A stretch of 64,000 nt of DNA from an uncultured Acidimicrobiia bacterium (GCA_963836205.1 CAWIIV010000006.1:96001-160000); one strand, 5' to 3'; positions 1 to 64,000 are shown, counted from the stretch's first letter. Notes: generated by a model from the letters alone, not told the origin. A program made the numbers and translations.

Positions 1-760
1 TCGGAAACCTGTTGAATGCTTCCGATGCGAGCCAGACCGCGTGGAGTAGGTAGCAGTGGACAAGCGGCTGCCCGTAGTAGTAACTGAGCTGTCGCGACGA
101 CATCGTGTACGTCCGCACGAATGTTCTCGTAAGGAACCCGGACAGAACGGCGCCGGCAGCCGTGAGAATGGCGGCTGTGATCTTCGCGCTCGGCATACCG
201 ACGCCTGCCGACGCCGCCGTTCCCGTCACCAGCGCCAGAAATCCCACGGACGCTGCCACCAGGCTGGCGTAGTACGACATTCGAGCCTGTTTCTGCGCGA
301 TCGCGACGAACTGGCTCATTTGCGTGAAATTGACGTTCGCAAGTCCGGCCAACGTCCTGTTTTCCAGATGTTCAAGAGCCTTGCCCATTTGGGCGCAGTG
401 GGAGTTGCTCTGGTCTTCTTCGTCCTTCCGCATACGGATCTCCCGAGCCAACAGGGCCGGCACGACGACACAACTCAGGAGGGACGAAGCGGCGAGCGTG
501 AAGGCCGCGGGCGCCAGACGACTCTCGCTTTGGACGAGGAAAAGGCCGCCTACCGTTGCGGACACGGTAAGGGCCAGAAAGGGCACCACGCTGAGCGCGA
601 TGACGTGCTTCTCATGGGCCGTGCGACCTCGACGTGGTTTGTCTCGATGATCGGATGAGGCGGGGAGCGACGCGGAACTTTGTGGATCCGCGCCGTTGCC
701 ATTAACAGGGGTATGAGAGATCAGGTCTCCGGGATTCGCCCCAGACTCATTCGTCGCCAT
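1..760 (-). CDS. Membrane protein, partial (runs off window); C-terminal part resembles TRADD-N-associated 2TM domain
   Basis: Manual translation from ATG 760 (GAGG upstream): MATNESGANP...QARMSYYASLVAASVGFLALVTG...GAVLSGFLTRTFVRTYTMSSRQLSYYYGQP; open to window edge, so absent from ORF track. Confidence 0.65.
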   Translation of the reverse strand, partial: MATNESGANPGDLISHTPVNGNGADPQSSASLPASSDHRDKPRRGRTAHEKHVIALSVVPFLALTVSATVGGLFLVQSESRLAPAAFTLAASSLLSCVVVPALLAREIRMRKDEEDQSNSHCAQMGKALEHLENRTLAGLANVNFTQMSQFVAIAQKQARMSYYASLVAASVGFLALVTGTAASAGVGMPSAKITAAILTAAGAVLSGFLTRTFVRTYTMSSRQLSYYYGQPLVHCYLLHAVWLASEAFNRFP

Positions 761-796
761 TCCGCCGTCCTCGCATGAATCGGATGAGGCCTCGGA

Positions 797-2226
797 AGTT
801 GCGTCCACAGACGTGGTGTACGAGTCGGCGCTGAGGGCCTGACGGCCTGACCATCCCCCCGACGCGACGACCACCGCGTCAACCTCAGAAGGAAGAGACC
901 AAGCAACCAACTGAGGAGGAACACGGTGGTCCCTGACACCTTTAGCGCACTCGCCTGGCTGCGCAAGCACATCGACGGCGAGGGCGGCAACGACGTCATC
1001 CGCGACATGGTCAAGGTCTTCGCCGAGCAGCTCATGTCGGCCGAGGCCGACAACGCCTGCGGCGCGGCCTGGGGCGAGCGCAGCCCGGAGCGGGTGAACT
1101 CCCGCAACGGCTACCGCGGCCGTGGCTTCGACACCCGGGCCGGCACCATCGAGTTGGCCGTGCCCAAGCTGCGCTCGGGCAGCTACTTCCCCGACTGGCT
1201 GCTCGAGCCCCGCCGGCGGGCGGAGAAGGCCCTGGTGGCGGTGGTGGCCGAGGCCTACGTGGCCGGCGTGTCGACCCGGCGGGTGGACGCCCTGGTGCAG
1301 TCCATGGGCATCGACGGGATCTCCAAGTCCCAGGTCTCGGAGATGGCCCGCAGCCTCGACGCCGCCGTCGACGCCTTCCGCTCCCGGCCCCTCGACGCCG
1401 GGCCCTACGCCTACGTGGCCATCGACGCGCTGACCCAGAAGGTGCGGGAGGAGGGCCGCATCGTCAACATCGCCTGCGCCGTGGCCTGCGGCGTCAACGC
1501 CGACGGGCACCGGGAGATCCTGGGCATGGACGTGTTCACCACCGAGACGGGAGCAGGCTGGACGACGTTCCTGCGGGGACTGGTGGCCCGGGGCCTGTCG
1601 GGGGTGTGCCTCGTCGTCTCCGACGCCCACGAGGGCCTCAAGGCCGCCATCGCGGGGGTGCTGCCGGGCGCCACCTGGCAGCGCTGCCGGACCCACTTCG
1701 TGCGCAACCTGCTCTCCAAGGTGCCCCGCTCGGCCCAGACCATGGTGGCCACGGGGGTGCGCACCATCTTCGAGCAGCCCGATGCCACCCAGGTCGTCGC
1801 TCAGCACGCCCGGGTGGTGGAACAGCTGGTGGCCAAGTACCCCGAGGCCGCCGGGATGCTCATCGACGCCCGGGCGGACCTGTTGGCCTTCACCACCTTC
1901 CCCAAGGAGCACTGGCGCCAGATCTGGTCCAACAACCCCCAGGAGCGGCTCAACAAGGAGCTGCGCCGGCGCACCGACGTGGTCGGCATCTTCCCCAACC
2001 GGGCCGCCGTGATCCGCCTCGTGGGGGCAGTGCTGGCCGAGCAGAACGACGAGTGGGCCGTCGCCCGGCGCTACATGTCCCCCGAGCTGCTGGCCAAGGC
2101 CCGAATGATCGTCATCGACGGAGGGCTCGATGACACGACCAACGACACCGACCTGGCCAAGGTGGGGTAAACAAGTCCCCGAGGTTGACGTGGTGGTGGT
2201 CATACACCACGTCCGTGGACGTGACC
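797..2226 (+). mobile_element. IS256-family insertion sequence
   Basis: 24-bp imperfect TIRs (AGTTGCGTCCACAGACGTGGTGTA / revcomp GGTCACGTCCACGGACGTGGTGTA); 9-bp TSD GGCCTCGGA at 788-796 and 2227-2235. Confidence 0.95.
926..2170 (+). CDS. IS256-family transposase
   Basis: RNGYR, VPKLR, GVSTRRV, SDAHEGL, WQRCRTHF, NNPQERLNKELRRRT motifs. Confidence 0.97.
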   Translation: MVPDTFSALAWLRKHIDGEGGNDVIRDMVKVFAEQLMSAEADNACGAAWGERSPERVNSRNGYRGRGFDTRAGTIELAVPKLRSGSYFPDWLLEPRRRAEKALVAVVAEAYVAGVSTRRVDALVQSMGIDGISKSQVSEMARSLDAAVDAFRSRPLDAGPYAYVAIDALTQKVREEGRIVNIACAVACGVNADGHREILGMDVFTTETGAGWTTFLRGLVARGLSGVCLVVSDAHEGLKAAIAGVLPGATWQRCRTHFVRNLLSKVPRSAQTMVATGVRTIFEQPDATQVVAQHARVVEQLVAKYPEAAGMLIDARADLLAFTTFPKEHWRQIWSNNPQERLNKELRRRTDVVGIFPNRAAVIRLVGAVLAEQNDEWAVARRYMSPELLAKARMIVIDGGLDDTTNDTDLAKVG

Positions 2227-2259
2227 GGCCTCGGAGTTTCGCGCACGTGCCGTTGGTCG

Positions 2260-3036
2260 TCAACGAGTCGCGAGCGATCGGCGTTGTTCGCCAGGAACAC
2301 ATGCGCCAAGGTCACCTCCCCATGACTTCGGCCGAGAGTCACCCTGGACCGTTGGCGCCCGTCGACGCTCGGTTGAACCGCCACGCCCCCCGCGTCGACA
2401 ACCGCCGACGGCGGGCCGAAATCGCAGCGCTCGAGCTAGCGCGGCATGGTGGGCCCGGATGTTGTCTCGGGCGAGGTCGACCGTCTCGATGATTCGGCGG
2501 GCGCGGGTCTCGGGGCGCTTGGCGGTCGCGATCCACTCCAGGATCAGCCGTCGCGACGACGGGGGGAAGGCCTGGAAGTTGGCCAAGGCCTGCTCGTCCT
2601 CGTCGAAGAGGCGTTGCAGATCGTCGGGGACGACTGCGTTCTGGGCGTCGGCCAGGGATTCCCACGTGCCGGTGGTCCTGGCCAGGTCGACGAGGGCCCG
2701 GCCGTGGGGGGTCATCAGTCCCGCGCTCGTCAGCCGCTCGACCCGCTCGCGGTTGCGGTTGCTCCACGTGCTCTTCGGGTTGCGGGGCGAGAACCGGAAA
2801 TAGCTGCTCTCCGCATCCCGCTTCACCCCCTTGCTGTCGATCCAGCCGTAGCAGAGGGCGTGCTCCACCAGATCGTCGAACAGCGCGCTCGGCGTATGGC
2901 TGCCCTTGTTGTAGACGATCAGCCACACCGCCGGCGCGGACTCGCAGTTCGTCTCCAGCCACGCCCGCCAGTCGTCGACCGACGCCGCGTAGAAGGCCGG
3001 CTCGCCGTCGAACGCATCCTCGTGGTCAGTGCACAT
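2260..3036 (-). CDS. YdeI/OmpD-associated family protein (3' end may be extended by a frameshift near 2440)
   Basis: WRAWL, ALCYGWIDS, FSPRNPKSTWS, AKRPETRARRI motifs. Confidence 0.85.
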   Translation of the reverse strand: MCTDHEDAFDGEPAFYAASVDDWRAWLETNCESAPAVWLIVYNKGSHTPSALFDDLVEHALCYGWIDSKGVKRDAESSYFRFSPRNPKSTWSNRNRERVERLTSAGLMTPHGRALVDLARTTGTWESLADAQNAVVPDDLQRLFDEDEQALANFQAFPPSSRRLILEWIATAKRPETRARRIIETVDLARDNIRAHHAALARALRFRPAVGGCRRGGRGGSTERRRAPTVQGDSRPKSWGGDLGACVPGEQRRSLATR

Positions 3037-3203
3037 CCGGCTGGTACCTCCCGCTGGACGAAGTGGACCCCGCGACATCTGGAGGACGGCGGCGATCATC
3101 GGTCGAAGGTAACCGGCGACTCACCTTCGGGCAGGCCCGCCGTCCACACGCCTCCGGCAAACGCGAGAAACTCCCACGCGACGCCGGGTGACGGAGGTAG
3201 GCC

Positions 3204-4166
3204 ATGAGCGACAAGCAGGTCAACATCGGGCGGGAAGTCCGGGGCGACGGTGGCGTGCGGCCCATCCTGCTGGCGATCGCGGGCGACAGCGGCACGGGGA
3301 AGACCACCCTCACCGCGGGCCTGGTGGCGGCGTTGGGCCGGGACCGGATCACGTCCATCGGCGCCGACGACTACCACCGCTACGACCGCGAGGAGCGCAA
3401 GTCGCTCCCGTTCACCCCGCTCCATCCCCGCGCCAACTACATCGACGTCATGGAGCAGCACCTCCAGCTCCTCGCCCTCGGCCAGCCCATCCTGAAGCCG
3501 ATCTACAACCACGACACCGGCCAGCTCGACCGCCCCGAGTACATCGAGCCCCGTGAGTTCGTGATCGTCGAGGGCCTCCTCCCCCTCCACACCCGGCTGG
3601 CGCGGGCCTGCTTCGACATCACCGTCTACCTCGACCCGCCGGAGGACATCCGCGTCGCCTGGAAGCTCGCTCGCGACACGAAGAAGCGGGGCTACACCGA
3701 GGAGCAGGTCCGGGCCGAGCTGGAGAAGCGGGAACCCGAGTCGGCCGAGTTCATCCGCCCGCAGCGGGCCCACGCCGACATCGTGGTGCGCTTCGCACCG
3801 ATCGAGGAACGGGGCGAGACGCCGGCCGACCCGCTCAGCGCCTACCTCCTCCTCCGGCCCACGATCAGCCACCCGGACCTGACCACCATCCTCGGCGACG
3901 ACACCCGCCAGGCCATGCACCTCAAGCTCCGGCGGGACGAGGACGGCAAGCCGGTCGACTCCGTCCACATCCATTCCTACGCCGACCGCGAGGAGACCAA
4001 GCAGGTGGAGCAGGCCATCTGGGACGAGCTGGGCGTGGAGGAGCCCGTCCCCGAGTCGCTCGGCCGCATCGACTCCGACATCCGCGACGAGCCCCTCGCC
4101 CTCACCCAGCTGATCCTGCTCTACCACCTCATCCAGGCCCGAGCCTCGGCCGCGGCCGCCCGCTGA
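3204..4166 (+). CDS. prk: Phosphoribulokinase, plant/cyanobacterial-like type
   Basis: GDSGTGKTT, DDYHRYDR, KPIYNH, VEGL, WKLARDTKKRG; GGAGG RBS. Confidence 0.85.
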   Translation: MSDKQVNIGREVRGDGGVRPILLAIAGDSGTGKTTLTAGLVAALGRDRITSIGADDYHRYDREERKSLPFTPLHPRANYIDVMEQHLQLLALGQPILKPIYNHDTGQLDRPEYIEPREFVIVEGLLPLHTRLARACFDITVYLDPPEDIRVAWKLARDTKKRGYTEEQVRAELEKREPESAEFIRPQRAHADIVVRFAPIEERGETPADPLSAYLLLRPTISHPDLTTILGDDTRQAMHLKLRRDEDGKPVDSVHIHSYADREETKQVEQAIWDELGVEEPVPESLGRIDSDIRDEPLALTQLILLYHLIQARASAAAAR

Positions 4167-4310
4167 CCGAAGCGGAACAGCGGAGTCGGGCCTGCCGGAT
4201 GGGACTGCGAACGCTGGACCTCCCGGGTACATTGGCGAGAAGTCCCTGGCAAGAGGAGGCGTGGTCGACGCTATGACTGAGATCCGCTTCCGGCCGGCCG
4301 TGGCCCCCCG

Positions 4311-5093
4311 TTGAACGCAGGTTCGCTCCTCATCACCGTCATCTACGCCGGGCTCCTTGCGTGGGGCTTCAGCGTGGGCGCCCGCCAGATCTACCAGGGC
4401 TTCAAGCGGCCCCAGGAGCTGCTCAACCCTCTCTTCTCCAACCGCTACGCCATCCGGCTGTTCACCCTCCACATCATCATCGTGTCGGCCGACCTCTTCG
4501 TGATCGGCCCGCTGGCCGTGGCCCACAAGAGCACCCTCTGGTACTGGGGCGGGCGGATCGCCCTGCTGCTGTCGTCACTGCCCCTGGCCACCTACCTCAA
4601 CCGCAACCCCCAGTCGTTCGGCAAGCTCATCGGCCGGTGGGTCGTGTTCCGCAACTTCTTCGAGTACACGCTGCACGTGGTGTTCGCGGCCATGGTGGTG
4701 AGCTGGTTCCGCTACTACCTGCTCCTGTGGTGGCTCGTCGCCTACCGCTACCTCGACGTCGGCCCCCGCCGGCTGCTGCAAAAGCTCTACAACACGCCCG
4801 AGAAGAAGGCGGCCCGCCCGTGGGCGCCCACCCTCAACTGGGCCGTGATCGCGTCTCTGTATTTCCTGACCTTCTTCGCGATCTACCACCGGCAGGTCCT
4901 GTTCGCCGATGTCCCCGATGCAGACGTACCCACCTACGTGGCCCAGCGCTGGGAGTATGGAGTGGTGATCGGGTTCAACCTGGCCCTCGCCCTGGCCACG
5001 TGGGTCATGACCAAGAAGTACACGGTGTCGCTCATGCAAGAGGCGGCTGAACGCCGGCAGGTCCCCGAAGTCGGACCGCTGGGCGCGCACTAG
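4311..5093 (+). CDS. Hypothetical polytopic membrane protein
   Basis: About 7 hydrophobic segments, GC-biased third positions, stop 12 nt before the peroxidase ATG. Confidence 0.8.
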   Translation: MNAGSLLITVIYAGLLAWGFSVGARQIYQGFKRPQELLNPLFSNRYAIRLFTLHIIIVSADLFVIGPLAVAHKSTLWYWGGRIALLLSSLPLATYLNRNPQSFGKLIGRWVVFRNFFEYTLHVVFAAMVVSWFRYYLLLWWLVAYRYLDVGPRRLLQKLYNTPEKKAARPWAPTLNWAVIASLYFLTFFAIYHRQVLFADVPDADVPTYVAQRWEYGVVIGFNLALALATWVMTKKYTVSLMQEAAERRQVPEVGPLGAH

Positions 5094-5105
5094 GAGGAAG
5101 CACAC

Positions 5106-7106
5106 ATGAAGGTGGTCAAGAAGGTCACGAAGGCGGCGGTCGTGGGGTTCCCGGTGGTGATGTGGTTGAAGAAGCGCAAGTCGCCGGGACCGGTCGTGCC
5201 CAAGGGCTACCACGACAACTTCATCTGGAACACCTGGGACCGCATCGCCACCGCCGTCGACCACAAGCGGGGATGGGACAAGCTCCCCACCTTCCTCGGG
5301 ATCCCGATCCTGATCGGCGTCCGCGACGTCCTGCGCAAGCAGAACCTGTTCGACACCACCGGTCAGCCGGCGGTGAACCCGCCGCCCGTCGACGCCTACG
5401 ACGGCCACGTCCTCACCACCCGCACCGCCGACGGCACCTACAACGACCTCGAGAACCCGGCCATGGGGATGGCGGGGTCGCGGTTCGGGCGCAACGTCCC
5501 GATCGAGGACACCTACCCCGAGGAAGGACCCGATCTCCTCACCCCGAGCCCCCGCGAGATCAGCCGCACGGTGATGATCCGGGACAAGGGAATCATCGAG
5601 GCCACGTCGTGCAACACGCTGGCGGCCAGCTGGTTGCAGTTCATGATCCGGGACTGGTTCAGCCACGGCAAGAGCCCGGCCGACAACCCCATCGAGATCC
5701 CGCTGGCGCCCGACGACGAGTGGCCGACGAACCGGCAACCCGACCGCAAGCCGATGACGATCCCGCGCACCCGCCCCGACCCCACCCGTCCGCCGGGGCC
5801 GAGCGACCTGCCGCCCACCTACACCAACACCGAGACCCACTGGTGGGACCTGTCGAGCATCTACGGCAGCACCAAGCCGTACCGCGACCTGGTGCGCTCC
5901 CGCGTCGACGGCAAGCTCCACGTCACCCAGGCCGGCCTCATCCCCTATCCCACCGACCCCGACCTCAACCCGGCCCTCGTCCCCGGCTTCTGGCTGGGCC
6001 TGGCCATGCTCCAGAACCTGTTCACCCTCGAGCACAACTCCATCTGCGACCACCTGAAGTCGCAGTACCCGGCCCTCACCGACGACCAGCTGTTCGAGCA
6101 CGCCCGCCTGATCACCGCCGCCCTGGTGGCCAAGATCCACACCGTCGAGTGGACGACGGCCGTGATCAGCCACCCGACGACGGTGGTCGCCCTGCGCACC
6201 AACTGGTGGGGCCTGGCCGGCGAGCGCGTCCACAAGCGTTTCGGCCGCATCAGCAAGAGCGAGGTGATCAGCGGCATCCCCGGCTCGGAGGCGCAGCACT
6301 ACAACGTGCCCTACTGCCTCACCGAGGAGTTCGTCGCCGTCTACCGCATGCACCCGCTGCTGCCCGACGACTACCCGCTGTACTCGGCCGCCGACCACTC
6401 CGTGATCGACGCCAAGGCCACCCTGCGCTCCATGGCGGGGCAGGGGGCGATCGACACCCTCGACAAGGTGTCGATGACCGACCTCTTCTACTCCTTCGGC
6501 CAGCTCCACCCGGGGGTGGTCTGCCTCCACAACTTCCCCCGCTTCCTTCAGGAGTTCATCCGGCCCGACGGGCTCATGCTCGACATGGCCGCCCTCGACA
6601 TCGTGCGCTCACGGGAGCTGGGGGTGCCCCGGTACAACGAGTTCCGCAAGCTGCTCCACATGCCGCCGGCGAAGGACTTCCACGACCTCACCGACAACCC
6701 CCAGTGGGCGCAGGAGCTGGAGGACCTCTACGGCGACATCGACAAGGTCGACGTCACCCCGGGCATGTTCGCCGAGCGCCTGCCGAAGGGCTTCGCCTTC
6801 AGCGACACCGCCTTCCGCATCTTCGTGCTGATGGCGTCCCGGCGGCTCAACAGCGACCGGTTCTTCACCGACGACTACACGCCTGAGGTGTACACCAAGG
6901 CCGGGCTCGATTGGATCGACGACAACACCATGGTGACGGTGCTCCTGCGCCACTATCCCCACCTGCGGGGCACCATGCGGGGCGTGCAGAACGCCTTCCA
7001 CCCGTGGGTCAAGGCCGGAGACCTGACCTCGCGCTCCCGGCTCGTCCGGCTCTGGCGCCAGCCGGCGGCGCCGAACACCACCAGCGCGCCGAGGGCGGCG
7101 ACGTAG
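5106..7106 (+). CDS. Animal-type heme peroxidase, fatty-acid alpha-dioxygenase-like
   Basis: RTADGTYNDL, THWWDLSSIYG, AKIHTVEWT, EEFVAVYRMHPLLPD, RSRELGVPRYNEFR, ASRRLNSDRFFT. Confidence 0.92.
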   Translation: MKVVKKVTKAAVVGFPVVMWLKKRKSPGPVVPKGYHDNFIWNTWDRIATAVDHKRGWDKLPTFLGIPILIGVRDVLRKQNLFDTTGQPAVNPPPVDAYDGHVLTTRTADGTYNDLENPAMGMAGSRFGRNVPIEDTYPEEGPDLLTPSPREISRTVMIRDKGIIEATSCNTLAASWLQFMIRDWFSHGKSPADNPIEIPLAPDDEWPTNRQPDRKPMTIPRTRPDPTRPPGPSDLPPTYTNTETHWWDLSSIYGSTKPYRDLVRSRVDGKLHVTQAGLIPYPTDPDLNPALVPGFWLGLAMLQNLFTLEHNSICDHLKSQYPALTDDQLFEHARLITAALVAKIHTVEWTTAVISHPTTVVALRTNWWGLAGERVHKRFGRISKSEVISGIPGSEAQHYNVPYCLTEEFVAVYRMHPLLPDDYPLYSAADHSVIDAKATLRSMAGQGAIDTLDKVSMTDLFYSFGQLHPGVVCLHNFPRFLQEFIRPDGLMLDMAALDIVRSRELGVPRYNEFRKLLHMPPAKDFHDLTDNPQWAQELEDLYGDIDKVDVTPGMFAERLPKGFAFSDTAFRIFVLMASRRLNSDRFFTDDYTPEVYTKAGLDWIDDNTMVTVLLRHYPHLRGTMRGVQNAFHPWVKAGDLTSRSRLVRLWRQPAAPNTTSAPRAAT

Positions 7107-7861
7107 ATCCACACGGCCGGGGTCGACCAGTCGATCTCGTCCGGGTAGCGGGCGACCGCCACCAGCTGGAGGACTCCGAGCACCACGTAGGTGATGCTCA
7201 GGGGGCGGAGGCGGGCCCAGTCGTTCTCCCATGCGGCCTGGCCGGCGGTAAGTCCGACGATCACCAGCCACGCCCCCACCGCCCGGCTGGTGAGGACGGT
7301 GAGCGACCACGGCCACCACTCGGCCGCGTCGGACGGGATGAGGACGAGGGCCGCGCCCAAGAGGGTGACGGCCACTGCCAGCACGCTCGTCACCAGCCGC
7401 AGCCAGGCCGGCAGGGGAGCCCGGCGGGACGGCTCGCCCCCGGCGATACGGCGCTGGTAGAGGAGGACGGCCGTCACCGACGGGGGCAGGAGGGCGTAGG
7501 TGACCAGCCACGCCCAGCCGAAGAACGAGTCCATGTGGAAGGTGTCGAGGTGGACGAGGGTGACCACCAAGGTGGTGGTGGTGAAGACCAGCACCGCCGG
7601 CAGCGGCACCCGGGCCACCGCCCACAGCCGCTCCCGGGCCGACATCCCGTCGAGGCAGGCGGCGGCCAGGTAGCCGGCACCGAGGAAGGCGGCGGTGAGG
7701 GGCGAGGCGATGGTCCAGGCGAAGAAGTCGTCGGTGTGCTCGGTGAGGACGAACAGGTCGAGCCCGGCGGCCAGCACCAGCACCGTGCCCGCCAGCAGCA
7801 GGCGGCGGGTGGGCGTGGAGACCGGCTTCAGCGTGGCGTTCGGGGCGGGGCTGTCGCTCAC
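6953..7861 (-). CDS. Hypothetical membrane protein with two internal repeats
   Basis: FFAWTI..LTAAFLGA and WWPWSLT.LTSRAVGA repeats; GTGA overlap with upstream small ORF. Confidence 0.8.
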   Translation of the reverse strand: MSDSPAPNATLKPVSTPTRRLLLAGTVLVLAAGLDLFVLTEHTDDFFAWTIASPLTAAFLGAGYLAAACLDGMSARERLWAVARVPLPAVLVFTTTTLVVTLVHLDTFHMDSFFGWAWLVTYALLPPSVTAVLLYQRRIAGGEPSRRAPLPAWLRLVTSVLAVAVTLLGAALVLIPSDAAEWWPWSLTVLTSRAVGAWLVIVGLTAGQAAWENDWARLRPLSITYVVLGVLQLVAVARYPDEIDWSTPAVWIYVAALGALVVFGAAGWRQSRTSREREVRSPALTHGWKAFCTPRMVPRRWG

Positions 7862-8100
7862 GGCACCTCGACCTCCCGCACCTCGACCGCCACCGTCCGC
7901 CGGGCGACGTAGCCGGGGAGCTGGGCCAGCGCCGCCGTCTCGTCGCCCGCCTCGACCGTCCACCACAGGCCGTGGCCGCCCGAGTCGCACGACGCCAGCA
8001 CCGGCTGCTGGCGCAGGGGGCTGTCGAAGCCGTTCCAGGCGGCGAAGGCGACCGGGCACTCCCGGGGCCGGTGGGAGTGGCAGAGAAGAAAGGTAGGCAT
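7858..8100 (-). CDS. Small His/Cys-containing protein (80 aa), probably leaderless
   Basis: MPTFLLCHSHRPRECP...SCDSGGHGLWWTVEA; CATTCT 6 nt upstream of ATG. Confidence 0.75.
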   Translation of the reverse strand: MPTFLLCHSHRPRECPVAFAAWNGFDSPLRQQPVLASCDSGGHGLWWTVEAGDETAALAQLPGYVARRTVAVEVREVEVP

Positions 8101-8106
8101 GACCGT

Positions 8107-8151
8107 AGAATGACCGCCCCGCGGAGTCGGCGCATCAGGGAAACCCTTGAT
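8107..8151 (-). promoter_or_regulatory. Palindromic operator plus -10 element (putative LAL-activated promoter)
   Basis: ATCAAGGGTTTCCCTGAT-N21-CATTCT-N6-ATG. Confidence 0.55.
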
Positions 8152-8184
8152 CGCCGTCCCTGAAGAAGCGCTGGGTGACCGAAG

Positions 8185-11116
8185 ATGGCTGAGGGAGCGC
8201 GGATCGTCGGCCGGCGGGCGGAACTGGAGACGCTCGGCCACGCCCTGGCCGCCCTCGACGAGGGGTCTGCGGCCATGCTCTACGTGGTCGGGGAGCCGGG
8301 CATCGGCAAGACCCGGCTGCTGGCCGAGCTCCACGCCCAGGCCCAGGCCCGCCGCCATCTCGTCCTCGTGGGGCGGGCGGCCGAGTTCGAGCGCGACCTG
8401 CCGTTCGGCCTGTTCGTGGCCGCCCTCGACGACTACCTGGCGTCGCTCACCGACGGCGGCGGGCCGGTATTGCCCGCCGAGCTGGGCGGGATCTTCCCAT
8501 CGCTGGGACACCTGGCCCAGGGCGCGGACACCGGCCTCCAGGAGGAGCGGTACCGGGCCCACCGGGCGGTGCGGGCCCTCCTCGACGGCCTGAGCGAGCG
8601 CCGGCCGGTGGTCCTCGTCCTCGACGACGTCCACTGGGCCGACGCCGCCTCCACCGAGCTCCTCTGCCACCTGGTCGCCCACCGCCCGGCCGGTCCCGTC
8701 CTCCTCGCGGTGGCCATGCGTCCGGTGGGGACCTCGCAACGCCTCGTCTCCGCCCTCGAACAGGCGGCGCGGGACGGCTCCGCCCACCGGCTCGAGCTCG
8801 GTCCCCTGTCGCCCGACGACGCCCGCCGGCTCGTCGGCGGGAGCGCCCCGGCCGACCCCCGGCTCTACCAGGAGAGCGGCGGGAATCCCTTCTACCTGCA
8901 ACAACTGGCGCGGGCCGGGCGGCCGGGCGGACGCGACCGGCGCCTACGACCTGGGCGAGCTGGGTGACCAGGGGGTGCCGCCGGCGGTGCGGGCCGCCCT
9001 GGAGGGCGAGTTGGACGCGCTGTCGGCGCCGGCCCGGGTGTTGCTGGCGGGGGCGGCGGTGTCGGGCGAGTCGTTCGAGCCGGAGCTGGCGGCGGCGGCC
9101 GCGGGGATGGACGGGGCCCAGGCCCTCGACCTCCTCGACGAGCTGGTGCGGCTCGACGTGGTGCGCCCGACGGCGGTCCCCCGCCACTTCCGGTTCCGCC
9201 ACCCGATCGTGCGCCACGGCGTGTACGAGTCGGCCGGCCCGGGGTGGCGGCTCACGGCCCACGCCCGCCTGGCCGAGGTCCTCGAGCGGCAGGGGGCGTC
9301 GCCCCAGGTGCGGGCCCTTCACGTCGAGCGCTCGGCCCGGGCCGGCGACGCCGGCGCCCTCGCCCTGCTGGAGGAGGCGGGCGCGGCCGCCGCCCCCCGG
9401 GCCCCCGCCACCGCCGCCCGCTGGTACCAGGCCGCCGTCCGCCTCCTTCCCCACGACCAGGTCGAGCGCCGCCTGGGCCTGCTGGTCGCCACCGCCACCA
9501 GCCTGGTGTCGGCCGGGCTGTTGGCCGACGCCCGGGCCACCCTGCTCGACGCGATCGACCTGCTCCCGCCGGCGATGGCCGCGGTGCGGGTGCGCCTCAT
9601 CGCGTCCTGCGCCGCCCTCGAACACCTGCTCGGCCGCCACCGCGACGCCCACGGCCGGCTCACCGCCGCCCTCGGAGGCCTGGCCGACCAGGGCTCTCCC
9701 GAGGCGGCCGCCCTGAAGCTCGAGCTGGCCGTCGACGCCATCTACACCTTCGACTTCCCAGCCATGCGTGCGTGGGCAGCGACCGCGGCCGCCGACGCGG
9801 CCGCCATCGGGGCCGCGCCCCTGGAGGCGGCGGCCCTCGCCCTGCTCGGCTTCGCCGAGTACATCCCGGGTGCCACCGCGGTGGCAGGCGGCCATCTCGA
9901 CCGGGCCGCCGCGATCGTCGATCACCTGGCCGACGCCGACCTTGCCCACCAGCTCGACGCCACCTACTACCTGTGCTGGGCCGAGAACTTCATGGAGCGC
10001 TTCGAGCGCTCGCTGCGCCACACCGAGCGGGGCATCGCCCTGTCGCAGGCGTCGGGCCAGGGCCACCTGCTCGTCCCCCTCATGCTCGGCCGGGTGTACG
10101 CCCTGGTGGCCCGGGGCCGGTGCGCGGAGGCGTGCGAGCTGGCCGAGGTGGCGGAGGACGCGGCCCGGCTGGCCGCCAATCCCCAGTCCCTGTCGTGGGC
10201 CCTGTGGGTACGGGCCCTGGCCGCCACCGCCGCCGGCGACCACGCATCGGCGTTGCGTTCGGGCGAGGAGTGCATGGAGGTCGGCCGCACCGTCGACGAC
10301 AACGTGATCTCCGCCACCGGCGGTTGGGTGTTCGGCGCCACCCTGCTGGCGGCGGGCGAGCCCGAACGGTGCCGGGCCGAGGTGCTGAAGGCCGGCGGCG
10401 GTCCCGACCTCGACCGGGTCGGTTCCGGCGTGCGCTGCACGTGCTACGAGCTGCTGACCCGGGCCGAGCTGGCCCTCGGCCGGCGGGTGGAGGCGGCCGG
10501 GTGGGCGGCGCGGGCGGCGTCGGCGGCGGCCGGGTTGACCCTCGACGTGGCCCAGGCGGCGGCGAACCGGGCCCAGGCGCTGGTGCTGGTGGAGGCGGGC
10601 GAGCACGCCCGGGCCGCGGAACTGGCCCTGGCCGCAGCCGCGGCCTGCGAGCGGGCGTCCGCCCCCATCGAGGCGGCCCGGTCGCGGGTGCTGGCGGGGC
10701 GGGCGCTGGCCCTGGCCGGCGACCGGGAGCAGGCGGTGCCCGAACTGGAGCGAGCGGAGCGGGAGCTGGCCGCGTGCGGGGCCCCGTCCTACCGGGCCGA
10801 GGCCGTCCGCGAGCTGGAACGGCTGGGGAAGCGGGTCCGGGTTGACGGCGGCGGAGGCGGTGGTGGCTCGAGCGGCGGCGGTGGTCCGGGTTCGTCCGGC
10901 GCGTCGGCATTGGTCTCCCTGACCGCCCGGGAGCGGGAGGTGGCCGATCTGGTCGCGGCCGGCAACACCAACCGGGAGATCGCCAGTGCCCTCTACCTGA
11001 GCGAGAAGACGGTCGAGAGCCACCTCTCGCACATCTTCACCAAGCTCGGCGTTTCGTCCCGGGCCCGCCTCACGACCCTGCTCGCCCGCCACCCTCAGGG
11101 TCCGGGATCAGGGTAG
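8185..11116 (+). CDS. LAL-family regulator (AAA ATPase + LuxR HTH), frameshift near 8940
   Basis: GEPGIGKT, LDDVHWAD, SGGNPFYL, FRHPIVR, LTAREREVA...TVESHLSHIFTKLG; two consecutive ORFs. Confidence 0.9.
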
Positions 11117-11119
11117 GGG

Positions 11120-11164
11120 AACCGAGTTTCCCCCGATGGCGCCGGGGGCCCTCCGCTTCAGAGT
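11120..11164 (+). promoter_or_regulatory. Second copy of putative LAL operator plus -10 element
   Basis: AACCGAGTTTCCCCCGAT-N21-CAGAGT-GTGGTC. Confidence 0.5.
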
Positions 11165-11215
11165 GTGGTCATCGGGATCTACGAACGATCCCCACTCGTC
11201 CGGGAGGGACTCCAA

Positions 11216-11689
11216 ATGCACGCTTCGATCCGCCGCTTCGCCTCCGCCCTCGTCGCCGCCGCCGGCCTCGCCGTCGGCATCGGCGCCTCGTCCGCCTCGG
11301 CCGTCCCGTTCGTATCGGCGACCCTCGGCATCACCGCCATCGCCGACAACGACTACATCATCTCCGTGAACGGCCATGTGGAGATGAGCCAGGCCGACGC
11401 CCAGGCGGCATGTAGCCACCCCGGCGACCCGGTCGACGTGGAGCTCTACGGCGACGACTTTGGCTTCGACGACCTGCTGATCTCGACGTCCGAGTTCGCC
11501 GCGGCCACCATGACCTGCACGACGTCGGCGTCCGGAATGGACTACCGAGTCTCGCTCACTCGTGACGGTGACGTCCTGAACGAGGATCGACCCGGCGAGG
11601 ACGAGCTCCGCGCCTTGGTCACCTTCCTCGACATCCGCACCGGCACGACGACCGTCGCCTACTCCCCCCTGCAGCTCCGCCGCATCTAG
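11216..11689 (+). CDS. Secreted hypothetical protein
   Basis: Signal peptide MHASIRRFASALVAAAGLAVGIGASSASA; GGAGGG RBS. Confidence 0.8.
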   Translation: MHASIRRFASALVAAAGLAVGIGASSASAVPFVSATLGITAIADNDYIISVNGHVEMSQADAQAACSHPGDPVDVELYGDDFGFDDLLISTSEFAAATMTCTTSASGMDYRVSLTRDGDVLNEDRPGEDELRALVTFLDIRTGTTTVAYSPLQLRRI

Positions 11690-11747
11690 TTCCGATCGCC
11701 CCCGAAACTGGCCCCCTCAACGGCGAGGGGGCCTGTTTCGCGTCCCG

Positions 11748-12203
11748 CTACCCGGCAAGCACGCCGTTGACCAGCGCATTCCAGGTGATCGGGCCGACGA
11801 TGCCGTCGACCACCAGGTCCGCCGCCTCCTGGAAGCCGCGCACGGCCGCATCCGTCTTCGGCCCGAAGATCCCGTCGACCTTGAGGCCCTTCGACGGGTC
11901 GCCCGACAGGTTCCGGGCCTGGAACTGGCTCTGGACGGCGCGCACCGCCTCACCGTTGCTCCCGACCTCGACATCGACGATCAGCGCGGCCCAGGTCTTG
12001 TCCCCGACGACGCCGTCGACCTTCAGGCCGCGCTTGCCCTGGAAGGCCTTCACCGCCGCGGTCGTGGCCGGACCGAAGACCCCGTCGACCTTCACCGTGT
12101 CCCCGTGGTGGCGGAGGAGGTACTCGACGGTCTTGATGGGCTCCTTGCTCAACGGTCCGGGCGACGGTTGCCCTTCCCGTTCGATGGGCCACTGCAATGC
12201 CAT
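11748..12203 (-). CDS. Peptidoglycan-binding domain protein (two PG_binding_1 repeats)
   Basis: VDGVFGPATTAAVKAFQ..GLKVDGVVGDKTW and VDGIFGPKTDAAVRGFQ..VDGIVGPITW; GGAG RBS. Confidence 0.88.
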   Translation of the reverse strand: MALQWPIEREGQPSPGPLSKEPIKTVEYLLRHHGDTVKVDGVFGPATTAAVKAFQGKRGLKVDGVVGDKTWAALIVDVEVGSNGEAVRAVQSQFQARNLSGDPSKGLKVDGIFGPKTDAAVRGFQEAADLVVDGIVGPITWNALVNGVLAG

Positions 12204-12394
12204 GGCGACTCCTCCCGCGGGGGTGCGATCTGCGTCCATCGTCGCGCGACGGGTTCGGTTGATCGGGTCAGGGGCCGACGGTTTGCGATCGTTCATCGGT
12301 AGGGACGTGATGCAGGCTCGCACGGCCGGTTTCACGGCCCCATCGACGCACGAAACGCGGGCTCCGGCGTGCGGCTGGCAGGCAGAATTCGCCT

Positions 12395-12715
12395 GTGGAA
12401 CAGTCCGTGACATCCATCGAAGCCGACGACGTCGGCCTCCGGGGGGTCGGGTCCAACGGCCGCCCGTGGCAGATCGGCTGGAGCGACCTCGTGGCGGTCG
12501 ACATCCGGACCACCTCGCGGGGACCATTCGAGGACGACGTCTTCTACGTGCTCACCGATCGAGCGGGCCTGGTCGTGATCATCCCGCAGGACCTCACATC
12601 GACGAGTGTGCTCGGCCGGCTACAACAACTCCCGGGATTCGACAACGAGACCTTCATCGCCGCCATGGGCTGCACCGACGACTCGACCTTCGTCTGCTGG
12701 CGCGCGGGGACCTGA
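12395..12715 (+). CDS. Hypothetical protein
   Basis: Protein-like sequence (GPFEDDVFY, LQQLPGFD, AMGCT) in otherwise free space. Confidence 0.65.
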   Translation: MEQSVTSIEADDVGLRGVGSNGRPWQIGWSDLVAVDIRTTSRGPFEDDVFYVLTDRAGLVVIIPQDLTSTSVLGRLQQLPGFDNETFIAAMGCTDDSTFVCWRAGT

Positions 12716-13725
12716 CTGGGGCGGGCGCAGCCGGCGGCCACAGCGTAAAGCGGTGCCACCGAGGTCGTGCGTCGATTCGGCGGGAGCGTGATGACTGCGA
12801 AGTGGACCGGACAGGCTCACTGAGCAAGCCGATGCCGGTTGTCGTCGAAGAGCTGCCGACCCGCCTCGGTTAGAACCCGATAGTCGCCATCCTTCCGCAG
12901 ACTCGCCGTGCCTTGGTAGAAGCCCGCCACACCTCGCGGGTCGTAGCCCTCCTGGACAGCGAGATCACGCGCCACGCTGTAGTGGTGCCGCCCGTCCGGC
13001 GCCTCGTAGAAGTGCTTCAGGTACCGAAGAAGCCGGACCATGCGCCAACCCGGCTCCCTGGCCTCCTCAGGCGTGATCGGCTCGATCGCATCGCCGATCA
13101 AGTCCGCAAGGTCGTCGGAGCGCAGCCGTTGACCGGGGTCGGCCCTTCGGCCAGCACCGAACCTCACCCCCTCCGCCTCCAGAACGAGGTGAATGTCTCG
13201 TCCATCGTTCGGGTCACTCCATCGAAACGCGTCGGCCACACGACCCTCCGACGTGAGAACCCGATGAGCATTGAGCAGGTCCGCCGTCCTCGCCAAGTGC
13301 TGGCCGACTGGGACCTGGTGAGAGCCGATCAGCTCAGCCAGATCGCCGTAGGTGGTCCAGGACCCCGTCGGTAGAGCTGCGAGTGCAGCGTGGAGGCGCC
13401 TCCAGTCCCGACCCTCCTCGGGTTCCTCGACGTCTGCCAACGGGGCGGGCCAGATTGCGATCGCGCGATCCGCCAGCTCATCCGCTCGGGCGAGAATGTC
13501 GGCGCGCCCCCACGTTTCCGCAGGCACGATGGCCCGATTCAGCTCGAGGTGGCTCCCATGGAGGATCTCCTGCTTCCGTTCGAACGGCCGGTTGGACAGC
13601 TGCCCGTTGTACGCCGTCACTGTGAGATTCCCAAGCGTGTGCAAGAGCTCAGAGTGCACCGCTGCTGGGTCCTGACCCTCCGCCGCGATCGCTTCTCTCC
13701 ATTCGTCAGTTAGCGACTGGGGCAT

Positions 13726-15664
13726 GGTGCGTCCTCGAAGCTGGACCAGACCAGCGGGTGTGAGTCCCGCCCGGGTAATCGCCGGAGAGCCCGGTAGCAG
13801 GCCCCGGTTCGTCGCCGAGAGGCGGCGGGCTGAGCGGGGCGTCAAGAGCCTCTTCGGAGGGAGCAAGCGTGCGGGCCGTAGCGCCACCAGGCGTGAGTCC
13901 TGCAGCCTCGTCAGATGTACAACGGGGGAGCCGAGCCGCTCATGTCACGGCCAAGGCCCACGTCCGACCGACTGGCGTTCCGGAATGCCCCTGGTCGGGT
14001 CCCCCCGGGGTATGGGGAGCGGCACGTACGCAAGGTCAGGTTCGGAAGGGGAGAGACCCGTCTGCGCAGCCTCGTCAGCAAAGACCGCTCGTATAAGCCA
14101 GTGGTGAAATCGAGCGGAGCGCAGCGGGAGTCCGACGGGGTCGTAGTACCGCCAGCCGGCGGGAAGGGCCCCGACTTTGGTCACGCCGACGATGGGGGTA
14201 AGCACAAGGGCATGGCCGGGACCGCCCGGTCCAAATCCCCCGCCGGGCAGACGCCCGTCGACAACGTGCGAAAACTCCAGAACCGGCTATGGGCTGCGGC
14301 CAAGCAGTCTCCGGGTCGCCGCTTCCACGCCCTGTACGACCGCATCCACCGGAGTGACGTCCTGTGGGAGGCGTGGAGGCGGGTCCGAGCCAATCGTGGC
14401 GCCGCCGGGGTCGATCGTCTGACCCTGGAGGCGGTGGAGGACTACGGGGTCGGGCGCATGCTCGACGAGCTTTCCCGTGACCTCCGTGCAGGCAACTACC
14501 GCCCGGCACCTGTGCGCCGGGTGGAGATCCCCAAGCCCGACGGCCGGATGCGGCCCCTGGGCATCCCCACCGTGCGCGACCGGGTGTGCCAGGCGGCAGC
14601 CAAGATCGTCCTCGAGCCCATCTTCGAGGCCGACTTCCTGCCGACCAGCTTCGGTTTCCGACCGAAGCGCTCGGCCACCGACGCCCTGGAAGCCATCCGG
14701 GTGGCGTTCCCCCGAGGACGGCAGTTCGTCTTCGAGGCCGACATCCGCGACTTCTTCGGCCAGATCGACCACGACCGCCTCCTGGTCGAGGTCGAACGGC
14801 GCGTCTCGGACCGGCGGGTGCTCAAGCTCATCCGCCAGTGGCTGCGTGCAGGGGTGCTGGTCGAGGGGGTGCGCTCCGAGACGGTCACGGGCACGCCCCA
14901 GGGCGGGGTCATCTCCCCGCTGCTGGCCAACGTCTACCTGCACGCCTTCGACCGGTCCTGGGCCGAGTCCGGCACCGGCGAGCTCGTCCGCTACGCGGAC
15001 GACTTCGTGGTGTTGTGCACGACCCGGGAACAAGCCGATGAAGCTCAATTGCGGGCAGCCGCCATGTTGGGCGACCTCGGTCTGAGCCTGCACCCGGACA
15101 AGACCCGCGTGGTCGATCTTCGGGAGGGCAAGGAGGGCTTCGACTTCCTGGGCTGTCACCTTCACGCCCGCATGTCGGGTCGCCTGTGGGAGCAGCGGCG
15201 CATCGTCCGCTACTACCTGCACCGGTGGCCGTCACAGCGGTCCATGAAGCGGGCACGACTGCGAATCAAGGCCCTCACCGGTCGGAGCCGGCTCGGTTTG
15301 GAGTTGGAGGACGTGATCGACGACCTCAACCTGTTCCTTCGGGGATGGGGCAACTACTTCCGCACCGGGAACGCGGCCGACAAGTTCGTCTCCCTCGACC
15401 GGCACGTCGTGTGGCGGCTCAAGCGCCTCTTGATCAAGAAGCGGGGCCGCAACCTGCGAGCCGGCCAGGCCGAGCGTTGGACGCACGCCTGGTTCCACGA
15501 CCAGGGCCTGCACCAGCTCATGGGCACCATCCGTTACCCGAAGGCTGCGTAACCATGTCCAGAAGACCATCGGTGAGCCGTGTGCGGGAAAACCGCACGC
15601 ACGGAATCGAAAGGGGGAGGGGGAAACGTGCTCGTCAGCGAGCGGCGCGCCCCTGACAACCAAT
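13726..15664 (+). mobile_element. Group II intron (RT/maturase without endonuclease), antisense to host gene
   Basis: (G)GTGCG 5' end; domain V GAGCCGTGTGCGGGAAAACCGCACGCACGG near 15575-15604; ends AAT; removal restores host codons GTC ATG. Confidence 0.93.
14212..15552 (+). CDS. ltrA: Group II intron reverse transcriptase/maturase
   Basis: RPLGIPTVRDR, GTPQGGVISPLLAN, RYADD, GFDFLG, LRGWGNYF. Confidence 0.95.
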   Translation: MAGTARSKSPAGQTPVDNVRKLQNRLWAAAKQSPGRRFHALYDRIHRSDVLWEAWRRVRANRGAAGVDRLTLEAVEDYGVGRMLDELSRDLRAGNYRPAPVRRVEIPKPDGRMRPLGIPTVRDRVCQAAAKIVLEPIFEADFLPTSFGFRPKRSATDALEAIRVAFPRGRQFVFEADIRDFFGQIDHDRLLVEVERRVSDRRVLKLIRQWLRAGVLVEGVRSETVTGTPQGGVISPLLANVYLHAFDRSWAESGTGELVRYADDFVVLCTTREQADEAQLRAAAMLGDLGLSLHPDKTRVVDLREGKEGFDFLGCHLHARMSGRLWEQRRIVRYYLHRWPSQRSMKRARLRIKALTGRSRLGLELEDVIDDLNLFLRGWGNYFRTGNAADKFVSLDRHVVWRLKRLLIKKRGRNLRAGQAERWTHAWFHDQGLHQLMGTIRYPKAA

Positions 15665-16292
15665 GACGTGCTCAATCGAGAGCTTGGACGCTGACCAATC
15701 CACGGGCTCGGCGTGCTTGTAGCTGTCCTCCAGCCGTTGAAAGACCAGCATCTTCTGGTTCTGCCGACCCTGGTAATAGAACGGCTGGCTGCGAATCGCG
15801 ACACGGAGACGACGATCTGACGGCCAATACTTGCGCGGCCCTGACAAGGCGTGCCTGACGGCCTCGACGATCGGCATCTTCACTGGCAGCTGCGACACCA
15901 GTGAACTGAATACGCGGTTGAGGTTGTTGGTCGGGACACTCGCGATCATTCGTCGAACAAGGAAGCTCTCGACGTACGAGAGGGCTTCGAGCACTTCGAC
16001 GGGGGTGCACTCGCCGGCCTCGCGAAGGAGGTAGAGATGAAGCAGCAGCGGGTACGTCGTTGACGCTCCCCAGGCATCGAGCCGGGTGAGCGCCCCTCTG
16101 ACCTCCGGATCCTCCTCGTATTCGGGCTGGACGATCCGGCGGAACAGGGCTGCTCGTCGAACAAGCTCTCGTACTTCCGCTTCGACGCCAGTCTCGTCGC
16201 CTTCGAGGCCTCGCAGCCGATCTTGTTGAGCTCTGTAGATGTCAGGCCGTTTGATCGTGTTCCGACCTCGGACGACGAGATCGACGAAAACC

Positions 16293-17596
16293 GGCTCTCC
16301 TGACCACGATGTGGATCAGGACGCCTCTTTCCAGACCACCCGCTCGTGCGGCAGCTTGATGTCGATGGGCCCGGCAGCGAGCATGACGAGGGCCAGGGCC
16401 GCGTCGGCGGAATGGAACCCGTACGCCCTGCGGATGATGAGGCGGACCTTGGTGTTGAAGCCCTCCACCCGGCCGTTGGAGATCCCGTGCTCGACGGCGT
16501 TGAGGATCATCTCCCGACGCTGGCGCATGGTCTTGGCCACCTTGACGAACGGCGCCAGCCGCGATCTCTGGGCTCGGGCGCACCACCGGTCGAGAAGCTC
16601 GCCCGCCTCGTCGCGGGTGAGGTCGCCGGCCAGGATGGCCCGGAACTGCTCCTTCATCTCATAGGCCCGCCACATCCCGCCCCGGTTGCGTCGGATGCGC
16701 TTGAGCTGGGCGGCCTGGGTGCTGGTCAGGTCCTCGGGGTTCTTCAGCAGGGCCCACCGGGCTCCCTTGAAGTCCTTGGCCCAGCGGTCGTCGGGAAGCC
16801 GGCGCAGCTGGTTCCACAGGTCCCGGCGGACCTCGTCGAGAGCGTCGCCCACCAGGCACACGAGGTGGAACGGATCGGCGCACACGATGGCCTGGGGAGC
16901 GTGTCCCTCGGCCTTGACGCTCTTGAGGTAGGCCGGGCCCAGATCCATGGAAATGGCGCTGAGCTGGGACGATCGCTGAAAATGAGTGTGTAGGAGATGG
17001 TAAGGAGGTAGGTGGTGTGGAGAGATGTGAGATGGAGGCGTCGAGGCGGAGCTAGTGTGCGGGCGCCGTCGCCAGAAGCAGGAGAGACCGCCGTGCGGTC
17101 CATCCTCGTCGCCAGCCACGCCAGCAGGTCGTCGAGGTCCCGGGTGAGGTTCGCCCCCGGCCGGGCGAAGGGGACGGCCTCCACCACCACGCCGTGGTCG
17201 GGGCAACGAAGACGGCGCAGGCTGGCCCGGACCTCCAGCCGCCAGGTGCCCAGGTCGAGGTGGCGCCACCACGACGGCGCCGGCCGGGTGTCGTAGCGGA
17301 ACCGGGTCTTGAACCCGCAATGGGGGCAGACCAGCCGCCGCCGGCGCAGGGCCACGGTGACGATCACGATCGTGGTCAGGAACTCCACGGCGACGACGTT
17401 GACGTCGTCGAGCCGAAGGAGGCGCTTGAATGCGGTGGTGACGCGCACGGGTTGAGGACCTCCCGGTTCAGGGGTGTGAGAAGTCCGTGAACCTTGGCCC
17501 GGCCCGTGCGCGTCACGCGGATACCGGAAGACCTGCTCAGCCAGCCACTACACGCCTGCCGGCTCCGATCCCATCCACACTTGGGTCAGGAGAGCC
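16293..17596 (-). mobile_element. ISL3-family insertion sequence
   Basis: TIRs GGCTCTCCTGACC...GTGGAT at both ends; 8-bp TSD CGAAAACC at 16285-16292 and 17597-17604. Confidence 0.93.
16316..17448 (-). pseudogene. ISL3 transposase, internally disrupted
   Basis: CPHC zinc finger, WRHLD, RRLRCPDHG; SMDLGPAY, DPFHLV, SNGRVEGFNTK, RRAYGF; central part replaced by low-complexity sequence. Confidence 0.85.
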
Positions 17597-18590
17597 CGAA
17601 AACCAAGGTCTCGAGTTGAGCGGGAGTGAGTTGCTCCTGCATCGGTCGCCAGAGCTGCTCGTAGACGACCTCCGATCGCGTTGGCAGGAGCATGAAGACG
17701 AAGTTACGAAGCAGGTCAGCCTGCGTGAGGCGGACGCCGCGATCGTTCAGTGACTCGAAGATACGATGGACGTTGTCGTTCGCATCGGCTGTGATCGCTA
17801 CGAAATGAAGTCTCTGGCGCACCACTGCTTCGATACGTTCAGGGTCGAGCGGCTCGTTGTCAGGGCCCACCTGTGTCAGACGGGAACGGAAGAACGAATA
17901 GGCGCTGCCTATTCCGCCGCGCGCTTCGCTTGGTCGGCTCGGTCGACGCACGCGAAGAACGCCTGACGGTCGACCTGCGTAGGAAGCAGACGGTAGAACG
18001 ACGACCCCTTCCCGTACTTGTTGATGAGGTACCGCTCGTTGAAGCGCTCTACTGCCCCCGGATCGTTCGCCGCCACGTGATCGCGCAAAGCGCACAGGGC
18101 CACGAGGAGTGTCGTGAGGCGCTGTTGGCCATCGATTACGAGAAACGGGGTGACACCGTGAGCCTGAATAAGAGGTGACGGGGCGAGAACAAGACTCCCG
18201 AGAAAGTGCGTCGGCGCCCGGCTATCGAGCTTGCCGAATTCATCCGGGGTGAGGACGTCGTACTGTTCAAGTACGTCCTCCCAGAGCTGGCTGAGCTGTG
18301 GCGAGCCCCAGGCGTATTGCCGCTGATACAGGGGAACCTGAAATTGCTTCTCGCCTTCTATGAGCTCCTTGAGAGTGCTCTCTCCGACCTGCATGCCCCC
18401 TACCAGCCCCACCGGGCGGGGAGGACACGGGTTGCGGCCCCCCGGATCGTGACCATCGGGAACTCACGCACCGTAACGCCCCGCCCGGCCCCGAGGTTCA
18501 TCGTCCTGTACCGCTGGACGAACAACCGGCGGCGACAGGGGCATGTCGATCTCGACTCGGGCCTGCGCTTCGGGCCGATGTAGCGCTGGG

Positions 18591-18986
18591 TCAGGCATCG
18601 AGTTCGCCGGGGTGCTCGACCCGCAGGTCGCCCATCGGGAAATCGTCGGTGTTGTGGGTCAGCAGGACCGCGCCGTGGGCCCGTGCGGTTCCGGCGACGA
18701 GCGCGTCGGGCGTTTGATGGTGCGGCCCCGCCTCGCCCAGTCGGCCTGGTACCGCCCGGCTCGATGGGCGGCTTCGCGGTCGGTGACCAGGAATCGGAGC
18801 CGGCCGAGCAAGGCCGTTGCCTGACGGCGCTCGGGCTCCCGGAGGCCGGCCTCCACCTCGGCCAGGTTGACGCACGTCGTGGCGAGCACATGACCGCCCG
18901 CAACAAGGCGAAGCATGGTCGGCCTTCACCTCCGGCCGTCCCCGCAGCCACTCGATGAGAACGGTGCTATCGAGTAGGAAGGTCAT
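18591..18986 (-). CDS. PIN-domain toxin (VapC-like), two compensating frameshifts
   Basis: FLLDSTVLI; NLAEVEAG in alternate frame; PDALVAGTA..LLTHNTDDF. Confidence 0.8.
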   Translation of the reverse strand: MTFLLDSTVLIEWLRGRPEVKADHASPCCGRSCARHDVRQPGRGGGRPPGARAPSGNGLARPAPIPGHRPRSRPSSRAVPGRLGEAGPHHQTPDALVAGTARAHGAVLLTHNTDDFPMGDLRVEHPGELDA

Positions 18987-19230
18987 CGGCGGTCAGATCT
19001 CCCCGGCGGGATGCGCGTACCCACTCTTTGACGTCCTCGGGGTCCCGCCAGTGCGGGTAGTCCTCGTCCTTCAGAATCCCGGCGCCATCGTGGATCGCGG
19101 CCTCCAGCTCGAGCCGTTCCAGCTTCTCCCGGGCCGCTTCCTCCAGGAATCTGCTCCGGCCCCGCTCGCCGACCCGCTCGTCGATGGCGGCGATGACCTC
19201 GTCGGCGAGGATGACGTGCGTTCGAGCCAC
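18967..19230 (-). CDS. RHH antitoxin (VapB-like)
   Basis: MARTHVILADEVIAAIDERVGERGRSRFLEEA, directly upstream of and overlapping the PIN gene. Confidence 0.8.
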   Translation of the reverse strand: MARTHVILADEVIAAIDERVGERGRSRFLEEAAREKLERLELEAAIHDGAGILKDEDYPHWRDPEDVKEWVRASRRGDLTADDLPTR

Positions 19231-19341
19231 CGAACCTACCTTCGTCCCACTGCTCGTCCCACTGTACCGGGTGGGGTGTGCGCCGAAACGGTGGAAGCCG
19301 ACCCGGAGGCCGGCTTCCTGTGCGTGACGCGGGGGTTGTGC

Positions 19342-19416
19342 TGGAGCGGACGACGGGATTCGAACCCGCGACCCCAACCTTGGCAAGGTTGTGCTCTACC
19401 ACTGAGCCACGTCCGC
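19342..19416 (-). tRNA. tRNA-Gly(GCC)
   Basis: GCGGACG acceptor stem, AACCT-TGCCAAG-GTT anticodon region, GGTTCGAATCC, encoded CCA. Confidence 0.98.
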
Positions 19417-19491
19417 GTTCGGCCTCAGCCTACCAAACGGGGTCCGGTGGTGGCACCCCCCGACGAGGGGAACCGGGGCCGGCCTAAGTGG

Positions 19492-19538
19492 TCGAGTGTG
19501 CGAAAACCTACGAAACGTGTCGGTTCTTGCACACTCGA
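19492..19538. repeat. REP-like imperfect palindrome
   Basis: TCGAGTGTGC...GCACACTCGA arms, just downstream of dut. Confidence 0.55.
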
Positions 19539-19546
19539 TCGCCCGC

Positions 19547-19984
19547 CTACCGGCCGGTGTGGCCGAAACCGCCTTCGCCCCGGTCCGATGGCGGCAGGTC
19601 GGCGACCTCGACGAACGAGGCCGCCTCCACCCGTTGGACGACGAGCTGGGCGATCCGGTCGCCCCGGCGGACGACGTAGTCGCCGGTGCGGTCGGTGTTC
19701 ACCAGGGCCACCCGTAGCTCGCCCCGGTACCCGCAGTCGACCAGGCCGGGGGCGTTGAGGACGGTGACACCGTGGGCCACCGCCAGCCCGCTCCGGGGGA
19801 GGACGAAGCCGGCGTACCCCTCGGGGATGGCCACCGCCACACCAGTCGGCACCACCGCCCGCCCGCCACCGGCGGCCAGCAGCACGTCCTCCCGCGCCAC
19901 CAGGTCGGCACCCGCGTCGCCGGCGCGGGCGTAGGCGGGTGGGGTGAGGTCGGGGTCGAGGCGGACCATCGGGATCTCGATCAT
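19547..19984 (-). CDS. dut: dUTP diphosphatase
   Basis: GDAGADL, PRSGLA, NAPGLVDCGYRGE, RIAQL, RGEGGFGHTG. Confidence 0.97.
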   Translation of the reverse strand: MIEIPMVRLDPDLTPPAYARAGDAGADLVAREDVLLAAGGGRAVVPTGVAVAIPEGYAGFVLPRSGLAVAHGVTVLNAPGLVDCGYRGELRVALVNTDRTGDYVVRRGDRIAQLVVQRVEAASFVEVADLPPSDRGEGGFGHTGR

Positions 19985-20021
19985 CGGGGACCAATCACAG
20001 ACACAGCCTACGATCGCCTCC

Positions 20022-20609
20022 ATGCTGGCCTGGATCGACCTGGAGATGACCGGGCTCGACCCGTCGACCGAGGTGATCGTCGAGATCGCCGTCCTGCTCA
20101 CCGACGACGACCTGGAGATCGTGGCCGAGGGTCCCGATCTGGTCGTCTTCCAGCCGGCGGAGAAGCTGGCGGCCATGGCCGACGTCGTCCAGCGCATGCA
20201 CCAGACGAGCGGGCTGACGGCGGCGGTGGCGGCGTCGACCACGTCGTTGGAGGACGCCGGGCGCCAGGTGCTCGACTTCCTCCGCCGGCACATCCCCCAG
20301 CCGGGGACGGTGCCGCTGTGCGGGAACTCCATCGGCACCGACCGGCGCTTCCTGGCCGCCTACCTGCCCGAGCTCGACCGCTTCTTCCACTACCGGTCGA
20401 TCGACGTGTCGACGGTGAAGGAGCTGTGCCGGCGGTGGTACCCCGACGCCTACGGGGCGGCACCGGCCAAGGCCAGCCACCACCGGGCCCTGGATGACAT
20501 CCGGGAGAGCGTCAAGGAGCTGCGCCATTACCGGGAGACGATCTTCCTGCCCCGGCCCGCTCCTGACCCGACCCCCGACCCCGGTCCCGGTCCCGACCCC
20601 ACGCCGTGA
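20022..20609 (+). CDS. orn: Oligoribonuclease
   Basis: WIDLEMTGLD, GNSIGTDRRFL, HYRSIDVSTVKEL, HRALDDIRES. Confidence 0.97.
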   Translation: MLAWIDLEMTGLDPSTEVIVEIAVLLTDDDLEIVAEGPDLVVFQPAEKLAAMADVVQRMHQTSGLTAAVAASTTSLEDAGRQVLDFLRRHIPQPGTVPLCGNSIGTDRRFLAAYLPELDRFFHYRSIDVSTVKELCRRWYPDAYGAAPAKASHHRALDDIRESVKELRHYRETIFLPRPAPDPTPDPGPGPDPTP

Positions 20610-21370
20610 GGCGCTGGGCCTACCTCGACCACCCGGGGCCGCTGGCCTTCGCCCACCGGGGCGGCGCCGGCGAGGGCCCCGAGAACACGATGCTGTCGTT
20701 CGAGCGGGCGCTTCGCCTCGGGTACCGGTACCTGGAGACCGACGTGCGGACGACGTCCGACGGGGTGCTGCTCGCCTTCCACGACGACGTCCTCGACCGG
20801 GTCACCGACCGGTCGGGGAAGGTGTGCGAGCTGCCCTGGTCGGAGGTGGGCCACGCCCGCATCGACGGCCAGCCCATCCCCCGCCTGGAGGAGGTGCTGG
20901 CCGCCTGGCCCGACGCCCGGGTGAACATCGACGTCAAGGACGACGCCGGGGTCGGGCCCCTGGTCGACGTCATCGAGCGGGCCGGCGCCCACGACCGGGT
21001 GTGCATCGCCTCCTTCTCCGACGCCCGGCTGCGGCGCTTCCGGAGCCTGACCGGCGCCCGGGTGTGCACGGCCATGGGCCCGAGGATGATCGCCCGCCTT
21101 CGGGGCGCCAGCTACCGGGCACCGACGTGGCCGTTCGCCGCCGGCTGCGTCCAGGTGCCGCTCTACCACGGACGTCTCCGCATCGTCGACAGCCGATTCG
21201 TGGCCGCTGCCCACCGGCGCGGGCTCCACGTGCACGTGTGGACGATCGACGACCCCTCGGAGATGGACCGCCTCCTCGACCTGGGCGTCGACGGCATCAT
21301 GACCGACCGCCTGACGACCCTCCGGGACGTGCTCGAACGCCGGGGGCAGTGGGTGGGCGGCGGGGGGTGA
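20606..21370 (+). CDS. Glycerophosphodiester phosphodiesterase
   Basis: FAHRGG..PENT, LETDV, FHD, WTID, GIMTD. Confidence 0.92.
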   Translation: MRRWAYLDHPGPLAFAHRGGAGEGPENTMLSFERALRLGYRYLETDVRTTSDGVLLAFHDDVLDRVTDRSGKVCELPWSEVGHARIDGQPIPRLEEVLAAWPDARVNIDVKDDAGVGPLVDVIERAGAHDRVCIASFSDARLRRFRSLTGARVCTAMGPRMIARLRGASYRAPTWPFAAGCVQVPLYHGRLRIVDSRFVAAAHRRGLHVHVWTIDDPSEMDRLLDLGVDGIMTDRLTTLRDVLERRGQWVGGGG

Positions 21371-21415
21371 GCGGCGGGACGTGACCGTCGCAGCCTCTCG
21401 GTAGCCTCCCTGGAG

Positions 21416-24013
21416 ATGGACCTCACCGGCGAGCAACGGCGGATCGTCGACCACGCTGGCGGACGCCTGCGGGTCGTCGGCGGCGCCGGCACCGGAAAGA
21501 CGACGGCCCTGATCGCCCGCTACCTGCGTCTCGTCGGCGACCGCGGCGGGGCCCGGCCGTCGTCGGTGCTGGTCCTCTGCCGCACCCGGGCCGCCGCCGA
21601 CCGCATGCGAGACACAGTCCTCCCCCACCTGGCCGGGGGCTTCGACGCCCTGCCGATCACCACCTTCTTCGGCCTCGCCTACGACCTTGTCAGCCGCCAC
21701 TCCGGCCCCGTCACCCTGGTCACCGGGGCCGAGCAGCGCCACGCGGTAGCCCGGCTGCTGGCCGCCGAGGACCCGTCCGACTGGCCGACGTTGGGGCACC
21801 TCCTGCGGCGGGCCGCGTTCGCAGGCGAGGTGGCCGACGGACTCTTGCACCAGCATCAGCACTCCCACTCGGAGCTGGCCGCCTTTGCCCGGCGCTACCG
21901 GGAGGCGTTGGCGGCCGATGACCGGGTCGACGCGTCCGGCCTCCTGGCCCAGGCCGCCGACCTGCTCGCCGACCCGGCGGTGGCGGCGGCCACCCGGGCC
22001 CGCGCCGAGCACGTCCTGGTCGACGACTTCGAGGCGGCCACCGTCGCCATGGCCACGATCCTCGACCGGCTGGGCGCCACCGACGTGGTGGTGGCGGGCG
22101 ATCCCGAGGGCGCCGCCGGCGGGTTCCCCGGTGCCGACCGACGGCTCCTGGCCGACTTCCCGGCCGACACCGAGGTCGATCTCGGCGACCTCTCGTTCCG
22201 CCACCCCGGCGGCCCGCCCCTCCTCATCGCCACCCGCCACCCGTCGATCGAGCCCGAGGCGGTGGCGGGCGAGCTGCTGGCGGCCCATGCGGGCGGGGTG
22301 GCGTGGTCCGACATGGCCGTCCTCGTCCGCCGCCCCCGCCACCGGGCCCCCGCCATCGCCCGCGCCCTCGCCCGCCACAGCATCCCGGCCCGGGCGCCGA
22401 CCCTGGTGGCCGCGGCCGCGGTGGCCGACGACCCGGTCGTCGGGAGCGTCGTCGACATGCTCCGGTGGGTCGACGGTGACGAGTCGGCCCTCGACCGGCT
22501 GCTCGTGTCACCTCTGTCCGCCCTCGACGCGGTCGAGGCCCGCCGGGTCCGGCTGCGGGCCCGGGCCGGCGAGACGGCTCTCATCGACGACGCTTGCCTC
22601 GCGCCCCTCGTCTCCCTCCGCGACCTCCTGGCCGCCCGAGCCGCCATCGCCACCCCGGCCGACCTGGCCTTCCAGGTCTGGCAGCGGGCGCTGGGCCACC
22701 TGGTCGACGCCGACGATGCCGTCCTCGACGGGCTGGTCGCCTTCCTCGACGCCCTCCAGCGGGAGGCCGACCGCAACCCCCACCACCGGCTGGCCGAGAT
22801 GCTCGCCGTCCTCGACGACGAGGGTGTCGCCGCCGACCCCTGGCGGGTCGACTCGGCCGCCGCCACCGCCGCCGACGCGGTGACGGTCACATCAATCCTG
22901 GCGGCCGCGGGGCGGGAGTGGCACACGGTGGTGCTCGCCGGCTGCGTCGAGGGTGAGCTTCCGTCCCTCCGGAGCCGGGGCCGGCTGTTCGGGGGCGGCG
23001 ACGCCGACCTGGCCGAGGAGCGGCGGCTGTTCGCCCTCGCCTGTTCCCGGGCCACCACCCGCCTGGTCGCCACCGCCGGTCCCGAGCCGGGCGTCCTCCT
23101 GAGCCGGTTCGTCGAGGGGTGGGAGACGGCGCCGGTGCGCATTCCCGCTCCACCAGGGCAGGCGCCCGCCTTCCGCCGGCCCACGGAGAACCCCCGGCCG
23201 ATCGTCGTCGACACCGGACTGGCCCTGTCGGCCACCCAGCTCGACACCTACGACGACTGCCCTTTGCGCTACGCCTACCGCTACGTCCTGCGGGTGCGCG
23301 ACGCGGGCGGGGTGCGGGCCGACCTGGGCACGCTCGTGCACGAGGTGCTGGCCCGTTTCCTCGACCCGGAGACGGCGGGCGACCGGCCCCATACCCAGCA
23401 GACCCTCATGGCGATGGCGGAGGAGATGTGGCGCCACGACATCGCCCGCTACCGACCCCAGGTCGACGAGGCCCGCCGCGACTTCTTCGCCATGCTCGAG
23501 ACGTGGTGGCAGTTCGAGGGCCAGAGCGAGCTGGCGCCCGACGTGCTGGCCGTCGAGCGCGGCTTCGACATCGCGGTCGCCAGTAGTGACGGATGCAGCC
23601 ATCGGCTGCGGGGCTCGATCGACCGCATCGACCGGGTGGAGCGGGCCGACGGCAGCCCCGGCCTGCGCATCGTCGACTACAAGACGGGCAGGAAGGAGCC
23701 CCGTCCGGGGGAGATCGACGACAACATCCAGCTCGCCGTCTACCACCTGGCCGCCACCCGCGACCCCGCCCTGGCCGCCCACGGCCCCGTCACCCAGCTC
23801 CGCCTCCTCTTCCTCCGCACCATGCACGCCTACGACCAGGAGGTCACCGCCGGCCACGCCGAGTCCACCGAGGCCAGGGTGCTCGACGTGGCCGGGCGCA
23901 TCCGGGCCGAGGACTTCGAGCCGTCGGTCGACGCCACCTGCCGGTGGTGCTCGTTCCAGCGGCTGTGTCCGATCCAACCCGAGGGCCGCCAGGTGGAGTC
24001 GTCGTGGCCCTGA
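21416..24013 (+). CDS. adnA: AdnA-like UvrD helicase / PD-(D/E)xK nuclease
   Basis: GGAGTGKT, degenerate DDFE, EERRLF, IDRID, VDYKTG, C...CxxCxxxxxC. Confidence 0.85.
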   Translation: MDLTGEQRRIVDHAGGRLRVVGGAGTGKTTALIARYLRLVGDRGGARPSSVLVLCRTRAAADRMRDTVLPHLAGGFDALPITTFFGLAYDLVSRHSGPVTLVTGAEQRHAVARLLAAEDPSDWPTLGHLLRRAAFAGEVADGLLHQHQHSHSELAAFARRYREALAADDRVDASGLLAQAADLLADPAVAAATRARAEHVLVDDFEAATVAMATILDRLGATDVVVAGDPEGAAGGFPGADRRLLADFPADTEVDLGDLSFRHPGGPPLLIATRHPSIEPEAVAGELLAAHAGGVAWSDMAVLVRRPRHRAPAIARALARHSIPARAPTLVAAAAVADDPVVGSVVDMLRWVDGDESALDRLLVSPLSALDAVEARRVRLRARAGETALIDDACLAPLVSLRDLLAARAAIATPADLAFQVWQRALGHLVDADDAVLDGLVAFLDALQREADRNPHHRLAEMLAVLDDEGVAADPWRVDSAAATAADAVTVTSILAAAGREWHTVVLAGCVEGELPSLRSRGRLFGGGDADLAEERRLFALACSRATTRLVATAGPEPGVLLSRFVEGWETAPVRIPAPPGQAPAFRRPTENPRPIVVDTGLALSATQLDTYDDCPLRYAYRYVLRVRDAGGVRADLGTLVHEVLARFLDPETAGDRPHTQQTLMAMAEEMWRHDIARYRPQVDEARRDFFAMLETWWQFEGQSELAPDVLAVERGFDIAVASSDGCSHRLRGSIDRIDRVERADGSPGLRIVDYKTGRKEPRPGEIDDNIQLAVYHLAATRDPALAAHGPVTQLRLLFLRTMHAYDQEVTAGHAESTEARVLDVAGRIRAEDFEPSVDATCRWCSFQRLCPIQPEGRQVESSWP

Positions 24014-27000
24014 TCCCGACGCCCGAGCAGCGGGACGCCATCGAGGCACCGCTGGAAGCCCAGCTCCTCGTGGCCGGGGCGGGCGCGGGCAAGACCACGG
24101 TGATGGCCCAGCGCATCCTCCATCTGGTCGGGTCGGGCCAGGTGCGGGCCGACCAGGTCCTCGGCCTCACGTTCACCAACAAGGCGGCCCAGCACCTCAA
24201 GGAGGCGGTGCGCAAGGCCCTCGGCCCCGACGCCGACGTCACCATCGCCACCTACCACTCCTTCGGCGCCTCCCTGGTGGCCGACCACGGCCTGGAGCTC
24301 GACCTCTCGCCCGGCACCCAGGTCCTCAACCGGGCCCAGTCGTGGCAGCTGCTCTTCGCCGTGTTCGACGAGTTCCGCTTCGACCGGCGCAGCACCCTGT
24401 CCCCCGAGTTCGTCCTCAACGACGCCCTCGCCCTCGCCTCGCGGTGCGCCGACCACCTGGTGCCGATCAGCAGGGTCGAGGCCGACAGCCGCCAGGTGAT
24501 GGAGACGGGCCGGTGGAAGACGATGCGCGACACGGCCGCGTCCCGGCTGGAGCTGTGCCAGGTGGTGGCCGCCTACGAGCGCCGCAAGCAGGAGCGCAAC
24601 CTCCTCGACTTCGGCGACCAGGTGGGGCTGGCCGTCCGCCTCCTCACCGACCACCCGGACGTGGCGGACGAGGTGCGCCGGCGGCACCCGGTGGTGCTGC
24701 TCGACGAGTACCAGGACACCAACTTCGCCCAGCGCCGCCTGCTCCAGCTCCTCTATCCGCCGGGGTCGGCGGTCACCGCGGTGGGTGACGACATGCAGTC
24801 GATCTACGCCTTCCGGGGCGCCCACCTGGTCAACATCCTGCACTTCAAGGACCACTTCCCCCCGGTGACGGTGCGCCAGCTGCAGACCACGTTCCGGTTC
24901 GGTGCCGGCCTGGGCACCCTGGCCAACCGCATCCAGGACCAGGTCGGCGAGAGTCTGAAGAAGGTCCTCACGCCCCGCCCCGACGCTCCCGACACCGTCA
25001 TCGAGTGCTTCCTGGCCGCCGACGACGCCGAGGAGGCGGCGGCCATCGCCGCCGATCTCGCCACCCGGGGCGGGCCGTGGGCGGAGGTGGCCGTGCTGTG
25101 CCGCAAGCGGCGGCTGATCCAGCCGATCGTCGCCGCCCTCGAGGAACGCCGGGTGCCGGTGGAGGCGGTGGGCACCAGCGGGCTGCTCGACCGGCCCGAG
25201 GTGGTCGACGTGGTCGCCTGGCTGGAGGTGTTGGCCGACCCGTCGACATCGGTGGCCCTCCTCCGCCTGCTGGCCGGCCCCCGGAACCGGATCGGGCTCC
25301 GCGATCTCGCCGCCCTGTCCCGCCACAGCCGCGACCTGGGCCGCTACGACGACACCGCCCAGGCCGAGCTCGAAGCGGCGGCCGCCTCGTCCTCGGTCGA
25401 CGACGAGGCACCGGCCCTGGCCTCGCTCCCGGTCGTGGAGGCGATCCTGGCCGACGCGTTGGCCGATCTCGACGGCGTGGCCGACCTGTCGGCCGAAGCC
25501 CGCTCCCGCCTGGCCGCCTTCGACCGGGAGCGACACCTCCTGGCCGACCAGGCCCGGCGCCTCCCCGTGCTCGGCCTGGTGGAGGCGATCCTGGCCCGTA
25601 CCGGCCTGTGGCAGGCGGCCGGGGTGCTCGGGCGCCAGAACCTGCTGCGCTTCCTCGACCTGGCCGAACGCTTCCGCCCGGTGGAGGGCGACCCCGGCCT
25701 GGCCGCCTTCGTCGAGTACCTCCACCTCCTCGACGACTCCGAGGAGGACGTGGCCGAGGCCCACCTGGGCGACACCGACGCGGTCCGGGTCATGACCATC
25801 CACCAGGCGAAGGGCCTCGAGTTCGACACGGTGTACGTGCCCGGGATGGCGGGCGCCCGGGGGTCGTCGCGGATCTTTCCCGACGGCCGCCCGGGCGAGA
25901 ACGCCCTGGGGAACTCGTCGGCCCTGCCCTGGTGGCTGCGGGAGGACGACGAGGGCTTCCCGCCGGTCGCCACCGCCCGCATGCAGGACATCGACGACGT
26001 GATCCGCCGGCGCAAGCTCGACGAGGAGTGGCGCCTGCTGTACGTGGCCTGCACCCGGGCCAAGCGGCGGCTGGTGTGCTCGGCCGCCCACTGGTACCCG
26101 GGGGCTGCCGAGCCCCAGGGCCCGTCCGATTTCTACGACTTCGTGGCCGGCCAGACCGACATCGTGCGGGAGTGGTTCCGCCACCAGCCGGCCACCGTCG
26201 ACCCCGAGGTGGCGGCCAAGGAACGGTTCCGGGCGGCGGCCGCCCGCCGGTACCCTGATCCGGTGGCGTCCGAGCTCGCAGGCCAGCTCCGCCTCGATTC
26301 GGTGCTGGCCGACCCTCCCGAGGCGGTTGCCCCCGCTCGCCGGCAGGCGCCCACCGCCCTGTCGGTCACCGGCCTGGTCACCTACGCCCGCTGCCCGAAG
26401 CAGTTCTACTGGAGCGTGGTGCGGCCCCTCCCCCGCCGTTCGACGCCCGCGGCCCGGCTCGGCACCGAAGTCCACCGCTGGATCGAGCAGCGGGCCGGCC
26501 GTCAGCTGCAACTCATCGAACCCGATGCCCCCCGGTCGACAGCCGGTACACCCGACGTCGTCGCCCGCCTGAAGGAGTCGTTCCTGGCCAGCCCGTGGGC
26601 CGACCTCGACCCGGTGCGGGTGGAGGCACCGTTCGTCCTCGCCCTGGGCGCCCACGTGGTGCGGGGCCGGGTCGACGCCGTCTACAAGCGCGACGACCGC
26701 CTGGAGCTGGTCGACTTCAAGACCGGGCGCCCCCACGCCGGCGGCGACGGGGCCGCCGAGGTCCAGCTCGACCTCTACGGCCTGGCCGCCCTCCAGACCT
26801 GGTCGGCCGAACCCGACCGCCTGCGCACCACCTACTGCTGGCTGCGCACCGACGGCCCCCCGGTCGTCGAGAGTTCCGACTGGGACGAGGCGGCGGTCGA
26901 ACGGGTGCGAACCCGGGTGGCCCGCACCCTCGACGCCCTGGCCGCCGGCCGGTGGGCCCCGGCGCCTGGACGGTGGTGCATCGGCTGCGACTTCCGGTCC

Positions 27001-27036
27001 GTATGTCCGGAAGGCTCCGCGGTCGTCGGGGAATAG
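24004..27036 (+). CDS. adnB: AdnB-like UvrD helicase / PD-(D/E)xK nuclease
   Basis: AGAGAGKT, TFTNKAA, DEYQDT, VGDDMQSIYAFRGA, TIHQAKGLEF, VDFKTG; GTG start overlaps adnA end. Confidence 0.88.
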   Translation: MALIPTPEQRDAIEAPLEAQLLVAGAGAGKTTVMAQRILHLVGSGQVRADQVLGLTFTNKAAQHLKEAVRKALGPDADVTIATYHSFGASLVADHGLELDLSPGTQVLNRAQSWQLLFAVFDEFRFDRRSTLSPEFVLNDALALASRCADHLVPISRVEADSRQVMETGRWKTMRDTAASRLELCQVVAAYERRKQERNLLDFGDQVGLAVRLLTDHPDVADEVRRRHPVVLLDEYQDTNFAQRRLLQLLYPPGSAVTAVGDDMQSIYAFRGAHLVNILHFKDHFPPVTVRQLQTTFRFGAGLGTLANRIQDQVGESLKKVLTPRPDAPDTVIECFLAADDAEEAAAIAADLATRGGPWAEVAVLCRKRRLIQPIVAALEERRVPVEAVGTSGLLDRPEVVDVVAWLEVLADPSTSVALLRLLAGPRNRIGLRDLAALSRHSRDLGRYDDTAQAELEAAAASSSVDDEAPALASLPVVEAILADALADLDGVADLSAEARSRLAAFDRERHLLADQARRLPVLGLVEAILARTGLWQAAGVLGRQNLLRFLDLAERFRPVEGDPGLAAFVEYLHLLDDSEEDVAEAHLGDTDAVRVMTIHQAKGLEFDTVYVPGMAGARGSSRIFPDGRPGENALGNSSALPWWLREDDEGFPPVATARMQDIDDVIRRRKLDEEWRLLYVACTRAKRRLVCSAAHWYPGAAEPQGPSDFYDFVAGQTDIVREWFRHQPATVDPEVAAKERFRAAAARRYPDPVASELAGQLRLDSVLADPPEAVAPARRQAPTALSVTGLVTYARCPKQFYWSVVRPLPRRSTPAARLGTEVHRWIEQRAGRQLQLIEPDAPRSTAGTPDVVARLKESFLASPWADLDPVRVEAPFVLALGAHVVRGRVDAVYKRDDRLELVDFKTGRPHAGGDGAAEVQLDLYGLAALQTWSAEPDRLRTTYCWLRTDGPPVVESSDWDEAAVERVRTRVARTLDALAAGRWAPAPGRWCIGCDFRSVCPEGSAVVGE

Positions 27037-27105
27037 TTGAACGTGCAACAACCTTGGGATAGTCTAGAACGGTAGACGGACGATCAAGCTCTAGGGGGCA
27101 TCAAC

Positions 27106-27663
27106 ATGACGGTCAGCACTCCCACCACAGAACTCCTGCCCACCGGCACCTGGAACATCGATCCGACGCACTCCAGCGTCGAGTTCTCCGTGCGCCACCT
27201 GATGATCGCCAAGGTCAAGGGCAGGTTCCAGACGTTCTCCGGCTCGGTCACCATCCCCGAAGACCCTTTCCAGGCGTCGATGCAGGTCACCATCGACCCC
27301 AACTCGATCGACACCCGCGATGCCAACCGCGACAACCATCTGCGGTCGGCCGACTTCTTCGAGGTCGAGAAGTACCCAACGGCGGAGTACGTCTCGAGTT
27401 CGGTCCGAGCCGACGGCGACGGCTACGTGGTCGACGGCCAGCTCACCCTCCACGGCGTCACCCACCCGGTGGCACTCGACCTGGAGTTCAACGGCACCGG
27501 CGGCGACCCGTGGGGCAACACCCGGGCCGGGTTCACCGCCACCACCGAGATCAACCGGCGCGACTTCGGCATCGACATCACCATGCCGCTGGAGACCGGC
27601 GGCGTGGTCGTGGGCGACAAGATCAAGCTCACCATCGAGGTCGAGCTGGTCCTCGCCAAGTAA
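27106..27663 (+). CDS. YceI-family protein
   Basis: WNIDPTHSSVEFSVRH, RDNHLRSADFF, INRRDFG. Confidence 0.95.
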   Translation: MTVSTPTTELLPTGTWNIDPTHSSVEFSVRHLMIAKVKGRFQTFSGSVTIPEDPFQASMQVTIDPNSIDTRDANRDNHLRSADFFEVEKYPTAEYVSSSVRADGDGYVVDGQLTLHGVTHPVALDLEFNGTGGDPWGNTRAGFTATTEINRRDFGIDITMPLETGGVVVGDKIKLTIEVELVLAK

Positions 27664-27717
27664 GAGAGGTTCACGCACCGCGAGTCGGAGGCCGACCGGG
27701 ACGTTCGCCGGCCGGCC

Positions 27718-28052
27718 TCAGTCGCTCGGGTCGTCACCGATCAGATCCCAATACTCCTCGTCGACCTCGAGATCGATCGTCTCGACGGCATCGTCGCTGA
27801 CCAGGACGGCGTAGATCACGAGGGCTGGGATGCGCGGCACCGCGTGGGTCATCACATAGCGGATGGCAGGCTCTTCGGCGATCGCGACCGGCAGATCATC
27901 GAACTGGCGTGAGAACTGAATCTCGGCGGCTCGGAGGATCAGCTTCCCGAAAAGCTCGAAGGAACGCTCGTCCGGTGGGTGGAACCGCCGGGCGGGAACA
28001 TCGAGCGGGCCTTGGCCAGGAACTCGGGGGAGTGCCGGACGCTGCGCCGCAC
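27718..28052 (-). CDS. Putative toxin downstream of Panacea antitoxin (frameshift near 27975)
   Basis: GTG overlaps upstream TAG; MRRSVRHSPEFLAKARSMFPPGG...SFELF...IPALVIYAVLVSDDAVETIDLEVD. Confidence 0.55.
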
Positions 28053-28589
28053 TACAACGGGGAGCGCTCTGCTGCGATGTCTCTGACCCGTCGGCGGACG
28101 CGCTCGGTGACGACGGGTCGACGGAGAAAGGCGGTCTCGTACGGGATCGACTCGTTCTCTTCCACCATCTGCCAGCCGGGCTCGAGATGCGACGCCGCGC
28201 TCGCGTCTGCACCGCTCCGTGCCTTCTCGACCGTGATGGCCTGATCAAGCATGGCCAGCTCGGTGGCTGACAGCCGGTTGACGTCGGGCGCCCGGAGCGG
28301 AAGCAGGCGCTTGACGGTGCGGCCGAGATACAGCTCCTCGCTCATCCGCGCCGCACCCGACTCGATGAGGGCGGCGCGTACCCGGAAGCAGACGGCGCGG
28401 CGCGGGACCGTGAGCCAGCTTCTGATAGTCGGCACCCGTGATCGGCTGGCCGTACGCCCGCATGTGGCCGAAGTCGGCGTTGAAGAGGGCCTTGTTGATC
28501 TTAACGGCGCCACCGGCAGGGTCATCTTGCAGACCGGCTGCGACGTACAGCAGGGCCTCCGCGAACTTCCGCTCGTCATAACCGTCCAT
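28052..28589 (-). CDS. Panacea (DUF4065/SocA-like) antitoxin, frameshift near 28380
   Basis: LLYVA, VKINKALFNADF, GQPITGADYQKLAHGPAP, SH.EPGW, IPYE. Confidence 0.85.
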
Positions 28590-28663
28590 GCGGGCCTACC
28601 TCCTGCCCTTGGCCTGGGGCCTCTTGCTGGGCATCGCACACCCGTCCGGATAGCACGACGATG

Positions 28664-28694
28664 CGAACGTGTGTTTGGTCTGGGTTCGCGTCAA
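28664..28694 (-). promoter_or_regulatory. Promoter (-35 TTGACG, 17 nt, -10 CACGTT) overlapped by a LexA/SOS box
   Basis: CGAAC-GTGT-GTTTG at 28664-28677, one mismatch to CGAAC-N4-GTTCG. Confidence 0.55.
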
Positions 28695-29440
28695 GCTACA
28701 AGTACTGCCCCGGCGTCGGCCGGCGGTCGGCGGTCGACACTCGGCTGACGCCGCCCCGGCGTTCGAAAAGCTCGGCCAAGGTCATGCCCTCCGCCAACCG
28801 TCCCCCGGCCCAGGAAGGCGGCGCTCTCGGCCGCCGTCAGCGGGGTGAACTCGACCTCGGCCCCGGATGACCGTCGTCTTGCCCGTTCCAGGCCGTGCCA
28901 CAGGAGGAGACGACCCCCGCTGGCGGGCGGTGTCATCGCCATGAGCCCGTCGTGCCGGCGGCCGGCGGCGGACGGCGGCCGTGTAGTGGTCGGCGATCGA
29001 GTCCCACGTCGGCGCGTCGAGCTGGCGGCGCACGTTCTCCGGGTTGCAGCGGCCCTGGTACCAGAACTCGACCGGGATCATCTGGGGCCGGGGCTCACCA
29101 CCGGCGCCCGCGACCGTACGTCGGCCACCAGCTTCTCGAGCTGCTCGGGGTCGGTTGCCGCCACCCGCACCGTGGCCGAACCCGAGTTCCACCGCTGCAC
29201 GAGCACGGTCCAGTCGTCCCCGCCTGCCAGCACCCGGTGCCACTTCTCGGCCGTCACCTGCCACCGCACCGAGCCGACGGGCACCAGGTCGGCGGCCCGG
29301 GGCACGACGTCGAGGTCGAGGCACATCACGTACGGCTGCGTCCCGTCGACGAAGCGCGCCAGGGCCAACGCCGTCAAGGCGTCGTCGAAGTCGGTGCTCT
29401 CGTCGAACGTGAACCGCACCTGCGGTTCGGATCCGCCCAT
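28691..29440 (-). pseudogene. DUF5925-like AAA ATPase remnant with frameshifts and internal deletion
   Basis: VEFWY...LDAPTWDSIADHY, GRLLLWHG-PGTGKTT, then jumps to EVEFTPLT; Walker B region missing. Confidence 0.65.
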
Positions 29441-29485
29441 CGGTCCAGGGTGACAGGCGGTGCTCGGCGGGATCGCCGATCTACC

Positions 29486-30082
29486 TCAGACGAACACGAC
29501 CAGGGCGTCGGGCTCGACCCGCACCGACAGCACCCGGGCCTTGCCCATCGCCTGCCCGTCGAGGCGGAGGGGCAACGCGCGGTCGAGCTCGACCTGCATG
29601 GCCTGGGTCCTGCGCTCCTTGATCCCGGGATGGGGCAGGTGGGAGCCGTGGGCCAGGCGGGAGCGCACGGGCGCCAGCTGCCCCGGTCGCAGGTGGACGT
29701 CGTACGTGTCGAGCAGGCCGTCGCCGGGGTGGGCCCGGGGGGCGACGTCCCACGGTCCCAGGTACTGGGCGTTCATGGCCACGAAGGCCCTCGTCCACAG
29801 GCGGGTGCGGGCCACGAGGGACGCCACGAACAGGTGCAGGCGACCGTCGGCCAGGACCAGGCCCAGGTCGACAGGGAAGCGCACGCCGGCCAGCTCCGGG
29901 CCTGTCCCCCCGCCCAGGGTGCGGCACAGGTCGCCCCCGAGCAGGCCCAGGCCCGGGTATGGCCGCCGCTCCCGGCGGGCGTCCTCCAGCGCCGCCCGAG
30001 CCTCTCGGTCGGTCCGCACCACCACCAGCCCGTCCGGGACAGGAGCCGGCTCCCCGTAGGGCGAGCCCTTGGAGATCGGCAC
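29486..30082 (-). CDS. Diacylglycerol kinase-like protein (accessory domain)
   Basis: GGDLCRTLG, MNAQYLG, PRAHPGDGLLD, LDG; follows helY. Confidence 0.75.
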   Translation of the reverse strand: MPISKGSPYGEPAPVPDGLVVVRTDREARAALEDARRERRPYPGLGLLGGDLCRTLGGGTGPELAGVRFPVDLGLVLADGRLHLFVASLVARTRLWTRAFVAMNAQYLGPWDVAPRAHPGDGLLDTYDVHLRPGQLAPVRSRLAHGSHLPHPGIKERRTQAMQVELDRALPLRLDGQAMGKARVLSVRVEPDALVVFV

Positions 30083-30096
30083 CGGCTACGACCGCC

Positions 30097-30144
30097 AACC
30101 GGTGACGGATCTGGCGGTCCTGGCCACCGAAAACGTCACCGGTT
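30097..30144. repeat. REP-like element GGTGAC-N28-GTCACC
   Basis: AACCGGTGAC...GTCACCGGTT; related copies at 56640-56810 and 61948-62057. Confidence 0.8.
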
Positions 30145-30153
30145 CGGACATGG

Positions 30154-32800
30154 TCACACCACCGACGAGGCGGCCACGACGCCCCGGAACAGGCGGTCGG
30201 CGGCCTGGCCGGCGGCGTCGGCGGTGCGCCTGTCGGGGGCGACGATCGACAGTTGGCGCAGGAGGTCGATGAGCTGCTTGATGTTGCGGACGAAGTCGCC
30301 GCCGGTGACGACCTCGTCGGCGATGACGTCGGCGAGGTCGTCGCCCGACGCCCAACCGTGGGCGGCGGCGAAGAAGCCGGGGTCGGGGGTGCGGGTGAGG
30401 GGCAGCCCGGCGGCGGCCTCGGCCGCGTTGAGGTCGAAGGCCAGCTTCTCCAGCTCGACCCACCGCCGCTGCACCCTCCCCGACGGGAACCACACCTTGG
30501 GCTCCTCGCCCGGCCCGCCCCCCCGATGGCCCGACACCCGCCGGGCCTGGAACGTGAACGACGACGCCAGCGCGGCCAGCGCGGCCGGGCTCCAACTCGT
30601 CGAACAGCCCCTCGCCCAGGGCGTGGGCCACCAGCAGGTCGGACTCGTGGTAGATCCGGGTCAGGCGGCGGCCGGCGTCGGTAAGCATCCAGCCGTCCAC
30701 GTAGCCCCACACGTCGAGCACCCGCAGGACCCGGTCGAACTGGCGGGCCAACGACTCGGTGCGACCCTCGATCCGCCGCTCCAGCCGGCGCAGATCCTTC
30801 TCCAGCCGCTCGGCCCGCTCCGCCGCCCGCAGGTGGCGGCGGGCGTCGGGACAGTCGGCGACCGGGTGCGCCTCCGCCGAACCGGCGACCGAGCGGGGCG
30901 CGTGGCGGGCCGCGCCCTCGCCGGTCCGAGGCTGAGCCTTGACCTTGCCCAGTGCCTGGGCCACCTCCCGTTGGAAGGCGGCGTTGCGGGGGGCAAAGGG
31001 CGTGGGCAGGTCGAGGTGGGCGACCATCTGGGGGGGCGACGTGAAGTCCCGGGCCGAGAGGGTGAGGTAGCGGCGATCGGGCGTGATCGCCCCCAGCCGG
31101 ACCTCCGAGCCCCGGCGCCTGGCCGTCGACAGCACCGCCACCCGTCCCGCCGACTTGCCCCCCGAGAGCAGCAGGACGTCGCCCGGTTTGATCCTCTCCA
31201 GTGCCTCCACCACCGCGTCCCGGGACGACGGCGCCCGCCGACCCCGGTCACCCTCCCCCGTCCTCGCCAGCCGCCGGCGGTACTCCTCCACGTCACCCCG
31301 CTCGCAGGTGGCCTCGGACCGGGCCGTCTCCAGCTGCTGGCGGCTGCGCTCCACCTGCCGCTCCAGGCGGACGACGTCCTTGTCGGCCCGGTACTGGGCG
31401 AAGGACAGGTTGAGCAGGTGGTGGGCCGACTCCGGCGTGTACCGCCGCACCAGGTTGACGGCCATGTTGTACGTCGGCCGGAACGACGACGTGAGGGCGT
31501 AGGTGCGGGTCGACGCCAGCCCCGCCACCTGGTCGAAGGGCACGAACGGCGACCACAGCACCACCGCGTGGCCGACCTCGTCGATGCCCCGCCGCCCGGC
31601 CCGCCCGGTGAGCTGGGTGTACTCCCCCGGCGTGAGGAACTCGTGCTTCTCGCCCGTCCACTTCGACAGCTTCTCGATGACGACGGTGCGGGCGGGCATG
31701 TTGATCCCGAGGGCCAGGGTCTCGGTGGCGAAGACGGCCTTGACCAGCCCCGATTCGAAGCACGCCTCCACTGTCTCCTTGAAGGGAGGGACCATCCCCG
31801 CGTGGTGGGCGGCGAAACCCGCCTCCAGCCCGGCCAGCCACTCCCGGTAGCCGAGGACCTCGAGGTCGTCGTCGGACAGGCCCGACGTGCGGGACTCGGC
31901 GATGGCGCGGATGGCGTCGCGCTCCTCGGCCATGGTCAGGCGCATCCCCGTCATCAGGCACTGGCGGACGGCGTCGTCGCAGGCCGCTCGGCTGAAGATG
32001 AACGTGATCGCCGGGAGCATGGCCTCCCGTTCGAGGCGCTCGATCACCTCCGCCCGCCGGGGGGTCTGCAAGGCCGACGACGACCGCCGCTGGGGCCCCC
32101 GGTACGACACCGCGTGGGTGACCTTGGCGTCGAGCTTGGTCGCCTCCGGGTTGGGCTTGCCGTCGACGAAGGTGGGCAGGAGCTTGAGCTCGTCGGACTC
32201 CCGGTCGCTCACCATGTAGAAGTGGTTGAGTTCCACCGGCCGCCGCTCCTCGATGATGGCGACCGTCGACCCCCGCACCGTCTGGATCCAGTCGGCGAAC
32301 TCCTCCGCGTTCGACACCGTCGCCGACAGGCAGACGAGGTCGACCTCGGGGGGCGTGTGAATGATCACTTCCTCCCACACCGGCCCTCGGTACTGGTCCT
32401 GCAGGTAGTGGACCTCGTCGAGGACGACGTAGCGCAGCCCGTTCAGGGTCGGAGAGGCGGCGTAGATCATGTTGCGGAGGACCTCGGTGGTCATCACCAC
32501 CACGGGGGCGTCGCCGTTGATCGAGTTGTCGCCGGTGAGCAGCCCCACCTTGTCGGCCCCGTGCACCCGTCCGAGATCGTTGAACTTCTGGTTCGACAGA
32601 GCCTTCAGGGGCGTGGTGTAGAAGGCCTTGCCCCCCTCGTCGAGGGCCTTGGCCACCGCGTACTCGGCCACCACCGTCTTGCCCGACCCCGTGGGCGCCG
32701 CAACCAGGACCGAGTAGCCGCCGTCGAGGGCGTCGAGGGCCCGGACCTGGAAGGCGTCGAGCTCGAACGGCAGCGCGGCCGCGAACTCGTCCCGTTTCAT
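30154..32800 (-). CDS. helY: Ski2-like DEAD/DEAH RNA helicase HelY (frameshift near 30580)
   Basis: APTGSGKT, DEVH, LSAT, ATETLALGINMPA, GRAGRRG, C-terminal GDFVR..KQLIDLL. Confidence 0.92.
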
Positions 32801-32824
32801 TCCTGCGTGGTCACTTCTTCAACG

Positions 32825-33520
32825 TCATTTCTTGAGCAGCCGTCCGATGAGAATCGACCCCTCGTAGAACAGGTACATCGGCCCGGCCATGGCGAAGAGC
32901 GAGTACGGGTCCTGGCTGGGCGTGATCACCGCCGCCACCGCCACGATGATCACGATCGCCGGCCGCCGCCACGAACGCAGCTTGCGGCTGGTGACCACCC
33001 CCGCCAACTGCAGGAACAGCAGGAGGATGGGGAACTCGAAGGCGATCCCGAAGGCCACCATCATCAGGGTGATCAGGCTGAGGTACTTGCCCGGCGAGAA
33101 CATCGGGTCGACCGAGCTGCCGCCGATGCCGATGAGGAAGCGCAGGGCCTGGGGGAACGTGTACATGGCCACCGCCGCGCCGAGGGCGAAGAGGAGCATC
33201 GAACCCACGATGAAGGGGATGGCGAACTTCTTCTCGTTCTTGTGCAGGCCGGGCGTGATGAACCGCCACAGCTGCCAGAGCACCACCGGCGAGGCGATGA
33301 ACGCGCCGCCCCAGGCCGCCACCTTGAGGCGGGCGGCGAGCCCTTCGAGGGGGTCGAGGATGATGAAGTCGGTCCGACCGGTGATGTCGGTGTAGGGCCT
33401 GATCAGCACGCTGAGGATCTGGTTGAACAGGGCGAAGGCCACCACCGCCCCCACCAGGAGGGCGACCACGGAGATGATCAGCCGGCGGCGAAGCTCGGTG
33501 AGGTGACCGATGAGCGGCAT
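32825..33520 (-). CDS. tatC: Twin-arginine translocase TatC (start may lie about 54 nt upstream)
   Basis: MPLIGHLTELRRRL, WQLWRFITPGL, FGIAFEFP, ITPSQDP. Confidence 0.96.
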   Translation of the reverse strand: MPLIGHLTELRRRLIISVVALLVGAVVAFALFNQILSVLIRPYTDITGRTDFIILDPLEGLAARLKVAAWGGAFIASPVVLWQLWRFITPGLHKNEKKFAIPFIVGSMLLFALGAAVAMYTFPQALRFLIGIGGSSVDPMFSPGKYLSLITLMMVAFGIAFEFPILLLFLQLAGVVTSRKLRSWRRPAIVIIVAVAAVITPSQDPYSLFAMAGPMYLFYEGSILIGRLLKK

Positions 33521-33574
33521 GCGCTCGGCGTCGTCGGCGATCGGGTCGTCCTCGATGATGGCGATGGGAGTCGC

Positions 33575-34250
33575 CTACAGGCGTGCGGGATCGCCGCTCG
33601 GGGACCCGGACGACCCGCCCGCCGCCTCGATCGCCGACGCGGCCTCGGGGGCCGAGGCGGTCTCGGGGGCCGAGGCGGTCTCGGGGGCCGAGGGTCCGGA
33701 ATCCGGTCGCCGCGGGCGCCTCGGGGGCCGAGGCGGTCTCGGGGGCCGGAACGGTCTCGGTCGCCGCGGGCGCCTCGGGGGCCTGCGCTGTCTCAGCGGC
33801 CGGGGGCGTCTCGGGGACGGACGTCGCGCTGGGCGCGGCGGTTGTCTCGGTCGCCGGCGCCGCCGTGGCGGGCTCGTTGGCGACCTCGGTCGCGCCCGCC
33901 GCGGTCTCTGTGGCCGCGGCGACCGCGGCGTGGTCGGCGATCAGGGCCGGGCCGGCGTCGGGTGCGGTGGTCGGGGACACCACCGTGGAGAGCGACGTCG
34001 GGTCGGTGCGGGTGGCGACCGCGGCCGTGGTGTCGGGTACCGCCACCGGGGCGACCACAGTGGACTTGGGCGGGACCTCGATGTCGACCGCGTCCTTGAT
34101 CTCGGTGGTCACGTCGTGGGTCCAACGACGGACTTCGGCGATGGCCTTGCCGACCTGGCGGCCCGCCTCCGGCAACCGCTTCGGACCGAGGACGATCAGG
34201 GCGACGACCAGGATGACCAGGATCTCCGCCGGTCCCAGATTGGTCGGCAT
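33575..34250 (-). CDS. tatB: TatB/TatA-family subunit with long Ala/Pro/Glu/Thr tail (frameshift near 33700)
   Basis: LGPAEILVILVVALIVLGPKRLPEAGRQVG; 18-bp SAPETA repeats. Confidence 0.85.
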
Positions 34251-34259
34251 GGGTTGAGT

Positions 34260-34463
34260 CTACTGAGGGGGTACGTCTTCACTGGCCGCCCGTTGGGCCG
34301 CCAGCTCGTCGCGGAGCTTGGTGATGCCGATCCCGACCTCGCTCAGCTCCTGCATGCTCTTGACCAGCGTCCCCACCGACCGGCCCACCTGGCGGACCGC
34401 CTTCAGCACGAACAGCAGGGCGATGATCGCGACGGGGACGACGATCCACCAGACACCGGACAT
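34260..34463 (-). CDS. Small membrane protein, leaderless
   Basis: N-terminal TM plus amphipathic helix; TAGAAT-N6-ATG. Confidence 0.7.
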   Translation of the reverse strand: MSGVWWIVVPVAIIALLFVLKAVRQVGRSVGTLVKSMQELSEVGIGITKLRDELAAQRAASEDVPPQ

Positions 34464-34532
34464 GCCCGAATTCTACCGACTTCGCCTGGGATACGGTCCG
34501 GCGACGCCCGGCTCCCGAGAAAACCCCCGCCG

Positions 34533-35249
34533 ATGCCCGAATCCCTGCGCCACCCACCGATCGCCTTCGCCCACCGGGGCGGGCGGGCCCATGCCCCCGA
34601 GAACACTCTGGAGGCGTTCCGGCTGGGCCTACGCCTGGGGGCGACGGGGCTGGAGAGCGACGTGTGGCTCACCGCCGACGGGGTCCCCGTGCTCGACCAC
34701 GACGGCCTGGTGCGGGCCCGGCGCCTGGGCCGGCTGCGAAGCGTCCCCATCTCGGCCGTGGCCCGAGCGGATCTGCCCGCCCACGTGCCCACCCTGGCCG
34801 AGCTGTACGCCGAGTGCGGGACCGACTTCGAGCTCTCCCTCGACGCCAAGGACCAGACGGCGGCTGAGGCGGTGGTGGCGACGGCCCGGGCCGCGGGCGA
34901 CGGCGCCCACGAGCGGCTGTGGATCTGCCACCCCGACTGGCAGCTGCTCGCCGGCTGGCGGGAGGACCCCGACTTCGCGGGCGTCCATCTGGTCAACAGC
35001 ACCCGCCTCAAGGAGATGCGCCAGGGTGCGGAGCGGCGGGCGGCGCAGCTCGCGGACGCGGGCATCGACGCCGTCAACCTCCACTACAGCGACTGGTCGG
35101 GGGGCAAGACCGTCCTCTTCCACCGCTTCGGTCGCTACGCCTTCGGCTGGGACGCGCAGCACGAGCGCATCATCCGCGACCTCGTCCGCATGGGGATCGA
35201 CGGCATCTTCGGCGACCACGTCGACCGCCTGGTGGACGCCATGCGCTAG
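34533..35249 (+). CDS. Glycerophosphodiester phosphodiesterase
   Basis: FAHRGGRAHAPENT, LESDV, DHDG, IDGIFGD. Confidence 0.9.
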   Translation: MPESLRHPPIAFAHRGGRAHAPENTLEAFRLGLRLGATGLESDVWLTADGVPVLDHDGLVRARRLGRLRSVPISAVARADLPAHVPTLAELYAECGTDFELSLDAKDQTAAEAVVATARAAGDGAHERLWICHPDWQLLAGWREDPDFAGVHLVNSTRLKEMRQGAERRAAQLADAGIDAVNLHYSDWSGGKTVLFHRFGRYAFGWDAQHERIIRDLVRMGIDGIFGDHVDRLVDAMR

Positions 35250-35590
35250 CCGCCCGCAGACGCTCCACTGGCGAAGACGATGGTGAACACCTGGTCGAGC
35301 CCGGAGATGTTCAACACCCGGGTGGCCGAGGGCGTCGGCGAGCGCAGGACGACGTCGCCCCCGCGTCCGCGGCAGTGCTTGAGGGCGATGACGAACTCCG
35401 ACAGCCCGGTGGAATCCACGAACGCCAGCTCGCTCAGGTCGAGAACCAGCGAGCTGGCACCGTCGTGGTAGAGGCGGCACAGCGCCTGACGGAGGACGTC
35501 GGCGCTCGACACGTCGAGCTCGCCGACCAGGTGCACGGTGGCGTCGCGCCCGTCGGCGGCGATTCTGAGCTCCAGCGGCCCCGCATCCAT
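35246..35590 (-). CDS. STAS anti-sigma factor antagonist
   Basis: GELDVSSA, LDLSELAFVDSTGL, RVLNISGL. Confidence 0.92.
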   Translation of the reverse strand: MDAGPLELRIAADGRDATVHLVGELDVSSADVLRQALCRLYHDGASSLVLDLSELAFVDSTGLSEFVIALKHCRGRGGDVVLRSPTPSATRVLNISGLDQVFTIVFASGASAGG

Positions 35591-35678
35591 CCGGGACTCC
35601 TCGGTCGGGGGGATGGGACTGGCGTCCCGCAGCTGAGCCTTCAACCGACTGGGATCCTACAACCGCCGAGCGCGATTT

Positions 35679-37232
35679 TCAGGGGCCAACCTCCGAGTGC
35701 CGCACCTCGTCGCGCGCCGCCACCCGGACGATCTTGTTGACCGCCGACAGGTAGGCCCGGGCCGACGCCTCGACCACGTCGGTGGACACTCCCCGTCCGG
35801 AAACGCGGATGCCGTCCGCCTCGACCTGCACGATCACGTCGCCGAGGGCGTCGACGCCACCGGTCACCGACGACACGTTGAAGTCGGTGAGCTTGCCGTC
35901 GATGCCGGTGGCGGCCTTGATGGCCTGGCAGGCGGCGTCGATCATCCCGTCGCCTTCGGCCTGGGCCTCGACCTTCTCCCCGTCCCGGATGACCACCACC
36001 CGGGCCCGGGGGATGCCGACCGTCCCCCCGGCCACCTCGAGCGACTCGAGGGTGAAGGCGGGCGCCTGGCTGGTGCCCAGCTCCTCGGCCACGATCGCCT
36101 CCAGGTCGGCGTCGGTGAGCTGGACCTTGCGGTCGGCCAGCTCCTTGAACCGGGTGAAGGCGGAGTTGAGCGCCTCCCCGCTGATGGTGATGCCCATCTT
36201 GGCCAGGGTGTCGGAGAAGGCGTGGCGTCCCGAGTGCTTGCCCAGGACGATCTGGCTGCCGACCTGACCGACCGCGGCGGCGTCGATGATCTCGTAGGTG
36301 GAGCGCTCGGCCAGCACGCCGTGCTGGTGGATACCCGACTCGTGGGCGAAGGCGTTCCGGCCCACGACGGCCTTGTTGTACTGCAACGGGTAGCCGGTGA
36401 GGCGGCTGACCAGGCGGCTCGTGCGGGCCAGCTCCTCGGTGTGCACACCCACCTCGACGCCGGGGAACTGGTCGGCCCGGGTCTTCAGCGCCATCACCAC
36501 TTCCTCCAGGGCGGCGTTGCCGGCCCGCTCCCCCAGGCCGTTGACGCACACCTCCACCTGGCGGGCGCCCGCCTGCACCCCGGCCAGGGAGTTGGCGGTG
36601 GCCAGGCCCAGGTCGTTGTGGCAGTGGACGGACGTCACGTAGTCGCCCTTGACCTCCCGGCGCACGTATTGGATCAGGGCCCCGAAGTCCCACGGGATGC
36701 CGTAGCCGACGGTGTCGGGGATGTTCAGGGTGGTGGCACCGGACTCGACCGCCGCCTGCAGCACCTCCAGCATGAAGTCGAGGGGTGTGCGGGTGGCGTC
36801 CTGGGGGCTGAACTCGACGTCGTCGGTGTGCTCCCGGGCCCGGGCCACTCCGGAGCGGATGGCCGCCAGCACCTGGGTCTGGTCCATCTTGAGCATGTGC
36901 TCGAGGTGTTGGGGGCTGGTGGAGATGAACACGTGGATGCGGCCCCGGTCGGCGTCGCGCAGGGCGTCCCAGCAGCGGTCGACGTCGGTGACCTGGGTGC
37001 GGGAAAGTCCGGCGATCACGGGCCCATGGACGGTGCGGGCGATGCCCCGGACGGCCTCGAAATCACCCTGGCTGGCGACGGGGAACCCGGCCTCGATGTA
37101 GTCGACGTTGAGGCGGGCCAGCTGCTCCGCGATCTCGAGCTTCTCGGCCGCGTCGAGGGAGATCCCGGGCGACTGCTCGCCGTCCCGAAGGGTAGTGTCG
37201 AAGATGATCAGCCGGTCGGGGTCAGGGTTCAT
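35679..37232 (-). CDS. leuA: 2-isopropylmalate synthase
   Basis: [35 protein letters not shown], regulatory domain. Confidence 0.97.
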
Positions 37233-37267
37233 TGCCGGAATCCTTCCTGATGCGCAAATACTCTGGG

Positions 37268-37330
37268 GCAAAGAAAAAACCTCCCGGCCCGGAGGCACGA
37301 GAGGTTCGGCGAGCGCGGTGGCGCTCGCCG
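37268..37330 (-). terminator. Attenuator hairpins and intrinsic terminator of the leuA leader
   Basis: CGGCGAGCGC..GCGCTCGCCG hairpin, then AACCTCTCG...CGGGAGG followed by TTTTTTCTTT. Confidence 0.85.
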
Positions 37331-37372
37331 CTAGGTAAGGAGCAGGTCGGTGGCGAAGGTGGTACGTGACAT
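37331..37372 (-). CDS. leuA leader peptide MSRTTFATDLLLT
   Basis: Three tandem Leu codons (CTG CTC CTT) just before the stop and terminator. Confidence 0.85.
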   Translation of the reverse strand: MSRTTFATDLLLT

Positions 37373-37444
37373 CTCGCCCGAGAATGACAGCCTGCTCGCC
37401 ACCCGTCAAGTGGGGGCCGAGATCGAGATGAGGGACCACACACC

Positions 37445-38473
37445 ATGAAGCCTGTTCGCACCGGACTGGTCGCGGGGCTGCTCGCAGGAGCGGCCGGCGC
37501 CGCCAACAAGCTCGTCGGGGACTGGCGGGAGGGCGGCGACGGCTCGCCCAAAGTCCTGACGGGCGCCAACGGCAAGGCGCCGGCCAAGGTCGCCGGCCTC
37601 ACCGACTCGGTCGGCGCCATGAGGGCCCGCCGGGCCGCGAAACGGGCGGAGGCCAACCGTCCCCCGTGGGTCGTGGCGCCGGCACCGGCCGCACCCGCCA
37701 TCGCCGCCGCGCCCGCGCGACCGGCCCCGGCCCCCGCCCCGGCGCGCAGGCTGCCCAGCCTCGACCAGCTCCGGCCGCCGTCGGCCAAGTCGGTCGGCGC
37801 CAGCGTCGGCAAGTACGCGGTCAAGCAGGCGGGCAAGGCCATCACCAAGGCCGCCGCCGACCGGGTGGGCAAGGCCATCGAGGTCATCGAGGTGCTGGAG
37901 AAGGTGGTGGCATCGGCCGCGGCCGAGTCGGCGGCGAAGCCCGACCTGACGCCGTCGGGTCCGGGGGCAGGGGCGATGGCGAGGAACCTGCCGCCGGCCG
38001 CGAACGTGGTGTCGGTGCCCGTCCGCCCGGGCCCGGCCGACGTTCCGTCCACCGCCACCCCGGGTCCGGAGGCGGCGGCCGAGGTTGTCGCCCCGGCCTC
38101 GCCGCCGGAGGTGCCGAAGCCCAGGGGCACGCTGGTGTCGGTGCGCAAGTTCGAGCGGGGCCCGCGGGTGGTCGTCGGCCCCGGGGTGAAGCCGAATGAA
38201 CCGGAGCCCGCCGCGCCCGAGTCGGCGGGCGAGGTGGCGGTGGCGGAGGCGGTGGAGGCCGTCGTCGAGGCGATGGAGGCGACCGTCACCGATGCCGCAC
38301 CTGCGACACCAGCCAAGGCGAAGCCGAAGTCGAAGGCGGCGGCGAAGCCCAGGGCGGCGGCGAAGCCCAAGGTGGCCGCGCCCAGGAAGGCGGCGGCCAA
38401 GCGGGCACCGGTCAAGCCCAAGTCCGACGCTCCGACGGAGGCGAGGGCACCGGGCGGTGACACCACCACCTGA
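37445..38473 (+). CDS. Low-complexity Ala/Pro-rich protein with Lys/Ala-rich tail
   Basis: GAGGGA RBS; AAKP repeats. Confidence 0.65.
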   Translation: MKPVRTGLVAGLLAGAAGAANKLVGDWREGGDGSPKVLTGANGKAPAKVAGLTDSVGAMRARRAAKRAEANRPPWVVAPAPAAPAIAAAPARPAPAPAPARRLPSLDQLRPPSAKSVGASVGKYAVKQAGKAITKAAADRVGKAIEVIEVLEKVVASAAAESAAKPDLTPSGPGAGAMARNLPPAANVVSVPVRPGPADVPSTATPGPEAAAEVVAPASPPEVPKPRGTLVSVRKFERGPRVVVGPGVKPNEPEPAAPESAGEVAVAEAVEAVVEAMEATVTDAAPATPAKAKPKSKAAAKPRAAAKPKVAAPRKAAAKRAPVKPKSDAPTEARAPGGDTTT

Positions 38474-38502
38474 CGGGCCGGCGGTCGACGTCGCGATAGT
38501 TC

Positions 38503-38543
38503 GTTGTGCAGTTACGTCGGTATATCCCACATAACTGCACAAC
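38503..38543. repeat. 12-bp inverted repeat between convergent genes (REP-like or terminator)
   Basis: GTTGTGCAGTTA-N17-TAACTGCACAAC. Confidence 0.65.
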
Positions 38544-38637
38544 CAACGCGAAGGCGGCGGCGGTCGACTTGGAGGCGATTGCGGCGGCGGCGGGATCGGT
38601 GGCGGCGGTCGACGTGGAGATGCGGCGGCGGGCGGCG

Positions 38638-38838
38638 TCAGCCCCGGGCGGGGAGACGGCGGCGGTCGCGGTACTCCCAGCAGGCGAAATGCCAGTGGCG
38701 GCGGAGGTCGGGGGACTCCAGGGGCACGACTACCAGGTGGCCCATCCCCTCCGCGATCACCTGGTTGCAGCCGGGGCAGAGGTACGCCTTGCGGGCCTGG
38801 TAGGGCTGGATGCGGCGGACCTCGACCTCGTCCTGCAC
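38638..38838 (-). CDS. Small actinobacterial Cys/His protein
   Basis: KAYLCPGCNQVI..H.VV.P....RRHWH..CW; follows serA. Confidence 0.8.
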   Translation of the reverse strand: MQDEVEVRRIQPYQARKAYLCPGCNQVIAEGMGHLVVVPLESPDLRRHWHFACWEYRDRRRLPARG

Positions 38839-38843
38839 GTCGC

Positions 38844-40412
38844 TCAACCTGAGCTGAGGGCGTGCACCTGGATGATCCCGGGTTGGGCCCGCAGGTCGTC
38901 CAACACCTCGGCCGGCAGGGGCCGGTTGGTGGACAGCACCATGAGGGCGGCCTCGCCCGAGGGAGCCACGCCCACGTCCATGTCGGAGATGTTGACGCCG
39001 GCGCGGCCCACGGTCATGCCGACCAGGCCGATCATCCCCGGCCGGTCGTCGTTGCGGACGACGACCATGTTGCTCGACGGCGGGATGTCGACGGTGTGGT
39101 CGTCGACCATCACCAACCGGGCCTCGTCCCGCAGCCCGAAGAGGGTGCCGGCCAGCCCGTGGTCGTCGCCGTGGAGGGAGATGAGGTTGACGTACTCCTG
39201 GGCCTCGGTGGTCTTGGACTCCCGCACCACCACGCCCCGCTCGGCGGCCAGTTGGGGGGCGTTGACGTACGACACCGGCTCCTCGCTTCCCGCCCCCAAC
39301 AGCCCCTTGAGGACGGCCAGGGTGAGGATGCGGGTGTCGTAGTCGGCCAGGTGGCCCTGGAACTCGACCTCCAGCGTCGCCGGCACCCCGTCGTTCAACG
39401 AGGCGAACAGCCCTCCCAGCCGCTCGGCCAGCGGGAGGAACGGTCGCACCGTCTCCGACGCCTCGGTCGCGCTCACGTTGACCGCGTAGGGCACGAACCC
39501 GCCGCTCAGGGCCAGCTGCACCTGCTCGGCGATGGTCTCCCCCGCCTTGTCCTGCGCCTCCCGGGTGCTCGCCCCCAGGTGGGGGGTGACGACCACCGCG
39601 TCCAGCTCGAAGAGGGGCGAGACGGTGGTGGGCTCCTTGTCGAACACGTCGAGGGCGGCCCCCCCGATCTGCCCTGAGCGCAGGGCGGCGTCGAGGGCGG
39701 CCTCGTCGAGGATGCCGCCCCGGGCGGTGTTGACGATGCGCAGCCCGGGCCGGGCCCGCGACAGCATGTGCTCGCCCAGCAGCCCGATGGTGTCCTTGGT
39801 GCGGGGCAGGTGGATGGTCACGAAGTGCGAGACCTCCATGAGCTCCTCCAGGCTGACCAGGTCGACGCCCATCTGCCGGGCCCGGTCGGCGGAGACGAAG
39901 GGGTCGTAGGCCACCAGCCGCATCCCGAAGGCCGACGCCCGCTGCGCCACCAACGCCCCCACCCGCCCGAGCCCGACCACGCCCAGGACCTTGCCGTGCA
40001 GCTCGATGCCCTCCCACCGGATCCGCTCCCACTTCCCGGCCTTCAGGGCGGCGTTGGCCTGGGGAACGTTGCGGGCCATGGAGAGGAGCAGGGCCATGGC
40101 GTGCTCCGCCGCCGACAGCACGTTGGACTGGGGCGCATTCACCACCATCACGCCTCGCCGGGTGGCGGCGCCGACGTCGACGTTGTCGAGGCCGATCCCG
40201 GCCCGGCCCACGACCGCCAGGTCGGTGCCGGCTTCGAGGATGTCGGCCGTGACCTGGGTCTCGGAGCGGATGATGAGGGCGGCCGCCCCCTTCACCGCCA
40301 CCGCCAGATCGGCGGGCGTGAGGCCGAGGCGGATGTCGACCTCGTGCCCCGCCTCCCGGAGCCGGGCCAGGCCACGTTCGGAGATGGTTTCGCTGACGAG
40401 CACTCGGGCCAT
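38844..40412 (-). CDS. serA: D-3-phosphoglycerate dehydrogenase
   Basis: GRAGIGLDNVD, GLGRVG, NTARGG, TPHLGAST, C-terminal ACT domain. Confidence 0.97.
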   Translation of the reverse strand: MARVLVSETISERGLARLREAGHEVDIRLGLTPADLAVAVKGAAALIIRSETQVTADILEAGTDLAVVGRAGIGLDNVDVGAATRRGVMVVNAPQSNVLSAAEHAMALLLSMARNVPQANAALKAGKWERIRWEGIELHGKVLGVVGLGRVGALVAQRASAFGMRLVAYDPFVSADRARQMGVDLVSLEELMEVSHFVTIHLPRTKDTIGLLGEHMLSRARPGLRIVNTARGGILDEAALDAALRSGQIGGAALDVFDKEPTTVSPLFELDAVVVTPHLGASTREAQDKAGETIAEQVQLALSGGFVPYAVNVSATEASETVRPFLPLAERLGGLFASLNDGVPATLEVEFQGHLADYDTRILTLAVLKGLLGAGSEEPVSYVNAPQLAAERGVVVRESKTTEAQEYVNLISLHGDDHGLAGTLFGLRDEARLVMVDDHTVDIPPSSNMVVVRNDDRPGMIGLVGMTVGRAGVNISDMDVGVAPSGEAALMVLSTNRPLPAEVLDDLRAQPGIIQVHALSSG

Positions 40413-40556
40413 CCGGCCATGGTCGCCCATGCCGGGGCCGGAGGCCAAAGCGGTTTCCCGTCCCGTCTCATCCCCGGCCCCCACTCGGTCCGAATACCTC
40501 GCGGGGACGGCACCGGCCGCCGGCCCTCTTTCGTCCACCGACCGAGGAGCAAGCCC

Positions 40557-41441
40557 ATGAGGAAGCGCCATCTACTGGTCGCCATCGCCGCATCCGCCGC
40601 CGCCGTCAGCCTGGTGCTGCCCGCCTCCGGGGCGGCCGCCCAGGCATCGGGCACCACCCTGCACGGCCTGACCACGACCAACCGGATCGTGACCCTGAAC
40701 ACCGCCTTCCCGCTGTTCGCGACCGGCGACGTGGCCGTCTCCGGGCTGGCCCCGGGCGAGCAGCTGATCGGGATCGACCGCCGACCCAAGACAGGCGTCG
40801 TCTACGGCGTCGGCAAGTTGGGGACGGTCGGTCGGCTCTACACCGTCGACCCCGCCTCAGGCGTGGCCACGCTCGTCGCCTCCCTGGTCGCCGCCCCCAC
40901 CGCCGCCAGCCCGCGCGGCGGCCCCGTCGCCCTGTCCGGTACCGAGTTCGGGTTCGACTTCAACCCCATGGCCGACGCCCTGCGGATCGTCAGTGACACC
41001 GGACAGAACCTGCGGGTCATCCCGTCCGACCGGATGCCGGCGACCGGCCCTGCCCTCCTCACGGGCGACACCTTCACCGACGCCGCCCTCAACGCCGACG
41101 CCACCCCGGCCACCGGCGTCAGCGCCGCCGCCTACACCAACAACGTGGCGGCTGCCGCGTCGACGGTGCTCTACGACATCGACACCCGCCGGGACGTGCT
41201 GGTGCAGCAGACCCCGCCCAACGCGGGCACGCTCGTCACCGTCGGCTCGTTGCGGTTCCCGGCCGGGTCGGTGGCCGGCTTCGACATCGTCACCGCCAAC
41301 GGGGCGGACACCGGCTACGCCGCCCTGACCCTGACCGGGCAGCCGTTCACCTTCCTGGCCGGGATCGACCTGGCGACCGGGCGAGCCCGGATCACAGGGG
41401 TCGCGGCCTTCCCGCAGACGCTCCGGGGCCTGACCGCCTGA
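40557..41441 (+). CDS. Secreted DUF4394-like protein
   Basis: Signal peptide; LIGIDRRP, GFDFNP.ADALRIVSDTGQNLR, AAYTN, LYDID. Confidence 0.85.
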   Translation: MRKRHLLVAIAASAAAVSLVLPASGAAAQASGTTLHGLTTTNRIVTLNTAFPLFATGDVAVSGLAPGEQLIGIDRRPKTGVVYGVGKLGTVGRLYTVDPASGVATLVASLVAAPTAASPRGGPVALSGTEFGFDFNPMADALRIVSDTGQNLRVIPSDRMPATGPALLTGDTFTDAALNADATPATGVSAAAYTNNVAAAASTVLYDIDTRRDVLVQQTPPNAGTLVTVGSLRFPAGSVAGFDIVTANGADTGYAALTLTGQPFTFLAGIDLATGRARITGVAAFPQTLRGLTA

Positions 41442-41455
41442 GGCCGTCTGACGAA

Positions 41456-41490
41456 CCGGGGCCTACGGCGCCTTGAGCCGTAGGCCCCGG
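41456..41490 (+). terminator. GC-rich hairpin terminator
   Basis: GGGGCCTACGGC-N7-GCCGTAGGCCCC just downstream of the stop. Confidence 0.7.
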
Positions 41491-41586
41491 TCGTTTGCAA
41501 GACCCGGTGCGCCGACCGCTCGGTTTCGCGTATCAAGCCCGCGCCCCGGCGCTCTTCGTAGATAGGCGAACGGACGGAGGACGGCG

Positions 41587-43839
41587 ATGGCGGACATCTC
41601 GGCGGCGGGGACGGCCACCATGGTTCACCGGTTCGACCCGGCGGACGACGTGCAGGCCGAGGCGGCGGCGAGGATCGAGGAGCGGGCGAGAACCCGCCGG
41701 TCCAACGTCGAGCAGTTCCGGGCCGGGGTGGCCATCGTCGACACCGAGGTGCGCAAGGCCAAGCGCGCCGACCGGATCCGGAGCTACCTCGCCGGCGAAG
41801 CGCCCGCCGGCGCGCCGGTGGCGGTCCCCGGTCCCGGCCCGGTGGTCGCCGATGTCGACGGTCGGACACTCGAGCAGGTGATCAACAGCGCCGACTTCGT
41901 CGGCATCCGCTTCCTCGAGGCGGGCCTGGCCGCAGCCCGGGCCGTCGGCCGGGTCAATGTCCGCAACGCGTCGCAGCAGGTCACCAGCTACGGGACCGCC
42001 TCGCTGATCTCGGCCCAGCTCGCCCTCACCAACCACCACGTCCTGCCCACGGCCGACGTCGCCCGGCGGTCGGCCATCGAGTTCAACTACCAGGACGGCA
42101 TCGACGGCCACCCGCTCCTGTCCCGGATGTTCCCTTTCGACCCCGACCGCTTCTACCTGGCCGACAAGGACAACGACTTCGCCATCGTGGCCGTCTCCGC
42201 CACCGAGGAGGAGCTGGCCGAGTTCGGGTTCAACCGGCTCATCAACGTCGAGGGCAAGGCGGTGGTGGGAGAGTTCGTCACCATCGTCCAGCACCCGCGA
42301 GGCGAGAAGAAGCAGGTTTCCCTCCGGGAGAACCGGGTGGTCGACCTGCTCGACATGTACATCCACTACGCGACCGACACCGAGCCGGGCTCGTCGGGAT
42401 CGCCCGTGTTCAACGACCAGTGGGAGATCGTCGCCCTGCACCACGCCAGCGTCGCCGCCCCCGACCGGGCCGAGCTGGGCGGGATGATGAACGAGGGGAT
42501 CCGGGTCAGCGCCCTGCTGCGGTCGGCCCAGGCCCGGGCCCAGGAGCTACCGGCGCCGATGGCACGCCTCCTCGAAGGCGTCTTCCTGTACGAGCCTTCG
42601 GCCGGGGCCCAGGTGGCTCCCTCGCCCCGGCCCGGGTCGACCACCGCCCCCCGCCGGCTGCAATCGTTCTCGGTGCCCGAGGTCCCCGTGACCGAGACCA
42701 GGATCGTCGTCCCGATCGAGATCATCGTCCGCATCGGCACCCCGCCGGCCGCCACCGTCACTTCGACCGGCCCCGTCAACGGCAGCGGCTACGGCAATGG
42801 GCTCGCCAACGGCAACGGCCACACCAACGGCAACGGCAACGGCAACGGTCACGCGAACGCCAACGGCAACGGTCACGGCGACCGGTCGACCGTCGCGGTC
42901 GCCCTCCCGCCCGCGGCTCCCGCCGCCTCCCCCCTCGAGCCGGCTCGGCCGTTCCAGCCGGCCGAGCCGGCCGAGGAAGCGATCCGGATCGACCCCGACT
43001 ACTCCAACCGCAAGGGCTACGACCCCACCTTCCTCGGCCCCGAAGTCCCGCTTCCCGAGCTGCCCGCCGCCCTGCTGGCCAAGGCCGCCCTGCTGACCAC
43101 GCCCGGCCCGGGGCCCCGCCACGTCCTCCCTTACCACCACTTCAGCGTCGTGATGAACCGGGAGCGGGGCCTGGCCTTCTTCACCGCGGTCAACATCGAC
43201 GGCACCCTCGGCCACCGCCTGCGGCGGGAGACCGACCGGTGGACGCTCGACCCCCGCATCGCCAAGGCGGCCCAGATCGGCGAGGCGGTGTACGCCGACA
43301 ACGCCCTCGACCGGGGTCACCTGGTACGACGGCTGGACCCGGCGTGGGGGCCGTCGGCGGCGGCGGCCAAGCCCGCCAACGACGACACCTTCCACTTCAC
43401 CAACTGCACGCCCCAGCACAAGGACTTCAACCAGCGCCAGACGTCGTGGGCCGGGCTGGAGGACTTCGTCCTCGAGAACGCGGAGAACCACGACCTCAAG
43501 GTGACGGTGTTCACCGGGCCGATCCTCGCCCCCGACGACGACGTCTACCGGGGCGTCAAGCTCCCCCGCCAGTTCTGGAAGGTCGTGGTGATGGCCCGCG
43601 GCGACGGCCGGCTGTCGGCCACCGGCTACCTCCTCAGCCAGGAGAAGCTCATCCACGGCCTGGAGTCGGTCGAGGAGTTCTCCTACGGCGCCTACCGCAC
43701 GTTCCAGGTGCCGGTGGCCCGGGTGGCCCGGCTGAGCGGGTTGTCGTTCGGCAACCTCGCCTCTGCCGACCCCCTGCACGGTTTGGAGTCGACCGAGCTG
43801 TTTCACGAAGTCGGCTCCCCCGCCGACCTCGTGCTCTAG
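41587..43839 (+). CDS. Trypsin/V8-like protease fused to DNA/RNA non-specific endonuclease
   Basis: TNHHV, DFAIV, TEPGSSGSP, ALHH; DRGHL, NCTPQH..FNQ, FTGP, FWKV. Confidence 0.92.
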   Translation: MADISAAGTATMVHRFDPADDVQAEAAARIEERARTRRSNVEQFRAGVAIVDTEVRKAKRADRIRSYLAGEAPAGAPVAVPGPGPVVADVDGRTLEQVINSADFVGIRFLEAGLAAARAVGRVNVRNASQQVTSYGTASLISAQLALTNHHVLPTADVARRSAIEFNYQDGIDGHPLLSRMFPFDPDRFYLADKDNDFAIVAVSATEEELAEFGFNRLINVEGKAVVGEFVTIVQHPRGEKKQVSLRENRVVDLLDMYIHYATDTEPGSSGSPVFNDQWEIVALHHASVAAPDRAELGGMMNEGIRVSALLRSAQARAQELPAPMARLLEGVFLYEPSAGAQVAPSPRPGSTTAPRRLQSFSVPEVPVTETRIVVPIEIIVRIGTPPAATVTSTGPVNGSGYGNGLANGNGHTNGNGNGNGHANANGNGHGDRSTVAVALPPAAPAASPLEPARPFQPAEPAEEAIRIDPDYSNRKGYDPTFLGPEVPLPELPAALLAKAALLTTPGPGPRHVLPYHHFSVVMNRERGLAFFTAVNIDGTLGHRLRRETDRWTLDPRIAKAAQIGEAVYADNALDRGHLVRRLDPAWGPSAAAAKPANDDTFHFTNCTPQHKDFNQRQTSWAGLEDFVLENAENHDLKVTVFTGPILAPDDDVYRGVKLPRQFWKVVVMARGDGRLSATGYLLSQEKLIHGLESVEEFSYGAYRTFQVPVARVARLSGLSFGNLASADPLHGLESTELFHEVGSPADLVL

Positions 43840-43847
43840 GTCCTGCT

Positions 43848-45590
43848 CTAGCTCGGGGCAGGCCGCAGGCGGAGGCCGAGCTCGGCCAGTTGGCGCTCGT
43901 CGACGGACGTGGGCGCGCCCGTCAAGGGGTCGACGCCCGACTGCGTCTTGGGGAACGCGATCACCTCGCGGATGTTCTCCTCGCCGGCCAGGATGGCGAC
44001 CAGCCGGTCGATGCCGAAGGCGAAGCCGGCATGGGGCGGGGCCCCGTGGCGGAAGCCGTCGAGGAGAAAGCCGAACTTGCGCTGGGCGGCCTCGGCGTCG
44101 ATCCCGAGCAGGGAGAAGACCCGCTGCTGCACGTCGGAGCGGTGGATACGGACACTGCCCGACCCGAGCTCCCAGCCGTTGAGGACCAGGTCGTAGGCCT
44201 GGGAACGAACCGAGAGCGGGTCGGACTCCAGCCGGTCGAGGTCGTCGGGGTGGGGCATGGTGAACGGGTGGTGGGCGGGGATGGGCCGGCCCTCGGCGCC
44301 CAGGCCCTCGAACAGGGGGAAGTCGGTGACCCACACCAGCTTGGTGCCGCCCTCGCCCACCGGCGGCCGGCCCAGGTCGAGGCGGAGCATCCCCAGGACA
44401 TGGTTGGCCGTGCGCCGATCGCCGGCCACGACGAGCAGGAGGTCGCCCGGCTGCGACTCGGTGGCGGCCAGCAGGTTCTTCTTCTCGCTGTCGGCCAGGA
44501 ACTTGGCCACCGGTGATTCGAGCTCGCAGTTGCCAGTCTCGAGCGGACTTGTGACCTTCATCCACACCAACCCGGCCGCCCCCGCCTGCTTGGCCCGGTC
44601 GACGAGGCGGTCGAGGGCGGCCCGGCCGTGGGTCGCCACCCCACCCGGCACCCGGATGGCCTTCACCGCCGCCGGCGGGAGGAAGGCCCGGAAGTCGGTG
44701 TCCTCGAACACCGGCGTGAGGTCCATGATCTCCATGCCGAAGCGGAGGTCGGGCTTGTCGGTGCCGTAGCGCTCCTGGGCCTCCTGCCAGGTCATGAGGG
44801 GGATGCGTCCCGGGTAGCCCCGGCCGGCGGCCTCGATGGCGGCCACCACCGCCTCGGAGATGAAGGCGATGACGTCGGCCTGGTCGACGAAGCTGGCCTC
44901 GGCGTCGAGCTGGGTGAACTCGAACTGACGGTCGGCCCGCAGGTCCTCGTCCCGCAGGCAGCGGGCCATCTGGTAGTAGCGGTCGACGCCGCCCACCATG
45001 AGCAGCTGCTTGAACAGCTGCGGGCTCTGGGGCAGCGCGTAGAACCTGCCCAATTGCAGGCGGGACGGCACCACGAAGTCGCGGGCGCCCTCGGGAGTCG
45101 ACGCCACCAGCACCGGCGTCTCCACCTCGAGGAAGCCGTTGGCCTCCATGGTGCGGCGGACGGACGCCATCACCGTCGCCCGCAGGCGAAGGTTGCGCTG
45201 CATGACCGGGCGACGGAGGTCGACATATCGGTGGCGCAGACGGGTCATCTCGTCGGCGTCGGTGCGGTCGGAGACGGGGAAGGGCGGCGGTTCGGCCCGC
45301 GACAGGATCTCGACCGCGCAGTCCCCCACCTCGACCTCGCCGGTGGCCAGGGCGGGGTTGACGGTGCCCTCGGGCCGGGCCCGGACGGTGCCCGACACCT
45401 TCACCACGTACTCCGAGCGCAGTTCGTGGGCGCCGTCGACCACGCACTGGACGATGCCGGTGTGATCGCGCACGTCGACAAACGCCAGGTGCTTGCCCTG
45501 CTCCCGCCGGGTGGCGACCCAGCCGCAGACCTCGACCTCCCGGCCGATGTCGGCCACGCCGAGACGCCCGCAGTAGTCCGTCCGCATCAT
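43848..45590 (-). CDS. aspS: Aspartate-tRNA ligase
   Basis: MRTDYCG, TPEGARDF, LPQSPQLFKQ, RDEDLRADRQ, PPHAGFAFGIDR. Confidence 0.97.
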   Translation of the reverse strand: MMRTDYCGRLGVADIGREVEVCGWVATRREQGKHLAFVDVRDHTGIVQCVVDGAHELRSEYVVKVSGTVRARPEGTVNPALATGEVEVGDCAVEILSRAEPPPFPVSDRTDADEMTRLRHRYVDLRRPVMQRNLRLRATVMASVRRTMEANGFLEVETPVLVASTPEGARDFVVPSRLQLGRFYALPQSPQLFKQLLMVGGVDRYYQMARCLRDEDLRADRQFEFTQLDAEASFVDQADVIAFISEAVVAAIEAAGRGYPGRIPLMTWQEAQERYGTDKPDLRFGMEIMDLTPVFEDTDFRAFLPPAAVKAIRVPGGVATHGRAALDRLVDRAKQAGAAGLVWMKVTSPLETGNCELESPVAKFLADSEKKNLLAATESQPGDLLLVVAGDRRTANHVLGMLRLDLGRPPVGEGGTKLVWVTDFPLFEGLGAEGRPIPAHHPFTMPHPDDLDRLESDPLSVRSQAYDLVLNGWELGSGSVRIHRSDVQQRVFSLLGIDAEAAQRKFGFLLDGFRHGAPPHAGFAFGIDRLVAILAGEENIREVIAFPKTQSGVDPLTGAPTSVDERQLAELGLRLRPAPS

Positions 45591-45648
45591 CCGGAGCAAC
45601 GACCGATCCGCGCAGGGACACGCGTGCGGGGATGAGGGCGCGCAGTTT

Positions 45649-46899
45649 TCACAAGAGTCGCTTCCTGACGTGGTCGACAAGGTCGGCCCGGGGCACGACC
45701 TCCTGGTCGCCGGAGCGCAGGTCGCGCAGGGTGGCGGTGCCCTCGGCCGCCTCCCGCTCGCCGACGACCACCGCCAGCCTGGCGCCCGAGCGGTCGGCCT
45801 GCTTGAACTGGGACTTCATCGAGCGGTGGTCGAAGCCCCGGTCGGCGCCGATGCCCGCCTCCCGCAGCTCGGCCGCGATGACGGTGGCGGCGGCACCGCC
45901 GGTGGTGTCGACGACGAAAACCTCGACGGTCGTCTCGGGCACCGGGAAGACGCCCTCCGCGTCGCAGGCGAGCAGCAGCCGCTCGATGCCCATCCCGAAG
46001 CCGATGCCGGGCGTGGGAGGGCCACCGAGGGCCTCGGCCAGCTTGTCGTAGCGGCCGCCGCCACCGACCGCGTTCTGGGCCGAATCGAGGGCGGACGCGG
46101 CCAGCTCGAAGGTGGTGCGGGTGTAGTAGTCGAGGCCCCGCACCAGGCGGGGCTCCAGGCACACGGGCACGCCGAGGGCCTGCAGCCCGGCGAGGACGCG
46201 GTCGAAGTGGGCCCGGCAGGGGTCGCAGAGGTGCTCGACCATCTGGGGGGCGCCGGCGGTGGCCTCCCGGCACGCGGGGCGCTTGCAGTCGAGGACCCGC
46301 AACGGGTTCTGGGCGTAGCGGGCGTGGTGCTCGTCGCACAGCCGGTCGGCCCGCGGCTCGAGGTAGGCCTGGAGGGCCTCCAGGTAGGCCGGACGGCAGG
46401 CGTCGTCACCGAGCGAGTTGAGCAGCAGCTCCACCCGGGTGAGGCCGAGGTCGCGGCACACCGACCAGGCGAGGGCGACCACCTCCACGTCGAGGTCGGC
46501 GTCGTCGGTGCCCAACGCCTCGATCCCCACCTGGTGGTGCTGGCGGAAGCGTCCCGCCTGGGGCCGTTCGTAGCGGAAGTTGGGGCCGACGTACCACGCC
46601 TTGAACGGCGGGAGCGGGCGGTGCTGGACGTAGGCCCGCACCACCGAGGCGGTGCCCTCCGGACGCAGGGCCAGGTGGCGGCCCCCCTTGTCCTCGAACT
46701 CGTACATCTCCTTGCGCACCACGTCGGTGCCCTCGCCGACCCGCTCGAAGACGCCGACGTCCTCGAACATCGGGCTGAGGATGAGGCCGTACCCGGCCCG
46801 CTCGACCCGGCCCGCGAAGCGCGCCACCAGGAGTTCCCACCGGCGGGATTCGGGAGGGAGGACGTCGCGCGTCCCGGTCGAGGCTTGAAACTCAGCGAT
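45649..46899 (-). CDS. hisS: Histidine-tRNA ligase (apparent ATC start)
   Basis: GTRDVLP, LRPEGTA, FRYERPQAGRFRQ, VRGLDYY, GGGRYD. Confidence 0.95.
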   Translation of the reverse strand: MAEFQASTGTRDVLPPESRRWELLVARFAGRVERAGYGLILSPMFEDVGVFERVGEGTDVVRKEMYEFEDKGGRHLALRPEGTASVVRAYVQHRPLPPFKAWYVGPNFRYERPQAGRFRQHHQVGIEALGTDDADLDVEVVALAWSVCRDLGLTRVELLLNSLGDDACRPAYLEALQAYLEPRADRLCDEHHARYAQNPLRVLDCKRPACREATAGAPQMVEHLCDPCRAHFDRVLAGLQALGVPVCLEPRLVRGLDYYTRTTFELAASALDSAQNAVGGGGRYDKLAEALGGPPTPGIGFGMGIERLLLACDAEGVFPVPETTVEVFVVDTTGGAAATVIAAELREAGIGADRGFDHRSMKSQFKQADRSGARLAVVVGEREAAEGTATLRDLRSGDQEVVPRADLVDHVRKRLL

Positions 46900-46987
46900 G
46901 GACGGAGGCTACCGGAGGTATCCCGAGGCCTCGCCCGGATAGGTCGGCACCGCCACGGCCCATCCCGTGGCGGACCGGACCCGAGTG

Positions 46988-47982
46988 TTACTTCTCCCGC
47001 CCGAGGGTGTCGCTGACGATCTTCAGGGCCTTGGGCAGGTACTTGCCCAGGGCGACGGCGATGGCGGGCTTGATGGCGACCGCGTAGCCCTGCTCGCTGG
47101 TGTCGGGCGCCCGCACGACCGGAGGCTTGGCCTTGCCGGTCGCGCTCTTGTGGATGCTGGGCGGAAGGTTGGCGCCGGACTTGGCGCTGGCGGTGGAGTG
47201 TCCGACTGCGACCCGCAGGCCGGGGCTGGGCGCCGGTGCCGGCTCCGGCTCGGGCTCGGCGGCGGCTTCGGGCTCGGCGGCGGCCTCGGGCTCGGCGGCG
47301 GCTTCGGCCTCCGGCTCGGCGGCTTCGGGTTCGGCCGTCAGCCTCGGGCGCGGCCTCGGGCTCGGCGGCGGCCTCGGGCTCGGCGTCGGCTTCGGCGTCG
47401 TCGGCGGCGGCCGGGGCCTCGTCGGCAGCCTCGGGTGCGGCGTGCCGCCGCGGGCCGGGACGCGGCCTGCTTCACGGCCAGGGCCACGCCGTCGCCGACC
47501 CGCTTCAGGGCCGCGATCACGCCGGACATGTCGACCGCCGGGGGCGCGGGAGGGGCGGGGGGCGGGGGGGAGGACGCGGCGGTCTCGCCCTGGGCGACGA
47601 GCTCGGCGACGGAGTCGGCCACCCGGGTCTGGATCGAGACGAGGGTGACGAGCTGACCGGACATGTCGGTGATGGCAGCCGTGAGCTGCTCCATGGCGAC
47701 CACGCTGGGGTCGGGTGCCGGCGGGGCCGGGGGCTCGGGCTCGGGAGCCGGTGCCGGTGGAGCGGCGGCGGCGCGCGGCCGGCGGGGAGCAGCCGCCCGC
47801 TTGGTGGTCGATTTGGCCTTGGCGGCCGCCTTGATCGGCGCGGGGGCCGCCGCCTCGGCGGGTGCGGGCGCGGGCGTCTCGGCCGGAGCCGCCTCGGGTG
47901 CGGCCTTGGCCGCCTTCCGGGCCCGGGGGGCGGACGCCTTCTTGGCCTTGGTGGCCTTACCCGTGGGGCTGGTATCGGTCAC
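46988..47982 (-). CDS. Low-complexity Ala/Pro/Glu-rich protein (frameshift near 47450)
   Basis: AGGAGG RBS; 18-bp EPEAAA repeats; C-terminal GYAVAIKPAIAVALGKYLPKALK. Confidence 0.55.
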
Positions 47983-48167
47983 GGTCGTGAATCCTCCTAC
48001 GCATCGATGTCGACAGAAGCGACGAGCGGTTGCTGCAAACCAGGCCCGTCACTCGGCGAAGCGACCATGAACATCGGATGATCCGAAGCTTGCGGCAGCA
48101 TCGGCGTAAACCTACACCGCGACGCGCGTCGCGCCAGGGGCCTGCCGCGCCGCTCGGAATGTCGAGG

Positions 48168-50387
48168 TCAGCGAGGGCCGGCGCCGGGCAGGACCCGGTA
48201 GGCGTCGTACACCGATTCCACCCGCTTGACCGTCGCCAGCACCGACTCCAGGTGGGACGGGTCGGCCAGCTCGAACTCGAACCGGAGGTGGGCGACCTGG
48301 TCGGATCCGGTGGACGTGAACGACGAGACGATGTTGACGTGGTGCTCGGAGAGAACGGTGGACACGTCGCGCAGCAGGCGGGCCCGGTCGAGGGCCTCGA
48401 TCTCGATGGAGGCCACGAACATCCCCACCGACCCGCCGTCCCAGTCGACCTCGATCTGGCGGTCGCCCATGCGCGACGAGAGCGCGACCGCGTTGGCGCA
48501 GTCGGACCTGTGCACCGAAACGCCCCGGCCGGCCGTGACGAAACCCACGATGTTGTCGCCCGGCACGGGCGTGCAGCACCGCGACAGGCGCACCATCACG
48601 TCGTCGAGGCCCTCCACGTGGACGCCGATCTTGCCCCCGACCCGGCGGCGCGACGGGCGGCGCACGGTAGATGGCAGCTGCTCCTCGGAGACCCCGCCGT
48701 GGAGCTCGCGCGACACCCGCTGGGCGACGGTGTGGGCCGACACGTGGCCCTCGCCGATGGCGGCGTGGAGCGAGTCGAGGTCGGCGTAGTGCAGAGCCTC
48801 GGCCACCGCCACCAGCACCGGCGAGGTGGTGAGCTTCTGCACCGGGAGGCCCTCCCGGCGCATGTAGCGCACCAGGTCCTCCCGGCCGTTCTCGATGGCC
48901 TCCTCCCGCCGGCTGCGGCTGAACCACTGGCGGATCTTGTTACGGGCCCGGGGGGTGGCGACCACCTTGAGCCAGTCGCGCGACGGCCCCGCCCCCTCCA
49001 CCTTCGAGGTGAAGACCTCCACCGTGTCGCCCGACGACAGCGACGAGTCGAGGGGCACCAGCCGGCCGTTGACCTTGGCCCCGATGCAGCGGTGCCCGAC
49101 GTCGGTGTGGATGGAGTAGGCGAAGTCGATGGGCGTGGCCCCCGCGGGCAGGGTGACGACGTCGCCCTTGGGGGTGAAGACGAAGACCTCGTCCTGGTCG
49201 AGGTCGACCTTGAGCGTCTCCATGAAGTCGGCCGGGTCGATGGTGTCGCGCTGCCAGTCGACGATGCGGGCCAGCCAGCCCGGCTCGGCGGTGGGGGTGC
49301 GCTTCTCCTTGTAACCCCAGTGGGCGGCGATGCCCGCCTCCGCCCGCTGGTTCATGTCGCGGGTGCGGATCTGGACCTCGAGGGGCTTGCCCTGGGGACC
49401 CACCACCGTCGTGTGCAACGACTGGTAGAGGTTGAACTTGGGCATGGCGATGTAGTCCTTGAACCGACCCTGCACCGGCTTCCAGGTGGCGTGGATGGCG
49501 CCGAGGGCGGCGTAGCAGTCCTTGTCGCTGCCGACCACCACCCGGATGCCGACCAGGTCGTAGATGTCGGAGAACTCCCGGTTCTTCACGACCATCTTCT
49601 CGTAGATGCTCCAGTAGTGCTTCGGCCGGCCGACCACCTCGGCGTCGATGCGCAGCTCGGCCAGGCGGGCCTTGACCATGTCGAGGACCTGGCTGATGTA
49701 GATGTCGCGCTCGGGGGCCCGCATCGACACCATCTGCTCGATCTCGGCATAGCGCTTGGGGTAGAGGGTGGCGAAGGCCAGGTCCTCCAGCTGCAGTTTG
49801 ATGCCGGAGATGCCGAGGCGGTGGGCCAGGGGGGCGTAGACGTCGAGCGTCTCCTGGGCAGTGCGGTGCTGGTTCTCGATCGGCATGGCCGCGATCGTCC
49901 GCATGTTGTGGAGGCGGTCGGCCAGCTTGATGAGCAGGACCCGGATGTCCTTGGCCATGGCCACCAGCATCTTGCGCATGGTGGCGGCCTGCTGGGCCTC
50001 CTTGGAGTCGAAGCTGACCCGGTCGAGCTTGGTGACGCCGTCGACGATGGCGGCCACCTCGGCGCCGAAGTCCTTGACGATGTCGTCGAGGCTGACGCCG
50101 GTGTCCTCCACCGCGTCGTGCAGGAGGGCGGCGGCGATGGTGATGTCGTCGAGCCCGAGGTCGGCCAGGATGGTGGCGACGGCCACCGGGTGCTGGATGT
50201 AGGGGTCGCCCGAGCGCCGGGACTGGCCCCGGTGGGCCACCTCCGCGACCTCGTAGGCCCGGGTGATGAGGGTGGTGTCGGCCTTCGGGTGCCGCGCCCG
50301 ATAGGCGTTGAGGACTTCCTTCAGCTCATCGGCGGATGCCGACCCCGCCGTGCGCCGCCACGGCAACACTCGATCGGCAGTGACCAA
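48168..50387 (-). CDS. rel: Bifunctional (p)ppGpp synthetase/hydrolase
   Basis: HDAVED, DRLHNMRT, YQSLHT, EVQIRT, TGS (DFAY.IHT), ACT domains. Confidence 0.97.
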   Translation of the reverse strand: MVTADRVLPWRRTAGSASADELKEVLNAYRARHPKADTTLITRAYEVAEVAHRGQSRRSGDPYIQHPVAVATILADLGLDDITIAAALLHDAVEDTGVSLDDIVKDFGAEVAAIVDGVTKLDRVSFDSKEAQQAATMRKMLVAMAKDIRVLLIKLADRLHNMRTIAAMPIENQHRTAQETLDVYAPLAHRLGISGIKLQLEDLAFATLYPKRYAEIEQMVSMRAPERDIYISQVLDMVKARLAELRIDAEVVGRPKHYWSIYEKMVVKNREFSDIYDLVGIRVVVGSDKDCYAALGAIHATWKPVQGRFKDYIAMPKFNLYQSLHTTVVGPQGKPLEVQIRTRDMNQRAEAGIAAHWGYKEKRTPTAEPGWLARIVDWQRDTIDPADFMETLKVDLDQDEVFVFTPKGDVVTLPAGATPIDFAYSIHTDVGHRCIGAKVNGRLVPLDSSLSSGDTVEVFTSKVEGAGPSRDWLKVVATPRARNKIRQWFSRSRREEAIENGREDLVRYMRREGLPVQKLTTSPVLVAVAEALHYADLDSLHAAIGEGHVSAHTVAQRVSRELHGGVSEEQLPSTVRRPSRRRVGGKIGVHVEGLDDVMVRLSRCCTPVPGDNIVGFVTAGRGVSVHRSDCANAVALSSRMGDRQIEVDWDGGSVGMFVASIEIEALDRARLLRDVSTVLSEHHVNIVSSFTSTGSDQVAHLRFEFELADPSHLESVLATVKRVESVYDAYRVLPGAGPR

Positions 50388-50462
50388 CCAGCCCCCCTCT
50401 CCTCATTGAAAGGTACCGACCTGTCCCAGCCTACGTGATCGGTGTCGGCACCATTTGGTGGG

Positions 50463-50987
50463 TCACTCGTAGGTGAGGAGCGATACCGCCTCGTGGGTGC
50501 CGATGCGGGCCCGTCCACCGAGGAACGCCAGCTCGATCACGAAGCCCAGCCCGACCACGGTGCCGCCCGCGGCCTCGACCAGGCGGAGGGTGGCGGCGGC
50601 GGTGCCCCCGGTGGCGAGCACGTCGTCGACGATGAGGACCTCGTCCCCCGCGACGATGGCGTCCTCGTGCATCTCCAGCCGGTCGGTGCCGTACTCGAGG
50701 GCGTACTCCTCGTGGCGGGTCGGTCCCGGGAGCTTGCCCGCCTTGCGCACGGGGACGAAGCCCGCCCCCAGGATGTAGGCGATGGGCGCGGCCAGGATGA
50801 AGCCCCGGGCCTCGATGCCGACGACCTTGTCGACCCGGCGCATGGCGAAGCGGGACGCCAGCGAGTCGAGGGTGCACCGGAAGGCGTCGTCGTCGGCCAG
50901 TAGCGGCGTGATGTCCTTGAACACGATCCCCGGCTGCGGGAAATCCGGAATGTCGCGGATGTGGTCCTTCAGGTGGGCGACGTCCAC
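50463..50987 (-). CDS. apt: Adenine phosphoribosyltransferase
   Basis: IPDFPQPGIVFKDITP, EARGF, RKAGKLP, VDDVLATGGT. Confidence 0.97.
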   Translation of the reverse strand: MDVAHLKDHIRDIPDFPQPGIVFKDITPLLADDDAFRCTLDSLASRFAMRRVDKVVGIEARGFILAAPIAYILGAGFVPVRKAGKLPGPTRHEEYALEYGTDRLEMHEDAIVAGDEVLIVDDVLATGGTAAATLRLVEAAGGTVVGLGFVIELAFLGGRARIGTHEAVSLLTYE

Positions 50988-51001
50988 AGGCTCGGCGCGG
51001 G

Positions 51002-52375
51002 CTAGCGCTTCTTCCCCTTCTTGCGGGGACGGGGGGCACCGGGACGGTTGCCCGGGGGGCGAGCGCCACCGCCGCCACCGCCGCCACCGCCGCCCGCCGG
51101 CTTGGCCGTGGGGGGACGGGCGGGCACGAGCACGTCGCCGTTCTTTGCGGGGCCGTTCTTGGTGGGGCCGCCCTTGGCGGGGCCGCCCTTGGCCGGGCCG
51201 CCCTTGGCCGCGGGGGCCTTCGCTCCCGGCGCGGGGGTCTTGGCCGCGGGCGCCTTCGCCCCGGTCGGCTTGGACGAGCCCGCCTTGGCTGCGGCGGCCG
51301 GTTTCGCCCCGGCGCCGCCGGCGGACTTGGCCTTGCCCGAGATGGTTGCGTTGCCGCCGCTCGATCCCAGCGCCGCGGCCGCGGCCGGCGTGAGCACCGC
51401 CCCGCCGCCGCCCTTGGCCGCCAGCCGTTGCCGGACCGCCACGTAGCGGGGCTCCCGTTCCTTGACGATGGCCAGGATGGGGGCGGCGATGAAGATCGAC
51501 GAGTAGGCGCCGGTGAGGAGCCCGATGAGCAGGGCCAGGCCGAAGTCCTTGAGGGTGGTCGCACCCAGCACGCCGGCCCCGATGAGCAGGATCGACAGGA
51601 TGGGCAGGATGGCCACCAGCGACGTGTTCAGCGACCGCATGAGGACCTGGTTCATCGACAGGTTCACGGTGTCGGTGTAGGTGAGGCGGCCGGTGGCCGA
51701 CAGTCCCTTGGAGTTCTCCTCCACCTTGTCGAACACGACGATGGTGTCGTACAGCGAGTACCCGAGGATGGTGAGGAACGCCACCACCGTGGCCGGGGTG
51801 ACCTCGAAACGGGAGATCGAGTAGACGCCGACGGTGACGAAGATGTCGTGCACCACCGCGGCCAGGGCGGCGACCGCCATCTTCCACTCGAACCGGAGCC
51901 AGATGTAGGCGCTGATCAGCACGAAGAAGGCGATGAGGGCGGTGCGGGCCTTCTTGGTGACGTCCTTGCCCCAAGAGGGGCCGACGTCGTTGACGCTGAC
52001 CTGGCTGGTGTCGACGCCGCCCATCTGGGCCATGGCCTCGGTGATCCGCTGCTGTTCCTCGGGCGCCCGGGTGTCGGACTGCACCCGGACGGTGTCACCG
52101 CCCGCGATCTGGATCTTGGCGTCGCCCATCCCGAACGGCCGGAGCTGGTCGCGGGCCTCGGCCACCGAGACACCGGGGGCCTTCACCTCCCACGAGGTGC
52201 CGCCCTTGAAGTCGATCCCGTAGTTCAGGCCCTGGGTGAGCAGCGAGATCAGACCGGCGGCGATGACCACGCCCGAGGCGATGAACCAGATCCGCGCCCG
52301 ACCCGCGAAGTCGAAGGCGGTCTCGCCGTGGTAGAGGCGGTGACGGAGGGTGCGACCCTCGGCGTCGCGACTCAT
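51002..52375 (-). CDS. secF: Protein translocase subunit SecF
   Basis: GIDFKGG, VGPSWG, GYSLYDTIVVFD, RSLNTS, YSSIFIA. Confidence 0.96.
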   Translation of the reverse strand: MSRDAEGRTLRHRLYHGETAFDFAGRARIWFIASGVVIAAGLISLLTQGLNYGIDFKGGTSWEVKAPGVSVAEARDQLRPFGMGDAKIQIAGGDTVRVQSDTRAPEEQQRITEAMAQMGGVDTSQVSVNDVGPSWGKDVTKKARTALIAFFVLISAYIWLRFEWKMAVAALAAVVHDIFVTVGVYSISRFEVTPATVVAFLTILGYSLYDTIVVFDKVEENSKGLSATGRLTYTDTVNLSMNQVLMRSLNTSLVAILPILSILLIGAGVLGATTLKDFGLALLIGLLTGAYSSIFIAAPILAIVKEREPRYVAVRQRLAAKGGGGAVLTPAAAAALGSSGGNATISGKAKSAGGAGAKPAAAAKAGSSKPTGAKAPAAKTPAPGAKAPAAKGGPAKGGPAKGGPTKNGPAKNGDVLVPARPPTAKPAGGGGGGGGGGARPPGNRPGAPRPRKKGKKR

Positions 52376-53829
52376 GGCTTGGCCCCACCGGAGGCAACTG
52401 CGGCCGGTGCGTTGAGGCCCCGGGCCACGCCCACCCACCGGGCCTCGGTGAAGAGCCGGCTGCGCCCGAGCAGCACCACCATGGGCCGGGTGAAGACATA
52501 GGCCACCACCACGTCGAGCAGGGTGGAGAGGGCCAGGAAGAAGGCGAAGCCCCGCACCGAGCCCACGCTCAGCACGTAGAGCACCACCGCGCCGATGAAG
52601 GAGGCGGCGTCGGCGGCGAGGATGGTGCGGTAGGCCCGGGAGAAGCCCCGGTCGACCGACGAGCGGATGGTCTTGCCCGAGCGGATCTCGTCCTTCAGCC
52701 GCTCGAAATACACCACGTAGGAGTCGACGGTGACACCCACCGACACGATGATGCCGGTGGCCCCGGCCAGGGTGAGGGCGAGGCCGCTGGTGGTGCCGAG
52801 CCACGTGACCAGGGAGTACATGAGCGCGCCCGACACCAGCAGGCCCAGCCACACCACCAGGCCCAGGGCCCGGTAGTAGAGGACCATGTAGAGCGCCACC
52901 AGGCCCAGGCCCACCGCGCCGGCGATCATGCCCGCCCGCAGGGAGTCGCGGCCGAGGCTGGCCGAGACCGTCTGCACCGTCTGGCGGTCGAGCTGGACCG
53001 GGAGCGAGCCGTAGCGCAGCACCAGGGCCAGGTCCTTGGCCTCCCGCTCGCTGAAGTTGCCCGAGATCTGGCCCGACCCGGGGAAGTTGGTGGTCTGGAG
53101 GCTGGGGGCGGACTGGACGACGCCGTCGAGGTCCATCGCGATCTGGCCGTTGACGCCGACCTTCTCGGCCATCGCGTTCCACTGGGTGGTGCCTTCGGAG
53201 GTGAGGCTGAACTGCACCTCCCACACGCCGTTGGTGGTGTTGACCGTGGCCCGGGCCGACGACATGGCCTGGCCGTTGACCTCCGCCGGACCGAGGAGGT
53301 AGCGGGCGGGGACGTTGCCGTTCTCGTCCTTCTTCTCGGGGAGGACCACCTGGGCCTCGGGGGTGTTCTCCTCGGGGGTGGTGGTCTTGTCACGGTCGAT
53401 CGGGGCCGTCGTGGGCGTGGTGGGGTCGACGGTGGTGGTCGGCTCGGTGGGGACGGCGGTGGTGGTGGGCGACGGGGTGGCCGGCAGGCGCTCGAGCACG
53501 GGCCGGAAGTAGAGCTGGGCCGTCTGGCCCACGACCTCCACCGCCCGGTCCTTGTTCTTGACGCCCGGCAGCGAGACGATGATCGAGTCGCCCTGGCGGG
53601 AGATGTCGGGCTCGGCCACGCCCAGGGCGTCGACCCGGCTGCGGATGATCTCGATGGCCTGGTCGAGGACCCCGGAGGCGACCTCGTCGCGGGGCTGGAG
53701 CACGACCGAGGCCCCGCCCTGGAGGTCGAGGCCGAGCTGGGGGGAGTTACCGGCGGCGAGGGTGAGGCCGAGGGACCCCGCCGCCAGCACCAGAACCCCG
53801 ATCAGGCACACCGCCATGGAACGGGGCAC
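52372..53829 (-). CDS. secD: Protein translocase subunit SecD
   Basis: LGLDLQGG, RVDALGVAEP, YGSLP, VDSYVVYFER. Confidence 0.96.
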   Translation of the reverse strand: MPRSMAVCLIGVLVLAAGSLGLTLAAGNSPQLGLDLQGGASVVLQPRDEVASGVLDQAIEIIRSRVDALGVAEPDISRQGDSIIVSLPGVKNKDRAVEVVGQTAQLYFRPVLERLPATPSPTTTAVPTEPTTTVDPTTPTTAPIDRDKTTTPEENTPEAQVVLPEKKDENGNVPARYLLGPAEVNGQAMSSARATVNTTNGVWEVQFSLTSEGTTQWNAMAEKVGVNGQIAMDLDGVVQSAPSLQTTNFPGSGQISGNFSEREAKDLALVLRYGSLPVQLDRQTVQTVSASLGRDSLRAGMIAGAVGLGLVALYMVLYYRALGLVVWLGLLVSGALMYSLVTWLGTTSGLALTLAGATGIIVSVGVTVDSYVVYFERLKDEIRSGKTIRSSVDRGFSRAYRTILAADAASFIGAVVLYVLSVGSVRGFAFFLALSTLLDVVVAYVFTRPMVVLLGRSRLFTEARWVGVARGLNAPAAVASGGAKP

Positions 53830-53832
53830 TGA

Positions 53833-54303
53833 TCAGGCCTTCTCCCCGGGACCGGGCGGGGTGGTGGGGGGCGTCGTCGGGGGGGGCGGGATGTAGGAGA
53901 CGTCGGGCTCGGGCTGGGGCGGGGCGGGCGGCGCGGGCGTGGGCGCGGGCGGTGTGGGTGGCGGCTCGGGCTCGGGCTCGGAGGCGAGGAGGTCGTCCTC
54001 GAACTCGTCCATGTCGTCATCGACGACCTCGTCGTCGACCACCTCGTCGGGGAAGGCCGCGATCCGGGTCTGGATGGCCGACCGCAGCAGGCGGATCGAC
54101 GTGCCCGGCGCCACCTCCAGGGTGACGATGTCGTCGACGACCGAGACGATCGTGCCGACGATGCCGCCGGTGGTGATGACCTCGTCGCCGGCGGACACGG
54201 TGGCCACCAGCTCCTGGTGTTGACGGACGCGGCGCTGCTGGGGGCGGATGAGCAACGCCCACATGAGTCCGAACGTGATGATGAGAGGGAGAAGGGCTTC
54301 CAT
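53833..54303 (-). CDS. yajC: Preprotein translocase subunit YajC
   Basis: LIRPQQRR, GDEVITTGGIVG; synteny with secD. Confidence 0.94.
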   Translation of the reverse strand: MEALLPLIITFGLMWALLIRPQQRRVRQHQELVATVSAGDEVITTGGIVGTIVSVVDDIVTLEVAPGTSIRLLRSAIQTRIAAFPDEVVDDEVVDDDMDEFEDDLLASEPEPEPPPTPPAPTPAPPAPPQPEPDVSYIPPPPTTPPTTPPGPGEKA

Positions 54304-54371
54304 GGCAAGGTCGGCCCCGGAGGGCCCGCCGCGAAGACTACCCGGGTCGTGGTGGGTCGGTCAGGCCGGGG

Positions 54372-55418
54372 TCAGCCGAACAGCGGCGTCACGCCGGGCG
54401 AGCCCGACGCCGCCGCCGGTGGCTCCAAGCCGAGGTGCTGCCAGGCGGCGGGGGTGGCCACCCGGCCCCGCGGCGTTCGCTGGAGCAGGCCGAGCTGGAG
54501 GAGGAAGGGCTCGTAGACGTCCTCCACCGTCTCCGGCTCCTCGCCCACGCAGATAGCCACCGTCGACAGGCCCACCGGTCCGCCTGCGAAGCGGACGCAC
54601 ACCGCGCCGAGGATGGCCCGGTCGACCTTGTCGAGGCCCTGGGCGTCGACCTCGAACAGCTCGAGGGCGGCGTCGGCCGTGGCTCGGGTGACCACCCCGT
54701 CGCCCCGCACCTCGGCGTAGTCGCGCACCCGGCGGAGGAGACGGTTGGCGATGCGGGGCGTACCCCGGGCCCGGCGGGCGATCTCGAAACCGCCGTCGGC
54801 CTCGAGGGGGACCCCCATGATCCCGGCCGCTCGACGCACGATGGCCTCCAGCTCGTCGACCCGGTAGTAGTCGAGGCGGGCGACGAAGCCGAAGCGGTCG
54901 CGGAGGGGGCCGGTGATGAGGCCGGTGCGGGTGGTGGCCCCGACCAGGGTGAAGCGGGGCAGATCGAGGCGGATGGAGCGGGCGGACGGACCCTTGCCGA
55001 TCATGATGTCGAGCTGGAAGTCCTCCATCGCCGGGTAGAGGACCTCCTCCACCACCCGACTGAGGCGGTGGATCTCGTCGATGAACAACACGTCGCCCTC
55101 GACCAGGTTGGTGAGCACCGAGGCCAGGTCGCCCGCCCGTTCGAGGGCGGGACCGGATGTGATCCGGAAGCCGACGCCCATCTCCGCGGCCACGATGCCG
55201 GCCAGGCTGGTCTTGCCCAGCCCCGGCGGGCCGGCGAAGAGGAGGTGGTCGACCGGCTCACCCCGGCCCCGCGCCGCGCCCAGGAGGATCTCCAGGTGCT
55301 GGCGGAGCTGGCTCTGGCCCACGAACTCGTCGAGGCGCCGGGGCCGGAGGGTGACCTCGTCGCGAGCCTCCTCGGGGCCGGGATCGGTGGCCAACAGCTC
55401 GTTGCGGGTCACCGGCAC
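54372..55418 (-). CDS. ruvB: Holliday junction branch migration ATPase RuvB
   Basis: [39 protein letters not shown]. Confidence 0.97.
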
Positions 55419-55428
55419 CCCTGAGTGG

Positions 55429-56067
55429 TCATCGGCGGGCTCCGAGGAGGCGGAGGGCGGCCCGCAGGAGCTCTTCGACGCTGCCCTCGGTGGGGAGCTC
55501 ACGGAGGATGGTGTGGATCTCGTCGTGCTCGTAGCCGAGGGCGGCCAGGGCGGCCCGCACCTCGGCCCGGCTGGAGACCGACCCGTTGCCGTTGCCGTTG
55601 CCGTTGCCGGTGCCGTTGGCGTGGCCGTTGGCCGCCACCGCCGCCTCCAGGTCGCCGTCGGGGAGGTCGAGGCGGGACTTGAGCTCGATCATGAGCCGGG
55701 CCGCGGTCTTGCGGCCCACGCCGGGGACGAGGCAGAGGGCGTCGAGGTCGCCGTCGGCCAGGACCTCACGAAGCGAGCCCGGCCCGTGCACCGACAGGAT
55801 GGCGAGGGCCAGGGCCGGCCCCACCCCATGGGCGCCGATGAGGGCCTCGAAGCAGTCGCGCTCGTCGCGTGAGCCGAAGCCGAACAGGGTGAGGGAATCC
55901 TCCCGGACGGCGAGGTGGGTGTGGACCAGGGCGGTGGCACCGAGCTCGCCCAGGTGGGCCATGGTGGCCGGGGGGACGACGACCCGGTAGCCGACCCCAC
56001 CGACCTCGAGCAGGACCTCGCCCTTGGTCGACCGGTGCAGGATCGTCCCCCGCAGCGAGCCGATCAT
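55429..56067 (-). CDS. ruvA: Holliday junction binding protein RuvA
   Basis: [33 protein letters not shown]. Confidence 0.96.
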
Positions 56068-56582
56068 CGGGCCCGGGCCTCGGCGCCGGCGGCCAGCCGG
56101 GCTCGGAGGGGGGCGCTGGCGAGGTGGCACAGGGCCAGGGCGAGGGCGTCGGCGGTGTCGGCCGGCTTGGGCGGCTCGGCCAGCCCCAGCAGCGACTGCA
56201 CCATGCGCTGGACCTGCTCCTTCGACGCCGATCCGTAGCCGGCGACCGCCTGCTTGACCTCGTTGGGCGTGTACTGCACAACCTCGCACCCGGCCCGGGC
56301 GGCGATGGCCAGCGCCAGCCCGCTCGCCTGCCCCACCGACATGGCGGTGCGGGCGTTGACCTGGAAGAACACCCGCTCCACGGCCACCGCGTCGGGCCTC
56401 AGCTCGTCGACGAGGGCCTGCAGGTCGGTGTGGAGGGCGGCCAGCCGGGTCGGCAACGGGTCGGACGGAGGCGTGGTGAGCACGCCTGCGGCCACCAGAG
56501 TCGGCCGTTGGCCGACGGCACCGGCCAGGCATCCGTACCCACACCGGGACACCCCCGGATCGATCCCCAGGACGACGAACAT
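56064..56582 (-). CDS. ruvC: Crossover junction endodeoxyribonuclease RuvC
   Basis: LGIDPG, AVERVFF, YTPNEVK, ADALALALCH. Confidence 0.96.
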   Translation of the reverse strand: MFVVLGIDPGVSRCGYGCLAGAVGQRPTLVAAGVLTTPPSDPLPTRLAALHTDLQALVDELRPDAVAVERVFFQVNARTAMSVGQASGLALAIAARAGCEVVQYTPNEVKQAVAGYGSASKEQVQRMVQSLLGLAEPPKPADTADALALALCHLASAPLRARLAAGAEARAR

Positions 56583-56597
56583 GCGTTCGGAGGCTAG
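56576..56597 (-). promoter_or_regulatory. LexA SOS box over the ruvC start codon, with -10 TAGCCT
   Basis: Perfect CGAAC-ATGC-GTTCG at 56576-56589. Confidence 0.8.
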
Positions 56598-56637
56598 CCG
56601 AAACCACCGTCGGAATCGAGCATCCCCACCGCCTCGC

Positions 56638-56810
56638 CGAACTGGTGACGGTAGACGTCGTCCGGGCAACCAAAAATGTCACCGGATCGCAGCCGGATCG
56701 AACTGGTGACGGTAGACGTCGTCCGGGCAACAAAAAATGTCACCGGTTCGGCGGCCGGGATCGAACTGGTGACGGTTTCGGTCGTCAGACGGCCAAAAGT
56801 GTCACCGGTT
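56638..56810. repeat. Three tandem REP-like units (61-63 bp period)
   Basis: CGAACTGGTGAC-N27/28-GTCACCGG x3. Confidence 0.88.
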
Positions 56811-56819
56811 GCGGAGGGG

Positions 56820-57587
56820 TCAGTCCTCCTCGAAGGCTTCCATGACCGAGTCGGGGATGTCGAAGTTGGCGTAGACGGCCTGGACGTCGTCGTTCTCCTC
56901 GAGGGCGTCGACGACGCGGAGGACCTTGCGGGCGTCGGCCTCGGTCTCCAGGGCGATGGTGGACGTCGGGAGCATGGTGAGGTCGGCGTCGGTGACCTTG
57001 AGCCCAGCGTCCTCCAGGGCGGTGCGGACCTTGGACAGGTCGGACGGCGGGGTGATCACCTGCCACGTGTCGCCCTGGTCGACGAGGTCGTCGGCGCCTG
57101 CGTCGAGGGCCGTCATCATCAGCTCGTCGTCGTCGATGGAGTTTGGGCCGCCCGTCTTGGGCACGACCATCGTCCCCTTGCGCTCGAACTGCCACGCCAC
57201 CGCCCCCGGCTCGGCGCTCGATCCGCCGTTCTTGGAGAAGATGGCCCGCACGTCGGCGCCGGTGCGGTTGCGGTTGTCGGTGAGGGTCTCCACGTAGACG
57301 GCCACCCCACCGGGGGCGTAGCCCTCGTAGTTGATGGCCTCGTAGCGCACGCCCTCGAGGTCGCCGGTGCCCCGCTTGATGGCCCGCTCGATGGTGTCGG
57401 TGGGCACCGAGGCCTCCCGGGCCTTGGTGTACATCGAGCGGAGGGTGGCGTTGGCGGCCATGTCGGCCCCGCCCTCCCGGGCCGCCACCTCCACCTGGCG
57501 CAGGACCTTGGCGAAGACCTTGGCCCGCACCTTGTCCTTGGCGCCCTTCTGGTGCTTGATCGTGGCCCATTTGGAGTGGCCGGACAT
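56820..57587 (-). CDS. yebC: YebC/PmpR family protein
   Basis: MSGHSKWATIKH, YEGYAPGG, TDNRNRT, DDVQAVYAN. Confidence 0.96.
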   Translation of the reverse strand: MSGHSKWATIKHQKGAKDKVRAKVFAKVLRQVEVAAREGGADMAANATLRSMYTKAREASVPTDTIERAIKRGTGDLEGVRYEAINYEGYAPGGVAVYVETLTDNRNRTGADVRAIFSKNGGSSAEPGAVAWQFERKGTMVVPKTGGPNSIDDDELMMTALDAGADDLVDQGDTWQVITPPSDLSKVRTALEDAGLKVTDADLTMLPTSTIALETEADARKVLRVVDALEENDDVQAVYANFDIPDSVMEAFEED

Positions 57588-57596
57588 GGAACCTCC

Positions 57597-58169
57597 TCAG
57601 GTCCTGCTCAAGAAGTGCTGGTGCAGGCGCAGGTCGCCCGACAGCTCAGGATGGAACGCGGCCACCAGGATCTGGCCCTGGCGGCAGAGGACGGGCTTGC
57701 CGTCGACCCGGGCGAGGACCTCGACACCCTCGCCCACCCGCTCGACGACCGGCGCCCGGATGAACACGGCCGGGAACGTGCCCCCGGCCAGGCCGTCGAC
57801 CGCCAGCGAGGTCTCGAAGGAGTCGACCTGGCGGCCGAAGGCGTTGCGCCGGACCGACACGTCGACCGCGCCGAACGAGCGTTGCTCGGGTCGCCCGTCG
57901 AGCACCTCGGCGGCCAGCAGGATCATCCCCGCACAGGTGCCGAAGGCGGGCATGCCGTCGGCCAGCAGTCCGCCGATGGCATCGAACAGGCCCGCCGACT
58001 CGAGCAGCTTGGACAGGGTCGTGGACTCGCCGCCGGGCAACACCAGCCCCTCCACACCGGCCAGGTCGGCGGGGGTACGGACCTCCACCGGGGCCGCGCC
58101 CAGGGCCCGCAACGCGTCAGCGTGGAGGCCGACCGCCCCCTGCAGGGCCACGATCCCGACCTTGTGCAC
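57597..58169 (-). CDS. pdxT: PLP synthase glutaminase subunit
   Basis: ALQGA, PGGESTT, GTCAGMI, RNAFGRQ, FHPEL. Confidence 0.97.
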   Translation of the reverse strand: MHKVGIVALQGAVGLHADALRALGAAPVEVRTPADLAGVEGLVLPGGESTTLSKLLESAGLFDAIGGLLADGMPAFGTCAGMILLAAEVLDGRPEQRSFGAVDVSVRRNAFGRQVDSFETSLAVDGLAGGTFPAVFIRAPVVERVGEGVEVLARVDGKPVLCRQGQILVAAFHPELSGDLRLHQHFLSRT

Positions 58170-58189
58170 CTGGCGGCCTCACGGGAGCG

Positions 58190-59089
58190 TCACCAGCCGC
58201 GGTCCGACAACCGGACGCCCAGGGTGCCGATCTCCTGGCCGGGCATGGCCTTGCCCAGGCCCCGACTGACCTTGGTGACGATGTGGGGGTCGTTGAAGTG
58301 GGCGGTGGCCTCGACGATGGCCTTGGCCATGGCCTCGGGGTCGTCGCTCTTGAAGATGCCGGAGCCCACGAACACCGCCTCCGCCCCCAGCTGCATGACG
58401 AGGGACGCGTCGGCCGGGGTGGCGATGCCGCCGGCGCAAAACAGGGGCACGGGCAGGCGGCCGGCGTCGGCGACCTCGTTGACCAGGGCAATCGGCGCAT
58501 GGAGCTGCTTGGCCCACGCGTAGCGCTCGGCCGGATCGGCCACCGTCAGCTTGCGGATGTCGCCCAGGATCGAGCGCAGGTGGGTGACGGCCTCGACGAT
58601 GTTGCCGGTGCCGGCCTCGCCCTTGGAGCGGATCATGGCCGCCCCCTCGGAGATGCGGCGCAGGGCCTCGCCCAGGTTGGTGGCGCCGCAGACGAAGGGC
58701 ACGGTGAACGCCCACTTGTCGATGTGGTGGGCCTCGTCGGCGGGGGTGAGCACCTCGCTCTCGTCGACGAAGTCGACCCCCAGCACCTCCAGGATCTGGG
58801 CCTCGGCGAAGTGGCCGATGCGGGCCTTGGCCATGACCGGGATGGTGACCGCGGCCTGGATCGACTCGATCATGGCCGGGTCGCTCATGCGGGCCACCCC
58901 GCCGTCTCGGCGGATGTCGGCCGGCACCCGTTCGAGGGCCATGACCGCGACCGCACCGGCGTCCTCGGCCACCCGGGCCTGGCCGGCGGTGACGACGTCC
59001 ATGATCACGCCGCCCTTGAGCATCTCCGCCAGTCCCCGCTTGACCAGGTCGCTCCCCGTGGTGGGCCGGTTGCTCTGCTCGTCGGTCAC
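58190..59089 (-). CDS. pdxS: PLP synthase lyase subunit
   Basis: [38 protein letters not shown]; TAGAAT-N7-GTG. Confidence 0.97.
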
Positions 59090-59129
59090 GGGGGACATTC
59101 TACGGCCCGCACCGGCGAGCCCGGCCCGA

Positions 59130-60188
59130 TTAGGGAGCGACGGTCGTCGCCGGTTCGGGCACGGGCGGCGATTCGACGCTCACGTTGGCGTCGGAGTGGA
59201 CCAGCTCCACGACGGTGCGCCCGGGCGGGAACACCATAGGGGCGCCGTTGGCGTCGGCGAAGGAGGTGACCGTGATGGCGCCCACCTTCGACCACGTGCC
59301 CTTGGTGAGGGTGCCGTCGAGGAAGTACCACGCCTCACCCGACCCGGTGACCTCGGGGTAGGTGACGGCGGCGTCGGCCGCGAACCGGGCGTAGGGGACG
59401 AACTGCACGATCACGTTGCCGGGCGTCCACACCCCGCCGCCCTCCAGGTTGTGGGCCTGGCCGTTGGTCGACCGGGCCCACCCCTTGGCCTCCGCGTCCC
59501 ACGTGTAGGAGGCGGTGATGTCGGCGAGAGGGATGTCCATCGCCGAGACGGGGGTGGCGCCGACAGGGGCGGTGTACGTCTCCCCCAACTTCAGGAACTG
59601 GGCGAACGGCGGCGGCTCATCGGCGCCGTCGACCTGGCGGTAGAGCTTCTCGGAGTCGGTGTACAGGTTGTGGGGGGCGGACCGGCCCGACCGGCGGTAG
59701 AGGGCCTCGGTGTTGTTCTCGTCGATGAAGTCGAGGTCGGCGTTGCGCACCAGCTGGACGATGTTGGGGGCGCCGCCGGAGAAGACGAGCAGGCCACCCA
59801 GGGGCGCCACGATGAGAGGGTCGGCGGGCCGCACCGAACGCACCGGGCCGATGGGGTCGGCGTCGGTGGACTGGAACACGACGACGAAGCGGGTGATCCC
59901 CTCGGTGACCTCCTCGTAGACCACGTCGGCCGCGTCGAGCCCGGCCTGGGGGCGGGCGGCGGCGTTGTTGTCGATCTTGACCGTGACCGCCGCCCGGTGG
60001 AGCTTGTCCGGATCGGTCTGGGGCAGTCCGGTGAGCGGCGCCTGCGGCGGCAGCGTGGTGGACGTGGTGGCGGGCACGGTGGTGGTGGCCCGTCCCTGGG
60101 ACGCCTTCTTGCCGCCCCCGCAGGCGGCAGTGACCATGAGGAGGGCGACGGCCAGGACGATTCCGGCGCGCCGGCGGGAGATTGCCAT
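59130..60188 (-). CDS. DUF3048 lipoprotein
   Basis: Lipobox TAAC; APLTG, VKIDN, ADVVYEE..EGITRF, GPVRSVR, APHNLY. Confidence 0.9.
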
Positions 60189-60191
60189 GCG

Positions 60192-61104
60192 TTAGAGCTC
60201 CTTGAGGGCCTGGATCCGCTCTTCCAGCGGCGGATGCGTGTCGAACAGGCGGTTCAACCACGCTAGGCGCCCCTCCTGCTGGGTGCGAGCCAGGGGCGAC
60301 TCGATCCAGAGGTGGGCGGTGGCCCGGGACGACGAGTGCACCACCGTGGTGTCGTCCTTGAGCTTCTCCAGGGCCGAGATCAGCCCCGGGGGATACCGGG
60401 TGAGCGACACCCCGCTGAAGTCGGCCAGCGCCTCCCGCCGGCGGGAGACGGCGAACTGCATGACCCGGGCCACCACCGGCGCGATCAGGAGCAGCACGAA
60501 GCCGAGGACGGCGAAGACGGCGGTCGGACCGGCACCCCCGGGGCTGGAGTCGTCGCGGTGGCGGGGGCCGCCCCACCACAGGAAGCGGAGGCTGAAGTCG
60601 GCCACCAGGGCGACGACGCCCACGAAGGTCACGGCCAGGGTGGAGACCAGGACGTCATAGTTCTTGATGTGGCTCAGCTCGTGGGCCAGGACGCCTTCCA
60701 GCTCGATGCGGGTCAGCTTCTCCATCAGCCCGGTGGTGACGGCGATGGCCGCGTGTTGGGGGTTGCGGCCGGTGGCGAAGGCGTTGGGGGCGGGATCGTC
60801 GACCAGGTAGACGCGGGGCTTGGGCAGGCCGGCCGCAATACAGAGGCCCTCCACCAGGTTGTGCAGCCGGGGCTCGCTCTCGGGCGTGGTGAGGCGGGCG
60901 TGGCTCATGGCCAGGGCCACCGCGTCGGACTTGTACCAGGCCAGGGCGGATCCGACCCCGACGACGACGAGGGCGATCAGAAGGCCGGCGATACCGAAGT
61001 CGAAGAGGAGACTGGACGGCCCACGCCAGGCCCATGAACAGCACCACGAATCCCACCACCAGCAGGACCGAGCGCCGCTTGTTGGACGCGATCTGCTCGT
61101 ACAC
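60192..61104 (-). CDS. htpX: M48 metalloprotease HtpX (frameshift near 61020)
   Basis: MYEQIASNKRRS, PNAFATG, AHELSH, SRRREALAD, THPP. Confidence 0.92.
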
Positions 61105-61340
61105 AGGCTCGCTACGCTCGCCGGAAGGGCTTGGAGCCGCCTTCGGCGGCACGATCTTCTTGTTCCGGCCGACCAAGCTCGCTGCGCTCGACGGTCGGTC
61201 GGTCCGCCGCCTTCGGCGGCGGAGGTGCTCGGTGCGGTCACAGCTCGCTGCGCTCGCCGGGAAGGCTTGGAGCCGTCTGCGGCGACACGTCTTGTTGTTC
61301 GCCGCCTTCGGCGGCGGAGACGCTTGCGTCTGTTGTCACA
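61105..61340. repeat. Two tandem structured repeat units at the lemA-htpX junction
   Basis: GCTCGCTRCGCTCG x3, GGCTTGGAGCCG x2, GCCGCCTTCGGCGGC x3. Confidence 0.8.
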
Positions 61341-61889
61341 TTAGAACTGGACGTTTACGGGGCCGCGGCTGGTGTCGTCGGCCTCGAAGAACTCCTGTTG
61401 CTTGAAGCCGAAGCGGGCGGCCACGAAGTTCGACGGGAAGGTCTCGATCTTGTTGTTCAGCTGGAGGACGGCGTCGTTGTAGAACTGCCGGGCATAGCTG
61501 ATGCGGCCCTCGGTGCCGGTGAGCTCCTCCTGCAGGGACAGGAAGTTCTCGTTGGCCTTCAGCTCGGGGTAGGCCTCGGCCACCGCGAACAGCGACTTGA
61601 GGGCGCCGGTGAGCATGTTCTCCGACTGGGCCTGCTCGGCCACCCCGGAGGCGTTGATGGCGTTGGCCCGGGCCTGGGTGACGGCCTCGAAGGTCTCCCG
61701 CTCGTGCTTGGCGTAGCCCTTGACCGTCTCCACCAGGTTGGGGATGAGGTCGTACCGGCGCCGGAGCTGCACGTCGATCTGCGACCACGAGTTCTTGACC
61801 CGGTTCCGAAGGCGGACCAGGCCGTTGTACGTGAGCACCACGTACAGGACGAGGAGGACGACGACGCCGACGAGGATCCACAGGAGCAT
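61341..61889 (-). CDS. lemA: LemA family protein
   Basis: [38 protein letters not shown]. Confidence 0.97.
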
Positions 61890-61945
61890 GCGGTCCCAAT
61901 CATACGGCGTGCCGTCGCTGCCGGCTGGCCGTCTCCCGCCGGAGC

Positions 61946-62086
61946 CGAACTGGTGACGTTTTCGGTGGCCCTGGCCCCCAGAATCGTCACCAGTTCGCCA
62001 CTCGCCGCCAACCGGTGACGTTTTCGGTGGCCCTCGCCCCAGAACTCGTCACCAGTTCGCCACCCCCGCCGGCTGTCACCGGTTCG
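61946..62086. repeat. Two REP-like units plus a half unit
   Basis: GGTGAC-N28-GTCACCAGTTCG x2, then a lone GTCACCGGTTCG. Confidence 0.85.
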
Positions 62087-62092
62087 CCTCCG

Positions 62093-63178
62093 TCAGACCC
62101 GGGCGATGGCTCCTTGGAAGAGGTCGACGTAGCGCTCGGCGAGGTGGTCCATGGAGAACTGGTTGGCCCTCGCCTCCCCGGCCACCACCAGCCGGGCGGC
62201 GGTGGACGGCTCGTACAGGACCCGGGTGAGGGCGGCGGCCAGCGCGGTCGGGTTCCCGGGCGGGACCAGGAGGGCCGCCTGGCCACACCCTCCCCCACCA
62301 GCCACGTTGCGGTAGCCGGGGATGTCGCTGGCCACGACCGGGGTCTGGGCGGCCATGCCCTCCAGCAGCACCATCCCGAACGACTCCCCCCGCAGCGACG
62401 GGGCGCACAGGGCGTCGGCGCCCCGCAGCCGGGCCGCCCGCTCCCCGTCGCCGATGCGGCCCAGCCACTCCACCCGCTGGTCGCCCACGCTGAGGGCGGT
62501 GAGCTTCGCCGTCTCGGGTCCGTCGCTCGCCACCCACAGGCGAGCGTCGGTGGGCAGGCGGGCCATGGCGGCCAGCAGGACTTCGAGCCCCTTGCGGGAC
62601 TCGTGGCGGGACATGAACAGCACCGTCGGGCCCGTGGTCGGCCACGGCGTGGCCTTGGCGAAGCGCTCCACCTCGATCCCGTTGAACAAGACCTGGTAGT
62701 CGCCGCCCAGGGCCCGCGCCGCCATGGCCCGGGCGTCCTCCGAGACCGCGCAGCGGACGGTGAGGCGCCGGGCCAGCCAGCGGGCAAGGGGCCGCATCAC
62801 CCGGTAGGCGGCACTCACCCCGGAGGCGTGGAAGGTGCCCACCATCGGGATCGACGCCAGGGCCAGGCTGGTGAGGGTGGGGCCGGGGGCCAGCGGCTCG
62901 TGCAGGTGGAGGACGTCGAACGGCTCGTCGCGGAGCACGGCCATGGTGCGCAGGGCGCACGACGGGTCGGGCGCGATGGGTGCCATGGAGCCGTTGGCGG
63001 CGGTGGGGATGCTGTTGCCGAGAGGAATCACCCCCACCTCGGGCGGCGGGCCGTCGCACGGGCCGAGCACGCGGGCGTCGTGGCCGAGCGTCCGCAGCGC
63101 CCGGGCCAGCCCCAGGACCTGGCCCTGCACCCCACCGGGGATGGTGAGGCTGTACGGGCAGACGACGGCGATCCGCAC
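62093..63178 (-). CDS. GT4 glycosyltransferase, PimA-like
   Basis: MRIAVVCPYS..PGGVQ, HLHEP, RKGL, GESFGMVLLE; TACGCT-N7-GTG. Confidence 0.88.
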   Translation of the reverse strand: MRIAVVCPYSLTIPGGVQGQVLGLARALRTLGHDARVLGPCDGPPPEVGVIPLGNSIPTAANGSMAPIAPDPSCALRTMAVLRDEPFDVLHLHEPLAPGPTLTSLALASIPMVGTFHASGVSAAYRVMRPLARWLARRLTVRCAVSEDARAMAARALGGDYQVLFNGIEVERFAKATPWPTTGPTVLFMSRHESRKGLEVLLAAMARLPTDARLWVASDGPETAKLTALSVGDQRVEWLGRIGDGERAARLRGADALCAPSLRGESFGMVLLEGMAAQTPVVASDIPGYRNVAGGGGCGQAALLVPPGNPTALAAALTRVLYEPSTAARLVVAGEARANQFSMDHLAERYVDLFQGAIARV

Positions 63179-63259
63179 GAACCGGAGCGTACCGGCGCCG
63201 GACCAGACCGGCTTGAGGAAGACTGTCCCGATGAATGATGCCCGAGTGAAGGATGCCCA

Positions 63260-64000
63260 GTGAAGGACGACAACCTCACCCGAGCGGAGGCCGAGGCGCG
63301 CGCGGCGCTGCTCTCGGTCGGCTCGTACGAGATTGCGCTCGACCTCACCGCCGACGGCGACACCTTCGCCAGCACCACCACGGTCCGGTTCGAGTCCACC
63401 GAGACCGGCGGTGACACGTTCGTCGACCTCGACGCGACTGCGGTTCGGGGGCTGACCCTCAACGGCCAGGATGTCCCCCTCGACGCGTTCGACGGCGAGC
63501 ACAGCCGCATCCACCTCCGGGGCCTGGCCGCCGACAACGTGCTGACGGTCGTGGCCGACTGCTCCTACCAGCACACCGGCGTCGGCCTCCACCGCTTCGA
63601 CGACCCCACCGACGGCCGGCGCTACCTCCACACCCAGTTCGAGCCGTACGACGCCCACCGGGTCTTCGCCTGCTTCGACCAGCCCGACCTCAAGGCCACC
63701 TTCGCCCTGGCGGTCGAGGTCCCCGACGGATGGACGGTCGTGAGCAACGGCCCCGTCGCCGAGCAGGCCGGCGGGCGGTGGCGGTTCGAGACCACCCGCC
63801 CCATCTCCACCTACCTGGCCGCCCTGATCGCGGGGCCGTACCACGCCGTCCACGAGGAGTACCGGGGCATCGGGACGTCGATCTACTGCCGGGAGTCGCT
63901 GGCCCAGTACCTCGACGCCGACGAGATCCTCACCGTCACCCGCCAGGGGCTCGACTTCTTCGAGGCCGAGTTCGGCTACAGGTACCCGTTCCCCAAGTAC
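63260..64000 (+). CDS. pepN: Aminopeptidase N, partial
   Basis: NLTRAEA, GLHRF.DP.DG, TQFEPYDAHRVFACFDQPDLK, ISTYL, YPFPKY. Confidence 0.95.
   Translation, partial: MKDDNLTRAEAEARAALLSVGSYEIALDLTADGDTFASTTTVRFESTETGGDTFVDLDATAVRGLTLNGQDVPLDAFDGEHSRIHLRGLAADNVLTVVADCSYQHTGVGLHRFDDPTDGRRYLHTQFEPYDAHRVFACFDQPDLKATFALAVEVPDGWTVVSNGPVAEQAGGRWRFETTRPISTYLAALIAGPYHAVHEEYRGIGTSIYCRESLAQYLDADEILTVTRQGLDFFEAEFGYRYPFPKY

Follow-up and report, generated by a model that had tools for sequence, protein, structure and literature searches.

The window, a stretch of 64,000 nucleotides, contains a pseudogene at 12817..18394 (minus strand) for a GmrSD-family nuclease whose tail consists of an ATL-like domain and a winged helix. 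Its ATG is at 18394-18392 and its stop codon at 12819-12817, exactly the limits given in a preliminary description of this DNA. The pseudogene was recognized by four colinear matches to P0002, an intact homologue of 774 aa. The fragments match P0002 residues 1-160, 155-266, 262-474, and 473-773 with 79-89% identity and E values of 1.8e-57 to 1.1e-168, well past chance, and together they cover residues 1-773. Without its insertions the pseudogene encodes a protein of about 774 aa, with domains in the order GmrSD_N (DUF262), GmrSD_C (DUF1524/HNH), DNA_binding_1 (MGMT fold, NAHRV), and C-terminal winged helix. The same architecture had been reconstructed in the preliminary description (about 775 aa; DUF262, DUF1524 HNH, MGMT-fold, and a C-terminal domain), and the coverage of P0002 bears it out. 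No second copy of the GmrSD-ATL gene was found in the 4.05-Mb assembly.

Fragment 1 (17912..18394, minus strand) encodes the N-terminal part of GmrSD_N, a DUF262, ParB-like NTPase domain with DGQQR, and is 89% identical to residues 1-160 of P0002. Fragment 2 (17597..17920, minus strand; 81% identity to residues 155-266) encodes the last part of GmrSD_N and runs into the middle region. PF03235 was detected on both, at 17909-18412 (81.7 bits, profile positions 1-112) and at 17586-18095 (36.2 bits, profile positions 143-199), and VIDGQQRLTT is present in the sequence. The middle region and the first third of GmrSD_C (DUF1524) are in fragment 3 (15665..16292, minus strand; 79% identity to residues 262-474), which ends in ..LSIEHV; the GmrSD_C match here (15635-15994, profile positions 1-54) scored 21.3 bits, below the 23-bit cut-off. 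The rest of GmrSD_C, with the HNH-type HTLGNLT..N..N, and a linker with ..IWPAP.. are in fragment 4a (13417..13725, minus strand), where PF07510 scored 58.2 bits (12817-13887, profile positions 55-137). The ATL-like domain, a Cys-less AGT C-terminal-domain fold, follows at 13102..13416 (minus strand), with NAHRV at 13258-13272; PF01035 scored 30.7 bits over 12817-13887, where the cut-off is 27. The last ~85 aa (12820..13077, minus strand; model residues 120-203), noted earlier only as a C-terminal domain of ~80 aa, form a winged-helix domain of MarR/PadR-like topology in the predicted structure. Its structural matches were 4b8x_B (Z 8.3), 8ylf_A (Z 7.9), and 2co5_B (Z 7.7), Z values in a range that shows a common fold only. 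The tail C-terminal to the ATL domain is variable among relatives, being a winged helix, one of two longer types, or of some other kind.

The GmrSD-ATL gene is dead here. A frameshift and two insertions, of an ISL3 element and of a group II intron that runs on the opposite strand, are its three independent lesions, and it is not an open, expressible gene. The frameshift is in a GC-rich run at 17915..17925 (minus strand) and was located by comparison with P0002 (..AKRTGGIGNAYSFF..). Fragment 1 reads into a TAG at 17909-17911 and coding resumes in a different frame, in agreement with the overlap of the P0002 matches 1-160 and 155-266. The ISL3-family insertion sequence, of 1304 nt (16293..17596, minus strand), has Zn_ribbon_ISL3, HTH_Tnp_ISL3, and DDE_Tnp_ISL3 (179.7 bits) transposase domains, terminal inverted repeats of 24 nt (83% complementary), and an 8-bp target duplication, GGTTTTCG, at 17597-17604 and 16285-16292. 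Excision of the element with one copy of the duplication restored the frame, giving ..LVF/VDLVVRG.. as in P0002. Its transposase is itself split. Six other ISL3 copies with the same ends are present in the genome, with 237 internal nt versus 104 in the window's copy, which is altered internally.

The group II intron (13726..15664, plus strand; about 1939 nt, each end placed to within 1 nt) lies between ..IEHV and MPQS... Its RT/maturase ORF (13915-15552, plus strand; RVT_1 125 bits, GIIM 58 bits) is enclosed by ribozyme domains (D1-D4, D5). The intron RNA was matched by RF02003 (91 bits) at 13752-13886(+), and a domain V (D5) hairpin is clear at about 15575-15608, where RF00029 reached 29.3 bits (E 4e-4) and so fell short of the gathering score, which is 40. 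Seven further intron matches, 8 with the window's, were found in the genome; one is an identical full copy, five are ~90% identical, and the 5' end is in common. Because further copies of both exist, the ISL3 element and the intron are taken to be active in this genome. The preliminary description had placed an intron in the gene, and one is indeed present; however, it is antisense to the nuclease gene, cannot be spliced from that gene's mRNA, and is therefore a disruption. The window's copy is thus a triple-hit pseudogene with no function in this genome, and the phenotype of the strain would be uninformative.

Intact orthologues of ~774 aa are common. A search for the intact family found 671 longer proteins (E<=1e-3), with identities of up to 84% for the top match, and these are mostly 772-776 aa with PF03235+PF07510+PF01035. 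In P0002 the DUF1524 domain with its HNH-type motif scored 96.5 bits for PF07510. Across 103 sequences ..IEHV/MPQ..HTLGNLT..N..N is invariant, as are H29, N33, N40, and N45. PADLOC profiles matched by the intact relatives were Orf5 (~500 bits), HEC-06, and mREase_IV, and the solved DUF262 proteins 9jfl_B and SspE matched at 8.7e-28 and 1.3e-13. Judged from these profiles and motifs, the nuclease core is of a predicted defense type. It has the same core domains, in the same order and with the same DGQQR and HNH-type motifs, as GmrSD and BrxU, single-chain Type IV enzymes of DUF262 plus DUF1524; it differs in the ATL-like domain and winged helix added C-terminally, and the window's copy is a pseudogene. 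SspE, a DUF262 plus DUF1524 phosphorothioate-sensing nuclease, has the DUF262 N-domain in common with it (6jiv, E 1.3e-13; PADLOC SspE, 46-78 bits), but the match is limited to the first ~100 residues, and no ssp genes were found in the neighborhoods examined.

The AlphaFold2 model had a pLDDT of 88.5, and above 90 in the ATL-like domain. The closest structural match to this domain was the Vibrio ATL 2kim_A (Z 9.5, rmsd 2.9, 95/102 residues), and the MGMT/ATL fold proposed earlier thus withstood structure prediction. A further match, 1eh6_A, gave Z 7.5. Foldseek returned 2kif and 3gva with TM 0.65-0.66 over the target, and S. pombe Atl1 matched with TM 0.65 (Foldseek) and E 3.8e-4 (profile). 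As in ATLs, the AGT C-terminal-domain fold is present and the AGT N-terminal domain is absent. Support for the ATL assignment from Pfam (30.7 bits against 27) and Foldseek (best E 2.3e-3) is modest. Elsewhere the genome has two PF01035 genes of canonical type, which score 118 and 105 bits; the present domain is a third, divergent copy at 33.6 bits.

In the window Ala takes the place of the acceptor Cys of P-C-H-R-V, and Cys occurs at this position in 0/103 relatives and 0/150 representatives, so the absence of Cys noted earlier for NAHRV extends to the family. An O6-alkylguanine-DNA alkyltransferase (Ogt/Ada/MGMT) was rejected as an identification, since NAHRV replaces the nucleophilic-Cys motif (I/V)PCHR(V/I). 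The Thermus ATL has Ala at the acceptor position. In most ATLs this position is Trp (PMC10779285). The flipping Tyr is kept: TTYGDL aligns with STYGEI of Atl1, and Tyr is found in 102/103 relatives and 146/150 representatives, with Phe instead in most Actinomadura/Spirillospora loci. The Arg finger in the helix-turn-helix (HTH) is absent, the Arg of SYARQVGQ in Atl1 aligning with a Val of SHQVPVGQ. Arg is present at the finger position in 0/103 GmrSD-fused relatives and in only 24/150 representatives; canonical ATL mechanics are therefore not fully conserved. In our own alignment, where the loop is shorter, the position nearest the Asn hinge holds Arg in the window, against N42/S22/T18 among the 103 relatives. 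Human AGT, as we align it, has two more residues in the loop before NAHRV.

Among the 150 best library representatives, the conserved pocket residues were W (150/150), Tyr (146/150), R (149/150), F (146/150), and W (144/150), and none had the acceptor Cys. The signature W-T-[TS]-Y-G-D ... N-A-[HYW]-R-V-L ... F-x-W-x-D ... E-G-V-x-F marks the ATL-like domain as a member of a distinct, strongly conserved clade, in one third of which a C-x2-C pair precedes N-A-[HYW]-R-V. The domain is like S. pombe Atl1, V. parahaemolyticus vpAtl, and E. coli ATL in fold, in lacking the AGT N-terminal domain and the Cys, and in keeping the Tyr and H/Y-R-V. It differs from ATLs in being fused to a nuclease, in having N-A-[HYW]-R-V rather than P-W-H-R-V, in an extra invariant F-x-W-x-D, and, in the GmrSD-fused group, in the missing Arg finger.

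In 2015 Machnicka et al. (PMC4619093) reported PF01035 in several homologues of GmrSD, most of them Streptomyces proteins, with an architecture identical to that of the present family. The GmrSD-PF01035 fusion is thus not new as an architecture. The passages of that paper that deal with PF01035 treat it as a DNA-binding domain only and are silent on the missing Cys, the relationship to ATLs, other fusion partners, and function (PMC4619093). The preliminary description knew of no functional characterization of the fusion, and in the literature searched we likewise found no functional study of, or experiment on, any GmrSD-ATL member. What appears new here, on profile and motif matches, is that the ATL-like clade is also borne by PDC-S11/Madara-type nucleases, PDC-S14, TIR, and McrB-like AAA+ proteins. 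Of the 150 representatives, 53 had GmrSD parts and 18 a PDC-S11-type N-terminus; PDC-S14 was present in 3 and TIR in 1, and 4 were Mrr_N/McrB-like. Pfam architectures were scanned for 40 of the 150. Examples are P0131 (PDC-S11, 170 bits), P0183 (PDC-S14, 175 bits), P0207 (TIR_2+ATL by Pfam), P0229 (Mrr_N+ATL+AAA_5, with partial versions in P0186, P0262, and P0265), and P0249 (GmrSD+RAMA, its ATL-like domain detected by a custom profile).

PDC-S11 (Madara) is modification-dependent, and the E. coli Madara that was tested carries an EVE-like, not an ATL-like, domain (bioRxiv 10.64898/2026.09.05.749240). In actinobacterial proteins of ~450-470 aa the ATL-like domain is found together with a PDC-S11-type N-terminus (146-170 bits); their nuclease fold is different (NucS-like), and, as for GmrSD, versions with and without the ATL-like domain exist. 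P0084 corresponds to P0002 without residues 577-682, a natural ATL-less form. The nine proteins without the domain fall together in a single clade (support 100) inside the ATL-bearing group, a topology by which the ATL-like domain was cleanly lost once within the GmrSD clade. With its presence on several defense-type effectors and this clean loss, the ATL-like domain behaves as a swappable cassette, putatively a sensor. Type IV reader-nuclease fusions, SRA-HNH proteins such as TagI among them, share this logic of a small modification reader with interchangeable nuclease or NTPase modules (PMC11037411), and winged-helix fusion endonucleases share that of reader plus effector (PMC6212794). In the literature searched, the AGT/ATL fold was not found named as a Type IV reader.

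The neighborhoods were less telling. Intact homologues had been called for along with enrichment in defense islands; the homologues were found, but only 6 of 60 neighboring proteins at 9 related loci matched PADLOC at E<=1e-15. These six come from just 2 loci and include three kinases, whose matches are generic, so that no defense-island context emerged at the loci examined. In the window the neighbors are a LuxR-type regulator, a peptidoglycan-binding protein, a VapC-like PIN protein, tRNA-Gly, dUTPase, and Orn.

We consider the locus probably (at roughly 60%) a recently inactivated gene for a single-chain GmrSD-family Type IV (modification-dependent) endonuclease with an ATL-like and winged-helix tail, in which the ATL-like cassette serves as an accessory sensor of DNA. 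By analogy with GmrSD and BrxU, the DUF262/HNH core of intact relatives would cut DNA, and the cassette would contact DNA through its HTH and hold a nucleotide in a pocket formed by the Tyr, N-A-x-R-V, and F-x-W residues that are conserved. It may thereby set or widen the range of foreign (modified) DNA attacked, with modified guanine as one candidate for the base read. How modification is recognized is described as still unclear by the authors of the BrxU work (PMC12409352), and if the sensor reading is true, the tail may help the GmrSD nuclease recognize foreign DNA. Several observations count against it: the ATL-less clade shows the domain to be dispensable for persistence of the nuclease, a Val stands in the window where AGT and ATL proteins have the Arg finger that defines their base flipping, the Asn-hinge position is not conserved, the Pfam and Foldseek scores are modest, and few neighbors are of defense type.

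It is possible, but rather unlikely, that the ATL-like domain and winged helix are instead a non-specific minor-groove anchor that raises affinity or processivity through the HTH, with sensing left to the GmrSD core as in BrxU. The AGT HTH does bind DNA non-specifically (PMC10779285), the Arg finger is missing from all 103 relatives, the position nearest the Asn hinge is varied in our own alignment, the core and winged helix are kept in the ATL-less clade, and the domain after the ATL varies in type. However, N-A-x-R-V-L, F-x-W-x-D, and the Tyr are near-invariant across very different partners and well beyond the HTH, which an anchor would not need, and the ATL-like domain occupies the reader position of McrB-type and other Type IV enzymes.

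Two further readings give the domain a role closer to that of known ATLs. Recognition of O6-alkylguanine or a related modified guanine (e.g., 7-deazaguanine derivatives), aiming the nuclease at phage DNA with such bases or firing it on alkylation damage to the cell's own, seems doubtful to us. The nearest solved relatives, vpAtl and Atl1, bind O6-alkylguanine, the Cys is replaced while the Tyr and H/Y-R-V are retained, and with two canonical PF01035 genes in the genome the divergent third is not needed for repair. Against this stand the lack of an Arg finger, the change of Pro-Trp/Cys to Asn-Ala, and the shorter loop in our own alignment, changes that point to a remodeled pocket which may take a different base; damage-triggered suicide, moreover, has no contextual support. 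Least probable, and in our view very improbable, is a protein-interaction or regulatory module that docks on nucleotide excision repair proteins or auto-inhibits the nuclease until release. Its best-conserved parts are the HTH and the DNA-facing Tyr, and no conserved partner gene adjoins the homologues in the loci examined, whereas ATLs do pass lesions to nucleotide excision repair (PMC10779285). Free-standing ORFs of the ATL-like clade, L001 (258 aa) and L019/P0121 (115 aa), would also fit such a module.

The locus at 12817-18394 on the minus strand was concluded, with a probability of about 0.95, to be a pseudogene of a GmrSD-type nuclease. Its frame starts at the minus-strand ATG at 18394-18392 and reaches the stop at 12819-12817 past three interruptions. 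Pfam placed four parts on this strand: GmrSD_N positions 1-112 at 17909-18412 (81.7 bits), GmrSD_N positions 143-199 in another frame at 17586-18095 (36.2 bits), GmrSD_C positions 1-54 at 15635-15994 (21.3 bits, slightly below the 23-bit cut-off), and, at 12817-13887, GmrSD_C positions 55-137 (58.2 bits) followed by DNA_binding_1 (30.7 bits, cut-off 27). We searched the assembly (4.05 Mb, 25 contigs, 88.6% complete) with P0002, an intact homologue of 774 aa, and exactly four colinear pieces were returned, corresponding to residues 1-160, 155-266, 262-474 and 473-773 with 79-89% identity (E from 1.8e-57 to 1.1e-168) and no internal stop in any of them. Because of this result, which covers residues 1-773 of the 774, the coordinates, the domain order and the length of about 775 aa proposed in the preliminary description are right; the observation was borne out in full, to which we add that the intron runs antisense and that the protein ends in a winged-helix domain.

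Two other readings of the locus were considered. The pieces could have been chance open reading frames, which E values down to 1e-168 against P0002 rule out, or the strain could have retained an intact copy elsewhere; the P0002 search of the 88.6%-complete, 4.05-Mb assembly matched the locus only and found no second copy. The gene is dead in this strain, and for this genome the message is an ordinary one, a gene knocked out by the strain's own insertion sequence and intron.

The frameshift lies at approximately 17915-17925 within a GC-rich run, where the first fragment ends in ..QAKRAAE-stop and the next frame, ..RGGIGSAYSFF.., matches ..AKRTGGIGNAYSFF.. of P0002. The second lesion is an ISL3 element at 16293-17596, recognized by its 24-nt terminal inverted repeats (pair I2) and its target duplication, the 8-bp direct repeat GGTTTTCG at 17597-17604 and 16285-16292. 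When the element is removed together with one of the two 8-bp repeats, the reading becomes ..LETLVF/VDLVVRG.., identical to P0002. This ISL3 copy is itself degenerate, with a transposase split into two open reading frames (16744-17448 and 16316-17320); six further copies in the genome have the same ends and carry 237 nt where the copy at the locus has 104 nt. The stretch of about 104 nt, at 16978-17082, is C/T-rich and lower in GC. The third lesion is a group II intron of approximately 1939 nt on the plus strand (about 13726-15664, ends good to 1 base), identified by its reverse transcriptase gene and RNA domains, which interrupts the HNH region between ..LSIEHV and MPQSLTDEW... On the same plus strand are its reverse transcriptase/maturase gene at 13915-15552 (RVT_1 125 bits, GIIM 58 bits), domains D1-D4 at 13752-13886 (RF02003, 91 bits) and domain V (RF00029, 29.3 bits, E = 4e-4, below the gathering score). 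The intron is antisense to the gene and therefore not spliceable from the gene transcript, making it a plain disruption. Seven further matches were present in the genome: a full-length copy and a copy truncated at a contig end, both identical, and five of about 90% identity. Since the fragments carry no further stops, inactivation of the gene looks recent from its sequence.

The eight intron matches in the genome (the locus and L032-L038) form two subfamilies, at 100% and about 90% identity, and all eight have ..(C/G)(A/G)T directly 5' of the G(G/T)TGCG start, which suggests that the copies may share a short target motif.

Intact relatives of the gene are numerous. The C-terminal 302 residues as query matched 671 longer proteins at E<=1e-3; nearly all of the best 73 of these were 772-780 aa long with 62-84% identity, most had precomputed PF03235, PF07510 and PF01035 domains, and one source often labels these proteins 'alkylated DNA nucleotide flippase Atl1'. 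PADLOC matched Orf5 (approximately 500 bits), HEC-06 and mREase_IV on intact members, spanning residues ~5-565. The family profile matched the solved structure of a DUF262 protein, 9jfl_B, over positions 8-565 (8.7e-28) and SspE over the N-domain only (1.3e-13). Because of these PADLOC and structure matches, and because the family keeps the DGQQR motif and the HNH-type residues without exception, the core is that of a normal GmrSD-type nuclease. The intact relatives probably act in defence or restriction.

The preliminary description read within the tail of the protein an alkyltransferase-like (ATL) domain, a Cys-less version of the alkyltransferase (AGT) fold, and we modelled the last 203 residues with AlphaFold2 from 103 aligned sequences. 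The model had a mean pLDDT of 88.5 and two domains. The best structural match of model residues 5-109 was the ATL of Vibrio parahaemolyticus, 2kim_A (Z 9.5, rmsd 2.9, 95 of 102 residues), followed by human AGT, 1eh6_A (Z 7.5); the top Foldseek rows were almost all AGT or ATL proteins (2kif and 3gva with TM 0.65-0.66 over the target, best E = 2.3e-3), and the family profile matched Atl1 of Schizosaccharomyces pombe with E = 3.8e-4. One outcome named as refuting in the preliminary description, failure of the domain to model with an Ogt/ATL fold, thus did not occur. Model residues 118-203 formed a winged helix of the MarR/PadR type at Z 7-8.3, values that show a common fold only.

The likeness to canonical ATLs is partial. 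According to the review by Tessmer and Margison (PMC10779285), the defining elements are the Cys (in ATLs another residue, mostly Trp), the loop of the active site, the helix-turn-helix, the Arg finger, the Asn hinge and the Tyr that flips the base. In pairwise alignment, STYGEI of Atl1 faced TTYGDL of the locus, retaining the Tyr; SYARQVGQ faced SHQVPVGQ, with Val in place of the Arg finger; and PWHRV faced NAHRV, with Ala at the Trp position. Among 103 close relatives, the flipping Tyr was present in 102, the acceptor position was Ala in 88, Gly in 12 and Cys in none, the Arg-finger position was Val in 70, Met in 17, Gln in 10 and Arg in none, and the position nearest the Asn hinge was variable. 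The genome also carries two canonical PF01035 genes (118 and 105 bits), compared to 33.6 bits for the third, the copy at the locus. The ATL reading therefore held for the fold and the Cys-less NAHRV motif (Cys in 0 of 103), but the Arg finger, the canonical intercalating residue, is absent (0 of 103) and the motif is remodelled, so the domain need not work like Atl1.

We surveyed the tails of 120 proteins among the matches listed (of 671), using a query that contained the tail. Among the 115 of at least 640 aa, 70 ended in the ATL-like domain and the winged helix, 16 and 12 had the ATL-like domain and then a longer tail of one of two other types, 9 had the winged helix without the ATL-like domain, and 8 had another ending. 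One of the nine, P0084 (665 aa), equals P0002 minus residues 577-682, with 69% identity in the core and 59% in the winged helix. In a FastTree phylogeny of the core region (SH-like supports only, midpoint root), the nine formed a single clade with support of 100, nested in a clade of 16 rows (support 96) whose other members are P0001-P0006 and P0010, the nearest relatives of the gene studied here. Given a root anywhere outside the 16-row clade, the ATL-like domain was apparently lost cleanly, once. Since this nuclease occurs in both forms, carrying or lacking the ATL-like cassette, at 69% identity, the family provides clean natural controls.

A profile of the domain alone, built from 16 sequences, was searched against 1.84 billion cluster representatives and gave 5046 matches at E<=1e-3, of which 625 reached E<=1e-10 and 4 reached E<=1e-30. 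We classified the best 150 of the 625, in which the signature positions held Trp (150), Tyr (146), Asn (109), Ala (120; Cys in none), His/Tyr/Trp (145), Arg (149), Val (139), Leu (147), Phe (146) and Trp (144). All 150 were sorted by blastp against reference segments: 53 had GmrSD parts, 4 the long tail alone, 18 a PDC-S11-type N-terminus, 3 PDC-S14, 4 Mrr_N/McrB-like parts, 1 TIR, 4 other N-termini and 8 the shared middle region alone; the remaining 55, left unassigned, were 93-470 aa, mostly short, and are free-standing proteins or fragments. Pfam, run on 40 of the 150, found GmrSD parts in most. It also found TIR_2 with the domain (P0207); Mrr_N, the domain and AAA_5 in a McrB-type motor layout (P0229), of which P0262 showed the AAA_5 part and P0186 and P0265 the Mrr_N and ATL-like part; the domain with RAMA (P0239); GmrSD and RAMA in P0249, where the ATL-like domain that follows was matched by the domain profile only; GmrSD, the domain and a C-terminal ADP-ribosylglycohydrolase (238 bits) in P0170, of 1082 aa; and GmrSD_C, the domain and DUF4268 (P0196). 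PADLOC assigned the N-termini of P0131 (170 bits) and P0126 (146 bits) to PDC-S11 and those of P0183 (175 bits) and P0239 (157 bits) to PDC-S14. Actinobacterial PDC-S11-type proteins are about 345 aa without the ATL-like domain and about 466 aa with it, the latter frequently annotated in Streptomyces as 'DNA-binding protein' or 'MGMT family protein'. PDC-S11 is now Madara, described in the available part of a preprint (bioRxiv 10.64898/2026.09.05.749240) as a NucS-like nuclease with an EVE-like domain that restricts T4 with glucosyl-hmC and not plain-cytosine T4; its assignment to the PD-(D/E)XK nucleases derives from the same preprint and from PF01939, recorded for 2 of 113 homologues.

A C-x2-C pair directly N-terminal to the N-A-x-R-V motif (profile positions 48 and 51) was found in 49 of the 150; it occurs mainly in non-GmrSD fusions, is absent from the copy at the locus, and might bind a metal or form a disulfide. 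RAMA as the region common to the PDC-S11-type and TIR fusions was rejected, with no Pfam match even at E<=1, as was GIY-YIG for the PDC-S14 N-terminus (E = 0.34 only). A Nitriliruptorales contig (L001:2649-3425) encodes a free-standing 258-aa protein of ATL-like domain and winged helix, 83% identical to the P0002 tail and flanked by transporter genes, and another locus (L019) encodes P0121, a free-standing 115-aa ATL-like protein of the same clade. These two could be remnants or independent genes.

We argue that the ATL-like domain is a swappable DNA-sensing cassette, because it recurs on several modification-dependent or defence-type effectors and was cleanly lost in the sister clade. To our knowledge, all well-studied Type IV readers recognize modified cytosine, adenine or thymine-type bases. 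The conserved fold of a Cys-less alkylguanine binder on several modification-dependent nucleases, TIR and McrB-like motors is a candidate new reader class. That the cassette discriminates bases is possible, at somewhat short of even odds. We offer only tentatively, and as unlikely, the fuller proposal that the N-A-x-R-V clade is specialized in flipping and reading modified purines, such as 7-deazaguanine derivatives or O6/N-substituted guanine, and is plugged into at least five types of effector (GmrSD-HNH, NucS-like Madara, PDC-S14, TIR and McrB-like AAA+). Modified guanine as what the cassette reads, which the preliminary description drew from analogy with ATLs, would be a little more doubtful still. 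If the modified-purine proposal were true, it would constitute a new Type IV reader class, the first aimed at guanine modifications, with the natural ATL-less sister clade as a built-in control.

The fusion itself is not new. The accessible text of Machnicka et al. (2015, PMC4619093) names DNA_binding_1 (PF01035) as one of the extra domains that homologues of GmrSD carry, 'mainly from various Streptomyces species', and describes it there only as the DNA-binding domain of methyltransferase repair proteins. In literature outside subscription journals, that paper was the only one we found to link GmrSD enzymes with this domain; the GmrSD-ATL fusion was absent among the matches listed for GmrSD and deazaguanine, as was the term 'alkyltransferase-like' among those for defence. 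Because this architecture has been on record since 2015 and databases already use the name 'Atl1', the novelty lies in the cassette pattern and the putative function rather than in the fusion. In the available text of the BrxU paper, the authors call it unclear how GmrSD enzymes (BrxU being a single-chain enzyme of this type) recognize modification (PMC12409352). Helbrecht et al. (PMC11037411) class winged-helix fusions as Type IV enzymes that depend on 6mA and propose that RAMA fusions behave likewise, and the accessible portion of that paper does not mention a reader of the AGT/ATL fold.

A P0002 single-protein search gave 11 related loci, nine from Actinomadura/Spirillospora, a set too small and too closely related to be tested for enrichment. 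The neighbourhoods of the nine differ. Six of them (L004, L005, L007-L010) have a Ser/Thr kinase gene of about 600 aa located 37-40 nt upstream of the GmrSD-ATL gene on the same strand, and a protein of about 2000 aa without a Pfam match on the opposite strand. One of the nine has a DrmD-like SNF2 helicase (435 bits), and another a UvrD/GajB-like helicase together with kinases and a PprPDDEXK-like protein (456 bits). A PADLOC scan of 60 of the 122 called neighbouring open reading frames of at least 80 aa matched 6 at E<=1e-15, confined to 2 loci, which we do not count as evidence of defence-island association. In a sample of the phylum, 15 of 401 genomes matched the tail at E<=1e-5, including the genome studied here and an unpublished one (G088), which enters no other claim. 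Among the others, four GmrSD fusions (L018, L020, L021, L024) were identified by reading of the loci; the rest were small free-standing proteins, three of them with a true PCHR motif.

The pseudogene's own neighbours are a split AAA_16/LuxR regulator, a peptidoglycan-binding protein, a VapC-like PIN protein, tRNA-Gly(GCC) at 19342-19416, a dUTPase and an oligoribonuclease. GC content was 0.60-0.70 across the locus, from about 11 to 19.5 kb, compared to 0.73-0.80 in the flanks of this high-GC DNA, and the region may be an acquired islet beside tRNA-Gly. Adjoining this tRNA gene are the VapC-like PIN reading frame at 18591-18986 (a weak Pfam match) and a small upstream one at 18967-19230. The AAA_16 ATPase reading frame (8185-8967) is followed after 8 nt by a long one (8975-11116) with a terminal LuxR-type helix-turn-helix, and 8185-11116 resembles either a single large LuxR-family regulator broken into two parts or a pair of neighbouring genes. 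Also in the window are a Mutator-family transposase at 926-2170 (464 bits) and, at 5106-7106, a protein of the animal-haem-peroxidase family (343 bits), which is unusual for bacteria.
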